Part shown: positions 1-64,000 of the stretch, one piece after another | How positions within the stretch are numbered: the stretch's first letter is position 1 | Layout of the letters: each line of letters starts with the position of its first letter | Virus record (IMG/VR): IMGVR_UViG_3300021963_009993 | Coordinates: 64,001 to 128,000 of that record | Reading direction: 5' to 3' (one strand) | Length of the DNA stretch: 64,000 nt | DNA from: a virus | Notes under the pieces: model-generated | The model's input: the letters and a program-made list of their open reading frames with translations, nothing else | Told to the model about the DNA's origin: nothing | The model's database searches: none | Position numbers and translations under genes: made by a program

Positions 1-257
1 GCATAATCGAATGATTTTGGAACTTTTGTATTTGGCACATATGGAAAATGAATTATATTATATTTTTGTTTTTTGGCATATTCTGATAACCATTTTCTTT
101 TAGAGTAATGTGGGTCTGGTATTATTACTTCAAAAGAATGACTGGTTATAAATGACAAATTATTTAATTGACTTTTCATAAGCCAGTCGTCTTCCATGCA
201 ATAAAATGGTGCCATAATAAAACTGTATTTTGGCTTTGAAACTTCATGGCAAATCAT
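1..257 (-). CDS. Partial ORF running off the window edge; probable glycosyltransferase family 2 (GT-A) N-terminus
   Basis: Manual translation from ATG at 257: MICHEVSKPKYSFIMAPFYCMEDDWLMKSQLNNLSFITSHSFEVIIPDPHY..., open to base 1. It resembles the GT2 start (KxSxIxP, then FEVIIxD) and overlaps the stop of the upstream acetyltransferase. Confidence 0.5.
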   Translation of the reverse strand, partial: MICHEVSKPKYSFIMAPFYCMEDDWLMKSQLNNLSFITSHSFEVIIPDPHYSKRKWLSEYAKKQKYNIIHFPYVPNTKVPKSFDY

Positions 258-834
258 AATTTTTTATTCTCCTACATGGGCAACCTACATATATTCCACT
301 CTCAGTAATGTTTTTAACAGCACATGAATTCATACCAAGAAAAACATCATTTTCTGTTTCTACTTTTTCTTTAATTGCAGAGTTGTTACCAATGTAGTTA
401 TTGTTTCCTATTTTGCAATTGCCAGAGACAATAGAACCGGGCATCATACTCAAAAAATTACCACAAACAGAATCGTGTCCTATTTGAGAAACCCTACTTA
501 AGAGCGAATGTTCACCAATAGAAACATTATTTGTTATGATGCAGTATGGGCCTATGTAGCTACCTTTTCCTATTGTGGAACCCTTGGAAATAATTGCAGT
601 TGGATGAATATAAGTAAAGAATTCAAAATGTTGAATTTTATTAGCTATTTTTTCTCTAAGCTTTGAATCGCCTAGTCCTATTAAAATTTGATATTCTTTT
701 GGACTAATGTCTTTTAAAGTCAAATTATCTTTTGTTTTATATTCTTCATCAACGATGAAAACACAATCTATTTGCATTACACTTGCTATTTCTTTTGCAT
801 GGCCTCCACTACCAAATATTGCATACTTTTTCAT
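244..834 (-). CDS. Sugar O/N-acyltransferase, NeuD/PglD-like (hexapeptide left-handed beta-helix)
   Basis: N-terminal IFGSGGHAKE, IGLGDSKLREK, IHPTAIIS, hexapeptide repeats, IGHD motif and C-terminal GIYVGCPCR. Confidence 0.88.
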   Translation of the reverse strand: MKKYAIFGSGGHAKEIASVMQIDCVFIVDEEYKTKDNLTLKDISPKEYQILIGLGDSKLREKIANKIQHFEFFTYIHPTAIISKGSTIGKGSYIGPYCIITNNVSIGEHSLLSRVSQIGHDSVCGNFLSMMPGSIVSGNCKIGNNNYIGNNSAIKEKVETENDVFLGMNSCAVKNITESGIYVGCPCRRIKNYDLP

Positions 835-1439
835 AATTTTAAATCATACCCCAAAAGTTTAAAATCCAAGTAATAAATGTCTGCTACTTTTTGCTTCAAC
901 TTTCTGTCGTAATAAGCCTCATAGAAATCATGAGTTGATTTGTTTTTGAATTCATTTGTATTTTTTATGTTAAATTTTTCTTCAATCATATCAAAACAAT
1001 CTTTAATATTTTCAAATTTAAATATATTCACATTAGAAAGAATGAAATTTGATTGAGGAATAAAATGGCTTTTTATGGAATGCTTCTCGCCCATTATTTT
1101 ATCAAAATTTTTATATAAGAAATCAATGTATTCATCAAATTTTAATTGACTGCAATCTACGATTCTTATATCATTTGATTCTTTTTTGAAGAAGTATTCA
1201 GATACCAATCTATCATATGGATTTCTAACTATTGCAAATTTATAAAACAACTCATATCGTTTTTCATTTTTCAATTTTACCATGTGGGCAGTAGCATGAT
1301 CCCATTCGATGTTGCCATCATTTTCATACAAAGCATCAGTCTTTTTGTACTTTTTAACATTAAACATATGGTTAATAGTAGTACCAGCTGTTTTTGGTAT
1401 GTGTATGAATATACAACTATTATCAAAAAAAACAGGCAT
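831..1439 (-). CDS. Sulfotransferase family 2 protein
   Basis: PAPS-binding FIHIPKTAGTTI, FAIVRNPYDRLVSEY, HFIPQ, FKFENI and YYLDFKLLGY. Confidence 0.85.
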   Translation of the reverse strand: MPVFFDNSCIFIHIPKTAGTTINHMFNVKKYKKTDALYENDGNIEWDHATAHMVKLKNEKRYELFYKFAIVRNPYDRLVSEYFFKKESNDIRIVDCSQLKFDEYIDFLYKNFDKIMGEKHSIKSHFIPQSNFILSNVNIFKFENIKDCFDMIEEKFNIKNTNEFKNKSTHDFYEAYYDRKLKQKVADIYYLDFKLLGYDLKL

Positions 1440-1440
1440 T

Positions 1441-2580
1441 TCAAACCTTTTCTGTGGTATTTAAAAGATTTTCAATATCTGTTTCCATAATTTTTACAGC
1501 AGAATCATTATCTCCATAACTTATGATTATCTTGTCTTTATTTTCATCATAGATCATTCCACAAGGAAAATTGCAAAGTATTTCACCATGTTTTCTGTAG
1601 TGTGGTTCTGTTGCTGCTTCAGCTGGCAAATATGTTCTTGTTGGAAATCTTAAAACCTTAAACGGTGGTTTTCCTTCAAAAACATAACATCCATTATCAT
1701 AGAAAAAAGTATTTTCTATTATTTGAGCCGTATGAAATGTATTTAAGAAATTTCCATCCTTCATTCTTATGGGGTTTGTATTGCCTCTGAAGAACTCTTT
1801 CATAAACCAATTGCTTTGCCAAGGTGCTTTGGATACCAATTCTATTGCTTCATCTTCAAAATCATTCATTTTCCATATTTTTTGTGAATTTATTTCACTT
1901 ATAAAATGCACCTTGTCTTCATACAAAAAAGGAACCCAGTTTTTTTGTCTTGAACCAATATTTTCTGGGGATATTCTAAATTGATCACCAAGAAAAAATT
2001 CCTCTTTATCAGCATCCATTATTATTCTGCCAGCAATATATTCTTTAGTATGATTTCCAAAATGATGCGAGTAAATCAAAAGTAGCTTATTTTCTACTGT
2101 CCAAATTAATCTTGGATCTGTGGTATCTCTCATTTCAAAATCAAAAAAAGATGTGTCTATCGGTTTATATTTTTCATTTAAAAAACAACCTTGGAATGTT
2201 TGTTCTGTGTTTCTATAAACACATATTATTTTATCTGATTTCTTGGATTTTACTATTGCACCGTTGAAACAACCTTCTTGTTTTAAATCGAGTCTATAAA
2301 AATTAGCTCCAACTGTTGTGATAAGATTCTTGGCAGGTCTAAGATTTAATTTTAATTCAAGATTGCTTGGAGTATTAATATAGAATTTTTGGAAATTAAT
2401 ATTTTTGTTAGTAGTTCTTTTTTTATCTATTCTTACAATTTTATCTTCATTTTCAGGAATAAAAGTTTCTTGATTTGGTTTTACAACAACATTTCTCTGA
2501 TTTCTTATATAAATCTGCATGTTTTTATTGTTGTTTGTGTCTTGTAGGTTTACAAAACCACCAGTTCTTCTTCTATACAT
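1441..2580 (-). CDS. Five-bladed beta-propeller glycoside hydrolase/phosphorylase/transferase (GH130/GT108/GT91-like)
   Basis: FNGAI, TDPRL, QKNWVPF, RGNTNP, FPCGM and IISYGDND blade motifs. Confidence 0.65.
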   Translation of the reverse strand: MYRRRTGGFVNLQDTNNNKNMQIYIRNQRNVVVKPNQETFIPENEDKIVRIDKKRTTNKNINFQKFYINTPSNLELKLNLRPAKNLITTVGANFYRLDLKQEGCFNGAIVKSKKSDKIICVYRNTEQTFQGCFLNEKYKPIDTSFFDFEMRDTTDPRLIWTVENKLLLIYSHHFGNHTKEYIAGRIIMDADKEEFFLGDQFRISPENIGSRQKNWVPFLYEDKVHFISEINSQKIWKMNDFEDEAIELVSKAPWQSNWFMKEFFRGNTNPIRMKDGNFLNTFHTAQIIENTFFYDNGCYVFEGKPPFKVLRFPTRTYLPAEAATEPHYRKHGEILCNFPCGMIYDENKDKIIISYGDNDSAVKIMETDIENLLNTTEKV

Positions 2581-2697
2581 ATTACATCTCTTATTTTTAA
2601 TTGTGTTGTGATATTCATTATATAATATAAAATAGTTTTTATATATAATTTTAAATCAGGAAAAAGAGAGAATGTTGAATTTTTTAAAAGGAATACT

Positions 2698-2919
2698 ATG
2701 ATTCAGCTAAATCCTCCTATTCCATTAGAGACACCGAAGGGAAGTGGTTTTGCTCACTTCTTGATTGATTATTCCCAAGAACATCATCTGGCATGGGTAG
2801 TTTTTATCAATGAAACTGGGGAGTGTTGGACATTCCAAAACCCAGAAATAAGAATGAGTCCTAACAGAACATTGAATCGTTATTCTGTTTCACCATTCAA
2901 AAATTTAGATGCCAAATAA
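2698..2919 (+). CDS. Small hypothetical phage protein
   Basis: 73-aa ORF with upstream AAGGA, non-overlapping and phage-like (QLNPPIPLETPKG...WTFQNPEIR). Confidence 0.7.
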   Translation: MIQLNPPIPLETPKGSGFAHFLIDYSQEHHLAWVVFINETGECWTFQNPEIRMSPNRTLNRYSVSPFKNLDAK

Positions 2920-3144
2920 TTTGTCTATATTCCATTTCATACTTTTTCCAAATCCATCATGAAGTGAAAATACAACTTGTTTATTTGTAATGGTATTTTT
3001 TATGATTAATTCTTTGTCAGTTGTCTTCATTCCATACTCGAACTGTTTGATACCATTTTCTTTTAAATATTTTTCAATATTCTCTTCTAAATTTGACATA
3101 AGTACATTTTCTTGAAAGTCTAACCAATCAACAAATTTTTTCAT
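2905..3144 (-). CDS. Hypothetical protein with capsid-targeting-like N-terminus
   Basis: Starts MKKFVDWLDFQE; overlaps the stop of the preceding gene. Confidence 0.65.
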   Translation of the reverse strand: MKKFVDWLDFQENVLMSNLEENIEKYLKENGIKQFEYGMKTTDKELIIKNTITNKQVVFSLHDGFGKSMKWNIDKLFGI

Positions 3145-3401
3145 TTTTTTTCCTCATGGTTAACAGTAAGTGCTGTGATTAAGCCAGCAACAAGAAACCC
3201 ACTCATCATTGATGTTTTGCATGCTGTGTTGACAATTTCTTGTGGGCAGAAACAAATAGCCAAAGAACAGCTTAAGACAGAAAGAACTCTTTTATATTTC
3301 TTGTGTTTTCTGGTCAGGCATCCTACTAGGACACCCAATCCCATGCCTAAAGCATAACAGCAAAACAATACAATTATTACAACTATGGCAAGACTTTCCA
3401 C
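3141..3401 (-). CDS. Small membrane protein
   Basis: GTG start; three hydrophobic segments in 86 aa. Confidence 0.6.
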   Translation of the reverse strand: MESLAIVVIIVLFCCYALGMGLGVLVGCLTRKHKKYKRVLSVLSCSLAICFCPQEIVNTACKTSMMSGFLVAGLITALTVNHEEKK

Positions 3402-3403
3402 GC

Positions 3404-3697
3404 TTAAACCTTTTCAAAAATATAAGTTGTTCCTTGATCGTTTATTGAAATCCATAATATTTCTTTATTGTTTTCATTCATAGATTTGCCAGCAGACATT
3501 TCAGAAATGCCAGCAAATTGATGTTTGAAATTTTCAGGAACAATTTTCAATGCGTATTTCAAATCCAACAGATCACTATTTTCCTTAAGGTCTGGTATGT
3601 TTTCTGTGTCGTAGGTTCCAACAAATTCATAACCACTTGTATTTTCTATACCTTGGGCTGTGTTTCTGAAGCTCATCCATTCATTAAATTTTTGCAT
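3404..3697 (-). CDS. Hypothetical protein
   Basis: Start reassigned to ATG 3697 (MQKFNEWMSF), preceded by GAGGTG Shine-Dalgarno. Confidence 0.65.
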   Translation of the reverse strand: MQKFNEWMSFRNTAQGIENTSGYEFVGTYDTENIPDLKENSDLLDLKYALKIVPENFKHQFAGISEMSAGKSMNENNKEILWISINDQGTTYIFEKV

Positions 3698-3758
3698 ATA
3701 CACCTCAAAAATATATATTTTAACTAACTTAAAAATACTAAACCCAAAGGAGAATATT

Positions 3759-4004
3759 ATGGCAGAAGGTTTGAAGGGCAATGTCATCAAGGCTAAAAGA
3801 ATTGCTGACATGCAGAAAGTTTTAAATAAGCTGGCACATCCAAAGGCTGCTGCAAGCTACAATCATGTAAGAGTACAGGTTGATGGAAACAAGGAAATCC
3901 ATCTTCTTTTTACTGACGCAGAAGTAAAAAGGGCTATGGAAAGGGCACAAAAGAATCCAGAAGATTGTCCTAAAGTTTCAATCTTCCGTGATATTTTCGA
4001 TTGA
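3759..4004 (+). CDS. Hypothetical basic protein
   Basis: Start reassigned to ATG 3759 (MAEGLKGNV) after AAGGAGA. Confidence 0.7.
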   Translation: MAEGLKGNVIKAKRIADMQKVLNKLAHPKAAASYNHVRVQVDGNKEIHLLFTDAEVKRAMERAQKNPEDCPKVSIFRDIFD

Positions 4005-4031
4005 TTGTTTGTAGGGACAGTTTCTACATCC

Positions 4032-4079
4032 GTTCTCACAGCAAAAACCTCTTTCCAACAAGAACTTTGCTGTGAGAAC
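4032..4079. other. Intergenic inverted repeat (14-bp perfect stem, 20-nt loop)
   Basis: gttctcacagcaaa (4032-4045) and tttgctgtgagaac (4066-4079). Confidence 0.75.
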
Positions 4080-4151
4080 AAATTTTCCATTTTCCATAAT
4101 ATAATCAATTCCTTCTATAAGTTTGTTATTCATAGTTGTATATAAATTACA

Positions 4152-4700
4152 ATGATCTCATTTTCACAGTTTTTGAAAGAATACGGTTTCACAGACATGG
4201 TTCAATTCATGTCGCAAGAAGATGTTTCTTTACCTGAAATATTTGATGAATTGAAATTATCCAAGAGTGATCTGCCTAAAGTCGTTCAGACTGGTGCTGA
4301 TTATGCAGCTGCTTTTGATAAGTTTGTTGGCATCAAAAAGACAATATTTCTTCTTGCACCAACTTTAAAAACTAAGATTAGTTTGTTGAATGATCTTTAT
4401 CTTCTGTCAAGACATCCTAAGAAAATAAAGAATTACAAAGCGGTTTTGGAAGATATTATTGAACTTAGCAAGTTATTGGCGATGAATCCATTGGCAGCAA
4501 CAAGCATTGCAGCTTCCGCAGCTATGATGATAGGTACAAAAAATCCAGAGGCATATGCTGTGGCAACAAAACTATTGAGTTCAGCTTATTTCTATGCTGA
4601 AACAATATTAAAAGCCTTGCAAAATAGCAAATCAGAAAAGATTGCCGAATTAGCAATGAAGGCAAAGATATTATTGCCAAAATCAGAAATCAAGCATTAA
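4152..4700 (+). CDS. Helical hypothetical protein with capsid-targeting-like N-terminus
   Basis: 182-aa ORF starting MISFSQFLKE. Confidence 0.7.
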   Translation: MISFSQFLKEYGFTDMVQFMSQEDVSLPEIFDELKLSKSDLPKVVQTGADYAAAFDKFVGIKKTIFLLAPTLKTKISLLNDLYLLSRHPKKIKNYKAVLEDIIELSKLLAMNPLAATSIAASAAMMIGTKNPEAYAVATKLLSSAYFYAETILKALQNSKSEKIAELAMKAKILLPKSEIKH

Positions 4701-5302
4701 TTTTTAGGAAACATTTCTGGGATTTTTTGTTTAATCAAATTCTCGTTTTTTGTGTACCAGTCAATAAATTCCTTTTCCGCTCTTTCTGGGCCAGCTTCAC
4801 CTAATTTTGCATTTGGATCTTTTAATTGTTGAAATTCTTTTTCATGAGTTGCTTCATGAACTATTGTGCTGGCTATTTGAACTATAGTCCATGTCTTATC
4901 ACCAAGCTCTCTGACAAATCTTGGAACATTAACCTGAATGGTTACTGAAGGTATTAGTTCAGCTAGATTGATGTTGGGGAATTTGTCCTTGATTACAGCG
5001 TTTGGCAATGTGTCAATTGAGTGCTGGTCAAATTTAGCTTGATTGAAAATTAACTTGGCTTTCGGGCCAACTACTTTTCTGTTTTGTGAAGAAGAATATA
5101 AACCATATGCTACAGGACCACCTGACAGAGGGACGATAGTGTTGATGTCTCTAAGTAAATCCTTGCCAGTCATCTTGTCATAAAGTTGCACAAGTTTAAC
5201 TGCAAGTCCCACTTTACTGTATGCTGGTGTAACTTTGCTGAAATCAACTTCTTCTGTTCCAACTGTGTTTACTTCACTCAACCATTTTTTAAAAGTTTTC
5301 AT
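4697..5302 (-). CDS. Putative zincin metallopeptidase (HExxH) with capsid-targeting-like N-terminus
   Basis: Start reassigned to 5302 (MKTFKKWLSE); ASTIVHEATHE motif followed by GEAGPERAE. Confidence 0.6.
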   Translation of the reverse strand: MKTFKKWLSEVNTVGTEEVDFSKVTPAYSKVGLAVKLVQLYDKMTGKDLLRDINTIVPLSGGPVAYGLYSSSQNRKVVGPKAKLIFNQAKFDQHSIDTLPNAVIKDKFPNINLAELIPSVTIQVNVPRFVRELGDKTWTIVQIASTIVHEATHEKEFQQLKDPNAKLGEAGPERAEKEFIDWYTKNENLIKQKIPEMFPKN

Positions 5303-5357
5303 TTTGCAATTTCCAAAAGTTTGACATTTATATATATTGTTGAAAAAGGAGAATGTT

Positions 5358-5591
5358 ATGCTCTGGGACAAAATAGAAGCTGCAAAAACAATAATTTCAA
5401 ATTCTTCAATGAGTGAATATGAGCAAGAGATGCTTCTGACTATAGTTGCTGATTTCACGGAATTGGTTAAGTTACAAATGAAAACAGCCAATGAAGCAAA
5501 GATAACAGAAGGCATGAGTGCAAGTTTAAAATCTTGCATTTTTGAAGGTTCCGCTTTGATAGCAAGCAAGAATGTGTATACAACAGAATAA
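5358..5591 (+). CDS. Hypothetical protein
   Basis: ATG 5358 after AAGGAGA; helical composition. Confidence 0.6.
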   Translation: MLWDKIEAAKTIISNSSMSEYEQEMLLTIVADFTELVKLQMKTANEAKITEGMSASLKSCIFEGSALIASKNVYTTE

Positions 5592-5677
5592 TTTTTTTAA
5601 AAATTTTTAAAGAATATAATATAATAATGTTTTCACAATTCAATTCATTTTATAAATGAAAAAGAAGGACAATAGAA

Positions 5678-6055
5678 ATGCCAGAATTACACAAGCATCT
5701 TGTTATCAATGCAACGGTCAAAAATCCAATCAAGGATGAGAAAATTTGTGAACAATGGTTTAGAACTCTAGTTGATATGATTGATATGAAGGTCTTGATT
5801 GAGCCAAAAGCCACCTATTGCAACACATTTGGAAATGAAGGTATTACAGGCACAGTTGTAATTGAAACATCTCATGCCAGCATTCATATTTGGTCTAGCG
5901 TCGAAGTCCCATACATCAGAATGGATGTGTATTCTTGCAAGGATTTTGAAGCAGAAAAAGTCATTGCTTTTGTCGATGAGACTATGGGAATAATTGATTG
6001 TGACCACATCTTGATTGACAGGAATGATACAAAACTCAAATTAATTAATGGCTAA
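5678..6055 (+). CDS. speD: S-adenosylmethionine decarboxylase proenzyme (prokaryotic class 1B)
   Basis: HLVIN, EGITGTVVIETSHASIHIW (pyruvoyl-forming Ser in T-S-H), DVYSCKDF. Confidence 0.85.
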   Translation: MPELHKHLVINATVKNPIKDEKICEQWFRTLVDMIDMKVLIEPKATYCNTFGNEGITGTVVIETSHASIHIWSSVEVPYIRMDVYSCKDFEAEKVIAFVDETMGIIDCDHILIDRNDTKLKLING

Positions 6056-6332
6056 AGTCAGAAGTAAATCAGCATTCAAGAAATTCGCTGGCAAATGTGC
6101 ATTCTGTGATGAACAAGATTATTCTTGTTTGGATGCACATAGAATATATGAAGGTTATAAAGGTGGCGAATACGATAGCATAAACATCGTAGTTTGTTGT
6201 GCTAATTGCCACAGAAAAATACATGCTGGTAATTTACTACTGGTCAAGAAACACATAAGTTACGGCGAAAATCTTTATGTCTTGGAATACATCGAAAATG
6301 ATGAAACCAAGTATCTTCCATTAAACTACTAG
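6048..6332 (+). CDS. HNH endonuclease
   Basis: CAFC...DAHRI...N...CANCHRKIH pattern. Confidence 0.8.
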   Translation: MAKVRSKSAFKKFAGKCAFCDEQDYSCLDAHRIYEGYKGGEYDSINIVVCCANCHRKIHAGNLLLVKKHISYGENLYVLEYIENDETKYLPLNY

Positions 6333-6547
6333 AATTCTGGATCGATAAGCTCCAATGCTTCCCTAATCTTTTCTTTTGCTTGTTCAATTTTTTTTGAGCA
6401 TATTTTCTTTTCTTCAAATTCTTTTTGCATAATTTCTATGTGTTTTAAAACCACAGTTAAAACATCAAAAGTCGATGTTTCTTCACATATTTTGTGGACG
6501 ATTGTATTCCATTCTCTCATCAATGATCTGTAGTTAATTCTTCTCAT
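6329..6547 (-). CDS. Small hypothetical helical protein
   Basis: 72-aa ORF converging with the HNH gene. Confidence 0.55.
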   Translation of the reverse strand: MRRINYRSLMREWNTIVHKICEETSTFDVLTVVLKHIEIMQKEFEEKKICSKKIEQAKEKIREALELIDPEF

Positions 6548-6583
6548 AGTTTTTATTACCTATGCGTAAATACTCATACATGT

Positions 6584-6602
6584 GTGTGACTATGCACACA
6601 TT
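6584..6602. promoter_or_regulatory. 19-bp palindromic element, copy 1 (putative operator)
   Basis: gtgtgactatgcacacatt, identical at 43870-43888; intergenic between divergent genes. Confidence 0.55.
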
Positions 6603-6645
6603 CACTTACCAACATCTTAACAGAAAAGTCTGTAAAGGGGAAATA

Positions 6646-7209
6646 ATGGAAGATGATTTGCTAATTGGTTATTACGAATCACAAGAAGGTTCAAGGCCGA
6701 TGAATTTGATAACTGAAAATGTGCAACTTTCTGAGAATTTGCAATATCATTTAGAAAATAATATATCATTATCTAACTCAGTATTTAGACTAGGTTCTGA
6801 AGCTTGGATGGATTTGGTTAATGAAATGAGAGATTTGTGGGAACAGGGATTGTTGCATGTCAATGAGAACGATGAATTCATTCTTATGACAGAAGCTGGC
6901 AGAACTGGTATTTATCAAGGCAAATCAGTTGCCTTGGATTCTCCCAAGAGGGCTAGTGGTGGCAACAAGAAGTTTACTGTTTATGTTAATAGTGGTCGCA
7001 AGAACAAAGAAGGCAGAGTGATAGCCAAGAAGATTGGTTTTGGTGATCCAAATCTGACTGTAAAGAACAAAGACCCAAAAAGAGCCAAGAGTTTTAGAGC
7101 AAGACACAAATGTCATTTAAAGAATGACAAGACAACTCCCGGTTACTGGGCTTGCAGAACAGGTCGTTATGCCAAGCAATTAGGACTTTCATCTTCTGCG
7201 AGTTGGTGA
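6646..7209 (+). CDS. Conserved large-phage hypothetical protein (DUF6321-like basic C-terminal domain)
   Basis: Start at ATG 6646 after AAAGGGG; C-terminal KKFTVYV...GFGDPNL...SFRARHKC...TPGYWACR pattern recalled from T4-like phage hypotheticals. Confidence 0.6.
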   Translation: MEDDLLIGYYESQEGSRPMNLITENVQLSENLQYHLENNISLSNSVFRLGSEAWMDLVNEMRDLWEQGLLHVNENDEFILMTEAGRTGIYQGKSVALDSPKRASGGNKKFTVYVNSGRKNKEGRVIAKKIGFGDPNLTVKNKDPKRAKSFRARHKCHLKNDKTTPGYWACRTGRYAKQLGLSSSASW

Positions 7210-7934
7210 TGAAAAGTTTTTATCAATATCTTTTAGAAGTATCTGCAACTGATACTGTTGGCTTTTTATGTGATAAATTTTTGAAAAACATAAGAAGAAC
7301 CTATGATGATGAGCAAAGGTATTTGCCTATGTTTGCTCTTGCAGATTACATGGAAGAAAACCTTTTAAATGAATATAAGGCAAACCAAATTAGAGAAATG
7401 GCAAGTAGCAAGGATCTTTATAATCTTAAAAATGCCTGTAATAAATATTTGCAAGATGGTTTTTTCACAACTAATACAGCATACGATCCAAACATTTCAT
7501 CTTATCGTCCACAACTTTTAGTTCTTTCAAACAATTATCCTTTGCATAGAGTAACGGATAACATCGATGAGCGTGGGATTGTGGTTTCAATCGCTTCTTT
7601 AACGAATATAAGACAAGCAATAATAAGTGAAGCAGTCAAAAGACAGATGGGTATCAATCAGTATATTAGAACCATTTATGACACAGATCAACCAATAAAT
7701 AATTTGGTTGATCTTAATAATACTGATTTGGAATTCTATTACAGGGATTTCTACAGACCAAGGACTTTGACAAACTTAGTCAACAAGGATGGTGAAATGG
7801 CTGCTGGTAGTAGTGAGATAAATGAACGAATTACAGATAGGTTTATGGAAGAGGAATTGCCAGATATTGTTGGCGAAGAAGTGGCTAAGATGAACTATCT
7901 TATACTTAAAGATTTGGAGTATTATAATGCTTGA
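7209..7934 (+). CDS. Hypothetical protein with capsid-targeting-like N-terminus
   Basis: Start reassigned to ATG 7209 (MKSFYQYLLE), overlapping the previous TGA. Confidence 0.7.
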   Translation: MKSFYQYLLEVSATDTVGFLCDKFLKNIRRTYDDEQRYLPMFALADYMEENLLNEYKANQIREMASSKDLYNLKNACNKYLQDGFFTTNTAYDPNISSYRPQLLVLSNNYPLHRVTDNIDERGIVVSIASLTNIRQAIISEAVKRQMGINQYIRTIYDTDQPINNLVDLNNTDLEFYYRDFYRPRTLTNLVNKDGEMAAGSSEINERITDRFMEEELPDIVGEEVAKMNYLILKDLEYYNA

Positions 7935-8056
7935 TAATTTACTTTTCTTTCTTGGTGGTTTGGTTGTCGGATGGAACATTCTTCCCCAACCATTATGGGC
8001 TAAGGCACTTTACGACTTTGTTGTCAGCAAGATTAAGAGTTGGGCAGCACCGAAAA

Positions 8057-8332
8057 GTGAGTGATAAACCGTATAAAGAAACCAGAGATGGTGAGCTTTA
8101 TATCAGGGAATTTTCCCCTGATGTTGAAACTGATGAATTGAAATGGCATCGTGATTATGAAGACCGAATAGTTGAAGTGTTGAATGAGAATGATTGGAAA
8201 TATCAAGAAGATAACAAGCTGCCAGTCCCATTGATAGGGAGTTTTTTCATACCGATGGGAGTCTGGCACAGGGTAATTAAAGGGACTACTAAATTATTGG
8301 TAAGCATAAAAAAACAACCCCCCGTCATATGA
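8057..8332 (+). CDS. Cupin-like conserved phage protein
   Basis: GTG start inferred; ELKWHRDYEDRIVEV...FFIPMGVWHRVIKG cupin motifs. Confidence 0.65.
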   Translation: MSDKPYKETRDGELYIREFSPDVETDELKWHRDYEDRIVEVLNENDWKYQEDNKLPVPLIGSFFIPMGVWHRVIKGTTKLLVSIKKQPPVI

Positions 8333-8346
8333 CAGGGGGTTGTTTT
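8311..8346. terminator. Bidirectional intrinsic terminator
   Basis: aaaacaaccccccgtc-atat-gacagggggttgtttt hairpin between converging genes. Confidence 0.8.
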
Positions 8347-8365
8347 CACAACGCTTCTTTTATAA

Positions 8366-8905
8366 TCATCGTTTTACATTAATATTATAGTCTTCCAATC
8401 TCAAAGCTTCAAGTTCAGTACCATAATAAGGTGAATATTCATATATTTTTCCAGATTTGGTTTTTACTCTCATCAATCCACCGACAACTCTGGCACTTTC
8501 AACAATAATCTTTTCTTTGGAATTGTTTGTTACAAGTTGTTTTTTCTCGTTGATTGAACCTGAACCTAAATAAACTCTGCCTTCATTCGACATACCGCAA
8601 CCACCCATTATTTTACCCAATCCAAGATCGTCATGGGAATCAACCTTGGGAACAAGCATATCCATGCTGATTTCTTCTTCTCCATGCATATCATGCTCTT
8701 CTTCATCATTATACATCAACGCATCTCTTACACTTGAAATAGCTTCTTTTGCAACACTAACTTTGTGTTCAATCCAGCTTTCAATTTCATCATGATCATG
8801 AACTAAAGGAAGTATTTCTTCCAAAGCATGCTTGATTGCGTGTAAATTTCTGGCAACCATGTAGCTGCCACCTTTGTATTTGCACTCGTTCTTTTTATTA
8901 TTCAT
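8366..8905 (-). CDS. Hypothetical phage protein
   Basis: 179-aa ORF; MVARNLHAIK...IESWIEHKVSVAKEAISSVRDAL helical motif of a type common in large phages; AAAGGTG SD. Confidence 0.7.
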   Translation of the reverse strand: MNNKKNECKYKGGSYMVARNLHAIKHALEEILPLVHDHDEIESWIEHKVSVAKEAISSVRDALMYNDEEEHDMHGEEEISMDMLVPKVDSHDDLGLGKIMGGCGMSNEGRVYLGSGSINEKKQLVTNNSKEKIIVESARVVGGLMRVKTKSGKIYEYSPYYGTELEALRLEDYNINVKR

Positions 8906-8945
8906 AAATCACCTTTAATGTATATTTATGAATTATAAATATTTT

Positions 8946-9293
8946 TTAGTGAGGCAAAATCAAATCTCTTGGATTTGCGCTAAGTCTCTCAACCATGAAA
9001 TCAACCAAAAGATCTAACACGAACTTCCTGAAGGCATCGGTGAAAATCGTTTCTTGAACTCTTTGATCAACATTGTATTTCCTGAATAAATCTTCAAAAA
9101 AAGATTCCATCTTGGCCTCAAGATTGAGCCTATCCATATATTCTTCAACAACATTTTGCAAAATCTGACTGTCCAAAACAGTAGATCTGAACAAATCCCT
9201 GAATTCCTGACTGCCAACATATTCAGCAAAGGTATTTTGGATTTGTTCCCTTGCGTCAATTTTATTACCAAACAGTCTGCTTAAAAGACCCAT
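8946..9293 (-). CDS. Hypothetical protein
   Basis: 115-aa ORF with GGGGA SD, co-oriented in a minus-strand run. Confidence 0.65.
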   Translation of the reverse strand: MGLLSRLFGNKIDAREQIQNTFAEYVGSQEFRDLFRSTVLDSQILQNVVEEYMDRLNLEAKMESFFEDLFRKYNVDQRVQETIFTDAFRKFVLDLLVDFMVERLSANPRDLILPH

Positions 9294-9304
9294 ATTATTC
9301 CCCC

Positions 9305-9943
9305 TTAAATGTTTATTTCTTTGCCATTGAGCATAAGTTTTTGCTCAACTTTTAAATTAGTAATGAATTCTGGGACTCCAATATGATTGCAAATATTATG
9401 CTTTTTTGCGTCTTTTGCAGTCAGATAAACATCACTATGTTTTTTATCATGCATCATTTTCAGGAAATAATCATCACTTTTACCAATATGCAGAGCAGCT
9501 TCCTTGAATATCAAATCATTCAATCTATCTGTCTCACCAGCATCTGCCTTGATTTCTTCGACTTTTCCAAATGAAAAACTGCTTACTTCATGAATCATAA
9601 GTGTTGCATGTTCACTCATGAACCTAAGACCCGGACTACCAAACATGAATAACATGGCACCACAACTCATTGCTTTTCCATTGCAAATGGTTGCTACTGG
9701 CACAGGTGAAGACTTGATGATTGAAATGATTTCCAACAGGGAATAAACTTGACCACCGTATGATTCGATTACCAAAGGTATAAATTTTGGATTTGCGTTC
9801 AATGACTCGTTGAAATCTTCAATGAAGTTTTCTGTCATTTCTTCGTCGAAAGCTTTTGTTAATCTGATTGCTTTTGGAGAATCGATTTCAATGCTGTCTT
9901 TTTTACAACGAATCTTTGGGTCAAGTCTGGTGTAAATCTTCAC
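9305..9943 (-). CDS. clpP: Clp protease proteolytic subunit
   Basis: IESYGGQV, AMSCGA (Ser), LMIHEV (His), SDVYLTAKDA (Asp): full catalytic triad. Confidence 0.85.
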   Translation of the reverse strand: MKIYTRLDPKIRCKKDSIEIDSPKAIRLTKAFDEEMTENFIEDFNESLNANPKFIPLVIESYGGQVYSLLEIISIIKSSPVPVATICNGKAMSCGAMLFMFGSPGLRFMSEHATLMIHEVSSFSFGKVEEIKADAGETDRLNDLIFKEAALHIGKSDDYFLKMMHDKKHSDVYLTAKDAKKHNICNHIGVPEFITNLKVEQKLMLNGKEINI

Positions 9944-9988
9944 AGAAAATCTCCATGTGTATGCTACATGGTAAATTTTAGCTTAAAT

Positions 9989-11440
9989 TTACATGGGATT
10001 CAACAACGGAGAATCAAAAACCTGCAAAGTTCTATGTCTAAAAAGATTTCTTCTTGCATCTTCCATTTCATCAGTTCTCAAGGTTCTTCCATAGTGAGCA
10101 ATAAGCTTTGGATTTACTTTTCTCACTCCATCTTCCTCTATGTACTTTTTCAAAACATCAGAGTACTTTTCTGGAAGAAGATTGTCATATAAACCTTCTT
10201 CACCCATTAATCTCAAGAACATTTTTATTTGATTGGATGACAAATGATTTGGCTTGGTGAAATAATCATAGATTAAATCTGGATTCATCGGTACTGTCGT
10301 AGCAAATCTTGCTAATCTAACAAGATTGGCAATATTCTCAGCATCTAGTTTACTCCAACCTTTTGATACCAAAGTATTTAGAACATTTTCTGGATGGTTG
10401 TTCTGTAGCAAATAAGCTGTAGATATTATCTTGTTGCTTGGCATACTCATATCTGGATTGTGTATATTGAGATTGCCAAAAATCTTTTTAATTAGATCAC
10501 ATTTCATCAAATTTTGTATGTAGTAATATGTTGGAGTATCTTGGTTGTCAATTGCCATCATGTATAATCTTTTGATTATTTTATCATCAAGATTATCTGG
10601 TGTATCATTTTGAATGGGCTTAACAAGATTTTCTGGAATAGATTTGTCATGGGCGTATCTCGCAGACAGAGAGCATATTCTGAACCCGAGATATGGATAT
10701 CTTTTAAATGTTTTATCTTCGGACATTATGAGATGTATTTTGCCATTTTTTAGGTCAAATACTCCACCTTGTGGATCTAATAGTTCTGAATTTTCTCCAT
10801 CTTCATTTTTCAGTTTTAGATAAAGAGAATTGATTGTCAAATCTCTTGTTGTTGAATCTTCTTCCAATGTTGTTGCAAAGTTTCTTTTCTTTGGCGACAC
10901 CATTCTTTCTTTACTGTTAAATGAAAATGGTGCAATATGGGCTTTCTGCCCATTTATCTCTACTGTTACTTCAACCTCATGTCCATCTTCATCCCATCTG
11001 CTGGCATAAAAACTTCTCTTTCTGCTTCCATATGATGGTAATCTTTTGTATTTCTGTAAAATTTGCAAGTCATGTGTTGGTGGTTGAACTTCTTCCAAGT
11101 CAGCCACAGGAAGTTCCAAAATCTTTCTGATTTCATCTGGACTTGCTTCAGTTGTCAAATCGTATGAAGTAAATGTCTTGTTTTTAAGATGATCTCTAAG
11201 GGCTCCACCAGTAAGGTAAAGGTTTTTCCTTTTCATGGTTGGTTCAACAATTCCTTTTCCTTTTTGAATTGTTGAGTAACCAAGCTTGACTTCATTAGAT
11301 GAATTGAATGCATCTATGATGTGTTTGAGTATTGGATTTGATTGGTAGTTAACAACAAATGGCTTGAATTCACCACGATTATCCGCATCTTTCAATCGGA
11401 CTTTGGAAACAATAGAATCATTTTTAACTTCATCTTCCAT
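9989..11440 (-). CDS. CCA-adding enzyme/poly(A) polymerase-like nucleotidyltransferase with degenerate catalytic motifs
   Basis: LYLTGGALRD...SYDLTT, EEDSTTRDLTINSL, LLDPQGGVFDLKNG; DxD, RRD and EDxxR motifs are altered. Confidence 0.75.
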   Translation of the reverse strand: MEDEVKNDSIVSKVRLKDADNRGEFKPFVVNYQSNPILKHIIDAFNSSNEVKLGYSTIQKGKGIVEPTMKRKNLYLTGGALRDHLKNKTFTSYDLTTEASPDEIRKILELPVADLEEVQPPTHDLQILQKYKRLPSYGSRKRSFYASRWDEDGHEVEVTVEINGQKAHIAPFSFNSKERMVSPKKRNFATTLEEDSTTRDLTINSLYLKLKNEDGENSELLDPQGGVFDLKNGKIHLIMSEDKTFKRYPYLGFRICSLSARYAHDKSIPENLVKPIQNDTPDNLDDKIIKRLYMMAIDNQDTPTYYYIQNLMKCDLIKKIFGNLNIHNPDMSMPSNKIISTAYLLQNNHPENVLNTLVSKGWSKLDAENIANLVRLARFATTVPMNPDLIYDYFTKPNHLSSNQIKMFLRLMGEEGLYDNLLPEKYSDVLKKYIEEDGVRKVNPKLIAHYGRTLRTDEMEDARRNLFRHRTLQVFDSPLLNPM

Positions 11441-11451
11441 ACCAGCACCTT

Positions 11452-12030
11452 TTAATTCTTGTTTTGCATATTATTAAATAAGTAACCAAACCATGCTCCA
11501 ACACCACCTAATAAAACTCCTATGGCTATTTTAACTGCAAAATCCCAAATGTTTTGAAACTTCTTGTCAGTACCTTCTTTAAAATTATGCAGATTTTCTA
11601 GTCTGAATTTTATCTGGCGGACATCTTCATCTAAGCTTTCCAAATCACTTTTTACATCTTTGTTTTCATTTTCCTTGAGCTTAAGATATTCAGAGGTTTT
11701 TTCAAGGTTTCCCACTTTTTCCTTGAAGTATTTATGCTCGGATTCCATCAATATAAGTTTTTGCTTATTTGAATCAATATTTAATATTATACTTCCAATA
11801 TCTTTTGCTTCCACATTCGTTACTCTTTGAAGCAACATATTATACAGATCAAGAAGCTTTTCAAACTTGGTAAATAGAGTCTCTTGATGGTCTGTCAAAA
11901 TTGCTATTTTTTGTTCAAACTGACCTATAACACGAACCAAATCTCTGACAGATTCGGATGTTTTGTGGTAAAGAGATGCGATATTGTGCGTTGTTGTCTC
12001 TTCTTTATTGTCTTTTTTAGGTGGCACCAT
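11452..12030 (-). CDS. Coiled-coil protein with C-terminal transmembrane helix
   Basis: Heptad-rich body; IWDFAVKIAIGVLLGGVGAWFGYLF near the C-terminus. Confidence 0.65.
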   Translation of the reverse strand: MVPPKKDNKEETTTHNIASLYHKTSESVRDLVRVIGQFEQKIAILTDHQETLFTKFEKLLDLYNMLLQRVTNVEAKDIGSIILNIDSNKQKLILMESEHKYFKEKVGNLEKTSEYLKLKENENKDVKSDLESLDEDVRQIKFRLENLHNFKEGTDKKFQNIWDFAVKIAIGVLLGGVGAWFGYLFNNMQNKN

Positions 12031-12087
12031 GAAATTATTTATTCATAAAACAGTAAATACTAACAAGGAAACAACTAAATTATTTAT

Positions 12088-12519
12088 ATGAATGACATAG
12101 AGAAAATACCTGCGGTTCCTCCCATGAATATTAATGTTGCTTCTGCGAAAAGCGAAGCATCATCAACAGTAACAGATGAGGATTTACAAAATATATTTCT
12201 TGAAATACTCGGTGATTTAAGAAACGACAGAAGAGAAGTAGATGGTTTATTGAGTAACTTTACCGAAATGGTAATGAATGAAGGGGATAGTTCATCAGCT
12301 TCAAAAGAAGCAGTTGTAAATCTTGTGAAAGTAAAAACAGACATAGCTGACAAGAAGACAAAAGTTGCTGATTTGATGCTTGCCTTGAGAATGAAGGAAA
12401 AATCCATATCGAAGATTCAGGCTAATCAAACCAACCACATACATATTACAGATAAAAGAGCTATCCTTGATGCCATAAATAAAACAACAAAGAAGGTGCC
12501 AAATGAGCAAGTGGAATAA
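12088..12519 (+). CDS. Helical hypothetical protein; possible terminase small subunit
   Basis: Size and pattern (helical core, then QTNHIHIT...AILDAINK) loosely match T4 gp16. Confidence 0.4.
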   Translation: MNDIEKIPAVPPMNINVASAKSEASSTVTDEDLQNIFLEILGDLRNDRREVDGLLSNFTEMVMNEGDSSSASKEAVVNLVKVKTDIADKKTKVADLMLALRMKEKSISKIQANQTNHIHITDKRAILDAINKTTKKVPNEQVE

Positions 12520-13837
12520 TTTAAATGACTGGTTGATAAATGAGGAAGATGTATTGGCATCAGCTTTAGACCCACTAGCTGGTGGCCCACCATCTGGCGC
12601 ACAACCTCCGGGGTTGCCGGGTGCTGGTGCAATAAGTCCTCCACCCGGAGCAGATGCAACAGTAAATCCTAATCCACTTGAAGCTCCAGTTCCACAAGAT
12701 GGCTCTGGACAACAAGTTGCAGCTGGTGAAATACAAGTCTCTCCACCTGATTCTCCAGATATGCCTGAAGAACAAAAGTCTCAGACATTTGATGATTGGA
12801 GAGCTAAGTTTTTCAAGGAATCAATAAAGTCTGATGTTAATCAGCTAATCGAGATGATTAGCAAGATAAGAAATAATGATTTGGATACTTATCCAAGAAA
12901 ATTTGTCGAAGATAATCTTCAGATCTTATTCTTAAGGCAGAATGCCAACATCGACAAGGCATCACAAGAAATCAGAAAGTCAATCAAAGACCAACTTGAT
13001 CAAAACAATCCATCAACAAGCTTGGTTCAATATATGGTCAATAGCTTACAGAACACTCCTGACTTGTCGAATGTTTTCATAAAGCTTATAGGTCTTTATG
13101 GAAGCAAAGGCGATGCACATAGAAAGTATGTTGCTTCATTGCTTGGTGCAGTACAAGTTGGTAGTGGTGGTCAGAACGAAGATCTGATTTTCAATCAAAG
13201 AGAATACTCAATAAAAATATCAACAAGAATAAACTCAAAGTTTGGAATGGTTGACTTGGGTAGATGGTCAATGAGCATCGATGACCCAGAGAAGTTTCTT
13301 TCCGATCCAGAAATAGAAAGACTTGAAGATGGAAGTCCTGAAGAAAAGGATGTTCTAAGAAAAAGAGTTATGCTTGAGAGCATGGCCGATATTTTCCGCA
13401 TGAGGGCTTTTTTCATCAATGTCATCGGAAATGATGGAACTGTATATTTTGTCGGCTTGGATTTAAGTAACGGGTTAAAAGAAGGATATTCAAATGGCAA
13501 ATTAATTGTAAAGACTATGGTGAATGATAATTCTGAAGCCCTTTACAATGATCAAGGTGAGTTGACTGAACTTGTAGATATTAAAGTCATGTACCAGAAG
13601 GAAACTGGCAAATTAGATGAGAATGGAAATCCACAATACAAGGAAATAGAGTTTATTGCAAAAAAAGAAGGAATGTTATTTTTGACAGCCAACCTAGAAA
13701 CACTCAAAGAAGCTGCTTCTGCTTTCCAAGGTTTAGTTGTCAAGGAAATACCCTACAACGGAAATCCAAGTGACATACCATCTTTGATGAGATGTGTGCC
13801 AAGTATGCCTGAAACATTATTAAGAAACTGTCTTTAA
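12503..13837 (+). CDS. Hypothetical protein with Pro/Gly-rich N-terminal linker (probable virion/internal protein)
   Basis: 444-aa ORF starting MSKWNNLNDWLINE; P/G/A-rich residues ~25-90. Confidence 0.75.
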   Translation: MSKWNNLNDWLINEEDVLASALDPLAGGPPSGAQPPGLPGAGAISPPPGADATVNPNPLEAPVPQDGSGQQVAAGEIQVSPPDSPDMPEEQKSQTFDDWRAKFFKESIKSDVNQLIEMISKIRNNDLDTYPRKFVEDNLQILFLRQNANIDKASQEIRKSIKDQLDQNNPSTSLVQYMVNSLQNTPDLSNVFIKLIGLYGSKGDAHRKYVASLLGAVQVGSGGQNEDLIFNQREYSIKISTRINSKFGMVDLGRWSMSIDDPEKFLSDPEIERLEDGSPEEKDVLRKRVMLESMADIFRMRAFFINVIGNDGTVYFVGLDLSNGLKEGYSNGKLIVKTMVNDNSEALYNDQGELTELVDIKVMYQKETGKLDENGNPQYKEIEFIAKKEGMLFLTANLETLKEAASAFQGLVVKEIPYNGNPSDIPSLMRCVPSMPETLLRNCL

Positions 13838-13848
13838 GGATTAAAAAT

Positions 13849-14388
13849 ATGAGAACATTTCTTGAATTTTTCCATAATCATAATACAGAAGACACCTGCG
13901 AGAAACTAGTACTTTTAAAGAAGGTTTTAGAAAAAGGTGGTCTTCAGGTACATGATGGAACACATGATCATCTCAATCCTTTTTTGTTTGTGAAAGCATG
14001 GCCAAAACCAAATAGCTTTGAAGGAATAAGATTTTATATGAATGGAGACATACTTTCATTCAGAGTTCAAAAGTATCAAGAAACACAACCATATGGCCAA
14101 GCTTACCATATGGATGTTCAAAAGATGTTTGAAGATAATATTCTGAATAAGAAGGATGAAAAGGAAGCTTTGGCAGAGACATTCAAAGCAATAGACCAAA
14201 AAGTCAGAAAATTCTTCAGAGACAGCAAGAAAGCTGAAGATGAAATAGTTAAAACACAAATAACAAGTATGGATATTGAAGACAAGACAGATGATGGAAG
14301 GCTTAATAGAAAACCAGATGATGCACCTTTGATTGTGAATCCTTATGGTGGCGATTATTCAAATAAAGTTTATAGCAAAGGAAATTAA
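13849..14388 (+). CDS. Hypothetical protein with capsid-targeting-like N-terminus
   Basis: Starts MRTFLEFF; AAGGA SD. Confidence 0.7.
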   Translation: MRTFLEFFHNHNTEDTCEKLVLLKKVLEKGGLQVHDGTHDHLNPFLFVKAWPKPNSFEGIRFYMNGDILSFRVQKYQETQPYGQAYHMDVQKMFEDNILNKKDEKEALAETFKAIDQKVRKFFRDSKKAEDEIVKTQITSMDIEDKTDDGRLNRKPDDAPLIVNPYGGDYSNKVYSKGN

Positions 14389-14405
14389 TAAATTTTAATT
14401 AAAAT

Positions 14406-14921
14406 ATGCCAAGTGAAATAGACAATCTTTTTGTAGCAGCGCAAAATCTTGCCAACAAGACGGGAGTAAACAGGTATCAACCGGCATATCAAACACTAAG
14501 AAAAGGCACAATAATTCAATTTATTTATGACCTTGCGAAGCCCGGCCATGACAAGACACCTTTGGTTATAATAACTGGGATAAATGACAAGTATATTTGG
14601 GGTCTTAATTTACATTATCTATTGTTTCCAGAGATCAAGAGACTACTTCAAAGAAGAGGCTATAATGCCTGTAATAATCCAAATTTCTCATACGATAATA
14701 TCAAATCCGACGACTATATAGTATCAGCGTTCAGACAGTACAAAAAATTTGCAATTAGAAGAATGAATATTTTGAATTGTGACTATCTTCTGAATGTAAT
14801 GGCATCTGTCCGTGCTGTCGATCCACAAGAAATAGAAGCATTGCGCTCAAATATAAGAGAGCAACTTAACAGGACAATAAACCCAACATTTAAAAACATA
14901 AAACAGACAGAGATTAGATAA
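14406..14921 (+). CDS. DNA end protector protein (T4 gp2-like)
   Basis: FIYD...DKTPLVI...WGLNLHYL...RLL pattern characteristic of gp2. Confidence 0.7.
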   Translation: MPSEIDNLFVAAQNLANKTGVNRYQPAYQTLRKGTIIQFIYDLAKPGHDKTPLVIITGINDKYIWGLNLHYLLFPEIKRLLQRRGYNACNNPNFSYDNIKSDDYIVSAFRQYKKFAIRRMNILNCDYLLNVMASVRAVDPQEIEALRSNIREQLNRTINPTFKNIKQTEIR

Positions 14922-17900
14922 TGGCAAAAGACTCACTAGGAAGAGATGTTGACCTTGGCGACATGAGCATAAAAGATGTCAAATCCATGCTTCAAAGTCT
15001 TATGTCAGGTGCAGTTGGCCCTAAAACTGATGTTGGAAATAAAAAAGATCCTACCACAGAAAAAATAGCCGAAGTAGCAAGTTTGCTTGAATCCCTTAAC
15101 AAGACAATAGGAAAAGATTTAAAAGAAGCAGTTGCTTACATGGAAATGGCTGTTGCAGCCAAAGACGGTAAAAGCAGTTCCTCAGATGCAAAAGCTTTTA
15201 CAAACGATGTAACTCAAAGCATGACTTCTCTTGCCGACAACATAAAAGATTTACACAAACATGCGACAACAAAAGGTAGCCTTTATGTTCATGACCAAGG
15301 AGCGCATGACTTATTAACTAAGATATACGACCAATTATCTTCAGGTGGAAGTGCCATTCCATCTTCTATACCATCAGCACCTAGTCCTAGTAGCCCTAGC
15401 GGTGGCAACATTGCTCCAAGAAGGAGAAGAGCCATAAGTTATGATGATGATTATGGTTATGATTTTGATGATCCATCCAAAAGACTTTTCAAACAAATAG
15501 AAAAAGCGACTGCTGCAACAGAAAGAACAATTTTTGCAATTAGTGAAAAGGGTGAAAGTCTTCAGGAAACATTATTCGGTGGTCTTGTTGACAACCAGTT
15601 GAAGTTTATAAAAGATTCAAGACAAGCAGCGTATGCTGTAGCTGGGATAACAGGTGAAGCAAAAGGTTTGCAAAAACAATTTACTGAAGTTGAAAGAAGC
15701 GCATATCTTACAGGTTTTGGCAGAGAAGAACTTCAAAAACAATATCTTACAAATTTGAAAACTGGAATTCGTGATTTAAAAACAGCTCAAAAAATATCTG
15801 TTGCATCCTTGAACACAGAAAATCAGTTAGGATTGGCTGCTGGTTCTTTGAATGAAAACTTCCGTGATTTAAATTTACAAGCAAAGTTTACTGATGCACA
15901 AATTGCCGATGCTGGCAGAGGGATGCGTGAGGTAGCAAGAAACACAGGACTAACCGGCGAAGCATTGACCAAGGCAATAGGTAGCAGCAAACAATTTACA
16001 GAACAAATGAGAAATGCTGCGACATTGACTGCATCCGCAAATAAAAACATTCTTGAAATTGTCGCAAACGCTCAAAAACTTGGTGTTGATAAAGCAGCTA
16101 GTGCCATATTAAGCAAAGCGACAAGTAGTGCCGATTTGATATTAAATGCCTCTGACCAAACATCTAACTTGCTGTATCGTGCTGCATCAGCTGTTGGAAG
16201 AGTTGGCGATTTACAAAAAGGTATTTTGACAAGAAGTAAAGCTGGATTAAAAGATCTTGGAAAAGGTTTTGAAAGTATATTAAAGCAATTTGGTGTGCAA
16301 AGTCTTGAAGCCATAGACAATCTTACAGATGAAGACAAGTTTAGAATTAATGTTCAATTAAAAGCAGCTTATGGTGTTGAGCTTGGAGAATTGAGAAACT
16401 TAACCGAAGTATTAAACGAGTCAGGCAAGGGATTATCAGACAGACTTGCTGATATTAATAAAAAAATGCAAGGCAATCTTACATTGGAAGAAAAGAATGC
16501 CTTGATGGAAGAAATTAGGCAAAAGAAGACTAGTGCAGCTTTGAGTGCCTTGACAGCTTTAGATGAAGCAGCCAAGGGTGCAAAAGACATGAACCAAGCT
16601 TTAGCCAAATTTGGTTCAAGAAAATCAGAATTTGAAGGTGATATAAAAGCTCTTGGTGGAAGCTTTGGTAGCGCAACAGAAGCAGCAAGAGTTGCATTGA
16701 ATGAATCAATAAAAAATATTAATGCCGGATTACAGCAAAGTGGAAAAGAAGGAATAAAGGTAGACAGTTCCGAAATTGAAAAGGCCTTGAGAGATCCAAC
16801 GGCATTAAGAGAATTGACAGCGAAGATTACCAAGGGTGAACAAGAACTAGCAACAGCACAAAAAGCTCAACTAGATCCAATGACTGCTGTTCAACAATCC
16901 TTCGCTGAATACAATGATTTGTTCAAAGATTATAGTACTGGTGCGATAAACTCGTTGACTAATCTTGTTGGAAAAACAGGATTTATGGTTGCTGGCATAG
17001 GGACAATTGGAATTCAACTTGCTTCTTTGACAGCCAACTTAACAAATAAAAGTGGTTTGATTGGGGGATTGGCAGAGCAGATAGGCAGTCTTGCTGCTCA
17101 AGGTAAAGAAGGTGGCCTTGGTGGGATAGCTGCTAGCTTAGGCGACTACATATTTAATTTCAGCAAGATTAAACAAAGTTTATCTCCAATATTTGGTGAA
17201 AGTGCAGCATTAACAGAAGCAGCAGCAGAAGAAGCTGGTGGTCTTCCAACTCCTGTTCCTACACCAACTCCCACTCCAACTCCAGTACCGACACCACCAC
17301 CAGCACCGTTGCCAACTGGCCTTGATGCAATTTGTCAGCAAATGTTGACAGTTTTAAAAGACCAACTTGATTTGATGAAAAAAGACAATATTCAATCAAG
17401 AATTAAATTTACAAAGAAATACTTTACAGATTACTTGAAGCCGATGGCCAAGCATATCGAAGAGCTTAAGACAGCTTTGGTTGCTGGGCCTATTCCATCA
17501 CCTTCCACAACTAGTCCATCGGGAAGTCCACCTGTAACTACACCAGGTGGTGATGACAGTATTATTGATGGTTTAAATAGCGGTGCATTTTTTGACAAGG
17601 CACAAAAATTCTTACAAGAACAAGGGCCAAAACTAGCTGTAATGGCTGTGGCTTTGGTTGCATTGGCTACTGGCATAATAGCTATTGCCAATAAGATATT
17701 AAAATTTAGTGGATTGAATATTCAAGAGGCTGTTGAAACAGCAGCTGCAATAGGCACGATTCTTGGTTCAACAGCAATATTAATAAAAGCAACAATAGAA
17801 GGTTACAAAAAACTTGACGAGTATGAAGGCGAAATAAATGCATTAAAGCCAGAGAAATCTTTAAAAGTTGGACTTAAAATTGGTGCTTTAGCATTGGCAT

Positions 17901-20900
17901 TGTTTGGGTTAGCTACTGGTGTTGTTTATGCTGTCAACAAAATAGCTGAATTCGCTGGAATTAACATAGCAACAGTAGCAGAAACAGCAGGTACTATTGC
18001 AGGCGTTCTTGGCTCTGTTGGTTTAATTGCTGAAGCTGTCAAGAAAGCAATACCATATCTTGAAGAAAATGCAGAATTTTTTGATAGTCTTTATGAAAAA
18101 ATTCCAGCGATAGCAAGAGGCGCAATAGTTGTTGGCTTACTAGCACCAGCTATGGTTTTACTTGGAGTTGCTGTTTTAGCTCTTACTGTTGGTTTGGCAA
18201 AATTAAGTGGATTTGATGCACAAAGTGCATTAAAGTCAGGGTTGCTTGTTGCAGCAATAATAGGATCTGCTGGAATAATAGCTGCTTCTGTTGCTGGGGC
18301 TATATTCGGTTTGGAAGCATTGGGAACTTTAGCAACTGGATTGAATCCAGCAACTTTAGCACTTATTGAAGCTGGAGCGTGGACTCTACTACTAGCAGGA
18401 CCAGCATTAACACTACTTGGAATCGGAGTCCTAGCATTAACTAGTGGAATAGCAAGTCTAACAGGCTTTGATGCTGGCACAGCTTTAAAAGCAGGTCTGA
18501 CGGTTGCAGCAATTATATTTAGTGCTGGTCTAATAGCTGTTTCAACATTAGCAGCACTAGAAGGTCTTTTCCAACTTGGATTGTTGGCACCAGCTTTGTA
18601 TCTTGCTTTGCCACTTATTTATTTTGGAGCAGAAACATTACTGTTATTTGCACCAGCAATGACATTGCTAGGTCTTGGTGTCTTAGCTTTGACAGCTGGT
18701 GTTGCTTCATTGACAGGAATAAGTGCTTCTGATGCTCTTAAATCTGCTGGATTAGTAGCAGCAATCATTTTTGGTGCTGGTTTAATAGCCGTTGCAACTA
18801 TTGCTGGAATAGCTGGACTATATGGTCTTGGAGAACTGGCAAAAAAATTAAACCCTGCTGCCATAGGTTCTATATTCCTTGGAGCGGGACTTTTGTTTTT
18901 ACTTGCTCCAGCGATGACTGCGCTTGGTTCAGCTTTATTGCTGTTGACAAATAGTGTTGCTGGTGCATTTAACATAGATGCTGGTAAAGCTGAAGAAATA
19001 TCAAATACAATAGCAGCGATAATATACGGAGCAGGTAAAATAGCCTTGGCTACCGTAGCAGGCATAGCCGGACTTGCTGCTTTGGGTTATTTGGGAACAC
19101 AGGCAGTTGCCTACATTCCTTTGATTTTGATTGGTGGAGTTGCACTTGCTATTTTAGCACCTGCAATAGCAGCTTTGGGTGCTGGATTGCTTTCTTTTAT
19201 AGATGGTGTTGCTTCTAATTTTGATATTGATGCAAAAAAAGCTGAAGAAGTTGGGGATCTTGTATCAACGATAATTTATGCGTGTGGAAAAATAGCAGTT
19301 GCTACTGCATTTGGCATAGCCGGATTAGCATTATTCCCAGCAGTATTACCCCTCGTTCCTTTGGCATGGCTTGGTGGCAAGATTCTTAAATGGCTTGCCC
19401 CCGGTTTAGTAGAACTTGGTGCTGGTCTTCTGAATGTTATTGATGCAAAAGCAGCATTGGCTGATATTGATTCTGGAACGGTAAAAGAAACAGCAGATTT
19501 TTTTGAAGCGTTGCTTGTGGGACTAGGCAGAATAGCAGACGCAACATTATCTGGACTTAATTCTTTGGCTAATTTTGGAGTAGCCTTAGTAGGATTATTT
19601 TTTTACTGGCCTTTCATTAGAAAAGGTCAAGAAGCATTTAGAACAGTAGTACCCGATTTGCTTCTTTTAGGAACTATAATAACATGGCAAATTGGGACAC
19701 TTGCTGATGCTTTTGGATTAGATGCGGAAATAGTTGCAGAAGCTGGTGAAATATTTACAGCACTTGCAGACACAATATCAATAGTTGTTGAAAAATCGAT
19801 GCAAGCTCTTAACTCCCTTGCCGTATTGGGTGCCTTTTCAGTACTTGCATTTTTTATAAGCCCTTTGATATATGCTGGCAAATTAGCGTTTTATGGTTTG
19901 GTTGGTGAATTAGTTGGATTGGCAGCAGCACTTGCTGTTGCACACAAGATGTTTATAGCTGTTGGTTTCGACGCTGAAGTTGGCGAAGAAATCAGCATGA
20001 TATTGAATCAGATGCAAACAATATTCCATGACATTTCAAGCGTTCTTAATGATTTTGTTGGAACAGTCATTCCATTGTTTAGCTCATGGTCAATATTCGG
20101 AAGTGTTTCTTATCAAATACAAAAATACATACCAGAAATACGAACAGCATTTTTCAACATAGTATCTTTCTTGTCTAGTGGGATTATAGCTCCACTATTT
20201 ATGCTCCCACCACCGGCAGCCTTAGAGCATGCAAAGAAAATTCTTGAACCACTACCAACAATATTCAGCAGCATAGCAGCAGCCATAAATTCAGTTGCGA
20301 ATGAACTTGTTCCATTGTTTAAAGATGGTTGGATATTTAGTTCTGCTGCTTCCAAGATAAAACCACTAATTCCAGAAATGCGTGAGGGCATAGCAACTGT
20401 AACGAGTTTTGTTGGAGAAGGAATTATAGATCCTGTTTTGAGCAACATAGGAAATCCAAGAGATGCCAAAATAGCTGCCGAGGCATTGAAAGCAACCAGC
20501 GAAATAATTCAAGTTCTGCCTAGCGTAATAAACGGCGTTGCTACTGACTTGGCAAGATTAACCAAGACTGGTTTCTTTGGTGGTGCAAGCAAATTTACCA
20601 AAGCTCTCGATGTTGCCAGAGGAGATTTCAAAGAATCATTTACAGAAATAGCAAAATTCATTGATGAAGGAATCATCAATCCAATATTTGCAAATATAGG
20701 AAATCCAAGGGATGTGAAAATTGCAGCAGAAGCCTTAAAAGGAATTTCAGAAATGATTCCTTTGATTCCTCCTGTTGTTGATAGTATTGAAAAAGAACTT
20801 GGGCCTTTTGTAAACAAGCCAAGTGGCAGAAAAAAAATTGCCAAAGCTCTTAGAGTTGCTACTGGTGGATTCAAAGAGAACTTTGAAGCCTTGACCATGT

Positions 20901-22399
20901 TTATCGATCAAGGAATCATAACTCCAATATTCCAAAATATTGGCAATCCAAGAGATGTAAAGATTGCAGCAGAGGCACTCAAGGGAATATCTGAAATAGT
21001 TCCTTTAATTCCCGTGGTAATCAAAGATTTAACAACAAATCTTGCTCCATTGGTAAAAGGAAATGGAAGAAGTGCGTGGAGAAAAGCACCTTTAGACAAA
21101 CTGTTGCAAATCACACCATTTTTCCAAGAAAGCTTTATCAAACTTGCCCAATTCCTTGATGAAGGCATAATAACTCCTATATTTGAATACATTGGCAATC
21201 CAAGAGATGTAAAGATTGCAGCAGAAGCATTGGCTGGAATAAGCCAAATAGTAACAACATTACCGGGAATAATTCAAACATTAGTCTATAGCTTGCCTTG
21301 GATGTACAATGAAGTAAAGAAAATGACAGGTATTACTGACGAGGGTGCAACTCCCGGCGAAGCAGCAATGACATTTGCCAACATTTACAAATTCTTAAAT
21401 GCTGGATTGATTGATCCCATATTCTCTGAATTCAAAGATGTTGATAGGCTTCTGCAAGCAGTAGAAATAATGAAATTGATTGGCAAGGTTGTGCTTGTAA
21501 CCAAAGAAAGCATATTAACTATGGGTAAAGTCTTAAATGACTTCTATGGTGGTTTCTTTGGATTTTTCAAGAGCCCGGTTGCCAAAGCTGGCGATAAAGT
21601 AAAAGACTTCGCAAAGTTTTTCAAAGGAATAGCCAAGGCTCTTAATGAAGGCATAGTTGGGCCTGTCGTGAACAACTTGCCAGAATCATCTCTAATACAG
21701 GATGCTATTTACAAGATTCAATATACAACAGAACTATCTGATATGTTGCCATCGAACATACAGCGCATAGCAGCCAATTTGAATTCAATATCTCAATCTG
21801 GTATTGGTTTCGATCCATCAACTAGCGGCGATTACTTAAATGGATTTTTCTTAGACCTTGGTGCTTTTGTTGATGTGGCATTTGGTTCTGGTAATTTAAC
21901 AGCAACTAGCGAGGCACTTGAAATAGCCGTTAGTGAAGTTTCCAGCATTGAATCAAGTTTCGCAAGTTTAGCTGGTTCCTTGGAATCTATACAAGCCTCC
22001 ATGATACGAATTGCAGCTGTTGGAGATAGTTTTGGTGGATTAAATTTATCTTCCGCTGCAAATAATATAGCATCTGGAATAAGTACTATATCTTCTGCTA
22101 CTACTGGATTGGTTTCAAGTACATTCCCGAATGGGCCTACAAATCAAATTCGTGCTGAGTATGTTTCAACTGGGCCGGGATCTGCTGCTGGAGTTGGCGA
22201 GCTTAGTGGAATCAATGCGATATTGAGTGAAGAAGTTTCATTGACCAGACAAATGGTTCAAATCATGGGTGAGATTCGTGACTCATTAGCTGATGAAGGT
22301 GCTGATACAAGTGGGAATTCACCAAGTGGTAGAAAAATAACAGTACCTGGATTTGCAACTGGCAATTTCAATCAAAGCAGCATAAGAGAAGCGGAATAA
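14921..22399 (+). CDS. Tail tape measure protein (2492 aa)
   Basis: Very long Ala/Gly/Leu-rich helical protein with internal repeats and hydrophobic segments, directly upstream of baseplate genes. Confidence 0.85.
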   Translation: MAKDSLGRDVDLGDMSIKDVKSMLQSLMSGAVGPKTDVGNKKDPTTEKIAEVASLLESLNKTIGKDLKEAVAYMEMAVAAKDGKSSSSDAKAFTNDVTQSMTSLADNIKDLHKHATTKGSLYVHDQGAHDLLTKIYDQLSSGGSAIPSSIPSAPSPSSPSGGNIAPRRRRAISYDDDYGYDFDDPSKRLFKQIEKATAATERTIFAISEKGESLQETLFGGLVDNQLKFIKDSRQAAYAVAGITGEAKGLQKQFTEVERSAYLTGFGREELQKQYLTNLKTGIRDLKTAQKISVASLNTENQLGLAAGSLNENFRDLNLQAKFTDAQIADAGRGMREVARNTGLTGEALTKAIGSSKQFTEQMRNAATLTASANKNILEIVANAQKLGVDKAASAILSKATSSADLILNASDQTSNLLYRAASAVGRVGDLQKGILTRSKAGLKDLGKGFESILKQFGVQSLEAIDNLTDEDKFRINVQLKAAYGVELGELRNLTEVLNESGKGLSDRLADINKKMQGNLTLEEKNALMEEIRQKKTSAALSALTALDEAAKGAKDMNQALAKFGSRKSEFEGDIKALGGSFGSATEAARVALNESIKNINAGLQQSGKEGIKVDSSEIEKALRDPTALRELTAKITKGEQELATAQKAQLDPMTAVQQSFAEYNDLFKDYSTGAINSLTNLVGKTGFMVAGIGTIGIQLASLTANLTNKSGLIGGLAEQIGSLAAQGKEGGLGGIAASLGDYIFNFSKIKQSLSPIFGESAALTEAAAEEAGGLPTPVPTPTPTPTPVPTPPPAPLPTGLDAICQQMLTVLKDQLDLMKKDNIQSRIKFTKKYFTDYLKPMAKHIEELKTALVAGPIPSPSTTSPSGSPPVTTPGGDDSIIDGLNSGAFFDKAQKFLQEQGPKLAVMAVALVALATGIIAIANKILKFSGLNIQEAVETAAAIGTILGSTAILIKATIEGYKKLDEYEGEINALKPEKSLKVGLKIGALALALFGLATGVVYAVNKIAEFAGINIATVAETAGTIAGVLGSVGLIAEAVKKAIPYLEENAEFFDSLYEKIPAIARGAIVVGLLAPAMVLLGVAVLALTVGLAKLSGFDAQSALKSGLLVAAIIGSAGIIAASVAGAIFGLEALGTLATGLNPATLALIEAGAWTLLLAGPALTLLGIGVLALTSGIASLTGFDAGTALKAGLTVAAIIFSAGLIAVSTLAALEGLFQLGLLAPALYLALPLIYFGAETLLLFAPAMTLLGLGVLALTAGVASLTGISASDALKSAGLVAAIIFGAGLIAVATIAGIAGLYGLGELAKKLNPAAIGSIFLGAGLLFLLAPAMTALGSALLLLTNSVAGAFNIDAGKAEEISNTIAAIIYGAGKIALATVAGIAGLAALGYLGTQAVAYIPLILIGGVALAILAPAIAALGAGLLSFIDGVASNFDIDAKKAEEVGDLVSTIIYACGKIAVATAFGIAGLALFPAVLPLVPLAWLGGKILKWLAPGLVELGAGLLNVIDAKAALADIDSGTVKETADFFEALLVGLGRIADATLSGLNSLANFGVALVGLFFYWPFIRKGQEAFRTVVPDLLLLGTIITWQIGTLADAFGLDAEIVAEAGEIFTALADTISIVVEKSMQALNSLAVLGAFSVLAFFISPLIYAGKLAFYGLVGELVGLAAALAVAHKMFIAVGFDAEVGEEISMILNQMQTIFHDISSVLNDFVGTVIPLFSSWSIFGSVSYQIQKYIPEIRTAFFNIVSFLSSGIIAPLFMLPPPAALEHAKKILEPLPTIFSSIAAAINSVANELVPLFKDGWIFSSAASKIKPLIPEMREGIATVTSFVGEGIIDPVLSNIGNPRDAKIAAEALKATSEIIQVLPSVINGVATDLARLTKTGFFGGASKFTKALDVARGDFKESFTEIAKFIDEGIINPIFANIGNPRDVKIAAEALKGISEMIPLIPPVVDSIEKELGPFVNKPSGRKKIAKALRVATGGFKENFEALTMFIDQGIITPIFQNIGNPRDVKIAAEALKGISEIVPLIPVVIKDLTTNLAPLVKGNGRSAWRKAPLDKLLQITPFFQESFIKLAQFLDEGIITPIFEYIGNPRDVKIAAEALAGISQIVTTLPGIIQTLVYSLPWMYNEVKKMTGITDEGATPGEAAMTFANIYKFLNAGLIDPIFSEFKDVDRLLQAVEIMKLIGKVVLVTKESILTMGKVLNDFYGGFFGFFKSPVAKAGDKVKDFAKFFKGIAKALNEGIVGPVVNNLPESSLIQDAIYKIQYTTELSDMLPSNIQRIAANLNSISQSGIGFDPSTSGDYLNGFFLDLGAFVDVAFGSGNLTATSEALEIAVSEVSSIESSFASLAGSLESIQASMIRIAAVGDSFGGLNLSSAANNIASGISTISSATTGLVSSTFPNGPTNQIRAEYVSTGPGSAAGVGELSGINAILSEEVSLTRQMVQIMGEIRDSLADEGADTSGNSPSGRKITVPGFATGNFNQSSIREAE
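18140..19650 (+). repeat. About six 80-85-aa hydrophobic tandem repeats in the tape measure
   Basis: Recurrent (L/F)APAMxxLGxxxL...AAIIxxAGxIAxAT at ~18146, 18401, 18653, 18908, 19160, 19400. Confidence 0.8.
20420..21260 (+). repeat. Four 81-84-aa repeats in the tape measure
   Basis: GIIxPxxxNIGNPRD(A/V)KIAAEAL at ~20453, 20702, 20945, 21197. Confidence 0.85.
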
Positions 22400-22436
22400 A
22401 CAATAAATAACTAACTAAGTTAGTTTGGAGATTTAA

Positions 22437-22967
22437 ATGCCAATAGCAACAAACCAAAGCGGTAATCTACTACCAATCAAAGATTGTTATATTGAAGCAG
22501 CTGGTGTCCGAATAACTTTGGACAATTTGCCAGATATATCAGATACACATAGTGCTGATTATCAGTCTGAAGCTGGTATTGGTCGTTCTTTGCCCAGCAA
22601 AACATTTACAGCTGGTGGTGATAGAAGCATAGGCTGGAATATGAAGTTCATTGCGGATTCGGAGGCAAAACTTCAACAGAATTTATTACAGCTTCGATTT
22701 TTACAAAGCTTGACATATCCAAGAACATCAACCAGTAGTTTGCCATTTATACCACCAGCAATAGCCAAGATTAAATGCGGAAGTCTTTTGGGAAATGATC
22801 CATTATGTGTTGTGTTGACAAACTATAGTGTTAAGTTTCCAACTGATGTTCCTTGGTCTGAGACATCATATGTTCCTTATAAATTTGAAGTTGATCTTAG
22901 TTTTGTGGTTGTTTATGACAGCGGAAATCTTCCGGGGGCAGAGAGAATTATTACTTTGGGGAATTAA
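22437..22967 (+). CDS. Baseplate hub/tail tube initiator protein
   Basis: Follows the tape measure; GGDRSIGWNMKF, LQSLTYP, PPAI-KIKCG...VVLTNYSV...FEVDLSF pattern of tube-initiator proteins. Confidence 0.65.
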   Translation: MPIATNQSGNLLPIKDCYIEAAGVRITLDNLPDISDTHSADYQSEAGIGRSLPSKTFTAGGDRSIGWNMKFIADSEAKLQQNLLQLRFLQSLTYPRTSTSSLPFIPPAIAKIKCGSLLGNDPLCVVLTNYSVKFPTDVPWSETSYVPYKFEVDLSFVVVYDSGNLPGAERIITLGN

Positions 22968-22968
22968 C

Positions 22969-23295
22969 ATGGCGAATTATATTGAATACGCAGCGCAGCT
23001 AACACCTCAAATCTTCGTTACACCGACGAGTAGATACAATAACTCGAAAGTACTTTACTATGGAGATGATAAGAAAATAACTTTTACAACATACAAAAAA
23101 AGAGAAATAGTACAAAGTGAAGATGACAAATTTTTAGTAATACCAGAAACCTACGCTTACAGACCCGACCTAGTATCTTATAAAATATATGCTACACCAG
23201 ATTACTGGTGGAAGATCATGGAATATAACAGTATTTCTGATATAGCTGACTTTGTTGGTGGTAGAACTATTAGAATTCCAAGCAACTATGTTTAA
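22969..23295 (+). CDS. Baseplate wedge protein, gp53/LysM (P2 gpX)-like
   Basis: Start reassigned to ATG 22969; RPDLVSYKIY...YWWKIMEYN...GRTIRIP. Confidence 0.75.
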   Translation: MANYIEYAAQLTPQIFVTPTSRYNNSKVLYYGDDKKITFTTYKKREIVQSEDDKFLVIPETYAYRPDLVSYKIYATPDYWWKIMEYNSISDIADFVGGRTIRIPSNYV

Positions 23296-23303
23296 GGTGT
23301 TTT

Positions 23304-24806
23304 ATGGCAAGGCAATGTAATTTACCATATGAAGCTTCAAAATATGCATGTGCCCAAATAGCAAGGCCTTTACCCGGAGCATCCTCAACAGGATTTGTAA
23401 ACATAGTTTTAAACGCAAACGGCAAAAGCATATCCGTAGGAAACAAATCATCTCCCTCACAAAACAACGCAACATACATAAATTCTATGACATTGTCTAT
23501 TGGATCTAGTCCACAACTGGACATAGAAATAGTTGACTACAGCGGACAAGATTTCAATTACTTTATACAAAACTTGTCAAATGACTCATGTGATCTTAAT
23601 TCAAACTATGGTGCGATGCTTCTTGAATTTGGATGGATAATAACAGACTGCAACGGTCAAGTTTCAAAATATGGTTCTGCTGAAGAAACGAGAAGAAGAG
23701 CGGTATTGTCAGCTGATACACAAGCCCAACCTAACGGTTTTCTTTGTTTTGTAATATCGCAATTTAGTTCGCAAAATTCCAATGGAATTTGGAAGTACAA
23801 ACTAAGCGGTGCTGGCCCAAATGAGACATTTTCTGATGTGCGACAGGCTACGCCAATAGGATCAGATGCACAAAAGGTAAATCTTGCTACATCAAGAAAA
23901 ATGTTGTTTGACAGATCTTGCAAGTCAAGACCATTAAAAACAAGAGTGCCAATGTTGAGGCAAACATCAACAAGAAACTTGGCACCAGCTGGTTTTCCAG
24001 CTTCAGATGGTGGTGAAAATGGTCCTAAGAGTGTTTGGAGTCCCGACCGTCAAGATCCAATATCTGCTTTAAGAAAGTGGATGAATTCAATGTCAACGGA
24101 CAGAAAGCTTGGCACTTTCTTTGTCACATCAAGCACTTTGGTTGATCCAAATATATTGGTAATTGAATCATTGCAAGACGAATGTAATTTAGGTACTGGT
24201 GCTAATTGTGCTACAAGCAGACAGGTAGACAAAGTTTACATTGTAAATGGTGGAGATTGTTCTCCAGTTTTAAGTTTCGATCCTGAAGTCAAGTTTGTGT
24301 CAGCGCAAAGTCAGGGTGGAGGTCAAGCTGCTATGGGTGTTCAAAGAGCAGTTCAGCCAACAAGACTTTGTGGTAAAACAAAAGACAGAAGCAATCTTCT
24401 TGGCTTGCAAACTGCAATACAAGTTCCAACTGCAAACTACAATTTCAGAACACCAGATGAAGCTGCTGCAAAAGAAGCAAGAAACATACAGGCAAATGCA
24501 GCAGCGACAAAATTGTTTGAGTACAGTAGCACAATAGAGGCTGATTTGACAATTCAAGGCGATCCTTATTATGCATCAATATTCAACAACATAGGCTCAA
24601 CAATTGGCATAATATATTTAAACCCATTCAATGTTTCACAAAATGCCACAGGTTGTGACTGGCTGGCAACACCTAGTGTCAACCAAACATTTTCGAGAAC
24701 AGATTACAATGTTGTTGGTGTGAGCCACAATATAGATAATTCTGGAAAATATACAACTACATTAAAACTGAAATCCGGTGCAGCTGGTGCTGAGGAAGTG
24801 TATTAA
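23304..24806 (+). CDS. Baseplate hub protein (gp27/late control D-like)
   Basis: Position between LysM wedge and spike; C-terminal ADLTIQGDP...YNVVGVSHNID-SGKYTTTLKL. Confidence 0.65.
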   Translation: MARQCNLPYEASKYACAQIARPLPGASSTGFVNIVLNANGKSISVGNKSSPSQNNATYINSMTLSIGSSPQLDIEIVDYSGQDFNYFIQNLSNDSCDLNSNYGAMLLEFGWIITDCNGQVSKYGSAEETRRRAVLSADTQAQPNGFLCFVISQFSSQNSNGIWKYKLSGAGPNETFSDVRQATPIGSDAQKVNLATSRKMLFDRSCKSRPLKTRVPMLRQTSTRNLAPAGFPASDGGENGPKSVWSPDRQDPISALRKWMNSMSTDRKLGTFFVTSSTLVDPNILVIESLQDECNLGTGANCATSRQVDKVYIVNGGDCSPVLSFDPEVKFVSAQSQGGGQAAMGVQRAVQPTRLCGKTKDRSNLLGLQTAIQVPTANYNFRTPDEAAAKEARNIQANAAATKLFEYSSTIEADLTIQGDPYYASIFNNIGSTIGIIYLNPFNVSQNATGCDWLATPSVNQTFSRTDYNVVGVSHNIDNSGKYTTTLKLKSGAAGAEEVY

Positions 24807-27008
24807 ATGGGAAAGTTATCTAGTTTACTGAATAGAATAAAAAAATTAGAAGCCGCTCTTACAGGTGGAGGTGATACACCAAAAGATCCCGGCCCATCTA
24901 AGGTCAAGAAGAAAAGACAAAAACAATCTGCTTATGGTTTATACATCGGTCTTTGCGTTGATACCTTGGATATTTACAAGCAAAATCGTGTAAGAATATT
25001 TTCACCATTATTCAATGATCCAGAAGAAGATGTTAATTCTTTGCCCTTTGCTTTTCCAATATCTTCCTTTGGTGGGTTTGATGATTGTGGTGTTAGCTGG
25101 GTTCCTCCAGCTGGCAGTACAGTAATATTTGGATTTGAAGCTGGAAACAGAGGTGTTCCCTTCTATCTTGGAACAACATGGTCAACTAGTCGTGCTTTGC
25201 CCAATCAATCTAATCCAGACCAACCAGCATTTAGTGTTCCAGTTCAAGAATATGAGGAACTTTATAGAGGCAGAAGAAATGGTTATTTATGTGGCCCAAA
25301 TGAAACACAAGTTTTGCCACCTTGGAACACAGAAAGCTACAATGGATTCGATATCATTAGTCCAACTGATCTAGAAACATTTCCAGATCCTCAAAAAAGA
25401 GTAACATATCCAAATATTTATGGATTTAAAACTCCAGAAAAGCATATGTTTAAGATGGTTGATGGAGATGGAAGATGCAACAGGAAGTGGAAAAGAATTG
25501 AAATTATGTCAGGAAATGGCAATTGGTTATGTTTTAAGGATGACCATTTACATTATGGTGGTCAATGGGCTCATCCAAGTTGTGATTTAGGTGCTAATGG
25601 CAAAAACCCCAGAGATGGCGACACTAGTTGTATAGTTGGGGTTTCAAATCCACAACCGGGTAGTGCTGAAGATGTAAGTCTTTTTGATACTGATAGAGCG
25701 GAACTTGCAAACCTTATTGACGAATTAGGATTCGACCCATATCAATATGATGATTATGCTGGCACCTTGCCAAACCCTGCATTACTAAATGATATAGATC
25801 CAAATCTAGGACAAAAACTTGAGGCAAATCCCGGTTCTACCTTGTGTGGCGCAAATTTCAAAACAATAGGTGGAAATCCAAGTAATCAATCAACACCAGA
25901 GAAAGATTTGCAAAAAGGCACTAATCCTTTTTTTAAACAAGCAAGTGAATGTCGTCCTTATGGTGGCCCAAAAACTCCACAAAACAACAAATGTGATCTG
26001 CCACAATCTGGTATTCAACTATTGTCTATATCTGGTCACACATTTGTAATGGATGATTCTGTAAAAGATCCTAGGGGAGGAATGGAATGGCAAAGAAGCA
26101 TGGAAGCTTTTGACTTTGGTTGTTCTGATCAATTCATGGGAAGAACATATTGGAAATCAACAACCGGACATTTTATTGAACTTAATGACATTGAAGTATC
26201 AACTAATGTCAGGGGAAGAAACAATGGAATCAAACTTCAATCAGCTTTAGGAAATAGCATTTCTTTATGTGATGAAATGGCTGGTCCTGATTGTCCTTCT
26301 GCTGCGACTGAAAATCAAGGAATTAAAATACAAAGTACAAGCTTGCATGAAATAACACTTTCAGATGCACAAAACAAGCAACAGCAACAGAATTGCAGAA
26401 GAGGAAACAATAATCCAGAGAACAAGGCAACAAATGCTTATATTAGAATCAAGAGTGGATATGGATTGAGATTTGAAATGCGTGATTCATATTCACAAGA
26501 AAAAACAGATACACAGCAAATAATATTAACATCTCCACAAATCGATAACACACAAAGAGGGCCACACGCTTTTGTTATGCAAGAGAGTCCGACTGGTCCT
26601 GGTACTGTATTTCTAAGAACAGGTGGAAACTACATTGTATCAACCTATGACAACTATGTTGATATAGTTGGTGATAGTGAAAATCCAAGCAACAAATACA
26701 GTTTTACATCAAATGCTAGATATGAGGTAGCAGAAGATTTATATTACAATCAATGCAATCAATTTATTTGTAGGAGTGATAAACAAACATTTATATTGGC
26801 TGGAAAAGATTATGAGCAAAAACCAAATGCTGATGGAACTCCGAGAGAAAAGGTTCCCGGTGTGTTTCCTGTGGTTGTATATGCGAATGGAAGATTAATA
26901 ATAAGTGACAGGGTATATGCTAGTGCATCTCCAAAAGCTTGTACTGCATCTATTTACAATATGACACCATATGTTTTAGAGACAGTTTCGGCATGTAAGG
27001 GTCGCTAA
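24807..27008 (+). CDS. Baseplate central spike (gp5/VgrG-like with OB fold)
   Basis: YIGLCVDTLD...NRVRI...PPAGSTVIFGFEAGNRGVPFYLG OB fold; later SGHTFVMDD and TGHFIELND beta-repeats. Confidence 0.8.
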   Translation: MGKLSSLLNRIKKLEAALTGGGDTPKDPGPSKVKKKRQKQSAYGLYIGLCVDTLDIYKQNRVRIFSPLFNDPEEDVNSLPFAFPISSFGGFDDCGVSWVPPAGSTVIFGFEAGNRGVPFYLGTTWSTSRALPNQSNPDQPAFSVPVQEYEELYRGRRNGYLCGPNETQVLPPWNTESYNGFDIISPTDLETFPDPQKRVTYPNIYGFKTPEKHMFKMVDGDGRCNRKWKRIEIMSGNGNWLCFKDDHLHYGGQWAHPSCDLGANGKNPRDGDTSCIVGVSNPQPGSAEDVSLFDTDRAELANLIDELGFDPYQYDDYAGTLPNPALLNDIDPNLGQKLEANPGSTLCGANFKTIGGNPSNQSTPEKDLQKGTNPFFKQASECRPYGGPKTPQNNKCDLPQSGIQLLSISGHTFVMDDSVKDPRGGMEWQRSMEAFDFGCSDQFMGRTYWKSTTGHFIELNDIEVSTNVRGRNNGIKLQSALGNSISLCDEMAGPDCPSAATENQGIKIQSTSLHEITLSDAQNKQQQQNCRRGNNNPENKATNAYIRIKSGYGLRFEMRDSYSQEKTDTQQIILTSPQIDNTQRGPHAFVMQESPTGPGTVFLRTGGNYIVSTYDNYVDIVGDSENPSNKYSFTSNARYEVAEDLYYNQCNQFICRSDKQTFILAGKDYEQKPNADGTPREKVPGVFPVVVYANGRLIISDRVYASASPKACTASIYNMTPYVLETVSACKGR

Positions 27009-27062
27009 AATAAAATAATTCTTTAATAGATATTCTATTAAGATGTACTAATTTGGTGTTTA

Positions 27063-27473
27063 ATGGAAATTCTTGCAGCTTCATTTCCAATTGAAAAAAA
27101 TCCTCTTGGTTTAATCAGAACTATAACAGGAACTGATGCCATCAAGGGTGATTTACTTCAGCTTTTATTAACGAATCCAAATGAAAGAGTTATGTTGCCT
27201 ACATTTGGCACACCGTTGAGAAACCTTTTGTTTGAACAAAATGATGCTGTTTTGGCTGGTAGGGCTAGGGAAACAATAGCAAATGCAATAAGGGATTGGG
27301 AACCAAGGATTGTGGTGAAGAACATATTTGTTAATAACACAGGTTTTCCAGAACAGAGAGATGATCCAAAAAATTATGAAAATATACTTTCTATCACTAT
27401 TGAATTTTCTCTGCCTGATCAAATTGAAAGTGTTGACAGGCTTGTAATACAATTACCATTAGGAAACGCATAA
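27063..27473 (+). CDS. Baseplate wedge subunit gp25-like
   Basis: IKGDLLQLLLTNPNERVMLPTFGTPL...AIRDWEPRIVV. Confidence 0.9.
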   Translation: MEILAASFPIEKNPLGLIRTITGTDAIKGDLLQLLLTNPNERVMLPTFGTPLRNLLFEQNDAVLAGRARETIANAIRDWEPRIVVKNIFVNNTGFPEQRDDPKNYENILSITIEFSLPDQIESVDRLVIQLPLGNA

Positions 27474-27474
27474 A

Positions 27475-29028
27475 ATGGCAGAAACATGTCCTTTCGAAAT
27501 AACACCGCTTAAAGAAGCGTCACAGGTTCAAAGACCAAGTCCTGTTAATTTAAACTATACAAATCAAGACTTCTGGTCTATGAAAGCCAGACTTGTTGAT
27601 TTCATAAAACAAAATTTCACGGGTGAATTCAACGATTTTGTTGAATCAAGCCTTGCCATCATGTTAATAGAGAACTGGGCTTTTATAGCCGATACTCTAT
27701 CCTTCAAAATTGACCAAATTGCAAATGAAATTTTCATAGACACAGTCACAGAAATAGACAATGCTTTCAGACTTGCAAAACTTGTGGGATTTCAACCCAC
27801 ACCACCAATACCTTCCAGAAGTCTTTGGACGGCAAGAATAAATTCTGCACAGACTATAGACTTGGTAATACCAACACCTTTCGATGTTGAAGTGACAAAT
27901 AATGATCAAGTAATAAACATAGAACTATTCCCGGCTGATAATTTCAACAGACCAATATATGATCAGCCAATAGTAATATCTGCCGGTAATGTAGTTAATT
28001 CCAACATAGTTGGATTGCAAGGACAGACATATACCGAGACATTTTTGGGAAATGGTACGATAGATCAATCTTTTCTTTTAACTTTTTCTCCTGTTCTTTT
28101 GGATTCTATCAGATTAACTGTTGATAACCAAAAGTGGGAAAGGGTTGAATTCTTCACAGATAGCCAACCAAGAAAAGAATATCGTGTCGAATATAATGCA
28201 AATTATAGTGCATTTATAATCTTTGGTAACAACAGGGCTGGTTTGTTACCTCCTACTGGTTCTGTAATCAATGTAGTTTACAGGGTTGGTGGCGGTCCCA
28301 GCGGAAACATAGTCACAAATTTCGCAAATACTAGCACCTTGGTGCCCGTTGAAGGACAGGCATTTAGTGTGCCTGTAAGTTTTACAAACTATACAAAAGG
28401 TGAATTTGGATATAGTGGAGATACTGTAGAAGATATTAGAAGAAAACTACCTGTTTATGTCAATTCACAAAACAGAGCAGTAACTGGTTCTGATTATGAA
28501 AATATAGCTAATTTATTCACTACTCCTTACAACGGTGCTATGGGCAAGGCAGCAATAACATTGAGACATAGTGGTTGTGCTGCCAACATAATTGAAGCTT
28601 ATATCCTTGCGAAGGATGGGATATCTGGTCTAACACCTGCATCATCACAATTTAAGGCAGAATTCATGGATTACATGGATTCTAAAAAAATGATAACAGA
28701 CTATCTGGTAATTAAAGATGGTGTGATTATACAAACAGTTGTTCATCTTGATGTTGTCATGGATAAATATTATCGAACTTTTGAAGATGATATTAAATCG
28801 AAAATAGAGAGAAATCTCGCTATTTTCTTTAATTTAAATAATTGGGATTATGGTCAAGGCCTTCGTGATAGCGATATTGTAAAGGCTTTGTCTAATATTC
28901 AAGGGCCATACAGATATGACATTACATTTACTACAAATGATCCGGGCAATAGTGGAAGAGTTGTTCATGCTAAATATTTTGAGATCATAAGACCAGAAAA
29001 CACAATAATTCAATTCCATTATGAGTAA
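27475..29028 (+). CDS. Baseplate wedge subunit gp6-like (baseplate J family)
   Basis: LNYTNQDFWSMK, LAKLVGFQP, FGNNRAGLLPP, YRVGGGPSGN, SQNRAVTGSDYE. Confidence 0.9.
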   Translation: MAETCPFEITPLKEASQVQRPSPVNLNYTNQDFWSMKARLVDFIKQNFTGEFNDFVESSLAIMLIENWAFIADTLSFKIDQIANEIFIDTVTEIDNAFRLAKLVGFQPTPPIPSRSLWTARINSAQTIDLVIPTPFDVEVTNNDQVINIELFPADNFNRPIYDQPIVISAGNVVNSNIVGLQGQTYTETFLGNGTIDQSFLLTFSPVLLDSIRLTVDNQKWERVEFFTDSQPRKEYRVEYNANYSAFIIFGNNRAGLLPPTGSVINVVYRVGGGPSGNIVTNFANTSTLVPVEGQAFSVPVSFTNYTKGEFGYSGDTVEDIRRKLPVYVNSQNRAVTGSDYENIANLFTTPYNGAMGKAAITLRHSGCAANIIEAYILAKDGISGLTPASSQFKAEFMDYMDSKKMITDYLVIKDGVIIQTVVHLDVVMDKYYRTFEDDIKSKIERNLAIFFNLNNWDYGQGLRDSDIVKALSNIQGPYRYDITFTTNDPGNSGRVVHAKYFEIIRPENTIIQFHYE

Positions 29029-29042
29029 AAGAAAGAAAGATA

Positions 29043-32000
29043 ATGGCAATTAAAAATTATTACGATAATCCAAAAGTTACTGATGACATAGTTTTCAATC
29101 TGTTCACTCCAGATGCTGAAAACTGTTTTAATGCCAATCCAGTACAATTTGACAATATAAAAATATTTTTTATATCTAGAAATCTTAGTGGCAGTAAAAC
29201 AAATGAAAACCAAATAGACATTTATGACATAAAACTTCAGGAAGAATATTATAGACTCCAGCAACTTGCATGTAGTGTTCCAACGAATATCAATATTGCT
29301 AATGCACAAAAGGCAAAAGATGATTGGATGAATAGCACATTCAGAACTGACATGTATTACAGCGAGGCAACAGCTGTATTCAACATGGGTAGCTACGGAA
29401 GTCCTCTTTGGAGAAATGACTTGCCGTTTGTTCCAAATCCAATCGTAGTTCCAATCTCAGATCCAAATATTGATTTAGCTTTTGGATTGTTTCAATTCGT
29501 ATGGAAACCCAATGGGACTATTAGAGAAGGTGATTATTACATTTGCTATAGCTATACCCCAAGTTATGCAAAGGCATCTTTGACAAAATATTTGAGTTTT
29601 TATGTTCAAAGTAATATTGCAAATGATGTTGCAAATCCAGCACATATAACCAAGCCAGAAAAGTACCAAAAACTACTGCAATCGTATTTGCCAGAAATGT
29701 ATTCCACATCTTATACTACAGAAGATATATCTTATAATGTTTTAACAAAATTTAACAATTCTGTTGCTGGTGGTTTTACGACTATAGAAAATTATGCCAA
29801 CCAAATAATAGACATAGTTGATGCTAATGCTACACAAGAACCTTTGCTTAACTATGTGGCCAATCTTTTTGCACAAAAACTAAGATCAACTGATGTTACT
29901 TTGTGGAGAAAGCAAATCAAAAAAGCAGTTCCAAACATGAAAATGAAAGGAACTTTAAAAGGATTGGAAGAAGCTTTGATGGATGCTGGAATTAGATTGA
30001 TAAGATTCGACCAGCTTTGGCAGACAAGATCACAATACTTCTATACTGAAACATTTGTCTTCATAGATTCTTTGAATTTCCTTTTGACTAAAGTTTCTTT
30101 ACCAATAAACATATTATTTACAATACAAAAAAGATCTGCAACAGGTACTTATGAGGATCAGCCTTTAACAAATATAAACATCATCACGATTGATGCCGAA
30201 AGCATGCTTACATGGGTGGGACCAGCCTTGGTTCCCGGCGATGTAATAAAAATAAGTTATCAATTCAAAGAATATGAAAGTGATACTGCTGAAATACTTG
30301 ATTTGCACATACAAAGAGAATTGCCATTAGCTGATTTAAGAGATGATAGGTATTTTGAATATCCACCAAAAGATTGGAATACAAAGCTTATATCAAAAAA
30401 TGATGTGCTGTTTGATGCCATTATAGGTGTGCAGAATCCATATGTTCCATTTGTTAATTTTGGAATGATTAGAACACAGTTCCCATATTCAGAAAACATC
30501 TATAACATGGATGAATACAATGGTTCATTAAGAATGAGTCAATCTCCTAGTGATATTGACAAAAATTTCTTGGAGCCTTGCAGTAGTGGAATAAGTGCAT
30601 ATTACAGTCTCGATGTTGAAATCAACCAGCTTTCAAGATTCATACTTCAGGAATGTCAGGAAATAATAGCAGAATATACTCCATTCCATTCAATACTGCA
30701 CACATTCAATTTCAGCGGTTCATTTACGGAATTTGTGGTTTCTCCGGTTGAAACAATTGAATATTTCATCAGTTATTATCAAGAAGATTTCATGATTGCT
30801 GGCATGGCACAAATAGTATTCAATAGATTGATGCTCGGTGGCTTGCAACAAAATGCTGTTCGCAGAAATGAACTTGCAACATTAGATTCAAGCGTGACGA
30901 GTTCTTCAACAGCTTACAATGATGTCATTAGACTATTTGCTCCTTTGATTAACTTTAGTGGATTGAGCATCAATCCAAATCCAAACAAAACACTATTGGA
31001 AATATTACAGCCATCAGCATACTATGGGAATTATTATGTGTCTAATGTTTCTGGTAGTTATTTATCCATAGCACCATATGGAATAAATCCTGTATTTGAG
31101 CCTTTGCTGCAATCAGAATTTAATTTCAGAATATCAAACATACTTTTAGAAGCGACTAATTTCACAGTTGTAGATTATTATAAATATTATTTAACAGATT
31201 TAGATCCATCAATTACAGCCCAGTTTGAAATTTTAAACATAAGGACTGTTTGGGATGTAAACAATGGTTATTCACCAGTTGCTTGGAAAATAAGACTTGG
31301 ATCAAATGATTATTATATAACAAATATAAATAATGGGATAATAGAAATAGCTAATGATGGAACATTGACTCCAAACGAAATCAAGAACATAAGTTATCAA
31401 ATATTATTCCCAGATGACACAATAGCATTAAGTTCTGTGACTGGTGATTATTTCACGAAAAAATATGGACTTGTTATTATACCTTCATCATTACAAGTTG
31501 ATACTGTAAGGAATATTCTTGTTGGTGATGTTTACTTCTACCAAAATGGACAGCAATACAAATTTTATGAATTTGATGCTTATAATGATCAAGCATTTTT
31601 AATTGAAGGATGGACGCTGGGATCTTTGTCAGTCGAAGGCAAGGTATTAAACAGAGTTGTAAACAATGGTGTTGGCAGTTTGGTTTACGGTGGAATGAAA
31701 TTGTTGCGAAATTCAGCTATTCCTGTTTTCGATGATCCAGCTACAGCATTAGTTGATAATCAGAACTTCAAGGAAAACTATTTAATAACCATAAATGAAC
31801 AAACATATGCAATTATCGACCCACCATCTGGAGTCGATCCAAATTATGTTTATTTGTCTGGTAAATTTGTTGACTTCACAACTGTTGGAACAGCTGTTGA
31901 CTTTACAATTGATAGATATTTCAAAAATGATATAGTTGTTTTCAACACAGAACTGCGTGATGTAAACAGGGCTGGATCTGATATTTTTAAAACTTTAATA

Positions 32001-32165
32001 ACTACAGGAGGAACCGTGGGCGATACTCCAACTGTCACACCTTTTGCTTTTGCAAATGACAATAAAGATTCAGGTAGTCCAAAAGAAATATTAAAAACTT
32101 TTGAATCAGTTTCTTTCAAGATAGAATATAAAGATGGCACAACACAATCGGGAGAAATAAAATGA
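29043..32165 (+). CDS. Baseplate wedge/tail protein (gp7 / P2 gpI-like)
   Basis: Follows gp6; LLNYVANLF...WRKQIKKAV...KGTLKGLEEAL and YTPFHS motifs. Confidence 0.65.
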   Translation: MAIKNYYDNPKVTDDIVFNLFTPDAENCFNANPVQFDNIKIFFISRNLSGSKTNENQIDIYDIKLQEEYYRLQQLACSVPTNINIANAQKAKDDWMNSTFRTDMYYSEATAVFNMGSYGSPLWRNDLPFVPNPIVVPISDPNIDLAFGLFQFVWKPNGTIREGDYYICYSYTPSYAKASLTKYLSFYVQSNIANDVANPAHITKPEKYQKLLQSYLPEMYSTSYTTEDISYNVLTKFNNSVAGGFTTIENYANQIIDIVDANATQEPLLNYVANLFAQKLRSTDVTLWRKQIKKAVPNMKMKGTLKGLEEALMDAGIRLIRFDQLWQTRSQYFYTETFVFIDSLNFLLTKVSLPINILFTIQKRSATGTYEDQPLTNINIITIDAESMLTWVGPALVPGDVIKISYQFKEYESDTAEILDLHIQRELPLADLRDDRYFEYPPKDWNTKLISKNDVLFDAIIGVQNPYVPFVNFGMIRTQFPYSENIYNMDEYNGSLRMSQSPSDIDKNFLEPCSSGISAYYSLDVEINQLSRFILQECQEIIAEYTPFHSILHTFNFSGSFTEFVVSPVETIEYFISYYQEDFMIAGMAQIVFNRLMLGGLQQNAVRRNELATLDSSVTSSSTAYNDVIRLFAPLINFSGLSINPNPNKTLLEILQPSAYYGNYYVSNVSGSYLSIAPYGINPVFEPLLQSEFNFRISNILLEATNFTVVDYYKYYLTDLDPSITAQFEILNIRTVWDVNNGYSPVAWKIRLGSNDYYITNINNGIIEIANDGTLTPNEIKNISYQILFPDDTIALSSVTGDYFTKKYGLVIIPSSLQVDTVRNILVGDVYFYQNGQQYKFYEFDAYNDQAFLIEGWTLGSLSVEGKVLNRVVNNGVGSLVYGGMKLLRNSAIPVFDDPATALVDNQNFKENYLITINEQTYAIIDPPSGVDPNYVYLSGKFVDFTTVGTAVDFTIDRYFKNDIVVFNTELRDVNRAGSDIFKTLITTGGTVGDTPTVTPFAFANDNKDSGSPKEILKTFESVSFKIEYKDGTTQSGEIK

Positions 32166-32635
32166 CAGAATCAAACTTGAAATGCATTGGAAGCATAAAG
32201 GCAACTGTTGAACATAAAGATGGAAGGATTGAAGTTTTTGAAAGAAAAAATACCGTTTTGTATTTGGGCAGGGTTGCTATTGCAAAAATGTTAGTAAACT
32301 TTAATGGAGATGGTAGTGGTTATTTCGTGAATCGTTGGATTTTTGGAAATGGTGGAACTGATTCTGGAAAGACAAAGTTAGTAAACCCCGATATGAATGC
32401 GTTGTTTGGAGCTACTGTTGCAACCAAACCTGTAATTTCAACAATAGATCAACCAAATTCAAGTCAGGCTATTTTCACATCTGTGTTGGCATATGCCGAT
32501 GCAAATGGTTATGCAATTAATGAAATGGCACTTGTTTTAAATAATGGTGATCTTTACAGCATGGTCACATTTCCAGATTTGAATAAAACTGAAAATATAC
32601 AGATTACATTTAACTGGTATGTTAATTTGATTTAA
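32162..32635 (+). CDS. Baseplate/tail fibre attachment protein
   Basis: KNTVLYLGR...FGNGG...FTSVL...ANGYAINEMALV...LYSMVTFP pattern of fibre-proximal modules. Confidence 0.6.
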   Translation: MTESNLKCIGSIKATVEHKDGRIEVFERKNTVLYLGRVAIAKMLVNFNGDGSGYFVNRWIFGNGGTDSGKTKLVNPDMNALFGATVATKPVISTIDQPNSSQAIFTSVLAYADANGYAINEMALVLNNGDLYSMVTFPDLNKTENIQITFNWYVNLI

Positions 32636-32662
32636 TATTAAAAAAGAAAGTGTAAATACAAT

Positions 32663-33445
32663 ATGCCTAACTTAGATCTAATACCAGTACCTCAATACGA
32701 TCCAAATCAACCATATTTTTGGACTTATGACAATTTGCCACTTGCTGCATTGGCTCAAAGAGATGTGGCAATAAACAATGCTGTCAATTACAATACTGAA
32801 ATACTTGCTCAGTCGATAGGTACTGCCGGGACTCTTGCAGCAAGATTGTCACAATCATTGCAAGATAATGGTGATTTGAAAGCAGAAGCGGTTGATAAAT
32901 CTTTGCATAATATTGGATACCATGAGGATGGGGTTTACGAGGGTGTTGACTATGTAAGAATGAAGTTAGAGGAAAGACAGAAACTTGAACTCATACAACC
33001 AGAAGCAAAAAATCTTCAATTGGCTTTTACCGGCATATCAGATATTGTTTATATAAATTCAGGAGTTGGTTTTTTTGAGCCATCTGATACAGTCACATGG
33101 ACTGTTGAAGCTGACCAAAAAATACAAGCTCATGTTACTGTTGGACTTACAAATGCACATAGGCATTATGACAATATAATTCCCCAACCAACAGCGACTT
33201 CGCCAGATTATAAAAACTATATTACTGGACTAGCATCAGCCTATGCTTCTGGTTCTCTTAAAGTTTTTGTAAATGGAATAAGATTATCTCCAGATTTTAC
33301 AGTTTATGTTCCTTCAAGATCTGCAAATCCAACATGGACTTTGAACAAATTCGTTGAAACACCAAATAAAAAAGGTTTTGTTTTACAGAATGCAATTACT
33401 GCTGATGATATAATTTTGATTGATTTTGAAGTACCTTTGGGTTAA
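32663..33445 (+). CDS. Putative virion structural protein
   Basis: In the baseplate operon; C-terminal SLKVFVNGIRL...DDIILIDF beta-domain. Confidence 0.6.
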   Translation: MPNLDLIPVPQYDPNQPYFWTYDNLPLAALAQRDVAINNAVNYNTEILAQSIGTAGTLAARLSQSLQDNGDLKAEAVDKSLHNIGYHEDGVYEGVDYVRMKLEERQKLELIQPEAKNLQLAFTGISDIVYINSGVGFFEPSDTVTWTVEADQKIQAHVTVGLTNAHRHYDNIIPQPTATSPDYKNYITGLASAYASGSLKVFVNGIRLSPDFTVYVPSRSANPTWTLNKFVETPNKKGFVLQNAITADDIILIDFEVPLG

Positions 33446-33477
33446 GATATATTTTTAAAAACCCAAGGATCACAAAA

Positions 33478-33993
33478 ATGCCATATGAAAATAAAAAGAT
33501 GGACATGACCGTTGTCATTTTCTCTTTAGACGGCGATGTTTATAAGATAAAAAAATCTATAACATCTACAGGAGAACTTTGTGGCAATTATGATATTTTA
33601 ATATCTAGCATTTCAAAGATTCAAAATATTGGATATGAAACTATTCAATTTGAAAACAATTCTATTTCTGATTTGATTGATACATCCATGAAAAAAATAA
33701 AGACCAAGTGGGCTTATTTTTTGCAAGCTGGTAGTGTGGTTTGCAAGGGAGTTGACAAGAAATTGTCAAGGCATATTTCGAGCGAGAAAGATGTCTTGTA
33801 TCCTGTTTATAACAGAATATGGGATTTTGTTGACAGTTCAATAAACGGATTACTTTTAAGCAAATCACTTTATGAAGAAGTGGGTGAATTCAAGGAAGAA
33901 ATTGATCCGAAATTTACTAAGTTAATGTGGGCTGGAAAAGCTTTGGAAAAAGGATGCAGATTTAAAGCCGTAGTCGGCACAAGAAACATATAG
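33478..33993 (+). CDS. Degenerate GT2 (GT-A)-like protein
   Basis: TVVIF, KWAYFLQAG (DxD position altered), GLLLSKSLYEEVGEF, WAGKALEKGCRF. Confidence 0.45.
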   Translation: MPYENKKMDMTVVIFSLDGDVYKIKKSITSTGELCGNYDILISSISKIQNIGYETIQFENNSISDLIDTSMKKIKTKWAYFLQAGSVVCKGVDKKLSRHISSEKDVLYPVYNRIWDFVDSSINGLLLSKSLYEEVGEFKEEIDPKFTKLMWAGKALEKGCRFKAVVGTRNI

Positions 33994-34000
33994 GTGGTTA

Positions 34001-34648
34001 ATGGAAAATTTAAGAAACGAAATTTTTGAAATAGCAGAAAAATATGCTCTTCCATCTAGGCACACAGATTTCCAAATAGAACAATTTATAATTGGCAAAG
34101 AGACATCAATATACGGCAAGTTTTGGCAATGCATAAGAGAAATAACCACGAGAAGAGACACGATTTTAAACTATGAAAGAGAACTCATTGAAATAGATGA
34201 TAATTTAGAAATTGAAAAAATAAATTTGCAATTGATGGAAAACAAGAATTGTTTCAGCAAAAATATCAACATACAAGAACTAAAGAAGAAAAAACTAGGT
34301 ATTTTAATCTCCAGACAAAATAGAAAGATTTCAAAAATAGAAGATAATAAGAAAATAATAATAAATAGAATTAGCGATACTTTGTCTGAAACGAAGAAGT
34401 TTATTGAAATTTTCAATAGATTGTTGAGTACTTGCGAATACAAAGATATCAACGATCATGAAGCCCAAATGGAATATTGGAATAAGAAATTTGGTATGGA
34501 ACTGAATTTGGGAGCTATGTTTGGTCAGCCAGCAAATTTAGAACTTATAAAATCAGTTCTTGCTCTACCAGATAACTCACCAGTTCAAAAACAGATGCAA
34601 AAAGTATTGGAAAATATAAGTAAAAAAATGATAGGCACAAACACTTAA
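34001..34648 (+). CDS. Coiled-coil hypothetical phage protein
   Basis: RHTDFQIEQFIIG...FWQCIREI followed by long heptads. Confidence 0.7.
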   Translation: MENLRNEIFEIAEKYALPSRHTDFQIEQFIIGKETSIYGKFWQCIREITTRRDTILNYERELIEIDDNLEIEKINLQLMENKNCFSKNINIQELKKKKLGILISRQNRKISKIEDNKKIIINRISDTLSETKKFIEIFNRLLSTCEYKDINDHEAQMEYWNKKFGMELNLGAMFGQPANLELIKSVLALPDNSPVQKQMQKVLENISKKMIGTNT

Positions 34649-34655
34649 TAATAAC

Positions 34656-35684
34656 ATGGCAAATCCAAAATTAACTAGTTACGATTTGGGATATCAGTCT
34701 GGCGATTTAAGCATCTTTCCCTTAGCTATAGACAGTTTCGTAAATTTATACGAAGCAGCTAATTCGGCAGAAACAAAAACTACCCAAACTGTTGTTTTTA
34801 CTTCTGACACCATAGTCGTTGAAGATACATCTGCTTTCCCAGAGCAGGGTGTGATACGAATGGTTTTGCCAAATTACACCGGATTATCGTATGAGTTGAT
34901 TTATTATTACAAGAAAACAACAAATAGCTTTCAAGAATTACTAAGAGGATTCTGCAACACAAAACAATCTCCTTGGCCAATAGGAACACTTGTTCAAGGA
35001 AGCGTAATTGCAGAACATCATAACGCAATTAAAGATGCAATTCTGCAAATAGAAAACAAGGTAGGAATCGAAACAGAAACATCAACATCAACAATTCAAG
35101 GATTGGTCACAGCACAAGAATCTAGATTTTACTCACCCAGACCACAATTTAAAGCCTATCCTACAAAAGCTTATCTTGGAACACCCATAAGATTTCAGAA
35201 TTTTTCAAATTCAATAACTACCAGATATTTTTGGGATTTTGGTGATGGCAACACATCTTTGCAAAAAAATCCAGTACACACATATAGAACAGAAGGAAAA
35301 TATACTGTAGAACTCAGAATAATAACAGAATTGGGTGGACAAGGAATATTGACAAAACAAAATTACATAACAATATCAAATGATTATATAGAGCCATTTT
35401 TTTATGCAACACCAACAGTAGGAAGAAGTAGACAATATGCAACTGCGAACTCAACAACGCCTACAACATTCACTTTTGTAGATCAAACGAAAGCTGAAAT
35501 TGTCTCACGAATATGGCAATTTGATGACGGAACAAACTTGTCTGTAGATGACCCTGACATACACACAGCTACCCACATTTACCAAAAGCCAAAAGAAGGT
35601 GGTTATAAGCCAAGTTTAATTATTACCTTGGCAAGTGGTCAAGTATACAGAACAGTAATTTATGATTCAATTACGGTGATTTAA
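34656..35684 (+). CDS. PKD-domain virion appendage protein 1
   Basis: YFWDFGDGNTS...NPVHTY...GKYTVEL and a second PKD-like IWQFDDG; AEHHN anchor module. Confidence 0.8.
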   Translation: MANPKLTSYDLGYQSGDLSIFPLAIDSFVNLYEAANSAETKTTQTVVFTSDTIVVEDTSAFPEQGVIRMVLPNYTGLSYELIYYYKKTTNSFQELLRGFCNTKQSPWPIGTLVQGSVIAEHHNAIKDAILQIENKVGIETETSTSTIQGLVTAQESRFYSPRPQFKAYPTKAYLGTPIRFQNFSNSITTRYFWDFGDGNTSLQKNPVHTYRTEGKYTVELRIITELGGQGILTKQNYITISNDYIEPFFYATPTVGRSRQYATANSTTPTTFTFVDQTKAEIVSRIWQFDDGTNLSVDDPDIHTATHIYQKPKEGGYKPSLIITLASGQVYRTVIYDSITVI

Positions 35685-37930
35685 TGGCAATACCATCAGT
35701 TTTATATCCACAAAATTACGATGCAGATAATACACTTTATGCAGTAAAAGATTCAGCATATCTTCAACTAGCACAAGATTATAATCCTGGTGATAGATTC
35801 ATTTACTTCAATCCAGATGATGAAAAAGCTGCTTTGTTTCCACCATCTGGAATCATAACACTTGTAGAACAATGTTCAGATCCAAATTTAAGAGCAACAT
35901 CATATTTTTATGCAAATAGAACCAGTCAATTTTTTTATGATTTAACTATTTTGGATGGATTTACAGATACCTATAAACCCAGCAAAGTTACAAATATTGT
36001 CATGAATGTCATGGCAGAACATCATAATAACATCAAAGATGCTTTGATTAATATTCAACAAGTAGTAGGCTTGCAAGATGATGAAGAACCAGTAAATCCA
36101 AATGAAGGTAATTTGGTACAGAGAATAAAATATTTAAAAAAAGTTGCTTATACTCCAATTGCATGGTTTGTTGCCGATAAAAATATTGGTTTGGTTCCGT
36201 TGAAAGTCAATTTCACAAGCCAAAGTGTTAGATTGGGAGAAAGTATAAAAGACAATAACATTGAATATCTTTGGGATTTTGGTGATGGCACCACAAGCAC
36301 ACAGGGGCCAACTGTTTCCAAGACATATACAGAATCTGGTATTTACTCTGTTTCTCTTACTGTAAGAAATAAATATGGTGAAGATACTTTTGAATTGATT
36401 GATTTTGTTGATGTTAAATTCACAGCACCTGAAGTCGCAGTATTAAATATAATACCGTCAACTTATCAAAATGTAATAAATGGTCAGTTTAAAACACCAA
36501 TAAACATGAATATAAGTCTTCTAATTCCAAGTGGTGAAAATCCCAATAATCTTGGTTATTCTTATTCGGGTGAAAAACTAGATCCATCAAATTTCAACAA
36601 TCCTTTTGATCCCATAACGACATACACATGGTCATTAGCGGATGATTATTTCCATGCCGACAGCATGTCAACACAGGCCATCTACAGTCGTGGAGGATTG
36701 TATCAACCTGTCTTAAGAGTAGATACAGAATCTGAAGCATATAGAATTACTAAATTTACCAGTATGTTAGTCGGCAGAATACCATCAACAGTTACAACCA
36801 CTTCAGGTTATTTAAATGTTGTTGAAAGAACTAATGCATGGTTGTTTACATTTGTTCCATGTATTCCCAACACACCCTGCACAACACAAGTTCGTGCAAA
36901 TGAAATGGGTTTTATAAGCGAAACATTCAAAACTCAAAATGTTTATTATCCTGTTTCCAGAAATCCCGGCTACATCATTTCCACTCAAACAAATATTCCA
37001 AAACAACTACAAGAATTCAATAGAAATACAGCTTTTACACCAAAAACATCGGTTTTATCTGGACTAGGTGGTGAGGCTGCAATTTATTGGGCTTCCGGCA
37101 GAGGGGTGTTAGATCCAATATCTTTGGAAACGATTAATGCCGTAAATTTCAATGCCTTTGAGGAAACTTACGCAAATATAACTGGCACCACAAGACCTTG
37201 GAACTGGACATCATTTGCTTATCAAAATAAGACATATTTTATTTTCGGAAATCCCACTAGCCCACAACCTCCCGGTTTATCACTTACAAACTTAAACCTT
37301 GCCATACATAATCCTTTAGATTTGACATGGAATAATACTAGGACATTTACATCAACCAGTTTTATTGGTTCTGCTAGTGAGCTTACTTACAATGCAGCAG
37401 TATATGACAATACTGGTAAAAACCTTTGGGGAAATTTTAGTACCTATAGAACTACAATTAGAAATGAAAATGCTTATATTTTAAAAAATACAGAAGCTGG
37501 AGATAATTTTTCCATAAAATCATTCTATAGAAGTGTAAGTGATGGAGTAAATCTCATAGGAACTTTTGAGAAATTACTGGATATTGCTGGACCAAAAAAA
37601 CTTGAAGGAATACTTCTAAATCTCAAAGATGGAATATTTTTCTTTAACAACACAGGATCTGTTTCCCAATATGACACAAATACTGCAACTTGGAAAGTGG
37701 GAGGTCCGGGTCAAAATTCTGTGACATTTAATGATTTGCAAGATACTAATGTTTTAAATTATGCCAACGAGGAAAACACTTTGGTTGGAACAACAAATAA
37801 TGACTACAATGCATATCTCAGTTATGACTATAGCAATAATGCTTATTTGAAATTTAATGCAATAGATTTGACATTTTCAAAACTTGATTCCAGACCATCT
37901 GGAGAACAATGGATTTTTGGTAACTATTAA
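35684..37930 (+). CDS. PKD-domain virion appendage protein 2
   Basis: YLWDFGDGTTS...KTYTESGIYSVSL; AEHHN anchor module; C-terminal beta-rich domain. Confidence 0.8.
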   Translation: MAIPSVLYPQNYDADNTLYAVKDSAYLQLAQDYNPGDRFIYFNPDDEKAALFPPSGIITLVEQCSDPNLRATSYFYANRTSQFFYDLTILDGFTDTYKPSKVTNIVMNVMAEHHNNIKDALINIQQVVGLQDDEEPVNPNEGNLVQRIKYLKKVAYTPIAWFVADKNIGLVPLKVNFTSQSVRLGESIKDNNIEYLWDFGDGTTSTQGPTVSKTYTESGIYSVSLTVRNKYGEDTFELIDFVDVKFTAPEVAVLNIIPSTYQNVINGQFKTPINMNISLLIPSGENPNNLGYSYSGEKLDPSNFNNPFDPITTYTWSLADDYFHADSMSTQAIYSRGGLYQPVLRVDTESEAYRITKFTSMLVGRIPSTVTTTSGYLNVVERTNAWLFTFVPCIPNTPCTTQVRANEMGFISETFKTQNVYYPVSRNPGYIISTQTNIPKQLQEFNRNTAFTPKTSVLSGLGGEAAIYWASGRGVLDPISLETINAVNFNAFEETYANITGTTRPWNWTSFAYQNKTYFIFGNPTSPQPPGLSLTNLNLAIHNPLDLTWNNTRTFTSTSFIGSASELTYNAAVYDNTGKNLWGNFSTYRTTIRNENAYILKNTEAGDNFSIKSFYRSVSDGVNLIGTFEKLLDIAGPKKLEGILLNLKDGIFFFNNTGSVSQYDTNTATWKVGGPGQNSVTFNDLQDTNVLNYANEENTLVGTTNNDYNAYLSYDYSNNAYLKFNAIDLTFSKLDSRPSGEQWIFGNY

Positions 37931-37960
37931 TAAATATAAGGAATAAGAGAAGGAAAGAAT

Positions 37961-40900
37961 TTGGCTAATATTTTCCCATCACAATCTGTTTATCCAAGAC
38001 AGTACGACAGCGACAGAACCTTGTATAAGGTTTTCAACACCGCTGAAACCGTATTGTCTGAGGATTTAAAAGCATGGGCAACAGAAATTAGCATAGTTCC
38101 AGTTGCCGATGACAAAATGGATTTGTGGGATGATAATGGATTTGCCAACATCAGCGGAGAATTAATTTATTACGACAATGTTGTAAGAAATTACTATGGC
38201 AAAGCTGTAAAATTAATAAATTGTATCAGGAATCAAGGTGGCAAACCACCACAATTCAATAGTGCAGGTACTGATGTAAGAGGATTTGTAATAGCCGAAC
38301 ATCACAACCAACTTGCGAGAGCTATTGTCAACACGGAAAGATTTATTGCTTCCTTGGATCTTGAACTCCAAAGCTTGGCAAATTTGCAACTTACAAGTGA
38401 TGATTTTGGTGTTCCAGAAATAGATTTCACATATAGGGTTGTTAATGAAAATCCGAATGTTGGCACAACAATAAATTATAATTTAAATGTTAATACCCCA
38501 CAACCTTCTCCAACCCCGACACCGACACCCGGAACACCTACTCCAACCCCGACACCGACACCCGGAACTGGACCCGGAATAAACTTCAATATTGATTTTG
38601 GTGATGGAACCAATAACTCGACAGATCAAACAGGCTCGCATCTTTATACACCAAACAATACAGTTGACCCGAGTGTAACTGTTACTGGGCCAGGTTTCAT
38701 ATCTACACAGAGTGGCCCAGTAAGAATAGCACCAAGTCAACCAGCACAAGTTCCAGTTGTCGCCAATCCAGCATTGCCACAATGTGTTATTCCAGCAATA
38801 CCTGCTTTCCCAGACTATCAAGTAAATGTTCCAAACCTTACACCAGAACAACTACAATTCCCGCCGATAGTTTTTCCAGCCTTGGATATTGGGCCTTTTG
38901 GTCCTATTGTAATTCCATCAGAAATAAAAATTACCCCTCCATTTAATATTCCAAGCACAATATCATTCAAAGATATACCCAACCTTCCTTCCACAATTGA
39001 TATACAAATACCTGGAATTACAGTACCCGATGCCAATGGCAACTATATAGTACCTCCACAGTTCTTGCCAAACGGTTCACCTAATCCAGCGTATAATTCA
39101 AATACTGGGCCTTTTGGCATACCGAAAACAATAACAATCAACCCAGCAAGCATTAACATAAATCCAGCTTCAGTAAACATAAATGTCGATGTTAATAAAA
39201 CTGATAAGCAATGTTTCTTATGTTCAGATCCAGCAGTATGGCCACAAAGTAGTACAAATTTAGTAGCAAATCAATATCCTTTGCCAGTAAATGGAAGATG
39301 CATAGTTTGTGGTTCAGACGGCTCATTGGTAGGCAAACTTGGTACAAGCGATGTTTATTTGGATCAACTGGGTGACGATCAAGGCAATATCACAAGTCTT
39401 ACAGTAACAGTAAGTAATATTCAACTACCAGCAGGCAAGAGTTACGGTAGTCTTAGAATGTTATTAGTTAGCCCCAAAGGACAATCATGTTTGTTGATGG
39501 GTGGTTTTACAACAACTACTACCACAACAAGCACAACACCAAGACCAACAACTACAACCAGACGACCAAGCACAACTCCAGTTCCAGCAACTACGCCAAG
39601 ACCAACAACAACTACGCTACCTCCTTTAGCTGAAGTGCTTGATTCTATATCAGCAGCAGTAACAGGAACTCCTTGCCCTACAGCCACAACGCAAAACAAT
39701 ACTGGAAATGCAGAAACAACAGACACATCTTGCTATATTACGAATACAATACAAGAAGCAACACCAATACAAATAAGTTTTGATCCTGAAATATTTGTTA
39801 CTGGGCCTGTTTACTCTTTGGATTTATATTTGCTGAATCAAAGTGGACGAGTTCTAAACAATATCACATTGAGTTTTAGCACAGATGGCACAAGATTTTT
39901 TGATATCAATCAAGTAACTACTGGCTGGCAAAATAACTCATACAAAGCTGTAAGATTTTCTTTGGCAGCTGCAAACTTCACACCAATCAGAAATGCTGTA
40001 AATACATTTTACATCAAGAATTCTAGAAGCCTTCCGTTGCCCGGACAATCTCCAACACCAAATAGATTAGGTGCTGTAAAAGTGAGTGTTGCTGGGCTTC
40101 AGGGAGAAATTGCAAATCCAACGAAAATATGGCAAGGTCTTGGAAATTCAGCAGAAGGTGATACTCTTAAAAACTACATGTTGTATAGGGTTATTACCAG
40201 ATATTATCAAGCTAATCCAACAACAACCACCACCACAACTACAACTACTACCACCACCACAACTACTTCTACCACAAGTACTTCCACAAGCACGACAAGA
40301 CCACCCGATTTTCCAACAAATACAACAATAACATTCTCGGATACTGCACCAACAGACATTTACACAGGAAACGCCATATTATTTGCTGGGTCTGGTATGT
40401 ATAAACCGAGCCCCAACGGTAGACAATCTGTTGCACTTCCTATTGGTGCTGGGATTCCTTCTGCACCATATGGCACTAGTTTATCAGTTTTTTATGGTGA
40501 ACAGGTGGATGGTTATACACCACCAGCACCAACACCAGGAACATCAACAAGTTCAACCACATCTACAACACCATCTCCTTCACAAAGATGGAGATTGTAC
40601 ATAGCAATTGATGATGCTACACTAAATGGAAGTCTTACACGATTTTGTATAAAAGCCAGCGTTACTACTTCTTCAAGTTGCTCAGGTGCGCTTCCTTTTT
40701 CAGGATCAACAACCTCTACAACTACAACTACAACTACAACTCCCACTCCCACTCCCACAACATCAACAACACCACCTACACCCACACCTACACCCACACC
40801 CACACCATCGCCCACACCCACACCAGTACCAACACCCACACCAGTACCAACACCCACACCAGTACCAACACCAGTACCAACACCAACACCAACACCTACA

Positions 40901-41950
40901 CCTACACCTACACCTACACCTACACCTACACCAACGCCTACTACTGGTTGTGAAACATGTCGAGATTGTCAAATCAATACTTGTTGTTATGAGTGTAGCC
41001 CAATAAATGGTTTTTATTATTCAACAGCATCTGGTAACAAATGTGACATTGGTTGTTACTGTCCAATAATTACTGGATTTACACCTTGTACTTATCCTTG
41101 CGTAACATGTTTGCCTAATTGTGAATGCGCCACCACAACATTACCACCTTGTAGTGCGCCAACAGGATATTGCAGATATGAATGTTCTAGTAATAACACA
41201 TGGCAGTCTTATTGCAATAATTGTGAAAACGGCCAGAATTGTCCTTCTGGCATAATAGGAACTTCTTGTAGTACAGTTGGTGTTTTCAAAGATGAAAGAT
41301 GTGTTGGAAGCGGAACAACATCAACAACCCCTGTGCCGACAACGACAACGACAACGACAACATCAACATCGACAACCCCAACTCCCACAACATCAACTAC
41401 CCCACCTACACCTACACCTACACCTACACCTACACCTACACCTACTCCAATTATTGGCAACTGGGTATTACAATTCTCAACAGCTTGTTCACAACCTTTA
41501 AATCCAAGTTGTTGTGCAGTACCAACAGCAGATTGTACTTCATCAATATTTGGAACATCTACTGAAACAAACTGTAATCCGGGGGCATGTGGCGGTCAAA
41601 GCCTTGGTTGCACATGGGTTTGCCAAGCAGCATTTGCAGCAACTGCAAAAGAATTCAAACATAATTGGGTGAATATAACAGAACCAAACATACCAACACC
41701 AGAAAATAGGTCTGAACCAGTCAATATCTCTAGTTCATTAGAAAATAACATCAACAATCTTGGAATCCAAATTCAAGAAATTCCACAAACACCTTTATCA
41801 TTTGATAGTGATAAAGTTCAAAATGTAGAATACAGAGACTTATCGAAAAATATGTTAAACACAACTATGAACACAAATACTGTAAAATTTGTTTCAGCTA
41901 ACACTAATCTTAATGTTGACACAGAGGATTTGTTTGGCGAGAAAAAATGA
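37961..41950 (+). CDS. Mucin-like fibre/adhesin: anchor module, PKD-like domain, split P-domain, Thr/Pro tracts, Cys-rich domains
   Basis: AEHHN module, IDFGDG, multiple poly-T/PT tracts, 22 Cys in about 118 aa near the C-terminus. Confidence 0.75.
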   Translation: MANIFPSQSVYPRQYDSDRTLYKVFNTAETVLSEDLKAWATEISIVPVADDKMDLWDDNGFANISGELIYYDNVVRNYYGKAVKLINCIRNQGGKPPQFNSAGTDVRGFVIAEHHNQLARAIVNTERFIASLDLELQSLANLQLTSDDFGVPEIDFTYRVVNENPNVGTTINYNLNVNTPQPSPTPTPTPGTPTPTPTPTPGTGPGINFNIDFGDGTNNSTDQTGSHLYTPNNTVDPSVTVTGPGFISTQSGPVRIAPSQPAQVPVVANPALPQCVIPAIPAFPDYQVNVPNLTPEQLQFPPIVFPALDIGPFGPIVIPSEIKITPPFNIPSTISFKDIPNLPSTIDIQIPGITVPDANGNYIVPPQFLPNGSPNPAYNSNTGPFGIPKTITINPASININPASVNINVDVNKTDKQCFLCSDPAVWPQSSTNLVANQYPLPVNGRCIVCGSDGSLVGKLGTSDVYLDQLGDDQGNITSLTVTVSNIQLPAGKSYGSLRMLLVSPKGQSCLLMGGFTTTTTTTSTTPRPTTTTRRPSTTPVPATTPRPTTTTLPPLAEVLDSISAAVTGTPCPTATTQNNTGNAETTDTSCYITNTIQEATPIQISFDPEIFVTGPVYSLDLYLLNQSGRVLNNITLSFSTDGTRFFDINQVTTGWQNNSYKAVRFSLAAANFTPIRNAVNTFYIKNSRSLPLPGQSPTPNRLGAVKVSVAGLQGEIANPTKIWQGLGNSAEGDTLKNYMLYRVITRYYQANPTTTTTTTTTTTTTTTTSTTSTSTSTTRPPDFPTNTTITFSDTAPTDIYTGNAILFAGSGMYKPSPNGRQSVALPIGAGIPSAPYGTSLSVFYGEQVDGYTPPAPTPGTSTSSTTSTTPSPSQRWRLYIAIDDATLNGSLTRFCIKASVTTSSSCSGALPFSGSTTSTTTTTTTTPTPTPTTSTTPPTPTPTPTPTPSPTPTPVPTPTPVPTPTPVPTPVPTPTPTPTPTPTPTPTPTPTPTTGCETCRDCQINTCCYECSPINGFYYSTASGNKCDIGCYCPIITGFTPCTYPCVTCLPNCECATTTLPPCSAPTGYCRYECSSNNTWQSYCNNCENGQNCPSGIIGTSCSTVGVFKDERCVGSGTTSTTPVPTTTTTTTTSTSTTPTPTTSTTPPTPTPTPTPTPTPTPIIGNWVLQFSTACSQPLNPSCCAVPTADCTSSIFGTSTETNCNPGACGGQSLGCTWVCQAAFAATAKEFKHNWVNITEPNIPTPENRSEPVNISSSLENNINNLGIQIQEIPQTPLSFDSDKVQNVEYRDLSKNMLNTTMNTNTVKFVSANTNLNVDTEDLFGEKK
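40710..40945 (+). repeat. In-frame simple-sequence tracts (3-, 6- and 18-nt units) encoding poly-Thr and (PT)n/VPTP
   Basis: acaact, acacct and ccagtaccaacacccaca-type units; similar tracts at ~38510-38570, 39506-39625, 40218-40296 and 41315-41450. Confidence 0.85.
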
Positions 41951-42843
41951 AAACAGAAAAGATATTTACCAAAAATGTAAAAATCAAAAACATTAGGGGC
42001 GAAGATCAGAATTTTATTCTAAAACAACATAAAACCAACAATGAATATTTTAAAATAGAAGATATTTGGGTTAGAAATTTTCTTAAAAAGAAAGCAATAC
42101 CATTAGATTTGAATAGATTTTTCAAGGAAGAAGAAATCAAGTTGATAATAGACAATGAAATAAAAAATTCAAAAATGAATTTGACAAATCTTTATCAAGA
42201 AAATTTTAATTATGAAAAGGCAATAATAATATCAGACGGTTATGGTTTTGAAAAACATATTGATCTTATTGAATCATTGCCACCAAGAACATGTTTAATA
42301 ACCGTAAACTTGGCAGCCAAGTTATGGAATGCAAAAGTACTTCCCACATTCATGCTAATATCCAATCCCGATTATTCGTGCAAATCTCAAATGCCAATAA
42401 GAGTTTTTCCAAGGTTGTTGGCTAGCAGAAGAACAAACAATGATTTTCTTTCAAATTACAAAAATCTTGTCTATCTTTACGATGTTGTTCCAGATGAATG
42501 GTATCAATCTCCAAATTCAAAAGCATCAGATCTTTTTATTGATGAATACAGAAATCCAATATGTGCTGCTCTTGGTTTGTGTAATTACTTTGGTGTAAAC
42601 AAAATTTTTCTTGGTTATTGTGCTGATGCCTACACAGAGGAACGGGCTGGAACTGTAAAAATACAAGATGGTTTTTACAACTATCCACAACAAAATTTAG
42701 CAAACAAGATAATTGATGCTAGTTTGCTTTGGTATAAATTAGGAGTGCCGGGACTGAAAGTTTTTCACACAGGAGTGGAAAAAGCTTTCAGTTTTTCCCG
42801 GCACTTAGATCAAGAAAACTTCAATAAAGCAATACTACTTTGA
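41947..42843 (+). CDS. Maf/DUF115 (MptE-like fold) putative glycosyltransferase
   Basis: KAIIISDGYGFEKHIDLI...CLITVNLAAK...PTFMLISNP and ICAALGLCNYFGVNKIFLGYCAD match the MAF_flag10 pattern; ATGA overlap with the fibre gene stop. Confidence 0.55.
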   Translation: MKTEKIFTKNVKIKNIRGEDQNFILKQHKTNNEYFKIEDIWVRNFLKKKAIPLDLNRFFKEEEIKLIIDNEIKNSKMNLTNLYQENFNYEKAIIISDGYGFEKHIDLIESLPPRTCLITVNLAAKLWNAKVLPTFMLISNPDYSCKSQMPIRVFPRLLASRRTNNDFLSNYKNLVYLYDVVPDEWYQSPNSKASDLFIDEYRNPICAALGLCNYFGVNKIFLGYCADAYTEERAGTVKIQDGFYNYPQQNLANKIIDASLLWYKLGVPGLKVFHTGVEKAFSFSRHLDQENFNKAILL

Positions 42844-43323
42844 TGGTTTAGCATCCTTTTGTGGCACTACCATTTTGCCTGTTTCTGGACAGCTAAAATC
42901 TTCAATCGCTTTATGATATCCTTGTTCGTAATTACTTTCAGAACTTTCTTTTCCACTAGCTAGCCCTTTGTGAAATGCTGCTTGACTAAGCAAGCTAAGA
43001 AAGCTCATATTGTTTTCCAAGTTTTTCGGATAATTTTCTGCTATTGAGATAATTTTTTCTATTGACTCATCGTCAATATTTTTTTCAGTATTTGAATAAA
43101 TCATCAACATGGCTTCAACCTTGCCATCTTGTTTCCCACTTTCTCTAGCTGATTGTAAATCAGCTAGAGAATAATTTACTTTTTGTTCATTTATCAAATT
43201 TTCGGAAATAGACTCAATGAACAAAATTTTATACTTTTCCTTTTCTTGGTACTGCCAATAAGAAACAACACAGAAAAGAAAAGTAATTATGCCAGCAGTT
43301 ATGCCGAATAACCATGACTTCAT
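42835..43323 (-). CDS. N-terminally anchored membrane protein (paralog A)
   Basis: N-terminal hydrophobic helix; GKQDG, FHKGLASG and YEQGYHKA motifs. Confidence 0.7.
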   Translation of the reverse strand: MKSWLFGITAGIITFLFCVVSYWQYQEKEKYKILFIESISENLINEQKVNYSLADLQSARESGKQDGKVEAMLMIYSNTEKNIDDESIEKIISIAENYPKNLENNMSFLSLLSQAAFHKGLASGKESSESNYEQGYHKAIEDFSCPETGKMVVPQKDAKPSK

Positions 43324-43334
43324 GTCAGTACTCC

Positions 43335-43856
43335 TTATTTCTTCTCTTGTGCTGGTTTCTCTTCATTCTTTTGACCATCTTCTTGCTTTTTGAGTTGTGA
43401 GTCAATGAACTGCTTGATAGCCCCCTGAACATTATCACCGCTCTTGAAAATGGTGTTGAATGCTTTCATGGTTTCATTTTGTCCAGCCGTGAAACCTTTT
43501 TGATAGCCTTTTTCAAATTCCATTTCGCCAACAAAACTAGTTTGCTCTAATCCCCTACTGTATCCAGAATGCCAAATGTTGCTAATCTGAGATTCAGCTG
43601 GATCAATTTTATGAACCAGAGATAGAATACCCTCTTGATATCCTTGCATTCTTGCCAAGTCTGTGTTTTGTGATTGGATATCATTCATTTTTGTCCACAA
43701 AAGTTCATTAGCCATATCTTCACTAATTTTGCTTCTTTTTTCTGCCACTTCTTGTAGGAACTCAGACTTTTTATTCGTAGTAAATTGAAAATAGTTATAA
43801 CCTATAGATGCTGCTAAAGCTGCACTCATGGTGATGATGGTAAGAAAAGACTTCAT
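43335..43856 (-). CDS. N-terminally anchored membrane protein (paralog B)
   Basis: Start reassigned to 43856 after AGGAG; hydrophobic helix; GYQEG, WHSGYSRG and FEKGYQKG motifs. Confidence 0.7.
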   Translation of the reverse strand: MKSFLTIITMSAALAASIGYNYFQFTTNKKSEFLQEVAEKRSKISEDMANELLWTKMNDIQSQNTDLARMQGYQEGILSLVHKIDPAESQISNIWHSGYSRGLEQTSFVGEMEFEKGYQKGFTAGQNETMKAFNTIFKSGDNVQGAIKQFIDSQLKKQEDGQKNEEKPAQEKK

Positions 43857-43869
43857 GATCTTGCTCCTA

Positions 43870-43888
43870 GTGTGACTATGCACACATT
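43870..43888. promoter_or_regulatory. 19-bp palindromic element, copy 2 (putative operator)
   Basis: Identical to 6584-6602; immediately upstream of the SD of 43335..43856. Confidence 0.55.
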
Positions 43889-43951
43889 AAAGTTGGTGGA
43901 TTTCCAAATTCATTTTGCAAAATAACATGAATCAAAATATAGTCAAGCAGA

Positions 43952-44308
43952 TTAGATTTTTTTTATTGGTTGCAACATAATTTTTTGTATTTTTGGCTGA
44001 GGTATTCTAAGCAATTCATTTTTATAATTTAAAAATTTAGGAGCCATATTTATTGGTAAATTTTTATAACCATATTTCCTTAATGTATCACAAAATTCAT
44101 TGAAATCTTTACAATCTTGCACAATTAATTCCCAAAGCATTCTTTGTGGTTGATAAAAATTCTTTAGCTTATGGTAATCTGCATCGGGTAGATTTAATTC
44201 TTCCAGAGAATCAATTCTATGCAAGTATGATTTGGTGCTTGCATTTTCACAAACACCAAGCAATTCTACTGCTGTCTTATCTCTTCTTGCCATAAAAAAA
44301 TACTGCAT
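43952..44308 (-). CDS. Hypothetical protein
   Basis: 118-aa ORF with AAAGGTT SD-like sequence. Confidence 0.6.
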   Translation of the reverse strand: MQYFFMARRDKTAVELLGVCENASTKSYLHRIDSLEELNLPDADYHKLKNFYQPQRMLWELIVQDCKDFNEFCDTLRKYGYKNLPINMAPKFLNYKNELLRIPQPKIQKIMLQPIKKI

Positions 44309-44434
44309 TTCTAACCTTTCATTTTCTTGGATGACTGAAGAAGAATTTTGAATAATTCTTCTAATAAAATATCTTTTTGAATAGAATTCTCCCCAAGCAT
44401 TTCTATTAAAGAATCAAATGATTCATTAGTTGAT

Positions 44435-45013
44435 TTGATAATTTCCTCTTTACTCGGTGTTTTTATGTCTTCCATAGAAAATCTTTCGATTATTAAAAAT
44501 AATTTACCTATTATTTATAAGGGATCTGATGTTTGTATGGCAGCCAAATTATTGATATTAAAGAAAAATATTAAAACAAAATACCCAGAACTAAAAATCT
44601 ATTTCGTTTTTGATGAGAAAATTATAAAATATTTAGAGTTAACAAACACCATCTCAATACAGGATTATGAAAAGTATCAAGGAAATTTCGTCAAAGAATG
44701 CATAGTCGATAGTAGTCTGGAAGACTTTTGTGAAAAAAATGACATTGATATGTTTGTTTGTCATTCAAGAATCAACAATTCATTCCAAGATGAAAATATA
44801 ATTGAAACAATTCTTACCAAACATACAAATGATTTTTTCTTAAAAACTATAGATAATGGTGTTGATTCTGTGTTTTTTGGCAGAGAATCTCCAGAAATCA
44901 TAGAAGCAGCGTACATGGGAAACAAGGTGGTTTTGATTGAAAGCGGTTCTGGAACGGTTTCTTTTCAGAAAATGTTTCCAGATACAAGAATAATAAGCGG
45001 CGATAATAGATAA
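44435..45013 (+). CDS. Degenerate GT9-like protein
   Basis: DVCMAAKLL...KTKYPELKIYFV and GVDSVFFGRESPEIIEAAYMGNKVV resemble GT9 N- and C-terminal motifs; start probably ~44465. Confidence 0.4.
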   Translation: MIISSLLGVFMSSIENLSIIKNNLPIIYKGSDVCMAAKLLILKKNIKTKYPELKIYFVFDEKIIKYLELTNTISIQDYEKYQGNFVKECIVDSSLEDFCEKNDIDMFVCHSRINNSFQDENIIETILTKHTNDFFLKTIDNGVDSVFFGRESPEIIEAAYMGNKVVLIESGSGTVSFQKMFPDTRIISGDNR

Positions 45014-45035
45014 GTATAAGACAATATTAAAGGAG

Positions 45036-45596
45036 ATGCCGATGAGTGTGTTCAAAGTAGTATTAAACAACAAATATATGGGTCAACTTGATATTGACCC
45101 ACGAACAGGTGCCCAAGAGGTTCCATCCATTCAACGCACCATGTTTGCGCCCGGACCACACGGTACTTTCCGTGAAATTGCCGATGGCACAACATTCACC
45201 GATTGTAATTACTGGAAAACATACGCTTATCCAGCACTACCCCATGACCAAGCTTTTATACAAGTGCTTGTAGATGATGGTAGTATTTGGACTCCAAACG
45301 ATGAATTTAACACAGTTCCAACGGTAAATACAGGAACAATAGCAGCAGCAGGTTCTGTAACTATTGACTATACCTTGAACGGTGGAAGCTATGCTGTTTT
45401 CACACAGATAAGCAACACAGGCAGCAATCCCATGACAGTCGTACTAAATGGTTCATCCGCTCCATTTACCTTGGCTGGTGGTAATACTCAGGTTTTCAAC
45501 AAGGGAGACTTGAATATTTCAGCAATCACACTTGCATCTACTCTAGGAACAACCTACACAGTAATCGCAGGTACTACAGCTGTTTGCTACACCTAA
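45036..45596 (+). CDS. Putative virion protein (beta-rich, G/T/S-rich C-terminal domain)
   Basis: AAGGAG SD; phage-structural composition; followed by a terminator. Confidence 0.6.
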   Translation: MPMSVFKVVLNNKYMGQLDIDPRTGAQEVPSIQRTMFAPGPHGTFREIADGTTFTDCNYWKTYAYPALPHDQAFIQVLVDDGSIWTPNDEFNTVPTVNTGTIAAAGSVTIDYTLNGGSYAVFTQISNTGSNPMTVVLNGSSAPFTLAGGNTQVFNKGDLNISAITLASTLGTTYTVIAGTTAVCYT

Positions 45597-45619
45597 CAAA
45601 AAATTCAAAATATAAATCG

Positions 45620-45656
45620 AAAGAGGGGAAGAAAATTCTTCCCCTCTTTTTCTTTT
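45620..45656 (+). terminator. Intrinsic terminator
   Basis: aaagaggggaag-aaaatt-cttcccctcttt followed by a T-tract. Confidence 0.8.
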
Positions 45657-45661
45657 AAATT

Positions 45662-46615
45662 ATGAAGTTTTTCAATCCTGTGATTCATAATAAGAATGTC
45701 TCTATTAAAGATTTTTATGAAATAAAAAACAAAATATGCATTGTTAGATCCAGCGGAGGTCTTGGAGATATCGTTAATATGAGAATGATATTTCAAGATC
45801 TAAAATTAAAATACCCACAGTTTCATGTAACATGGGCTATTCCACATGGCTATAAGGATGCAGGGGCAAACCATCCATATGTTGATAATTTAATTGACTA
45901 TCAAAGCATAAATCTCAAAGAATATCTAAAAATTTATAATTTAACAAATGCTTGTACAAAATATGAATGGAGATTGGGAAAAGACAATGACAAGAATAGG
46001 GCAGACATATGGGCGAATCATGTAGGATACAACTTAGATCATGCAAATACATTTATGCCTAATTATGATTGTTATTTTACAAATATAAGAAAAAAACTTC
46101 TAAAACTTGGATGGAATGGTGATAAAAAAATAATTGCTTTGGCACCCAAATCAGCTTTGGCTACTAAAAACCTAACTTTTGAAATTTGCAAGAAAATAAA
46201 AAACCTTACTGAAAGATATTTTGTTTTTGCAATACACAACGCACCAATAATAGAAATGTCAGAACTGAAAATACCAGTTTTCTGCGGGGACACTCTAGCT
46301 GAAAGTATGGCATCAATACAGATGTCTGATGGTGTAATTACAACAGATACTGGCCATATGCATATTGCCGGTGGATATGGAAAACCAACTATGGCTATAT
46401 TTTGTTACACAAATGGGAAGATAATAACAAAACATTATCCAAGTGTTCATGTTGTTCAAAAACATTTTGATGAATTCCCTGAATGGTGTGGTCCATGCAA
46501 CAATTCAAATAACTGTCACAAAACAAAACTAATACCTAAACCTTGTATGGAAGAAATAACAGAGGAAATGTTGTACAATTGCTGGGAAAATGTCGAAAAA
46601 TTACTAAATATATAA
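45662..46615 (+). CDS. Glycosyltransferase family 9 (heptosyltransferase-like)
   Basis: GGLGDIV...LKLKYPQFHVTW, ANHPYVD, IALAP, ITTDTGHMHIAGGYGKPTMAIF. Confidence 0.85.
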   Translation: MKFFNPVIHNKNVSIKDFYEIKNKICIVRSSGGLGDIVNMRMIFQDLKLKYPQFHVTWAIPHGYKDAGANHPYVDNLIDYQSINLKEYLKIYNLTNACTKYEWRLGKDNDKNRADIWANHVGYNLDHANTFMPNYDCYFTNIRKKLLKLGWNGDKKIIALAPKSALATKNLTFEICKKIKNLTERYFVFAIHNAPIIEMSELKIPVFCGDTLAESMASIQMSDGVITTDTGHMHIAGGYGKPTMAIFCYTNGKIITKHYPSVHVVQKHFDEFPEWCGPCNNSNNCHKTKLIPKPCMEEITEEMLYNCWENVEKLLNI

Positions 46616-46617
46616 GT

Positions 46618-46860
46618 ATGGCAAACTTGATACAACCAAGCCAAGTAAAAGTAGTAACAAATAATGGCGAAGTAACAGTTCATTTGACGATTGATTTAAA
46701 TCTCAATTTAAATCAAAACGGCAGTATTGGTGTTTCAGAAGATAGTAGTGACAGGCAGGTCACTAGTTTTTCAAAACCAAAGAAAAAAGATGATGATGAC
46801 AAGGTGATGTGGGAAGTACCTGATTTCAAACCGTCAGAAAAACTAAAATTTGGTAAATAA
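46618..46860 (+). CDS. Small hypothetical protein upstream of the actin-like gene
   Basis: Start reassigned to ATG 46618 (MANLIQPSQVKVVT); fills the gap between GT9 and actin. Confidence 0.6.
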   Translation: MANLIQPSQVKVVTNNGEVTVHLTIDLNLNLNQNGSIGVSEDSSDRQVTSFSKPKKKDDDDKVMWEVPDFKPSEKLKFGK

Positions 46861-46914
46861 ACTTTGCATAACTACTATAAAGTAAGGAATAAAAATAATA
46901 AGAGGAGTGAAAAA

Positions 46915-47922
46915 ATGTCTAATATAGGATTCGACTTTGGTACTTACAATTTAGTTTCTTGCAAAAGAAGCGATGACAAAAAATTCTCTTACAAAAGAGA
47001 AATCAATGCTTTCTTGGATCTACCTCTTGAGAATCGCTTTGTTTTTAACATGATGAAGACAGCTGGGGTTCCTTTAATTGAACGAGAAAATGTAGCATAC
47101 GCACTTGGAGAAAGTGCTGTAAACATGGCCTATACTTTGCCAACATTAGAATTAAAGCGTCCCATGAAAGATGGTTGTGTAAACCCAAAAGAAAAAGATG
47201 CATTTCAAATCATGAGCATCATGGCACATAGTTTGATTGATCCAATTGAAAAGGATGGAGCAAATCTTTATTACAGCGTTCCAGCCAATGCAATTAATCA
47301 AGAAACAGATGCTGATTATCACAACAAAGTTTTGGAAGCCATATTCAGGGGCTATGAATCAGACGAGGGCTACAAAGTAAATCCCAAGCCCGTAAACGAA
47401 GCTCTAGCCCTCGTATATGCAGAACTTCAAAAGAAGGCATTTACTGGCATCGGTGTTAGCTGTGGTGCAGGCATGGTAAATGTTTGTTACGCCATGTATG
47501 GAAATCCAATATTCCAATTTGCAATAGTTAACTCTGGTGACTGGATTGACAAGCAAGCTGCTAAAGCAACAGGCGAAAGCCCAACATTCATTAACAAAGA
47601 AAAGACCAAGGTTGATTTGGGTGCTGCTCCTACAAACTTAGTTGAGAGAGCAATAATAACTCAGTATAGATTGATGATTGAGAAGACAATTCAAGGAATT
47701 AAAGAAGGATTAGCTACTTCCAAAAAAGCGATTAAATCAGAACATCCAGTTGACTTTATAGTTGCTGGTGGTACTGCAAGTGCCAAAGGTTTTACCGAAA
47801 TTTTCAGCGAAACTTTAAAATCAGCTGAATTATCGATTCCTGTTGGAGATGTTATTCGCCCAGCAGATCCACTTTACTCCGTAGCCAGAGGCTGCCTAAT
47901 AGCTGCCGAAGCCGCAAATTGA
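46915..47922 (+). CDS. Actin-like ATPase (ASKHA fold; volactin/MreB-like)
   Basis: Phosphate-1 IGFDFGTYN, RPMKDG, connect-1 VNEALA, phosphate-2 GVSCGAGMVNV, adenosine IVAGGTA, connect-2 PLYSVARGCL; AGAGGAG SD before ATG 46915. Confidence 0.88.
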   Translation: MSNIGFDFGTYNLVSCKRSDDKKFSYKREINAFLDLPLENRFVFNMMKTAGVPLIERENVAYALGESAVNMAYTLPTLELKRPMKDGCVNPKEKDAFQIMSIMAHSLIDPIEKDGANLYYSVPANAINQETDADYHNKVLEAIFRGYESDEGYKVNPKPVNEALALVYAELQKKAFTGIGVSCGAGMVNVCYAMYGNPIFQFAIVNSGDWIDKQAAKATGESPTFINKEKTKVDLGAAPTNLVERAIITQYRLMIEKTIQGIKEGLATSKKAIKSEHPVDFIVAGGTASAKGFTEIFSETLKSAELSIPVGDVIRPADPLYSVARGCLIAAEAAN

Positions 47923-47933
47923 AAGGATGAAGG

Positions 47934-48392
47934 ATGTCTTCTAAAGAAATTGTGCAGAAAAATATACAAGACTTGGGTGTGGCTGCGTACATCTTAATGC
48001 ATTCATATCCACTTGCTGGAAGAAAAGATAGAACTTTTATTTTCAGCGTTGAAAAATCAAAACTTATGGAATTTGAAGATCTTAAAACAGCATACCTTTT
48101 TAGTGAATTTCATTATTTTGATCATTGCTTAATGGGTCTTAAAAAACTTGAAGAATATCCTTTTGGAATAAATTCAAACAAATTTGTTACAGATCTTGGA
48201 GCAGCAGCCTTCATTTTGATGCACAAATTCAAATTAATAGGCAAAAAAGGAAGAGCTTTTTATTTTGATATGTCAAGCAAAGATGAAGAAAATCAATTTG
48301 ATGATTTGAATTTACAATATGCAAGTTCTGAATTCCATGACTTTGACTCTAAATTGATGTCACTCAAAAAAATAAATGAATTTATAAGATGA
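47934..48392 (+). CDS. Tandem two-repeat protein (DUF5659-like, putative DNA-binding)
   Basis: Two ~70-aa copies of DLGxAAxILMH...F.F...SEFHxFDxxLMxLKK. Confidence 0.6.
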   Translation: MSSKEIVQKNIQDLGVAAYILMHSYPLAGRKDRTFIFSVEKSKLMEFEDLKTAYLFSEFHYFDHCLMGLKKLEEYPFGINSNKFVTDLGAAAFILMHKFKLIGKKGRAFYFDMSSKDEENQFDDLNLQYASSEFHDFDSKLMSLKKINEFIR

Positions 48393-48397
48393 AAATG

Positions 48398-48403
48398 TAA
48401 ATA
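48398..48403 (+). promoter_or_regulatory. TAAATA, representative T4 late-promoter-like box
   Basis: Also upstream of starts at 12054, 32653 (+) and 12036, 8923, 52894, 56653, 63470 (-); weak evidence in an AT-rich genome. Confidence 0.4.
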
Positions 48404-48407
48404 ATAT

Positions 48408-49727
48408 ATGCAAAAAATAAAAAGCCTAAAACAATATTTAAGTGAAGAATCTGCTGGTGCTGCAAGTCCAGCAGCACCAGCAGTTGTTTCAAATGAAAAA
48501 ATCAAACAGCTTTCTGAGCTTATATCAAAATTTTTAACTAGACATGTTGATAATCTAAAAAGGGAACTTTTAACTGGTCAGTATCAGAAACAAGGATTCT
48601 TTAGTTCTTTAAATAATTGGTGGAATAACCTAATCTATGGAAGTAGAAATAAAAAGAATCCTTACTATTACCAGAATGTTTTTGGCAGACTTGGAGTAAA
48701 AGAAAGCGTCATTCCAACGCTTGCTGAATATCAGTATCTTGAAAAACAAGCTTTGATTTTAGAACAGGAAGTTGCTGCTGGCACCAAGCTTGAAAAAATA
48801 CTCGATGCATGGTCTAAAACATTCAAAGTTGGTTTAGAGGAAATAATCTACGGTTGTATAGCAAAAGGTAATTGTGAATTAAGCGATCTTAGTCCACAAG
48901 AACTTGAAGCAAAGACAGTAGAAAGACTCAATACGGATAAATCTGTGGAAGATCATGGTGAAGAAGAAACTCCACCAGTTGATACTAGCACAACCACAAC
49001 GACAACGACACCTGTTCCTTTGCCAATTCCACCAGCAGAAGTTTTAGATATTGACTTGTCAAAAAGAAACGAAGTCAGGAAACACAAAGCTCTGATAGAT
49101 AATTGGTTCAGACCTTGGATGGCTTTAGATAAAAGACAACAAAATAGACTTAACAAAGAACAAAACGGTGACTTGTTTGTTGATAGTCCAATGGCACATG
49201 AAAAGATTGGTTACTTTGATATACAATTACCTTTGATGCTCTTGAAAAAAGATCCAAGATATCAGACAATACAAGAACATTTTCCAAATTATCTACAAAA
49301 AATGATTGCTGAGAATAGAGCGCAAAGTCCTACAGAAACCGATGAACAAGCTATTATGAGAGGACTAATAAGATATTCAGATTTCAATTTGCAAATAGCA
49401 AAGAATAAAAACATTTATGGAAGCGAAGTCTACAATATCATTCAAAGAGATCCTGCAATATATGAATATATTAAAAGCAATATAGATAGACTTAAATATT
49501 TTAATTCTAATTTAGATGATATAGAAAATGGAAAATACGACAGAGAAATGTTACAAGACTTTATTGATACATTAAAAAACAAAAAGATTGATGAATTACT
49601 TGGATTAACTGAAAGTAAAAAAGCCCTAAAATCTTTGAGAGATTATAATCATATATCTTTTGATGATACATCAACACTTTACGAAAGAACCTTGGTTTGT
49701 TTAGAAAAAATAAGATCAAGAGATTAA
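48408..49727 (+). CDS. Hypothetical protein with capsid-targeting-like N-terminus
   Basis: Starts MQKIKSLKQYLSEE; central T/P linker. Confidence 0.7.
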   Translation: MQKIKSLKQYLSEESAGAASPAAPAVVSNEKIKQLSELISKFLTRHVDNLKRELLTGQYQKQGFFSSLNNWWNNLIYGSRNKKNPYYYQNVFGRLGVKESVIPTLAEYQYLEKQALILEQEVAAGTKLEKILDAWSKTFKVGLEEIIYGCIAKGNCELSDLSPQELEAKTVERLNTDKSVEDHGEEETPPVDTSTTTTTTTPVPLPIPPAEVLDIDLSKRNEVRKHKALIDNWFRPWMALDKRQQNRLNKEQNGDLFVDSPMAHEKIGYFDIQLPLMLLKKDPRYQTIQEHFPNYLQKMIAENRAQSPTETDEQAIMRGLIRYSDFNLQIAKNKNIYGSEVYNIIQRDPAIYEYIKSNIDRLKYFNSNLDDIENGKYDREMLQDFIDTLKNKKIDELLGLTESKKALKSLRDYNHISFDDTSTLYERTLVCLEKIRSRD

Positions 49728-50066
49728 GTTTTTAAAATCGTCCAAACTTTTCGGATGCTGCAATGGTGTTGAAACCTCATGTTGTGCTTTCACAATTTTT
49801 TCTACATCTATTGGATTTTGATCTTCTGACTTATGGACAAATTGCTCTTCAGCAATTAAATTTATAAAATTATAAAATATAAAATTCTTTTGTTTTGTTG
49901 CTGGGTGTTCATACCATATTCCAGCCTCATCTACATCAATTATTTTTCCAACAAAATAATCAACCAATTGTTTCTCTTCAAAATTTCTGTTTATTGGGCC
50001 TGTGAAAAAGGTAACGATCTTGTTTTTGAAATATTCTAAGTTTCTTCTTTGCTGACCACTAACCAT
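49716..50066 (-). CDS. Hypothetical protein (possible Sm-like beta fold)
   Basis: Start reassigned to 50066; FVGKIIDVDEAGIWY beta pattern; downstream of primase. Confidence 0.55.
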   Translation of the reverse strand: MVSGQQRRNLEYFKNKIVTFFTGPINRNFEEKQLVDYFVGKIIDVDEAGIWYEHPATKQKNFIFYNFINLIAEEQFVHKSEDQNPIDVEKIVKAQHEVSTPLQHPKSLDDFKNLIS

Positions 50067-51072
50067 ATGAATACTCACTTTCGTAGCTGGATTCGTTACT
50101 ATCAATATAACCCCTTATTATTTGAGTATCATGGTGAATTAAAAATTCATTCCAATCCTTCACTATGGATGGAGGTCTGACAAATGTTATTCTGTTAGAT
50201 GTGCCTAACTCAGAAAAAGAATTAAGCTTTTCAACCATCTTCGATATTGCACTTTGACCAGCTTCATCAGCATCTAATGCCATGCATACTTTGTACTTGG
50301 ATAGCAAGATTGCCTGTTTGTCACTAAGATTTTTTCCTCCACATGCAACTGAGTTCAAACCAACTTTTTTCAAAGACATAGCATCAAATTCGCCTTCACA
50401 AAGATATATTTTTTCTCCTTTGCTTGGCCATTTTGTGAAATAAAGAACATCTTCTTTTCCTACACCTATGTCTTTTTCCGGGCCTCTATAACGCAATTCG
50501 CTACCAACTATGCTTCTGCCGTTGAAGTAAATTAAATTTCCTTCCTCGTCATAATAAGGAATTATTATTCTGCCCGAATATTTACCACCCAAACAAATGT
50601 ACAATTCACTTATGTCTAGATTTCTGCTAGCCATATAATTCTTGGCTCTTTGATACCACATTTCTGGGGCTAATGATATCGACATGGTGTGTGGTGGAAG
50701 ATTTATTGTTTTAAATTTGGCTGATTCATAAAGCTCTTCAGCTGTAATTGTTCTCTCTCCGAATTCTAATTCCAACTCATCTTCTATAGGTCTGCCACCC
50801 GATCTTTTAATGCCTAAAATCTGCATCGCTTCATTTTTACTACATTTGTCCACATGCATCACTAAGCCAAGCAGAGTGCCCTTTTTTTCGCTTTTAAAAC
50901 AATGATAAACACCAGAATTTATCTTCCTTTTGCCACCTTCTGGATTACACCAAAGGTGATTTTTCTGGTCTTCTGTAAAGACTGAATTTATGCGTACTTC
51001 TTTGCCATTAATTTTGACATTATCAAATCTTTTTTCTGCCCAATCAACAAACATATCAAAATCAACAGGCAT
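50059..51072 (-). CDS. DNA primase (DnaG/gp61-like, Zn finger + TOPRIM)
   Basis: YHCFKS zinc-finger remnant, IIIPYYD...YFNGR, LCEGEFDAMS, ALDADEAG. Confidence 0.9.
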   Translation of the reverse strand: MPVDFDMFVDWAEKRFDNVKINGKEVRINSVFTEDQKNHLWCNPEGGKRKINSGVYHCFKSEKKGTLLGLVMHVDKCSKNEAMQILGIKRSGGRPIEDELELEFGERTITAEELYESAKFKTINLPPHTMSISLAPEMWYQRAKNYMASRNLDISELYICLGGKYSGRIIIPYYDEEGNLIYFNGRSIVGSELRYRGPEKDIGVGKEDVLYFTKWPSKGEKIYLCEGEFDAMSLKKVGLNSVACGGKNLSDKQAILLSKYKVCMALDADEAGQSAISKMVEKLNSFSELGTSNRITFVRPPSIVKDWNEFLIHHDTQIIRGYIDSNESSYESEYSYG

Positions 51073-51125
51073 GTTTCTTCTCCCACTCTCATTTCAGAAT
51101 AAAACAAACTATAATAAAAATAGCT

Positions 51126-51887
51126 ATGAAAATCAACCATTTAAGTGTTAGTCGTTCTCAATGTTTTGAGCAATGTCAACAACAGTATAAATATAAATAT
51201 CATCTGCAAGTAATTCCAGACAAACCTGAGCAACTTTACTTCATGTATGGAAAGCTCGTACATAAGGCTGCGGAGCTATATGTTGAAGGCAAGGGAGAAG
51301 AACCAATCGAAAAAATTGGTGAAAAACTATTGAAAAAAGAGATACTTTTTGAAAACACAAATGATTTACACCGACTTACACCGGAATACAACAATAAATT
51401 CTGGAATCATTTACTAGCTGTAAAAAAGCTCACGGATAAAATCGGTTTTGAAGGAGAAGTAGAACACAAAATAGAATATGATCTTTTTCCACCTAACAAA
51501 AAAATATTACTGGGTTTCATAGATCGTCTTTTTTTTAAAAATGATTGTGCTTTTATAATTGACTATAAAACTTCAAAAGACAATGCATGGAGAAAAAACA
51601 AAACTACAATCAAACAAGATTTGCAAATGAATTCATATGCTCTTTATGTAAATGAAAAGTTCAATATACCTCCTGAAAAAATAAACGCAGCCCTTTTCTA
51701 TTTGGAAGGTGGCAAAATGGTTAGTACTAATTTCACAGAAGAAAATTTGAAGAAGTGCAAGGAAAAACTTAAAAACCTCTATTGCAATATTGAAGAGATA
51801 GATGAGAATAAGGCTATTGGAAATGTAGGAAATCATTGCTATAGATGTGATTATTCCAACATTTGCCCTTTCTTCAGAACGAGATAA
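51126..51887 (+). CDS. PD-(D/E)xK RecB/Cas4-like exonuclease
   Basis: N-terminal Cys, GKLVHK, GFIDRL, IIDYKTS, QMNSYA and C-terminal CxxC...C. Confidence 0.88.
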   Translation: MKINHLSVSRSQCFEQCQQQYKYKYHLQVIPDKPEQLYFMYGKLVHKAAELYVEGKGEEPIEKIGEKLLKKEILFENTNDLHRLTPEYNNKFWNHLLAVKKLTDKIGFEGEVEHKIEYDLFPPNKKILLGFIDRLFFKNDCAFIIDYKTSKDNAWRKNKTTIKQDLQMNSYALYVNEKFNIPPEKINAALFYLEGGKMVSTNFTEENLKKCKEKLKNLYCNIEEIDENKAIGNVGNHCYRCDYSNICPFFRTR

Positions 51888-51889
51888 TT

Positions 51890-52351
51890 ATGTCTATTAA
51901 AAAGAAAGAACAAAAAAAGCTGGCCATGAGCCACATGATATTTCTTACCGAAGAACAAAGATATGATCTTTTCAACGGAGTAAAAATAGAAGCGGTTGGA
52001 ATACTTACTCAAATTGATTTTGTTAAGAATTATAAAAACCATATTAATCAAGAAGTTTTCTGCAAATATTTTATAGATTGTGAACCTGAAAATCCAGCAA
52101 TCAGAGCTTATGCAGAACATTATGAAATTCATATTCCGATGGAATACGATGCGGAATCATTTTTTGCTGCAAAGAACTTTGATGTAGTATACATTCATGA
52201 CATATTGAATAAAAAAGATGGAGGCAAGGAAATGATTTTCTTTGAAAAAGCATTTAAAAATAGTAAAAACAATTTGGATTCTTATCACAAAGTTGAAATA
52301 AAAGATATCAAATTTTTTGATGAATCCATGATGTTTTCAAAAATTAGTTAG
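51890..52351 (+). CDS. Hypothetical protein
   Basis: Start reassigned to ATG 51890, just after the nuclease stop. Confidence 0.65.
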   Translation: MSIKKKEQKKLAMSHMIFLTEEQRYDLFNGVKIEAVGILTQIDFVKNYKNHINQEVFCKYFIDCEPENPAIRAYAEHYEIHIPMEYDAESFFAAKNFDVVYIHDILNKKDGGKEMIFFEKAFKNSKNNLDSYHKVEIKDIKFFDESMMFSKIS

Positions 52352-52878
52352 CAATTTCTTAATGAAATTGTATATTTTACAGTAATATTTGTTCCGGCAG
52401 GTACGCTTACGGGTTGTGCCAAAGGAACACTTGAATAAAGAGTTGCACTAGTATTTGTTGCTCTATCAGTTAAAAACAAATTTCTTACTGGTCCCCAACT
52501 ACCTGTTGTGGCAACAAATGTTCCCGGTGTTTTTGTTCCAGCAGCAACTGTTTCTCCTATGATGTTTATTTGAAAACCAGTAGAGCTACCATTGCTTGGA
52601 ACTCCAATTCTCGCATAACCATTGCCGTTAGGTTCGCCAACTAGACTGTCTATGGTATCAGTAAATTGTATTGATATTCTATTATCAAGACCTATGTAAT
52701 AGTTTGATGGTATATAAGCGTTTCCAGAATTACCGCCTATAAACAAGGCACTTAATATCTTGCTTTCTCCACCGAGATGAAGTAAATTGTAGATATTTTC
52801 CTCAAGATAAAGTATTTCATCTCCACGATGTACTTTAAATTCATTTATTTTTAGAATTCCGTGCCAATCTTTTTTCAT
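52348..52878 (-). CDS. Putative minor tail/structural protein
   Basis: YYIGL...GNGYARI...FVATTGSWGPVRNLFL...ITVKY pattern seen in phage tail-associated proteins. Confidence 0.55.
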   Translation of the reverse strand: MKKDWHGILKINEFKVHRGDEILYLEENIYNLLHLGGESKILSALFIGGNSGNAYIPSNYYIGLDNRISIQFTDTIDSLVGEPNGNGYARIGVPSNGSSTGFQINIIGETVAAGTKTPGTFVATTGSWGPVRNLFLTDRATNTSATLYSSVPLAQPVSVPAGTNITVKYTISLRNC

Positions 52879-52898
52879 AATTTTACCTACATATATTT

Positions 52899-53120
52899 AT
52901 GATCTCATTCAAAGAATATATCAAACTTCAAGAAATTGCTGGTAATTTTGGTCTGGAACCACCGAAAGAATTCGATCCACAACCAAAAGATTCCATAAGT
53001 AACTTAGAAAAACCTCCAACATTTGAATCAGAAAAATCAAATTTGCAAAAAGTAAAAGAAAAAGAAGATATAGAAAAAAATCGCCGTAAAACTTTCGTTA
53101 AACGGCGATTTTTAAAATAA
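52899..53120 (+). CDS. Small protein with capsid-targeting-like N-terminus
   Basis: Starts MISFKEYIKLQE. Confidence 0.65.
   Translation: MISFKEYIKLQEIAGNFGLEPPKEFDPQPKDSISNLEKPPTFESEKSNLQKVKEKEDIEKNRRKTFVKRRFLK
53076..53113. terminator. Probable bidirectional terminator hairpin
   Basis: aaaaatcgccgt ... acggcgattttt 12-bp stem between converging genes. Confidence 0.7.
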
Positions 53121-53129
53121 AAATTTCAA

Positions 53130-53486
53130 TCAATCATCGTCTTCTTCGTCTTCTTCGTCTTCTTCGTCTTCATCCTCTTCATCGTCCCAATCATCATCAT
53201 CCTCGTCTTCATCGTCCCAATCATCATCCTCGTCTTCGTCTTCGTCTTCATCCTCGTCTTCATCATCCCAATCATCTTCCTCATCGTCCCAATCGTCTTC
53301 GTCTTCGTCCTCATCGTCATCCCAACTATCCCAATCATCTTCATCGTCATCTTCATCATCTTCATAAGATGTAGATAATTTAGGTTCAATAATTGTACAA
53401 AAACCAGAATCATTTAACGAAGAGAAAAAGCAATCAATATTTTCTTCATTTAATTTTGGATTGATGTTTCTTAAAAACCAACGCAT
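53130..53486 (-). CDS. Hyperacidic protein with Trp-studded Asp/Glu tail
   Basis: C-terminal ~77 aa are almost all D/E with six W in DDWDD-type motifs; start shares a base with the upstream stop. Confidence 0.7.
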   Translation of the reverse strand: MRWFLRNINPKLNEENIDCFFSSLNDSGFCTIIEPKLSTSYEDDEDDDEDDWDSWDDDEDEDEDDWDDEEDDWDDEDEDEDEDEDEDDDWDDEDEDDDDWDDEEDEDEEDEEDEEDDD

Positions 53487-55129
53487 TATTTAAACCCCCT
53501 GCAATTTGAAACATATGAAACACGACCGCATGATGTATGATAGCGTATATCACAATTATTTTCAAATTTTGGTTCAGGAATTGGTGTAGTTCCTGCACAG
53601 CTTCCATATGTGCAACATCCTGTATTATTTTTAGGCTTCCAACACTTGCCATACTCTGGATTACCTTTAATCTTACAGTTGTTTGTAAAACAATCACATT
53701 GGAATATATTTCTTACAAGATTGTTCTCCTGATCTTTCGACCACACATCACCCTCTTTATCACCAAATACATTCTTTCCAAAAATGTATTCCATGAAATA
53801 CTTGGCTGCATTTAAAGAATCATCGACACAACATGCCTCATTAACACCCGGAGCAAATCCCTGCATTTGGTACATTTCATCTACAGGTATACAAACATTC
53901 ATGTCCATTAAATTTTGAACACCCATAGATTCAACTGCGTCAGGAACGATGTGCTTAAGTTGTACCTTTAAGCTAGCTTTCTTGATTTGCAAATCATTAA
54001 AGTGTGTAATCTTTGTGACATTTTTCTCGAAATTGTTCACATTGCTCATGCTCATGGCACGAACAGCAAAGACATTTCTATTATTGAAAACTTTGGTCAA
54101 AACATCAGCATGAGACTCAGGTCTTGCTGCATCCACTTGCTGCCATGTCTTACAGAATGTTTCAAAGAAGTTAGATGCAGCTGGGGCTATTTTGCAAGCT
54201 TCAAGGAATGTATCTTTCAAATACTCTCTAGCCTTAACAATAGCTAATTTGTTGTTTCCAAACTTGTCAACCAAACCACAAAGAACATCATAGAAAATTC
54301 CTGTCATAACCCTTGAAAAAGAATGAGGTTCAGATGATAATTGATCATTCGGAGCATTGTGTGGCAATGTCTCAGGTTTGATGTAATTAAATGTGTTAAA
54401 AGCATTTCTCAAACCATGACTAAAACCAAGTTCAGCACCAAACTGTTCTGCCACTTCACTAATAATATTATTTTGTCTTAGATTACCGTTTGTTCTTTCC
54501 ATAAGATAATTCAAAACAATATCATAATGTAATGTTGCTAATATAGCTGTTATGTCACCAAAAGCTTCATGGAAAGCCCAAATTTCCATAGAAGCCATGC
54601 TGAAAAACTCTGGTCTAATTGCATCCAACAAAGCATGACCTAATTCATGAGATACAATATCAGCAGACAAACAGGTATAAACTGTTTCTTTACCCTTAGT
54701 GAAATAAAAGAACTTCAAAAATGACCTGTCATAATAGGCATTTGCCTGTTGACCAGCCAAAGGATTGACTTGAAGTGTGTCAACCATTGCCCACTTTGTT
54801 ATATTCAATTTAGGATTCAAGAAGTTAATTGTATTAGCCAATACACCATAAGCATTTGCAGCTTTGCCACCATTTGTGTTAAAATCCATTTCATTAGGAT
54901 TTAAATACATAACAGATATTTTTAATCTATCTGGTTTAACATCAGCTACACTTTCTGTTAGTGCTGGATATGCTGGATCATTTACATAAAATCTCATTTT
55001 GCCTCCAAATGGGTCTATTTTTTGAATAACAGGTGGTGTTGGAATCTTGTTGTTAATCTTAGGAGGTCTTCTCCATACTACATTAAATAAGTCCATTGCC
55101 TTATCATATAAATACTTGCAATTGAACAT
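53486..55129 (-). CDS. Gluzincin metallopeptidase (M4/M36-like) with Cys-rich C-terminus
   Basis: NAYYD, DIVSHELGHA, AFHEAFGD, EPHSFS; GGAGGTG SD. Confidence 0.8.
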   Translation of the reverse strand: MFNCKYLYDKAMDLFNVVWRRPPKINNKIPTPPVIQKIDPFGGKMRFYVNDPAYPALTESVADVKPDRLKISVMYLNPNEMDFNTNGGKAANAYGVLANTINFLNPKLNITKWAMVDTLQVNPLAGQQANAYYDRSFLKFFYFTKGKETVYTCLSADIVSHELGHALLDAIRPEFFSMASMEIWAFHEAFGDITAILATLHYDIVLNYLMERTNGNLRQNNIISEVAEQFGAELGFSHGLRNAFNTFNYIKPETLPHNAPNDQLSSEPHSFSRVMTGIFYDVLCGLVDKFGNNKLAIVKAREYLKDTFLEACKIAPAASNFFETFCKTWQQVDAARPESHADVLTKVFNNRNVFAVRAMSMSNVNNFEKNVTKITHFNDLQIKKASLKVQLKHIVPDAVESMGVQNLMDMNVCIPVDEMYQMQGFAPGVNEACCVDDSLNAAKYFMEYIFGKNVFGDKEGDVWSKDQENNLVRNIFQCDCFTNNCKIKGNPEYGKCWKPKNNTGCCTYGSCAGTTPIPEPKFENNCDIRYHTSCGRVSYVSNCRGFK

Positions 55130-55151
55130 AATTCACCTCCAAAGGATATTT

Positions 55152-55670
55152 ATGAATATCGAAGAAAGAATTAGGGAACAAAGAACATCAGAAGCTACAA
55201 GAAAAAATTTTATGGGCATAGAAGGCAAAATATGCCTAATAGCAAGATTCCTAGGTAGCCAAATAATAAACCAAGGTTATTCACCAGAATACCTAGATTA
55301 TGATAGTTTCTATACTACAGATCCAAATGAAATACCTACTTTTGATGATGAATTTTCTTCAAACGAAGTTGGATATTCATTTGATGGCCTTTCAAGAGGT
55401 ATTCATATGAATATAACCTACATAGAATCACAAGCCATAATCAAACTATGGTATAAAGGGTATTTGACATACCATGAAGAGGAAGGAAACCTTCAAACTT
55501 ACATACCAAATGATATTTGGGAAAACCAAATTGAAAATCTTTACAAGATAGTTGAATTGCAATTAAAGAAAAAAATAGAACAGTACAAAAAAGAAGAACC
55601 GGCAATTACTAAAGCAATTGAGAAAAGTGAATTACAAAAATTAAGAGACAGATGGGGCGATATTATCTAA
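55152..55670 (+). CDS. Hypothetical protein
   Basis: Start reassigned to ATG 55152 after AAAGGA. Confidence 0.7.
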   Translation: MNIEERIREQRTSEATRKNFMGIEGKICLIARFLGSQIINQGYSPEYLDYDSFYTTDPNEIPTFDDEFSSNEVGYSFDGLSRGIHMNITYIESQAIIKLWYKGYLTYHEEEGNLQTYIPNDIWENQIENLYKIVELQLKKKIEQYKKEEPAITKAIEKSELQKLRDRWGDII

Positions 55671-55795
55671 CTGTTTGTTTTTGATTCGCAATTTAAACAC
55701 TTGTAAACCTTAGTGCCATCACAATAATCATGTGAATCAACACAGACTGTTTTAAATCCACACTCGTAACAGATTACTATTGATTCGTTTTCCAT
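55667..55795 (-). CDS. 42-aa zinc-ribbon microprotein (absent from the ORF track)
   Basis: Manual translation MENESIVICYECGFKTVCVDSHDYCDGTKVYKCLNCESKTNS with two CxxC; fills the gap between two genes. Confidence 0.6.
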   Translation of the reverse strand: MENESIVICYECGFKTVCVDSHDYCDGTKVYKCLNCESKTNS

Positions 55796-55800
55796 GATAA

Positions 55801-56625
55801 TTAGGGAGGGGTTACAAGGTCGGCTGAAGTAAGAACATATGGAGTTTCCATAATTGCTGTCAAGTTGCCAGCTGTATATGTGTAAAATGTTTTCTTTGCC
55901 AAATATCCCTCTGTGGCTCCAGCTGGATATTTAATTTCATAATCTAAAACGGTTCCCGTATAGCTTCTCTTGTAAAACCAATAACCATCACTTGATCCAG
56001 CAAGTAATTGCCAATCTGGAGTAGGACTTGCTGGATTAAAACCAGCAGCTGTGATTACTGCTGCATCAACAGCACTTAAAGGATTCAACAAAACAAGTCT
56101 GTCAGGGCCAAGATTTGGATAATCAAATCTGTTTTCTAAGGCGTACTTTTCAAAAAGAGTCGGAAGTTCACCAACAGGTGCCTCATAATTGAATTTTAAA
56201 ATAGATTCAGCAGCACCATTTGAAACATAAGCTCTAAAATTACCCTTACTTCTCTTAGCCTTAATCAAGATTTTATTTAGCGTAGTTGAACTTTTTCCAC
56301 TTGAATACAATTGTGCAACAAATAGATCCGCAAATGTTGCATTTGCATTCAAACTGTTCACAACTTCCAAAGCGGTCACAGATGCGATATTGGTAGCTGT
56401 TATTGTTATTGGTAAAGATGCATAGCCCAACAATGCTGGATCATATGCATAATTTAAAGTCAAAACGGTGTTACCAGTTAGATTGTAAGGCTCAACATTT
56501 CCACATAGCATGTAATCGCTACGATTGGTGTTTCCCTTTAACTTAAAGCCAGTTTGATATTGTCTATCAGATCCTATTAAAGAAGGTCTAAATTCAAAAT
56601 CAAACACATTTTGGAAAAATGGCAT
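55801..56625 (-). CDS. Putative virion structural protein
   Basis: 274-aa ORF; VTALEVVNSLNA motif typical of tail/sheath-associated domains. Confidence 0.55.
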   Translation of the reverse strand: MPFFQNVFDFEFRPSLIGSDRQYQTGFKLKGNTNRSDYMLCGNVEPYNLTGNTVLTLNYAYDPALLGYASLPITITATNIASVTALEVVNSLNANATFADLFVAQLYSSGKSSTTLNKILIKAKRSKGNFRAYVSNGAAESILKFNYEAPVGELPTLFEKYALENRFDYPNLGPDRLVLLNPLSAVDAAVITAAGFNPASPTPDWQLLAGSSDGYWFYKRSYTGTVLDYEIKYPAGATEGYLAKKTFYTYTAGNLTAIMETPYVLTSADLVTPP

Positions 56626-56659
56626 ATTAACCCCGTTTATAAATATATAAGCTATTTAT

Positions 56660-57163
56660 TTACAAGCCACGCAAAATCATTCTTAAATTATCAACATCAT
56701 TTCTGCTTTTTTCAATTTGGGACTCATAAAAAATTTCCATCCATCTCTTGTCAGGTTCATCAAGAAGGTTCAGATCAACGGAAATTCTCATGGCATAATT
56801 TTCCACAACCTCAGTTTCCATCTTCAAAGCATATTCCAAAAGTTCCTTAAGATCATATGAAACCATATAATCATTATGCTCTTTTACTTGTAAAGATGCT
56901 GTAACATCTGCTCCCAAACCAAGTATTGCATTTTGAAATTCATACACATGTTTCATTTCTTCACCAGCCTCATGAAGAAACATTTCTTTGTATTCTTCTC
57001 TATGAAGACCAGATACAGTTGAAGCAGCTGTCAAATAAAATAACATGTGCTTGCGCTCATTCTTCAAATCATCAAGCATCAAATTGACAAAATGACAGTA
57101 ATTTTCATTCTTCAGCATTTTAAACTCCATGTAATTACTCATTTTATTATAGTTAGAAATCAT
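56660..57163 (-). CDS. Ferritin-like (bacterioferritin/rubrerythrin-type) four-helix protein
   Basis: NERKH, EAGEEMKH...ILGLG, YALKMETEVVENY diiron-type motifs. Confidence 0.75.
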   Translation of the reverse strand: MISNYNKMSNYMEFKMLKNENYCHFVNLMLDDLKNERKHMLFYLTAASTVSGLHREEYKEMFLHEAGEEMKHVYEFQNAILGLGADVTASLQVKEHNDYMVSYDLKELLEYALKMETEVVENYAMRISVDLNLLDEPDKRWMEIFYESQIEKSRNDVDNLRMILRGL

Positions 57164-57199
57164 GTTTTGTTCAAAGGCATATATACACTTGAGGCCTAT

Positions 57200-58999
57200 A
57201 TGTCTAAAAGTTTATGGCGAAAAAAATATAAAACACTTAGAGAATACTACAAAAAAGAATTCGACCCAGAATTCTATGATTTTGATGATTATGTTTTGGA
57301 AATAGATCCAGATGAAACATTTGATGAAATAAACAATTATTCTGTCGAAAGACAGAACGAAGAAATTGTAAAATGCGTCAATAGTTTTGGTTACTTCTGT
57401 CAGAAATACATCAGAATTCTTCATCCAACCAAAGGATTAATACCGTTCATTCTTTTCAAATATCAAGTTAAATGTATACAAGAATATGAAAAACACAGAT
57501 TCAGCATTATTTCTAAATTCCGGCAGGGAGGTCTGACAACAGTAACTTTGATATATGGTTTGTGGAAATGCATGTTCCAACTAGATCAACAAATCATGGC
57601 ATTATCAAAGACTGACCGTGAAGCAACAAACATAGGCATGATGGTTGACCGTGCAGTAGAGAATATGCCATCTTGGCTATCGCCCAAAAAAGATGGCAAA
57701 TGGAATGATCACTTAAAACAATTCAAAGATACTGGCGGGGCATTGCAGTTTTATAGCCCAGAAGCTGCTCGTGGTAAGTCAGTAACATTCCTCATTATCG
57801 ATGAGGCAGCATTTATACCAGACATGGAAAACCATTGGAAAGCCATGTGGCCCGTGCTATCAACAGGTGGTTCTTGTGTTTTGATTTCTACTGTTAATGG
57901 TCTTGGCAACTGGTATGAGGAGACTTATACCAAGGCTAAAGACGGCAAAAACATGTTTCATGTAATTGATTTGGACTATTGGGAACATCCAGATTACAAC
58001 GAAAAAAACCACCCCGGATGGGTTGAAGAACAAAAAGCCCAACTTGGTGAAAAAGGTTTCATGCAAGAAGTCATGAGATCCTTTTTGGGATCGGGAGAAA
58101 CTTATATACCGGCAGAAAAAATATCAGCATTAGACCAAGAATTAAGGAAGATAAATCCCATAAAGAAACTTTTCCCTAGATTCGTAAACAAAGATAACAC
58201 AGCGGAAGAATTTTATGACGAAATAAGCAAAGGTGCCCTATGGATCTGGCAAGAATCTAAACCCGGACATGAATATGCACTTGGAGTTGACTGTGCCGAA
58301 GGAGTTGGAAGTGAGGGCGACAACTCTTGCATACAAATAATCGATGTAAACAGACTTGAACAAGTAGCTGAATTTTACAGCAATACAATAACGCCACATG
58401 ATTTGGCAAATGTTGTTTTTGAACTAGGAATTTTATACAACACGGGACTTATAATAGTAGAAGATATGGCAAGTGGTGGCATCGTCCTAGAAATGTTGCA
58501 GCATGATCTCAGTTATGAAAATCTTTTTGTGTCCCAGAAAAACGCAAGAAATATGAGGCCAGGCTTAAAGATAACAACAGCAAATCGTTCAAATGTTTTA
58601 CAAGGATTTCAATCAAGAGTATTGAACAATTCACTCAGAATAAACAGCAGAAGGCTTTTGCGTGAAATGAAAACATTTGAATTTAACAACACTACAAAAA
58701 AAGCATCCGCTGCAAAGGGAAAACATGATGATGCGATAATGGCTATGGCTATCGCCTTGTATGGAAGAGATCAAACCGTTCGTGATGTTCCTTTGGGAAT
58801 TGATGGTTCTGATGCAAAGGGAAAATCACAAACCATGCTTGCTGATATCAAAGAAGAATTACGAAAAGGATTACAAGAAAGCATTCTTGAAAAAGTCATA
58901 AATAGAGAAAAGAAAACAAATCTTGATGAAAGTGACCAAGAATTATTAATATCAATGTATAGAAAAAAACACGATATATGCAAGGAGTTTAACTGGTAA
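57200..58999 (+). CDS. Terminase large subunit (T4 gp17-like)
   Basis: Start reassigned to ATG 57200; KFRQGGLTT Walker A, LIIDEAAF Walker B, ISTVNG, GVDCAEG and HDDAIMA nuclease motifs. Confidence 0.93.
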   Translation: MSKSLWRKKYKTLREYYKKEFDPEFYDFDDYVLEIDPDETFDEINNYSVERQNEEIVKCVNSFGYFCQKYIRILHPTKGLIPFILFKYQVKCIQEYEKHRFSIISKFRQGGLTTVTLIYGLWKCMFQLDQQIMALSKTDREATNIGMMVDRAVENMPSWLSPKKDGKWNDHLKQFKDTGGALQFYSPEAARGKSVTFLIIDEAAFIPDMENHWKAMWPVLSTGGSCVLISTVNGLGNWYEETYTKAKDGKNMFHVIDLDYWEHPDYNEKNHPGWVEEQKAQLGEKGFMQEVMRSFLGSGETYIPAEKISALDQELRKINPIKKLFPRFVNKDNTAEEFYDEISKGALWIWQESKPGHEYALGVDCAEGVGSEGDNSCIQIIDVNRLEQVAEFYSNTITPHDLANVVFELGILYNTGLIIVEDMASGGIVLEMLQHDLSYENLFVSQKNARNMRPGLKITTANRSNVLQGFQSRVLNNSLRINSRRLLREMKTFEFNNTTKKASAAKGKHDDAIMAMAIALYGRDQTVRDVPLGIDGSDAKGKSQTMLADIKEELRKGLQESILEKVINREKKTNLDESDQELLISMYRKKHDICKEFNW

Positions 59000-59000
59000 A

Positions 59001-59780
59001 ATGTACACGCCACAAATAACAATCAACATGGAGGAGTATAAAGAAGCAATCAAATCATCTTTGTACGATGAAAAATGGATTTATAATTTATACAAAAACA
59101 AGAATACAATATGTGAATTTTTAAAACCACACCTAAAAAACCCTAAGAAAGCTTTTGTTGAATTTTTGAAGACATCGGAACTTCAACCACTTTTAGAAGG
59201 TATGAAAACCACATGTTTGGATGAAAAAGCTGCAAGAATAATATTTGAAGCTGGTAAAAGCGAAACTACAATAATGATTATAGAAAACTTGATTGAAAAG
59301 ACTGAGAATGATGCTCATATAGTCAAGCTATTACTTAATGAATACATGAACATTAATGGAAACTTTTTTGACGCAGAAATAAAACCTTTTCCAGAAAACA
59401 TTGATGAAACAACAAGTTTCATTAGAACATTTAACATAAAAACAAACAATGACACTTTTTATGTCAGAATTAAAGACACAGGATTAGACATAGCCAACAA
59501 TACTGAAATAAATGAATACTTCGATTCAAGAACAAAAAATAAAGCTATTAAGAAAAGATATGTTCATGAAAATGATATGACGAACCAAGAATACAGAAAT
59601 ATCGTGAGAAAATTAATCAGCTTAAAAGAAGCTGAAATACCTTGTCAAAAACTACACCTAAACTCAAATGATTGTCCATACAAGGTTGTATACAGGGGAA
59701 ACCAAACAGTCATAGACGAAAATAAAGAAATTAAAATATGCAAGGAAAACATCAAAATAAGGATCATAAGTAAATCATGA
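59001..59780 (+). CDS. Hypothetical protein
   Basis: 259-aa ORF coupled to terminase. Confidence 0.7.
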   Translation: MYTPQITINMEEYKEAIKSSLYDEKWIYNLYKNKNTICEFLKPHLKNPKKAFVEFLKTSELQPLLEGMKTTCLDEKAARIIFEAGKSETTIMIIENLIEKTENDAHIVKLLLNEYMNINGNFFDAEIKPFPENIDETTSFIRTFNIKTNNDTFYVRIKDTGLDIANNTEINEYFDSRTKNKAIKKRYVHENDMTNQEYRNIVRKLISLKEAEIPCQKLHLNSNDCPYKVVYRGNQTVIDENKEIKICKENIKIRIISKS

Positions 59781-60103
59781 ACACAAATGAAAAAAAACTA
59801 AATGAACTTAAGATCCAGTTGGAAAAGATATACAGGCAATTCCCTGAACAATTCGCTGTCTCTAATGCAAAATCACATCTTAAGAAATGCATATTAGAAA
59901 TAGAACAAACACAAGCAAAAAGAAATAAAAGAAAATTAAACGATATTCAAAATCAAAAAACTATGCAATTTGCGTCATATGAGAACGCAAAAGCTGCATT
60001 GGAAATCCTAGACCAAATGCTTGAAGACCAACAGAAACAACTAGACAAACAAAATCAAGTAAAACAAAATACAAATCCACAAGATGAACTTTTCATGGGT
60101 TAA
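59777..60103 (+). CDS. Coiled-coil hypothetical protein
   Basis: 108-aa helical ORF, ATGA overlap. Confidence 0.65.
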   Translation: MNTNEKKLNELKIQLEKIYRQFPEQFAVSNAKSHLKKCILEIEQTQAKRNKRKLNDIQNQKTMQFASYENAKAALEILDQMLEDQQKQLDKQNQVKQNTNPQDELFMG

Positions 60104-60590
60104 AACTTTTTTTAAGACATAAAAACTCTTGAATTTTTTTAAAAAAATCATCCTTATCAAAATTCTTCTCTTCAAATACAAGACAATTTTTATATTTTTC
60201 TGATATAAACTTCAATCTTTTTAGCCTTTCTGACAAATAGTTTTGAACAAATCTCTTGTCTATCAAACCAAATTTTCTCAAATCTATTTTTAAAATATCT
60301 CCAAATATTACGATAAATTTTATATCAGAATAAATATTCTGGTATCCAACTTGGTGATTGTAAAATAAAATATCATACCAATAGGCATTTGCGAATTGCC
60401 ATTTATGTGACAATGGTCTTATGTCATGGAAATTAGCATTTTCGTATATGTTATTGATTTCTGGAGAATAAACTGTTTGTATCTGTGGGTGAGATTCAAA
60501 CAAATCGTTCCAGAATTTAACATCTATGCCTAAATGTGTATGAATTAGAAATGGTTTCATTCGTTTGCCAAATAATATAATTAAGTGCAA
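60093..60590 (-). CDS. Degenerate sulfotransferase-like protein
   Basis: FLI...LFESHPQI, IKFIVIF, LVFEE...FFKKIQEFL resemble sulfotransferase landmarks; PAPS loop not recognisable. Confidence 0.35.
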   Translation of the reverse strand: MHLIILFGKRMKPFLIHTHLGIDVKFWNDLFESHPQIQTVYSPEINNIYENANFHDIRPLSHKWQFANAYWYDILFYNHQVGYQNIYSDIKFIVIFGDILKIDLRKFGLIDKRFVQNYLSERLKRLKFISEKYKNCLVFEEKNFDKDDFFKKIQEFLCLKKSFNP

Positions 60591-60642
60591 AATACTAAAA
60601 TTTAACTATACATATAACAACGAAAGAATTTGAAGAGGTGCT

Positions 60643-63156
60643 ATGCCGACTCCAATATGGTCCGATTATTTTAAGACTTTTGATTTTGCTTTTACCAAAG
60701 ATCCACTAAGTAGGACTTTAAACACCAAAAATATAGTTGGTGCCGGTATTGCACAACCAGACTCCATACCCAGCCTAAGTCCAGATGGTAGCTTTTGGAG
60801 CGGAACTGATTCAAGATTAATTAGACTTCGTGAAACAAACGATTTTATTGACCTGTCAACTGTAACAAACAGGCAAAGCAGATACAAGGAATACGAAAGA
60901 CTTATTACCATTCCAGAAATCGAAATGGCATTGAATGTCTTCGCAGACGAAGCTTGTGTTGCTGGCAGAACAAAAGTCGCAACTCCATTCGGAATGATAC
61001 CAATAGAAAAATTGGCAGAAACACATGCGAATGAAAAATTCTTGGTCTACTGCTATGATTTCAAAAAGAAAGATTACACACTTGGATGGGGGCATAGTCC
61101 ACGAAAAACAAAAACTGAAAAAACAATAATCATAATTTTCACAGATGGTACTGATTTGGAATGCACAGCAGATCATAAGATTCTTCTGAGAGATGGAACT
61201 TGGATTGCAGCAGGGGAAATAAGAGAAGAAATGGAAATCATGCCGTTTTATAGGTGTGAACCAAGAAAATATATGTCAAAACTGAATGAAAAACAGTTTC
61301 CCAGAATATACACCCACACAAAAGGATGGATTCACGAAAGACAATTAGTCGATGAATGGAGAACAGGAAAAGAAAACGAAAGGCAACAACTCGTAAACAA
61401 GTTCTGTCGCCATGTTTGTGAAGGATTAACTGTAGCAAAATTGGAAGAAATATTAAATACAAACTACATCACAATAACAAAAAACCTTAAAAAAGAAGGT
61501 TTTTGTATTGACGAATTAAGATGGCTTGGCAAAAAGAAAGATAGAAAAACAGTAAGATCAGTTATAGAAGGCAGAACAACAGATGTTTATGATTTGACTG
61601 TTGAAGAACACCACAATTTTTGCACAGATACAGTTGTCGTACATAATTGTCAAAAAGATGCTAACGGCAATATACTCAAAATTCATTGTGAAAACGATGA
61701 TGTAAAAGAAGAACTTGAATTTCTGTTCTTCCATAGATCAATGATAAACATCAATAGAAGAGCATGGGCAGATTTCAAATCTCTTTTGCTTTATGGGGAT
61801 CTTTTTTATGAAATAATAATCAATCTAGATAATCCTCAAGATGGTGTGTTAAGGCTGTTAAAACTACCACCAGAATCGATGTACAGAATTGAAACTACAA
61901 AAGGAAAAGTAGTTGAATTCCAACAATCTAAAGAAGGCCCAGATTACCAAAGCTTGACAAGGGCTCCAGTCACTCAAGCAACTGATCAAGAAATCATGAT
62001 GGCAACAGCAATACGATTTGCTCCCGAACAGGTAATCCATGCCAGAATTGGTGATGATAGGAAAATGTTCTATCCATATGGCGTTTCGATGGTTGAAGCT
62101 GCCAGAGGGCCAGCACACCAATTAAGACTCATGGAAGATGCCATGTTGGTTTATAGACTTTCAAGAAGCCCTGAAAGAAGAGTTTTCTACATAGATGTCG
62201 GACAACTTCCACCATTCAAAGCAGAAGCATTTATAGAAAAAATGAAAGATCAATTCAGGAAGAAAAAAATATCCACAAATAGAACAGGTATGACTGGGCC
62301 TAATTCCGTTGAGGAAAGATACCATGCACCAGCGGTAGATGAGGATTACTGGTTGCCCATAAGACCAAATTCCAACACAAAAATTGAAACACTTCCTGGT
62401 GCCCAAAATCTCGGTGAAATAGATGATGCAATCTATTTCAGAAACAGATTGTTTACAGCTTTGCAATTCCCCAAAAATTATTTCAATGTAGAAGATGCAT
62501 CAGTAACAAAAATAACACTATCAGCCCAAGATGTTCGTGTTGCAAGACTTGTCGAAAGACTACAAGCTCCTTTTGAGGATGCTATGTGGGAAGTTGCACA
62601 CAGACATTTGCAACTTAGAGGTTTCCCACCAGACACATATACCGATCTGCAAGTAAGAATGACTGCTCCATCTGAATGGCGTGAACTAAGCAGAGCAGAA
62701 GTTGTAAACACAAGAATTCAAAATGCCGGTGCTTTGAAAAGCGGAAACTTATTATCAGATTATGACATCCTTACAAAATGGATGATGTATTCTGAAGATG
62801 AGGCAAAAACACTCATCGCAAGACTAAAGATGCAGAAAATTGAAGATGCCAAACTTCAAGTTCTTGCTCAAAATCCGGCACTTCTTGGCGTTGGAATACC
62901 AGCAGATGATGAATCACAGGAAGGCGAAGAAATTGGCGCAACACCAGAAGGACCAAGTCCACAGCTTGCACCACCCGGAGAAGAGAACATACCACAAGAA
63001 CCAAGTGGTTTTGAGGGACAACAAGCACCAAACACAAGCGTTGGTGGCGCACCCATTCCATTCCCAAGCTCAAAGGATATTCAGAAATATGATATGGAAA
63101 TCAATAATTATGCCAATGAAGAAGATTATGAAAGCCCGGATTTTGATGTTGAATAG
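60643..63156 (+). CDS. Portal protein (T4 gp20-like) containing an intein
   Basis: RYKEYERL...IEMALNVFADEA, LRLMEDAMLVYRLSRSPERRVFYIDVGQLP, EDYWLP, TKIETLPGAQNLGEIDD. Confidence 0.93.
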   Translation: MPTPIWSDYFKTFDFAFTKDPLSRTLNTKNIVGAGIAQPDSIPSLSPDGSFWSGTDSRLIRLRETNDFIDLSTVTNRQSRYKEYERLITIPEIEMALNVFADEACVAGRTKVATPFGMIPIEKLAETHANEKFLVYCYDFKKKDYTLGWGHSPRKTKTEKTIIIIFTDGTDLECTADHKILLRDGTWIAAGEIREEMEIMPFYRCEPRKYMSKLNEKQFPRIYTHTKGWIHERQLVDEWRTGKENERQQLVNKFCRHVCEGLTVAKLEEILNTNYITITKNLKKEGFCIDELRWLGKKKDRKTVRSVIEGRTTDVYDLTVEEHHNFCTDTVVVHNCQKDANGNILKIHCENDDVKEELEFLFFHRSMININRRAWADFKSLLLYGDLFYEIIINLDNPQDGVLRLLKLPPESMYRIETTKGKVVEFQQSKEGPDYQSLTRAPVTQATDQEIMMATAIRFAPEQVIHARIGDDRKMFYPYGVSMVEAARGPAHQLRLMEDAMLVYRLSRSPERRVFYIDVGQLPPFKAEAFIEKMKDQFRKKKISTNRTGMTGPNSVEERYHAPAVDEDYWLPIRPNSNTKIETLPGAQNLGEIDDAIYFRNRLFTALQFPKNYFNVEDASVTKITLSAQDVRVARLVERLQAPFEDAMWEVAHRHLQLRGFPPDTYTDLQVRMTAPSEWRELSRAEVVNTRIQNAGALKSGNLLSDYDILTKWMMYSEDEAKTLIARLKMQKIEDAKLQVLAQNPALLGVGIPADDESQEGEEIGATPEGPSPQLAPPGEENIPQEPSGFEGQQAPNTSVGGAPIPFPSSKDIQKYDMEINNYANEEDYESPDFDVE
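60955..61647 (+). mobile_element. 231-aa intein in the portal with degenerate homing-endonuclease insert
   Basis: Block A CVAGRTKV, block B LECTADHKILL, block F VYDLTVEEHHNF, block G VVVHN followed by +1 Cys. Confidence 0.9.
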
Positions 63157-63455
63157 TTAACCAATCCACGCTGACCACCATAACCTTTGACATATCCCAA
63201 TCCAGATTCGACTGGATTTTCAATGAAGTCATCAGCGTCCGACATCAAATCGTTCATCACATTCTTAACAGCATCTTCCCTGTCGGCAAATGACTGAATG
63301 AAATCAAAACATTCAGTAGGATATTTTTGGACAAGTGTTTTAAACAATTCTACGGAACTATCCGCAAGCTTTGCCTGCAAATCCACAGGAAGCTTGGAAA
63401 TAATTATGCCAGAATTCTTGTCATTTTCTTCTAAATAATTTAAAAAAGATTTCAT
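63126..63455 (-). CDS. Hypothetical protein with capsid-targeting-like N-terminus
   Basis: Starts MKSFLNYLEE; GGTGAA SD. Confidence 0.65.
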   Translation of the reverse strand: MKSFLNYLEENDKNSGIIISKLPVDLQAKLADSSVELFKTLVQKYPTECFDFIQSFADREDAVKNVMNDLMSDADDFIENPVESGLGYVKGYGGQRGLVNYSTSKSGLS

Positions 63456-63594
63456 GTTTCACCAAAAATTATTTACTACTTAATACATATTTTTTAGTTA
63501 ACAAATGTTTTTTCTTTATTTTTTAATCAAAGAATTAACATAATACCATATATAACCCTAGCGTTTTGTATTAAAACTTTTGTGGAGAGTTAGC

Positions 63595-64000
63595 ATGAAG
63601 AAAAAATTTATTGACTTCAACACTTTCAAGGCTCTTGAAAGCAATTCACTAACAGCTATTGAAAAAGAACTAAATGAGGCCTCCGAAATCTTGGCCAAAG
63701 TTCTAAATGAAAAAGTTCTCAGCGTTCATTGCCTAAACGAGAACGATGTCACATTTATCAACGCTGACGGCAACTTGATTCATGCCGATATCAGCATGGA
63801 CAAGAATAACTTGATCCTAGAGAACATCGAAGAATTGGTTATTGATGAATCCAGCTTCAACAATGGCAGAAAAGAAATTGTCAACAAGATGGTAGAAAGC
63901 ATTCTAGAAGACAATTTGGCAGAAGCTAGCATAAGATTCTCCGACTATTTCAACAACGCTACTCTCAAAGCTAACTTGCGTGAAGGAATCATCTCCGAAG
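63595..64000 (+). CDS. Partial ORF; probable prohead core/scaffold protein
   Basis: Manual translation MKKKFIDFNTFKALESNSLTAIEKELNE... open to the window end, after GGAGAG SD; many (L/I)xE motifs; downstream of portal. Confidence 0.55.
   Translation, partial: MKKKFIDFNTFKALESNSLTAIEKELNEASEILAKVLNEKVLSVHCLNENDVTFINADGNLIHADISMDKNNLILENIEELVIDESSFNNGRKEIVNKMVESILEDNLAEASIRFSDYFNNATLKANLREGIISE

Follow-up and report, generated by a model that had tools for sequence, protein, structure and literature searches.

The window analysed here (the whole stretch of 64,000 nucleotides of DNA from a very large uncultured phage, cut from a 181-kb record) carries a distal tail-fibre gene whose stop codon overlaps the start of a small gene, and the product of that second gene, P0002, is predicted to have the fold of the Maf glycosyltransferases. 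Across related phage loci this Maf-like gene is an almost obligatory partner of the fibre family, and the partnership is with the conserved beginning of the fibre rather than with the mucin-like part that first draws the eye. We think, tentatively, that P0002 is most likely a late, fibre-directed transferase whose donor we leave unspecified. A sequence-only reading of this DNA had proposed that the phage glycosylates its own fibre by means of a Maf-like transferase; the Maf-type fold and the coupling to the fibre support it in part, whereas the loss of the residues essential to Maf, and the absence of NeuB and CMP-sugar synthetase, speak against it. The fibre gene, its tracts and its partner lie as follows.

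37961 to 41950, plus strand: distal tail-fibre/appendage protein of 1329 aa, whose translation matches no Pfam family
37961 to 39010, plus strand: conserved fibre N-terminal module (aa 1-350), which co-occurs with the Maf-like gene
38483 to 38584, plus strand: PT tract 1 (aa 175-208; 10 Thr, 12 Pro)
39494 to 39631, plus strand: Thr-rich tract 2 (aa 512-557; 21 Thr)
40196 to 40339, plus strand: poly-Thr tract 3 (aa 746-793; 27 Thr, 5 Ser)
40505 to 40600, plus strand: T/S/P tract 4 (aa 849-880)
40664 to 40966, plus strand: T/PT tract 5, the longest (aa 902-1002; 43 Thr, 33 Pro)
41297 to 41467, plus strand: T/PT tract 6 (aa 1113-1169; 27 Thr, 13 Pro)
41947 to 42843, plus strand: mini Maf-like protein P0002 (298 aa), the central Maf_flag10/MptE-like domain alone, with a pocket that appears remodelled

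The fibre is the final large gene of a plus-strand baseplate/tail block, and it opens at a TTG codon that agrees with the consensus start of its family. The fibre protein begins with an anchor and a PKD-like module (about aa 1-350), continues with a Pro-rich part and the Thr/PT tracts, and closes with Cys-rich modules and a C-terminal tail. The protein contains 227 Thr, 112 Ser and 162 Pro, so that Thr makes up 17% of it, where ORFs of 300 aa or more in the 181-kb record have a median of 5%, and the six T/S/P tracts between them hold 164 Thr and Ser, in keeping with the earlier estimate of more than a hundred clustered residues of this kind. What is kept between phages is a different matter: residues 1-350 recur in 62 of 80 related loci, with 22 invariant columns in an alignment of 36 homologues (alignment A6), whereas the remainder of the fibre is not conserved. 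The overlap of fibre stop and P0002 start is an ATGA at 41947-41950, just where it had been read.

The pairing of the two genes was followed from both ends. Starting from the Maf-like gene, a fibre homologue adjoins it wherever the upstream DNA can be read (62 of 62 loci), the gaps being mostly -64 to +45 nt; starting from the fibre N-terminal module, the Maf-like gene lies downstream in 40 of 41 testable loci; and the P0002-type gene sits in the tail-fibre operon in 80 of 80. However, Thr/Ser/Pro tracts are found in just about a quarter of the fibres so paired, and some 30 related fibres devoid of any Thr/Ser-rich tract still have their Maf-like gene, so the pairing is with the conserved N-terminal 350 aa and not with the mucin-like part. 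It is true that the closest 17 P0002 homologues all adjoin tract-bearing fibres, although these form a single close clade and therefore amount to about one independent observation. The co-occurrence of Maf-like genes with Thr-rich fibres, which had been suggested as a check, thus holds for the fibre family and fails for the tracts, and on these data we reject the Thr tracts as the feature that the enzyme tracks. Distal fibre parts are unrelated between loci and the invariant residues of the P0002 family stay unchanged. A mirror-tree style test gave Spearman correlations with Maf-like identity of 0.72 for PKD748, 0.61 for the fibre N-terminus, 0.62 for the fibre C-terminus and 0.33 for actin, which do not separate the hypotheses. 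In addition, 74 of the 80 related loci have a small ORF directly 3' of the Maf-like gene, and this ORF is missing in the present record. Our literature search found no phage pairing of a Maf-like gene with a Ser/Thr-rich protein.

The MAF_flag10/DUF115 pattern that had been seen in P0002 is there, at a level under the Pfam cut-off: PF01973 (MptE-like, formerly MAF_flag10/DUF115) is matched at E 1.8e-5 and 25 bits, the cut-off being 34.6 bits, and just 29 of 60 family members match it at E <= 0.01 (best E 2.9e-8). A Maf-like fold is what the AF2 model (pLDDT 95) suggests. Indeed, when Foldseek was run with this model, a comparison with Maf and GT29/GT42 structures having been proposed earlier, Maf 5mu5 was top-ranked at E 1.7e-6, and in VIA residues 1-298 of the model align with residues 181-513 of 5mu5 with a Z of 20.1 over 242 residues (rmsd 3.6 Å). 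Other folds score lower, namely MptE 8sd5 (Z 13.0, 195 residues), SteA (10.2), sialyltransferases (6-8) and thiamin pyrophosphokinases (6-7). On its model, then, P0002 is Maf-type in fold and nearer to Maf than to the MptE diphosphokinase, the very protein that the sequence-only reading had named as its refuting case. Profiles point the same way: a search of 1.84 billion proteins returned 600-aa Maf-architecture proteins as the nearest matches outside the family (hhalign 98.7%, E 1.9e-16), and in the Atlas its neighbours by structure comprise bacterial Maf clusters together with viral proteins in which an MptE-like domain is fused to GT2 or to a methyltransferase. Searches of PDB sequences with P0002 and with its 60-member profile gave no match even at E <= 10, PHROGs and NCBIfam gave nothing for P0002, and the annotated phage collection contains only one relative, an unannotated 595-kb metagenomic phage. 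Five MAG contigs come from unrelated taxa and are probably mis-binned phage, so we draw no host from them. We place P0002 in the Maf_flag10/MptE-like superfamily, as an offshoot that is specific to phages and reduced to one domain.

The offshoot has shed the outer domains of Maf, possessing neither the N-terminal PF20157 domain nor the C-terminal/TPR acceptor-binding domain. The invariant or near-invariant polar residues of its family (S96-D97-G98, N121, N139-N140-P141, S160/R162, D199-D200-Y201-R202-N203 and C225) all fall, by DSSP on the model, at the C-terminal ends of parallel strands, which is where Rossmann-type enzymes hold their nucleotide substrates. The residues that serve Maf are another story. 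The MmMaf loop G279-S-G-P-S283 aligns with D97-G-Y-G-F101 of P0002 (family motif S-D-G-[YF]-G-F), the serine of the Maf GG(S/T)V motif aligns with the invariant N203, E324 (CbMaf D272) aligns with N140 in a column of N 56, S 3 and T 1 (n=60), and D415 (CbMaf D357) aligns with A226 in a column of D 34, S 25 and A 1 (n=60); both E324 and D415 have been shown by mutagenesis to be essential in Maf (bioRxiv 10.1101/2020.06.03.131540). The column after A226 is D227 in P0002 (D 35, E 9, N 6, H 3), and a one-residue shift could let D227 replace D415. No conserved His, the candidate base of sialyltransferase type, is present in the 60-sequence alignment. As judged from these alignments, the pocket has been rebuilt relative to Maf, yet is strongly conserved in its new form. 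One relative carries, besides, another mini Maf-like gene in which the canonical loop survives and which has a cytidylyltransferase adjacent, and hence it is the fibre-adjacent family that is the divergent one.

P0002 belongs to a conserved module, the further genes of which lie downstream of it.

43952 to 44308, minus strand: conserved 118-aa gene, with a homologue at the same position in 69 of 80 related loci and no family match
44435 to 45013, plus strand: truncated divergent GT9-like protein of 192 aa, its GT9 D-T-G..H motif altered
45036 to 45596, plus strand: protein of 186 aa, conserved in 69 of 80 loci, whose C-terminal domain is a jelly roll
45662 to 46615, plus strand: GT9-family (heptosyltransferase-like, GT-B) glycosyltransferase of 317 aa (PF01075)

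The last of these is a GT9, as had been claimed: it scores 29.4 bits against PF01075 where the cut-off is 22 bits, it matches TIGR02193 at E 2e-13, with TIGR02193/TIGR02195 matching both lobes, and its family profile matches WaaC 2gt1/2h1f at 7e-8 and also WaaF, 3tov and 1psw. A TibC-type link was not found, there being no TibC chain among the PDB matches at E <= 10. In the donor motif D-T-G-x-x-H, D229 and H234 are invariant and T230 is near-invariant, a C-terminal four-Cys motif (C276, C279, C285 and C295) is invariant or near-invariant, and the gene is present in 56 of the 68 loci with enough downstream DNA. The GT9-like call for 44435-45013 stands at profile level only, the profile of 32 positional orthologues aligning with that of GT9 in hhalign at 94.2% and E 1.1e-7 over 196 columns, and pairwise BLASTP reaching E 0.089. 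A GT2-like gene, said to lie close by, could not be recovered: PF00535 has no match at E <= 0.01 across the 181-kb record, and no ORF of 37961-46615 matches a GT2 family. The 186-aa protein is probably a virion or appendage subunit, to judge from an AF2 model (pLDDT 87) that resembles the STIV A223 turret protein (VIA Z 10.2) and Bacillus Ena pilus subunits (Z 8-9).

Further sugar genes lie some 38 kb upstream of the fibre, in a sugar-tailoring island of their own, which includes the NeuD/PglD-like acyltransferase already noticed elsewhere in the window.

244 to 834, minus strand: PglD/NeuD-like hexapeptide N-acyltransferase (Hexapep E 5.6e-13, PglD_N E 3e-8)
831 to 1439, minus strand: sulfotransferase (PF03567, E 5e-19), in the same island
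1441 to 2580, minus strand: GH130-like protein (PF04041, E 1e-8), in the same island

The phage encodes acetyl-, amino-, sulfo-, methyl- and pyruvyl-transferases for sugars, and its DegT-like and PglD-like genes resemble early steps of the Leg pathway. The NeuB, CTP_transf_3 and SDR epimerase/dehydratase families are absent from the 181-kb record, an absence that is not final since the record covers no more than some 38% of a genome; NeuB and CTP_transf_3 are absent from a complete 532-kb relative as well.

The P0002 gene closes the late tail/baseplate operon, and its translation is coupled to that of the distal fibre. From all this we infer, as the likeliest course of events though still a tentative one, that P0002 would be an enzyme produced alongside the fibre in the cytoplasm of the host. 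There it would pass on a group, most plausibly a sugar taken from an activated donor of the host, to the fibre or a neighbouring tail protein, which would thus be modified ahead of assembly. The GT9 close by may lengthen or supplement what P0002 adds, and the Thr/Pro tracts of the fibre are plausible additional acceptors to which the enzyme would not be tied. A more ambitious version, in which the fibre-adjacent family is a new Maf-derived glycosyltransferase family with a rebuilt active site that together with the conserved GT9 builds a tail-fibre glycan throughout a half-megabase phage clade from host pools of activated sugars such as CMP-Kdo and ADP-heptose, strikes us as distinctly improbable.

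The main rival to a fibre-directed transferase, which we regard as somewhat unlikely, is a non-catalytic partner, that is, a Maf-derived pseudoenzyme that assists the assembly of the fibre N-terminal module or acts as its attachment adaptor, or else a sugar-binding, lectin-like tail subunit. Directly 3' of a fibre, with stop and start overlapping, is the classic spot for fibre assembly proteins, and Mafs are known to bind their own filament substrate; moreover, both Maf-essential acidic residues and the GxGPS loop are gone, P0002 is retained whether or not the fibre has Thr/Ser tracts, and the genes for donor synthesis were not found in the two sequences searched. However, it is precisely in the nucleotide/substrate pocket loops of this fold that the conservation of P0002 is concentrated, which would be unexpected for a mere scaffold, and a chaperone specific for the variable tip is excluded because the distal fibres are unrelated while the invariant residues of P0002 are constant. 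P0002 may still be a lectin-like binder.

Two further readings of P0002 fare less well. An MptE/thiamin-pyrophosphokinase-type ATP-dependent diphosphokinase, with which we group a transferase acting on a non-fibre substrate such as a host envelope glycan or phage DNA, is a long shot: MptE HPPK is the second-best structural match, P0002 and MptE have their Pfam family in common, and D97, D199, D200 and E71, all acidic and conserved, are possible ligands of Mg-ATP, but P0002 is much nearer to Maf, with an N-terminal beta element included in the 242 aligned residues, its nearest sequence outgroups have the Maf architecture, and the GxGPS loop common to MptE and Maf has been lost here too. A fixed position closing the tail-fibre operon in all loci would, in addition, be hard to explain for a metabolic kinase. 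Least probable of all, to our minds, is a genuine Maf-type O-transferase of nonulosonic acids (Pse/Leg/Kdo) acting on the 100 or more Thr/Ser of the mucin-like tracts, despite Maf being the closest fold, the tracts being real and extreme with the 17 closest homologues beside such fibres, the presence of DegT-like and PglD-like genes, and the ability of Mafs to use host CMP-Kdo (bioRxiv 10.1101/2020.06.03.131540). The Maf catalytic residues and CMP-loop motif are lost, neither a NeuB-type synthase nor a CMP-sugar synthetase is present in the record or the complete 532-kb relative, the 17 tract-bearing loci are one close clade set against about 30 tract-free partner fibres, and the acceptors of characterised Mafs are folded domains of flagellin rather than repeats of mucin type (PMC11339370). 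The transfer of nonulosonic acid to Thr tracts, which had been put forward for this phage, is thus one possibility among several and is not favoured, given the coupling with the N-terminal module, the replaced residues and the missing NeuB and CMP-sugar synthetase.

If P0002 is an active transferase, a hitherto unrecognised Maf/sialyltransferase-like branch would decorate the tail fibres of widespread very large phages, which would bear on host recognition, fibre stiffness, protease resistance and the reading of receptor-binding proteins from sequence; were the new-family version true, it would amount to a dedicated cytoplasmic protein-glycosylation system for the phage appendages of Gram-negative hosts. 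If instead it is a pseudoenzyme, it would plainly illustrate how a phage tail can take over a glycosyltransferase fold for a structural or sugar-binding role. In both cases, the fibre/Maf-like pair is a marker for the distal fibre gene in poorly annotated genomes, and with 298 aa for the protein and 350 aa for the fibre module it is small enough to be directly testable in E. coli.

Among known systems, the Mafs or motility-associated factors, O-glycosyltransferases that attach nonulosonic acids to flagellin (M. magneticum 5mu5, C. botulinum, G. kaustophilus and Shewanella Maf-1/Maf-2), share with P0002 the central Maf_flag10 fold and the habit of being cytoplasmic proteins encoded beside a filament or appendage subunit gene, and the small downstream ORF of P0002 relatives recalls GlfM, which lies 3' of maf-2 (bioRxiv 10.1101/2023.12.03.569772). 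P0002 differs in being half the size or less, with no PF20157 or C-terminal/TPR domain, in having the GxGPS loop, E324, D415 and GG(S/T)V serine all replaced, in its want of a linked nonulosonic-acid pathway (181-kb record and complete 532-kb relative searched), and in having as partner a phage fibre where Maf has flagellin. Maf enzymes act in the cytoplasm on the filament subunit and accept CMP-Kdo (bioRxiv 10.1101/2020.06.03.131540; PMC11339370), their characterised targets being exposed Ser/Thr of folded flagellin domains (PMC11339370). MptE, the archaeal 6-hydroxymethyl-7,8-dihydropterin diphosphokinase (8sd5), shares PF01973, the core fold and a similar single-domain size, whereas P0002 has in addition a beta element at its N-terminus for which the alignment shows a counterpart in Maf, scores clearly lower against MptE than against Maf, sits in a tail module rather than among genes of cofactor synthesis, and has lost the glycine loop common to MptE and Maf. 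The GT42/GT29 sialyltransferases (Cst-II 1ro7, Cst-I 2p56, ST3Gal 2wnf and ST8SiaIII 5bo8), relatives of Maf that use CMP-sugars and need no metal, share a modified GT-A/Rossmann core at a distance (Z 6-8), but the P0002 family offers no conserved His usable as a catalytic base; the 'YNP' and 'R..SG' motifs of Cst-II may line up with N140-P141 and R202.

The TibC/Aah autotransporter heptosyltransferases, which hyper-glycosylate adhesins in the cytoplasm, are alike in that the gene of a surface adhesin rich in repeats is accompanied by those of soluble glycosyltransferases devoted to it (PMC4358343). The phage GT9 is heptosyltransferase-like, and its C-terminal four-Cys motif lies, in position only, roughly where the TibC iron finger sits, although its profile matches the LPS heptosyltransferases WaaC/WaaF and not TibC. 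Serine-rich-repeat adhesins, with their GtfA/B systems, are a comparable case of cytoplasmic adhesin glycosylation. Finally, virion glycosylation has been demonstrated in the mycobacteriophage Che8 and its relatives (Freeman et al. 2023, PMC10527164, as cited in PMC11256854). As that work is cited, the enzyme families and hosts are other ones, the targets are capsid and tail tube, and the glycans have been demonstrated where ours would be deduced from genes; the likeness is that of a phage encoding glycosyltransferases for its own structural proteins.

The gene that follows the fibre encodes P0002, which structural modelling and profile comparison identify as a Maf-like protein, and these two are the last genes of a long plus-strand tail and baseplate block that occupies about 12.5-42.8 kb. 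The window corresponds to bases 64001-128000 of an IMG/VR virus record (181,260 bp), which CheckV rates about 38% complete, so the record represents part of a phage genome of several hundred kilobases; it encodes a large terminase and a baseplate spike like gp5, and among annotated phages its closest relative is a metagenomic one of 595 kb.

Features of the window discussed here
244-834, minus: PglD/NeuD-like acyltransferase
37961-41950, plus: fibre, 1329 aa
41947-42843, plus: P0002, Maf-like protein, 298 aa
44435-45013, plus: GT9-like protein
45036-45596, plus: jelly-roll-domain protein of 186 aa, conserved; flanked by the GT9-like and GT9 genes
45662-46615, plus: GT9 glycosyltransferase
46864-47922, plus: volactin-family actin-like protein (PF25216, E 1.8e-63), kept in 65 of 80 related loci
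60643-63156, plus: T4-type portal with intein (PF07230 plus PF14890)

The sequence-only reading had seen the MAF_flag10/DUF115 pattern (now PF01973) in P0002, and at the level of fold it was right, with a PF01973 score of 25 bits, under the 34.6-bit cut-off. Sequence methods found no match in PHROGs, NCBIfam or the PDB; about 100 homologues exist after clustering at 90%, and 170 representatives after clustering at 50%, almost all of them 270-300 aa long. The AlphaFold model, built from a 60-sequence alignment (pLDDT 95, pTM 0.93), has as its best solved-structure match the Maf of M. magneticum (MmMaf, PDB 5mu5; Foldseek E 1.7e-6), with a VIA Z of 20.1 over 242 aligned residues that cover the whole model. 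The MptE-type fold that had been named, along with an unrelated fold, as a refuting outcome scores lower (MptE HPPK, Z 13.0), as do SteA (10.2), the sialyltransferases proposed for comparison (6-8) and thiamin pyrophosphokinases (6-7), and we consider it improbable that P0002 is a kinase or some other enzyme. An exhaustive profile search first left the family at proteins of 600-630 aa with strong PF01973 matches; the outgroup proteins P0241 and P0242 match 5mu5 at about 1e-8, P0242 and P0245 (403 aa) weakly match the Maf N-domain (PF20157), and hhalign of the family against a Maf-architecture outgroup alignment gives 98.7% (E 1.9e-16). It is because Foldseek, VIA, the outgroup matches and hhalign all favour Maf that we call P0002 Maf-like.

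The pocket is another matter. We recovered 5mu5 numbering from the outgroup alignments, combined with hhalign, and counted columns over 60 family sequences.

Maf pocket positions and their P0002 counterparts
Maf G279-S-G-P-S283 loop: D97-G-Y-G-F101 (family motif S-D-G-[YF]-G-F)
MmMaf E324: N140 (N 56, S 3, T 1)
MmMaf D415: A226 (D 34, S 25, A 1), with D227 as the next residue
Ser of the Maf GG(S/T)V motif: N203 (invariant)

MmMaf is reported to depend critically on E324 and D415, and the C. botulinum and G. kaustophilus Mafs need their equivalents plus a conserved Ser (bioRxiv 10.1101/2020.06.03.131540). The family's own invariant polar residues (R43, N70, E71, N74, S96-D97-G98, N121, N139-N140-P141, S160/R162, D199-D200-Y201-R202-N203 and Y246) all lie at the C-terminal ends of parallel strands or at the start of the next helix, on the substrate side of the fold, so the pocket has been rebuilt and not abandoned. 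On these alignments P0002 is best described as a remodelled Maf offshoot, not a Maf. A huge-phage relative also carries a second mini Maf/MptE-like gene of 220 aa, which retains the canonical G-S-G-P-T loop and G-C-D and overlaps a CMP-sugar cytidylyltransferase (CTP_transf_3) gene, an arrangement located at 740-2127 (minus strand) of locus L084; canonical and remodelled forms thus coexist in this phage group, the fibre-adjacent form being the divergent one.

Across 80 IMG/VR loci the conserved order is PKD342, PKD748 and fibre (three appendage genes), the Maf-like gene, an ORF of about 100 aa, variable minus-strand genes, a 118-aa gene, the GT9-like gene of about 200 aa, the 186-aa gene, GT9, the volactin-type actin and a 152-aa gene. 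The ORF of about 100 aa directly follows the Maf-like gene on the plus strand in 74 of the 80 (for example, L001 10897-11205); it was not found after 42843 in the window and is missing from the 181-kb record. Its position resembles that of GlfM, an adaptor whose gene lies downstream of maf-2; the sequence of the ORF, however, is unlike a four-helix bundle. Here the Maf-like gene is followed by two small minus-strand genes (42835-43323 and 43335-43883), variable across the loci (12 and 17 of 80), whose products have charged tails and, by eye, a hydrophobic, possibly transmembrane, N-terminal stretch each.

As had been claimed, the Maf-like ATG at 41947 overlaps the fibre TGA, and the neighbouring fibre does offer well over a hundred clustered acceptors: it holds 227 Thr, 112 Ser, 162 Pro and 41 Cys, with 164 Thr and Ser inside six tracts of at least 70% T/S/P, and its 17% Thr is the highest among record ORFs of at least 300 aa (median 5%). 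Another giant ORF rich in Thr (2068 aa, 14% Thr) lies outside the window at 169554-175760 (minus) of the same record. The proposed co-occurrence of Maf-like genes with Thr-rich fibres survives only as a pairing of genes. A homologue of fibre residues 1-350 abuts or is overlapped by the Maf-like gene in all loci with readable upstream DNA, and the reciprocal search from that module, restricted to loci whose fibre ORF is complete and followed by 1 kb or more of sequence, found the Maf-like gene in 40 of 41, the exception having three extra ORFs before its contig ends. Strict tracts are confined to the 17 closest loci and one other small group, which as roughly a single clade weigh as about one independent observation, and tracts are missing from some 30 partner fibres (610-930 aa; 10-16% Ser+Thr). 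The Maf-like gene is for this reason coupled to the conserved fibre anchor/PKD-like part, or to the whole fibre, rather than to mucin-like acceptors. In 38 of 79 related contigs (L091-L169) assembly stops within the fibre gene, and repeats or hypervariability in the population may be what interrupts it at this point.

We tentatively favour the view that P0002 acts late, coupled to the fibre, as a transferase belonging to a new family derived from Maf; it would transfer a group to the fibre or a neighbouring tail protein, and the Thr/PT tracts would be possible acceptors but not essential ones. Its chief competitor is that P0002 partners the fibre without catalysis or serves as a subunit that binds sugar, which would sit comfortably with the replaced E324 and D415 and with the pairing to an anchor module; the rebuilt, strongly conserved pocket is what this reading has to face, and we think it rather unlikely. 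That P0002 is a standard Maf transferring nonulosonic acid to the tracts, as originally proposed, fits the fold and this fibre's composition; given the altered pocket and the partner fibres with no tracts, we regard it as improbable.

The expected PglD/NeuD-like acyltransferase, a PglD-like N-acetyltransferase, is indeed present, in an island of sugar-tailoring genes some 38 kb upstream of the fibre (window 244-2580, minus, plus 14324-18257 of L083, the adjoining upstream segment) that also encodes a sulfotransferase, a GH130 protein, a DegT aminotransferase, a SAM methyltransferase, a polysaccharide pyruvyl transferase and a 391-aa protein without a family, with no glycosyltransferase or nucleotidyltransferase seen adjoining it. 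The 181-kb record, about 38% of the genome, holds no NeuB-type synthase, CMP-sugar synthetase, SDR dehydratase/epimerase or GT2, and the GT2-like gene reported near the fibre was not found; a 532-kb relative rated 100% complete, with the fibre/Maf-like pair, lacks NeuB and CTP_transf_3. If P0002 transfers a sugar, the donor must usually come from the host. Mafs can use CMP-Kdo (bioRxiv 10.1101/2020.06.03.131540), which many Gram-negative hosts would be able to supply, along with ADP-heptose for GT9.

Both GT9 calls stand, the GT9-like one at profile level only. The 45662-46615 protein exceeds the Pfam cut-off, and a search with the profile of its family retrieves WaaC, WaaF and 3tov; the 44435-45013 protein has an insignificant pairwise match (E 0.089), and a profile of 32 positional orthologues matches the GT9 profile over both lobes (94% probability, E 1e-7). 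Between them, the 186-aa protein's jelly-roll resembles viral turret proteins and Bacillus Ena pilus (spore-appendage) subunits (Z 8-10), and on this modelled likeness is probably another virion or appendage subunit. The GT9 family retains its donor motif (D229 and H234 invariant, T230 near-invariant), followed by four conserved Cys near the C-terminus (residues 276-295; C-x2-C-x5-C-x9-C in the window protein), which probably bind metal. They recall the iron finger of the protein heptosyltransferase TibC (PMC4358343); a sequence link to TibC was sought and none was found.

In our full-text searches, published work on Mafs concerned flagellar systems only, with none on phage fibres, and phage virion glycosylation was described only in mycobacteriophages, by other enzymes. 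Set beside those flagellar proteins, P0002 is without the outer Maf domains, and its family is a remodelled offshoot of Maf in huge phages.

What the first reader, a model, noticed from the sequence alone, without database searches (positions are those of the whole stretch)
46618..48392. Phage-encoded actin-like cytoskeleton module (volactin-like ATPase with flanking partners)
The 335-aa protein has all five actin-fold motifs intact. Its signature strings (RPMxxG, LYYSVPA, YH, NE.LA.vY.EL, FTGIGVSxGAGMxNV, GDWIDxQAAxATG, GGT.S.KGF, PLYSVARG) match my recollection of the haloarchaeal volactin-type/uncharacterised bacterial actin family rather than ParM or FtsA. Large phages are known to use tubulin (PhuZ), and few actin cases are characterised. 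It is in an apparent operon with a small upstream ORF and a downstream tandem-repeat putative DNA-binding protein, like ATPase-plus-adaptor partition cassettes. Hypothesis: filaments position phage DNA or capsids, or remodel host cell shape.
Basis: partly seen in the sequence, partly recalled or inferred. Interest (0 to 1): 0.9.

Follow-up and report, generated by a model that had tools for sequence, protein, structure and literature searches.

The report
Huge-phage volactin-type actin with two partners
A fragment of a roughly half-megabase uncultured phage encodes its own strongly conserved actin-like protein of the "volactin" family, almost always flanked by the same two small phage-only genes. 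These tubulin-less giant phages therefore probably build their own actin filaments, though no filament or binding has yet been shown.

Summary
Window 46915-47922 (+) encodes a 335-aa actin-fold ATPase. It matches Pfam Volactin (PF25216) end to end at 215.7 bits against a cut-off of 35. Its AlphaFold model has pLDDT 94.7. The nearest solved structures are the filament formers MamK, BeeR, MreB and actin.

The window is part of a 181-kb virus record that CheckV rates 38% complete, with baseplate, primase and portal genes.

The three-gene unit is real:
- An 80-aa gene sits upstream and a 152-aa two-repeat gene downstream, with gaps of 54 and 11 nt.
- In 80 related viral loci the partners occur in 76 and 79.
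- The triad persists down to 45% actin identity; the downstream partner alone persists to 33%.

The actin is the most conserved gene of the neighbourhood (median 71% identity against 43% for primase). In some relatives an intein splits it inside the phosphate-2 loop. A complete 595-kb relative has one volactin gene and no tubulin.

The downstream protein shows no DNA-binding fold. No centromere-like repeats lie nearby, so a ParMRC-type cassette is not shown.

Filament formation, partner binding and the cellular role are inferred.

This scan has already noted the same kind of system in over 100 other genomes. I found no paper describing it.

The parts
45619..45650 (.). Perfect 14-bp hairpin followed by a T run, terminator-like on both strands. 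It ends the upstream 186-aa gene and marks the likely start of the transcription unit GT9 / small ORF / actin / repeat protein / 439-aa gene.
   Evidence: I16: 14-nt arms, 100% complementary
45662..46615 (+). GT9-like glycosyltransferase, 317 aa. Its stop lies 2 nt before the small ORF. It is a frequent but not obligatory neighbour.
   Evidence: Pfam PF01075 6.2e-07; present in 56 of 80 related loci
46618..46860 (+). 80-aa partner 1 (candidate adaptor). It has a conserved N-terminal strand-like module (..VK..T.DGE....I.L.LNINLN), a variable Ser/Asn/Lys/Glu linker, and a near-invariant C-terminal peptide W-x-(I/V)-P-D-F...K-x-x-F-G-K.
   Evidence: present in 76 of 80 loci, usually -4 to 16 nt before the actin; no Pfam, PHROG or Atlas relative
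46900..46907 (+). Shine-Dalgarno-like AAGAGGAG, 7 nt before the actin ATG; supports the 335-aa start.
46915..47922 (+). Volactin-family actin-fold ATPase, 335 aa (P0001).
   Evidence: Pfam PF25216 215.7 bits; AF2 pLDDT 94.7, pTM 0.92; Foldseek top hits MamK, BeeR, MreB, actin at TM about 0.7; profile against PDB gives MamK 6e-15
47458..47463 (+). Codons Ser-182 and Cys-183 in the phosphate-2 loop. In relatives a Hint + LAGLIDADG intein is inserted exactly here (..GVS | C...HN | CGAGMVNV). This window has no intein.
47934..48392 (+). 152-aa partner 2: two tandem copies (about residues 1-76 and 77-152) of a phage-specific ~70-aa alpha/beta domain (DLG.AAY.LMH...G.KGK..F....FD...Y.SS.FH.FD..LMSLKKI.EY). 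Single-copy versions exist in related phages.
   Evidence: AF2 pLDDT 95, pTM 0.86; no known fold; present in 79 of 80 loci
48408..49727 (+). 439-aa downstream gene with a poly-Thr/Pro linker. It is poorly conserved (detectable in 44 of 80 loci, mostly partial matches) and probably not a core part of the module.

Best explanation
This is a phage-encoded actin filament system. P0001 is a genuine member of the volactin family of actins, belonging to a phage-specific branch. It most likely polymerises with ATP into filaments, as its nearest characterised relatives do (volactin, MamK, MreB, BeeR). The 80-aa protein made just upstream is proposed to be an adaptor. Its near-invariant C-terminal peptide would dock on the actin, as ParR does on ParM, AlpA on AlpC, or the FtsZ tail on FtsA. 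Its N-terminal module would bind cargo or self-associate. The downstream protein is a pseudo-dimer of a phage-only ~70-aa domain and is a second obligate partner, acting as a regulator, cap, bundler or cargo link. In these roughly 0.5-Mb phages, which lack tubulin, the system would organise the infected cell, for example by positioning replication or assembly sites or moving particles. Shown here: family membership, fold, strong purifying selection, conserved gene triad, phage-specific partners. Inferred: polymerisation, both interactions, and the cellular role.
For: Family and fold. Phage origin and genome size. There are 128 relatives in IMG/VR and 1269 proteins in the large database, on contigs up to 673 kb. 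Synteny: partners in 76 and 79 of 80 loci with operon-like spacing. The triad also occurs in LR756511.1 (595 kb), in five more viral contigs, in a 546-kb phage contig binned in a MAG, and at 45% actin identity. The repeat-domain partner persists at 33% actin identity. At 41-46% identity the upstream small ORFs keep only a C-terminal F...K(P/E)..(K/R)FG tail while the N-terminus changes; one has a TM helix. This is what an actin-docking tail would predict. The partners are absent from 79 cellular volactin loci. The actin is the most conserved gene nearby (median 71% against primase 43%). An intein sits in the ATP-binding loop of relatives, as is typical for indispensable, conserved proteins. 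There is one volactin and no tubulin in a complete 595-kb relative. Precedent: prophage AlpC with the upstream adaptor AlpA (PMC4446434). Volactin forms dynamic filaments in vivo (PMC10869688).
Against: The phosphate-2 Asp of MamK/MreB is Ser here, so ATPase kinetics may differ. Neither partner has a recognisable fold or family. Timing of expression is unknown and no promoter stands out. Other phage volactin lineages have different neighbours, so the partners are lineage-specific rather than universal.
Confidence: 0.55

Rival explanations
1. A ParMRC-type (type II) partition cassette that segregates the phage genome as an episome during a carrier or pseudolysogenic state. The small protein or the repeat protein would bind a centromere and couple it to growing actin filaments.
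For: The gene order, small protein plus actin plus small dimeric protein, resembles adaptor-plus-actin cassettes. Some cellular volactins are fused to a ParB HTH domain (P0162). AlpAC of a prophage links phage DNA to actin.
Against: No iterated or centromere-like repeats occur in 44300-50200. There is no ParM/StbA Pfam hit. The partners show no RHH or HTH fold and are acidic to neutral (pI 5.7 and 6.5). The unit lies directly after tail-fibre and glycosylation genes in a baseplate-bearing, T4-style virulent-looking genome.
Confidence: 0.1
2. A host-takeover device. The phage actin and its partners perturb the host cytoskeleton or divisome to enlarge the cell or block division for a very large virion. 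The small protein's (D/E)(I/V)PxF tail would mimic the FtsZ C-terminal peptide.
For: The small protein's tail W-E-V-P-D-F resembles the E. coli FtsZ tail D-I-P-A-F. It follows a disordered linker, as in FtsZ. Archaeal volactin affects cell shape.
Against: The shared motif is only about 4 residues and is not kept in deeper relatives, where the K..FG part persists instead. The tight coupling and co-conservation with the phage's own actin point to an internal partner rather than a host target.
Confidence: 0.12
3. A non-polymerising ASKHA enzyme or chaperone, such as a sugar kinase serving the adjacent glycosyltransferases.
For: It is co-transcribed with a GT9-like gene. Glycosylation genes are common around volactin genes in related phages.
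Against: The top sequence and fold neighbours are MamK, BeeR, MreB and actin. Sugar kinases are absent from the top 50, and Hsp70 and EutJ score far lower. The MreB/MamK-type RPMxxG motif is present. GT9 is missing in 24 of 80 loci while the triad stays.
Confidence: 0.05

Closest known systems
Volactin (VolA, HVO_2015) of Haloferax volcanii; Pfam PF25216 (Schiller et al. 2024, PMC10869688)
   Same: Same Pfam family, matched end to end well above the cut-off. It shares the family signature motifs, including Ser in phosphate-2. Volactin forms dynamic filaments in vivo.
   Different: The gene is phage-borne. In the tree it lies in a separate, mostly viral branch, not in the archaeal clade. It has two phage-only partner genes that are absent from cellular volactin loci. 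A role in rod-to-disk shape change cannot apply as such.
AlpC/AlpA of Corynebacterium glutamicum prophage CGP3 (Donovan et al. 2015, PMC4446434)
   Same: A phage-encoded actin with a small co-transcribed adaptor gene just upstream. It is thought to organise viral replication.
   Different: A different actin family is likely, though no AlpC sequence was compared here. AlpA binds DNA in its own promoter, whereas here no DNA-binding fold or repeat site was found. This system has a second obligatory partner and sits in a virulent-looking half-megabase phage.
MamK (magnetosome actin; PDB 5LJV, 5JYG), then BeeR (8R2N) and MreB
   Same: These are the closest solved structures by profile (6e-15) and by fold (TM 0.70). 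They share RPMxxG, the E..A motif, GAG and GG(T/S).
   Different: Only about 17% identity. The MreB Pfam score is below its cut-off. The phosphate-2 Asp is replaced by Ser. No MamJ, RodZ or MreCD-type partners are present.
ParMRC type II plasmid partition
   Same: An actin plus small partner proteins in one operon. The partner may use a C-terminal tail to bind the actin (inference).
   Different: No ParM-family match, no parC-like iterons and no RHH adaptor.
PhuZ tubulin spindle of nucleus-forming jumbo phages
   Same: A phage-encoded cytoskeletal polymer in very large phages; a possible functional analogue.
   Different: PhuZ has a tubulin fold, not an actin fold. The relatives checked here have no tubulin gene.

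Membership tests
Volactin family (Pfam PF25216) | Full-length match to the family HMM above the curated cut-off | tested here: met
   215.7 bits against 35, profile 3-321 of 321; 215.2 bits in the genome search
Volactin family (Pfam PF25216) | Actin fold with four subdomains and nucleotide-binding motifs | tested here: met
   AF2 pLDDT 94.7; Foldseek to MamK, BeeR, MreB and actin; motifs aligned to MamK, with Ser for Asp in phosphate-2 as in the whole family
Volactin family (Pfam PF25216) | Forms dynamic filaments in vivo | not testable with these tools
   Shown only for H. volcanii VolA (PMC10869688)
Archaeal volactin proper (VolA orthologues) | Groups with the haloarchaeal clade in a family tree | tested here: not met
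   The window's protein lies in a separate 21-row branch of viral and viral-like sequences (SH-aLRT 81). The Halobacteriales/Methanobacteriota rows form their own clade (98). The tree is 'quick' with a long outgroup branch.
MreB/Mbl (PF06723) | HMM match above the cut-off | tested here: not met
   17.5 bits against a cut-off of 27, short stretch only
ParMRC type II partition system | ParM-family actin | tested here: not met
   No ParM/StbA family among Pfam hits at E up to 0.1
ParMRC type II partition system | Centromere of iterated repeats next to the operon | tested here: not met
   No repeat array in 44300-50200
ParMRC type II partition system | Small DNA-binding adaptor (RHH-type ParR) | tested here: inconclusive
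   The repeat protein's model matches no DNA-binding fold. The 80-aa protein was not modelled here, and the Atlas model is unusable (pLDDT 0.20).
AlpAC-type phage actin system | Small adaptor gene immediately upstream of, and co-transcribed with, the actin | tested here: met
   Gene order and spacing; co-transcription is inferred from spacing only
AlpAC-type phage actin system | Adaptor binds phage DNA and the actin; actin related to AlpC | not tested
   No AlpC or AlpA sequence was at hand; binding needs experiments
DUF5659 (PF18903) for the downstream repeat protein | HMM match above the cut-off (23.6 bits) | tested here: inconclusive
   Only sub-threshold hits for two single-repeat relatives (16.3 and 13.2 bits). 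None of 39 short homologues carries PF18903 in the precomputed tables. The Atlas feature hit, 0.81, is to a cluster where 37% of members carry it.

The most novel reading that the evidence does not exclude
Half-megabase, tubulin-less phages run a self-encoded actin cytoskeleton of the volactin type, a counterpart of the PhuZ tubulin spindle. It would use two new classes of actin-binding partner: a tail-docking adaptor whose N-terminal module is swapped between lineages (soluble strand module here, membrane anchor elsewhere), and a phage-only dimeric domain. The system would be needed to organise replication or virion assembly in the infected cell.
Probability: 0.35. Interest if true: 0.8.

Novelty: new variant of a known kind. 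Interest (0 to 1): 0.62.

Why it matters
Phage-built cytoskeletons are known mainly from the tubulin PhuZ of nucleus-forming jumbo phages and from one prophage actin, AlpC. Here an actin of a family named only in 2024 turns out to be a widespread, very strongly conserved gene of the largest known phages. It comes with its own dedicated partner proteins. If it polymerises, it offers a second, independent solution to organising a giant-virus-like infection in a bacterium. It would also supply new actin-binding modules for study and show that the volactin family is largely bacterial and viral rather than archaeal. All three proteins are small and can be expressed, so the central claims are directly testable without culturing the phage.

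Tried and rejected
- PHROGs gave no hit for any of the seven local proteins.
- A single-sequence search of PDB found nothing for the actin; only the profile search did.
- Foldseek on PDB and BFVD and VIA-align wide gave only generic alpha/beta matches for the repeat protein (best Z 5.0). No fold assignment is possible, and this is no proof of a new fold.
I replaced it with a degenerate two-motif DNA pattern, which finds only members that keep M-V-N-V and G-D-W-I-D. The cellular range it shows is therefore a lower bound.
- LR745208.1 (485 kb, actin 32% identical) and the contexts of P0150 and P0131 lack both partners, so the triad does not extend to all phage volactins.
- The promoter scan was no better than shuffles.
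- Literature searches (volactin; actin-like + huge phages; jumbo phage + MreB; huge phage + actin; DUF5659; LR756511) returned no paper on phage volactins.
- Host assignment remains open. One 546-kb relative is binned in a Bacteriovoracaceae MAG, which is weak evidence at best.

Full report
WHAT IS THERE

The window is bases 64001-128000 of a 181,260-bp IMG/VR virus record that CheckV rates 38% complete, which implies a genome near 0.5 Mb. The window carries a baseplate wedge gene, a DNA primase and a portal gene and has about 34% G+C.

On the + strand, a terminator-like perfect hairpin at 45619-45650 is followed by five tightly packed genes:
- a GT9-like glycosyltransferase (45662-46615);
- an 80-aa ORF (46618-46860, P0002);
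- a 335-aa ORF (46915-47922, P0001), preceded by AAGAGGAG;
- a 152-aa ORF (47934-48392, P0003);
- a 439-aa ORF (48408-49727, P0004).

THE ACTIN

P0001 matches Pfam Volactin (PF25216) over the whole profile (1.5e-63, 215.7 bits, cut-off 35). MreB reaches only 17.5 bits, below its cut-off. PHROGs has no family for it.

A profile of 62 homologues finds MamK (6e-15), BeeR (1e-10), MreB (1e-9) and FtsA (2e-6) among solved structures. The AlphaFold model is confident (pLDDT 94.7, pTM 0.92). Its best Foldseek matches are the MamK filament, the BeeR filament, MreB and eukaryotic actin, at TM about 0.7.

The alignment to MamK shows the shared RPMxxG, the E..A motif, GAG and GG(T/S) motifs. It also shows that the phosphate-2 Asp is Ser-182 here, as in the whole family.

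DISTRIBUTION

- IMG/VR holds at least 128 relatives.
- The 5.8-billion-protein set has 1269 hits, many on contigs of 100-673 kb.
- The 50%-identity library has 891 clusters at E up to 0.001.
- GenBank phages give two uncultured huge phages: LR756511.1 (595 kb, 65% identity) and LR745208.1 (485 kb, 32%).

A two-motif DNA scan of GTDB genomes shows that the family is also chromosomal in several groups:
- Planctomycetota, with long N-terminal extensions;
- Omnitrophota, often as tandem pairs;
- Terriglobia, Patescibacteria and Nitrospirota;
- Halobacteriales.

In a quick ML tree rooted on E. coli MreB and FtsA, the window's protein falls in a separate branch of viral and viral-like sequences (SH-aLRT 81), apart from the archaeal clade (98). 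The outgroup branch is long, so the deep order is unsure.

THE TRIAD

I tested 80 viral loci whose actins are 65-88% identical to P0001:
- the 80-aa gene is detectable in 76, and the two-repeat gene in 79;
- most of the loci that lack a partner or the 186-aa gene are cut by contig ends;
- the upstream 186-aa gene is in 71, GT9 in 56 and the convergent primase in 46.

Spacing is operon-like: mostly -4 to 16 nt before the actin and -4 to 36 nt after it.

The same block occurs in:
- LR756511.1, with a single-repeat partner;
- five further viral contigs;
- a 546-kb contig binned into a Bacteriovoracaceae MAG, which also carries a portal homologue and is therefore a phage genome;
- a contig whose actin is only 45% identical (GT9, a small protein at E 9e-6, the actin, a single-repeat partner at E 6.5e-17).

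At 33% actin identity the repeat-domain gene is still adjacent (E 2e-33). At 41-46% identity two other lineages keep an upstream small ORF that shares only a C-terminal F...K(P/E)..(K/R)FG tail. One of these has an N-terminal transmembrane helix instead of the strand module.

Other phage volactins have unrelated neighbours. None of 79 cellular volactin loci has either partner.

THE PARTNERS

The 80-aa family has three parts:
- a conserved N-terminal strand-like module;
- a variable low-complexity linker;
- a near-invariant C-terminal W-x-(I/V)-P-D-F...K-x-x-F-G-K.

The (D/E)(I/V)PxF core resembles the FtsZ C-terminal peptide, which reads DIPAF in E. coli. That peptide is known to dock on the actin-fold protein FtsA (established knowledge, from memory). 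This is a lead, not a test.

The 152-aa protein is two copies of a ~70-aa domain. Its model is confident (pLDDT 95, pTM 0.86; each repeat runs strand-helix-strand-strand-helix-helix) but matches nothing convincing in PDB or BFVD. Hits to DUF5659 stay below threshold. With a pI of 6.5 and no HTH or RHH fold, the label 'DNA-binding' is unsupported.

SIGNS OF IMPORTANCE

Across the same loci the actin is far more conserved than its neighbours:

| Gene | Median identity |
|---|---|
| Actin | 71% |
| Repeat protein | 53% |
| 186-aa protein | 44% |
| Primase | 43% |
| Small protein | 40% |
| GT9 | 35% |

Several relatives carry a Hint + LAGLIDADG intein inserted exactly between the residues equivalent to Ser-182 and Cys-183, in the phosphate-2 loop. 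Free-standing GIY-YIG endonuclease genes sit between the small gene and the actin in four loci.

Five related records each have one volactin gene: the window's own, the complete 595-kb genome, the 546-kb phage contig and two records of about 300 kb. None of the phage sequences has a tubulin gene. The only tubulin hit lies on a different contig of the MAG and is presumably the host FtsZ.

MOST LIKELY MECHANISM

The best-supported reading is a phage-built actin filament system:
- the actin polymerises;
- the small protein docks by its tail and links to cargo or membrane through its exchangeable N-terminus;
- the repeat-domain dimer is a second dedicated partner.

The closest functional precedent is AlpC/AlpA of prophage CGP3, where an upstream adaptor ties phage DNA to actin filaments and both are needed for efficient replication (PMC4446434). 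Volactin itself forms dynamic filaments in Haloferax (PMC10869688). Polymerisation, the two interactions and the cellular role are inferences.

RIVALS

- A ParMRC-like partition cassette. No iterons, no ParM match and no DNA-binding fold.
- A host-takeover device that uses FtsZ-tail mimicry. The motif is short and not kept at depth.
- A non-polymerising ASKHA enzyme tied to glycosylation. The fold neighbours argue against it, and GT9 is dispensable.

NOVELTY

Phage actins and the volactin family are each known. The combination found here is new: a volactin-branch actin as a conserved gene of half-megabase phages, with two phage-only partners. I could find it in no searchable paper.

Within this scan it is not new. 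Earlier notes and follow-up reports describe the same kind of system in more than 100 other genomes, some with membrane-anchored adaptors. My own tests reproduce the main points independently on this window.

Noticed in passing
L089:1723-3852, L092:1332-3446; proteins P0124, P0129, P0132, P0134: Relatives of the actin are split by a class-1 intein (Cys1 ... His-Asn, +1 Cys) with a LAGLIDADG endonuclease. It is inserted in the phosphate-2 loop at the position of Ser-182/Cys-183 of the window's protein.
   Followed up: yes
L042:5258-6001, L060:5263-5982, L068:5262-5993, L053:1822-2328: Free-standing GIY-YIG homing-endonuclease-like genes (GIYGI...G.IY(V/I)G(Q/K)) are inserted between the small partner gene and the actin in some relatives.
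   Followed up: partly
L015:7022-7675, L019:6198-7196, L034:7023-8072, L032:3822-4772, L057:3882-4652, L079:1701-2633, L084:6077-6769: In about a dozen relatives an extra gene of 217-349 aa with no known family lies between the actin and the repeat protein. Several copies share a motif like KYPV.E...F(K/R)T..D...VWM.E.YF.
   Followed up: no
L147 (contig CALFYV010000090.1, 546,147 bp; G001:C90): A 546-kb contig binned in a 'Bacteriovoracaceae' MAG carries the whole syntenic block and a portal homologue. It is probably a near-complete huge-phage genome, and only a weak host hint. Its portal ORF is 1254 aa against 837 here, with the match in two pieces, so it may hold an insert such as an intein.
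   Followed up: partly
proteins P0162 and P0203; loci L094-L173: Cellular volactin-family proteins occur in several forms: fused to a ParB HTH domain, fused to a Wzz/BY-kinase (ParA-like) module, with 350-600-aa N-terminal extensions in Planctomycetota, and as tandem paralogues in Omnitrophota and Halobacteriales. The family is far broader than haloarchaea.
   Followed up: partly
window 48443-48491: A 21-nt inverted repeat (13 pairs counted, 9 of them G-C) lies inside the start of the 439-aa gene, in the stretch encoding Ala/Pro-rich residues, followed by TTGTTT. It may be an attenuator or just a coding palindrome.
   Followed up: no
window 45036-45596: The 186-aa acidic protein (pI 4.5) upstream, ended by the strong hairpin, is conserved in 71 of 80 related loci and has no family hit. 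It is possibly an abundant structural protein.
   Followed up: no
L208:5583-5894: A relative's contig encodes a ribosomal protein S21 homologue (PF01165) two genes downstream of its actin triad.
   Followed up: no
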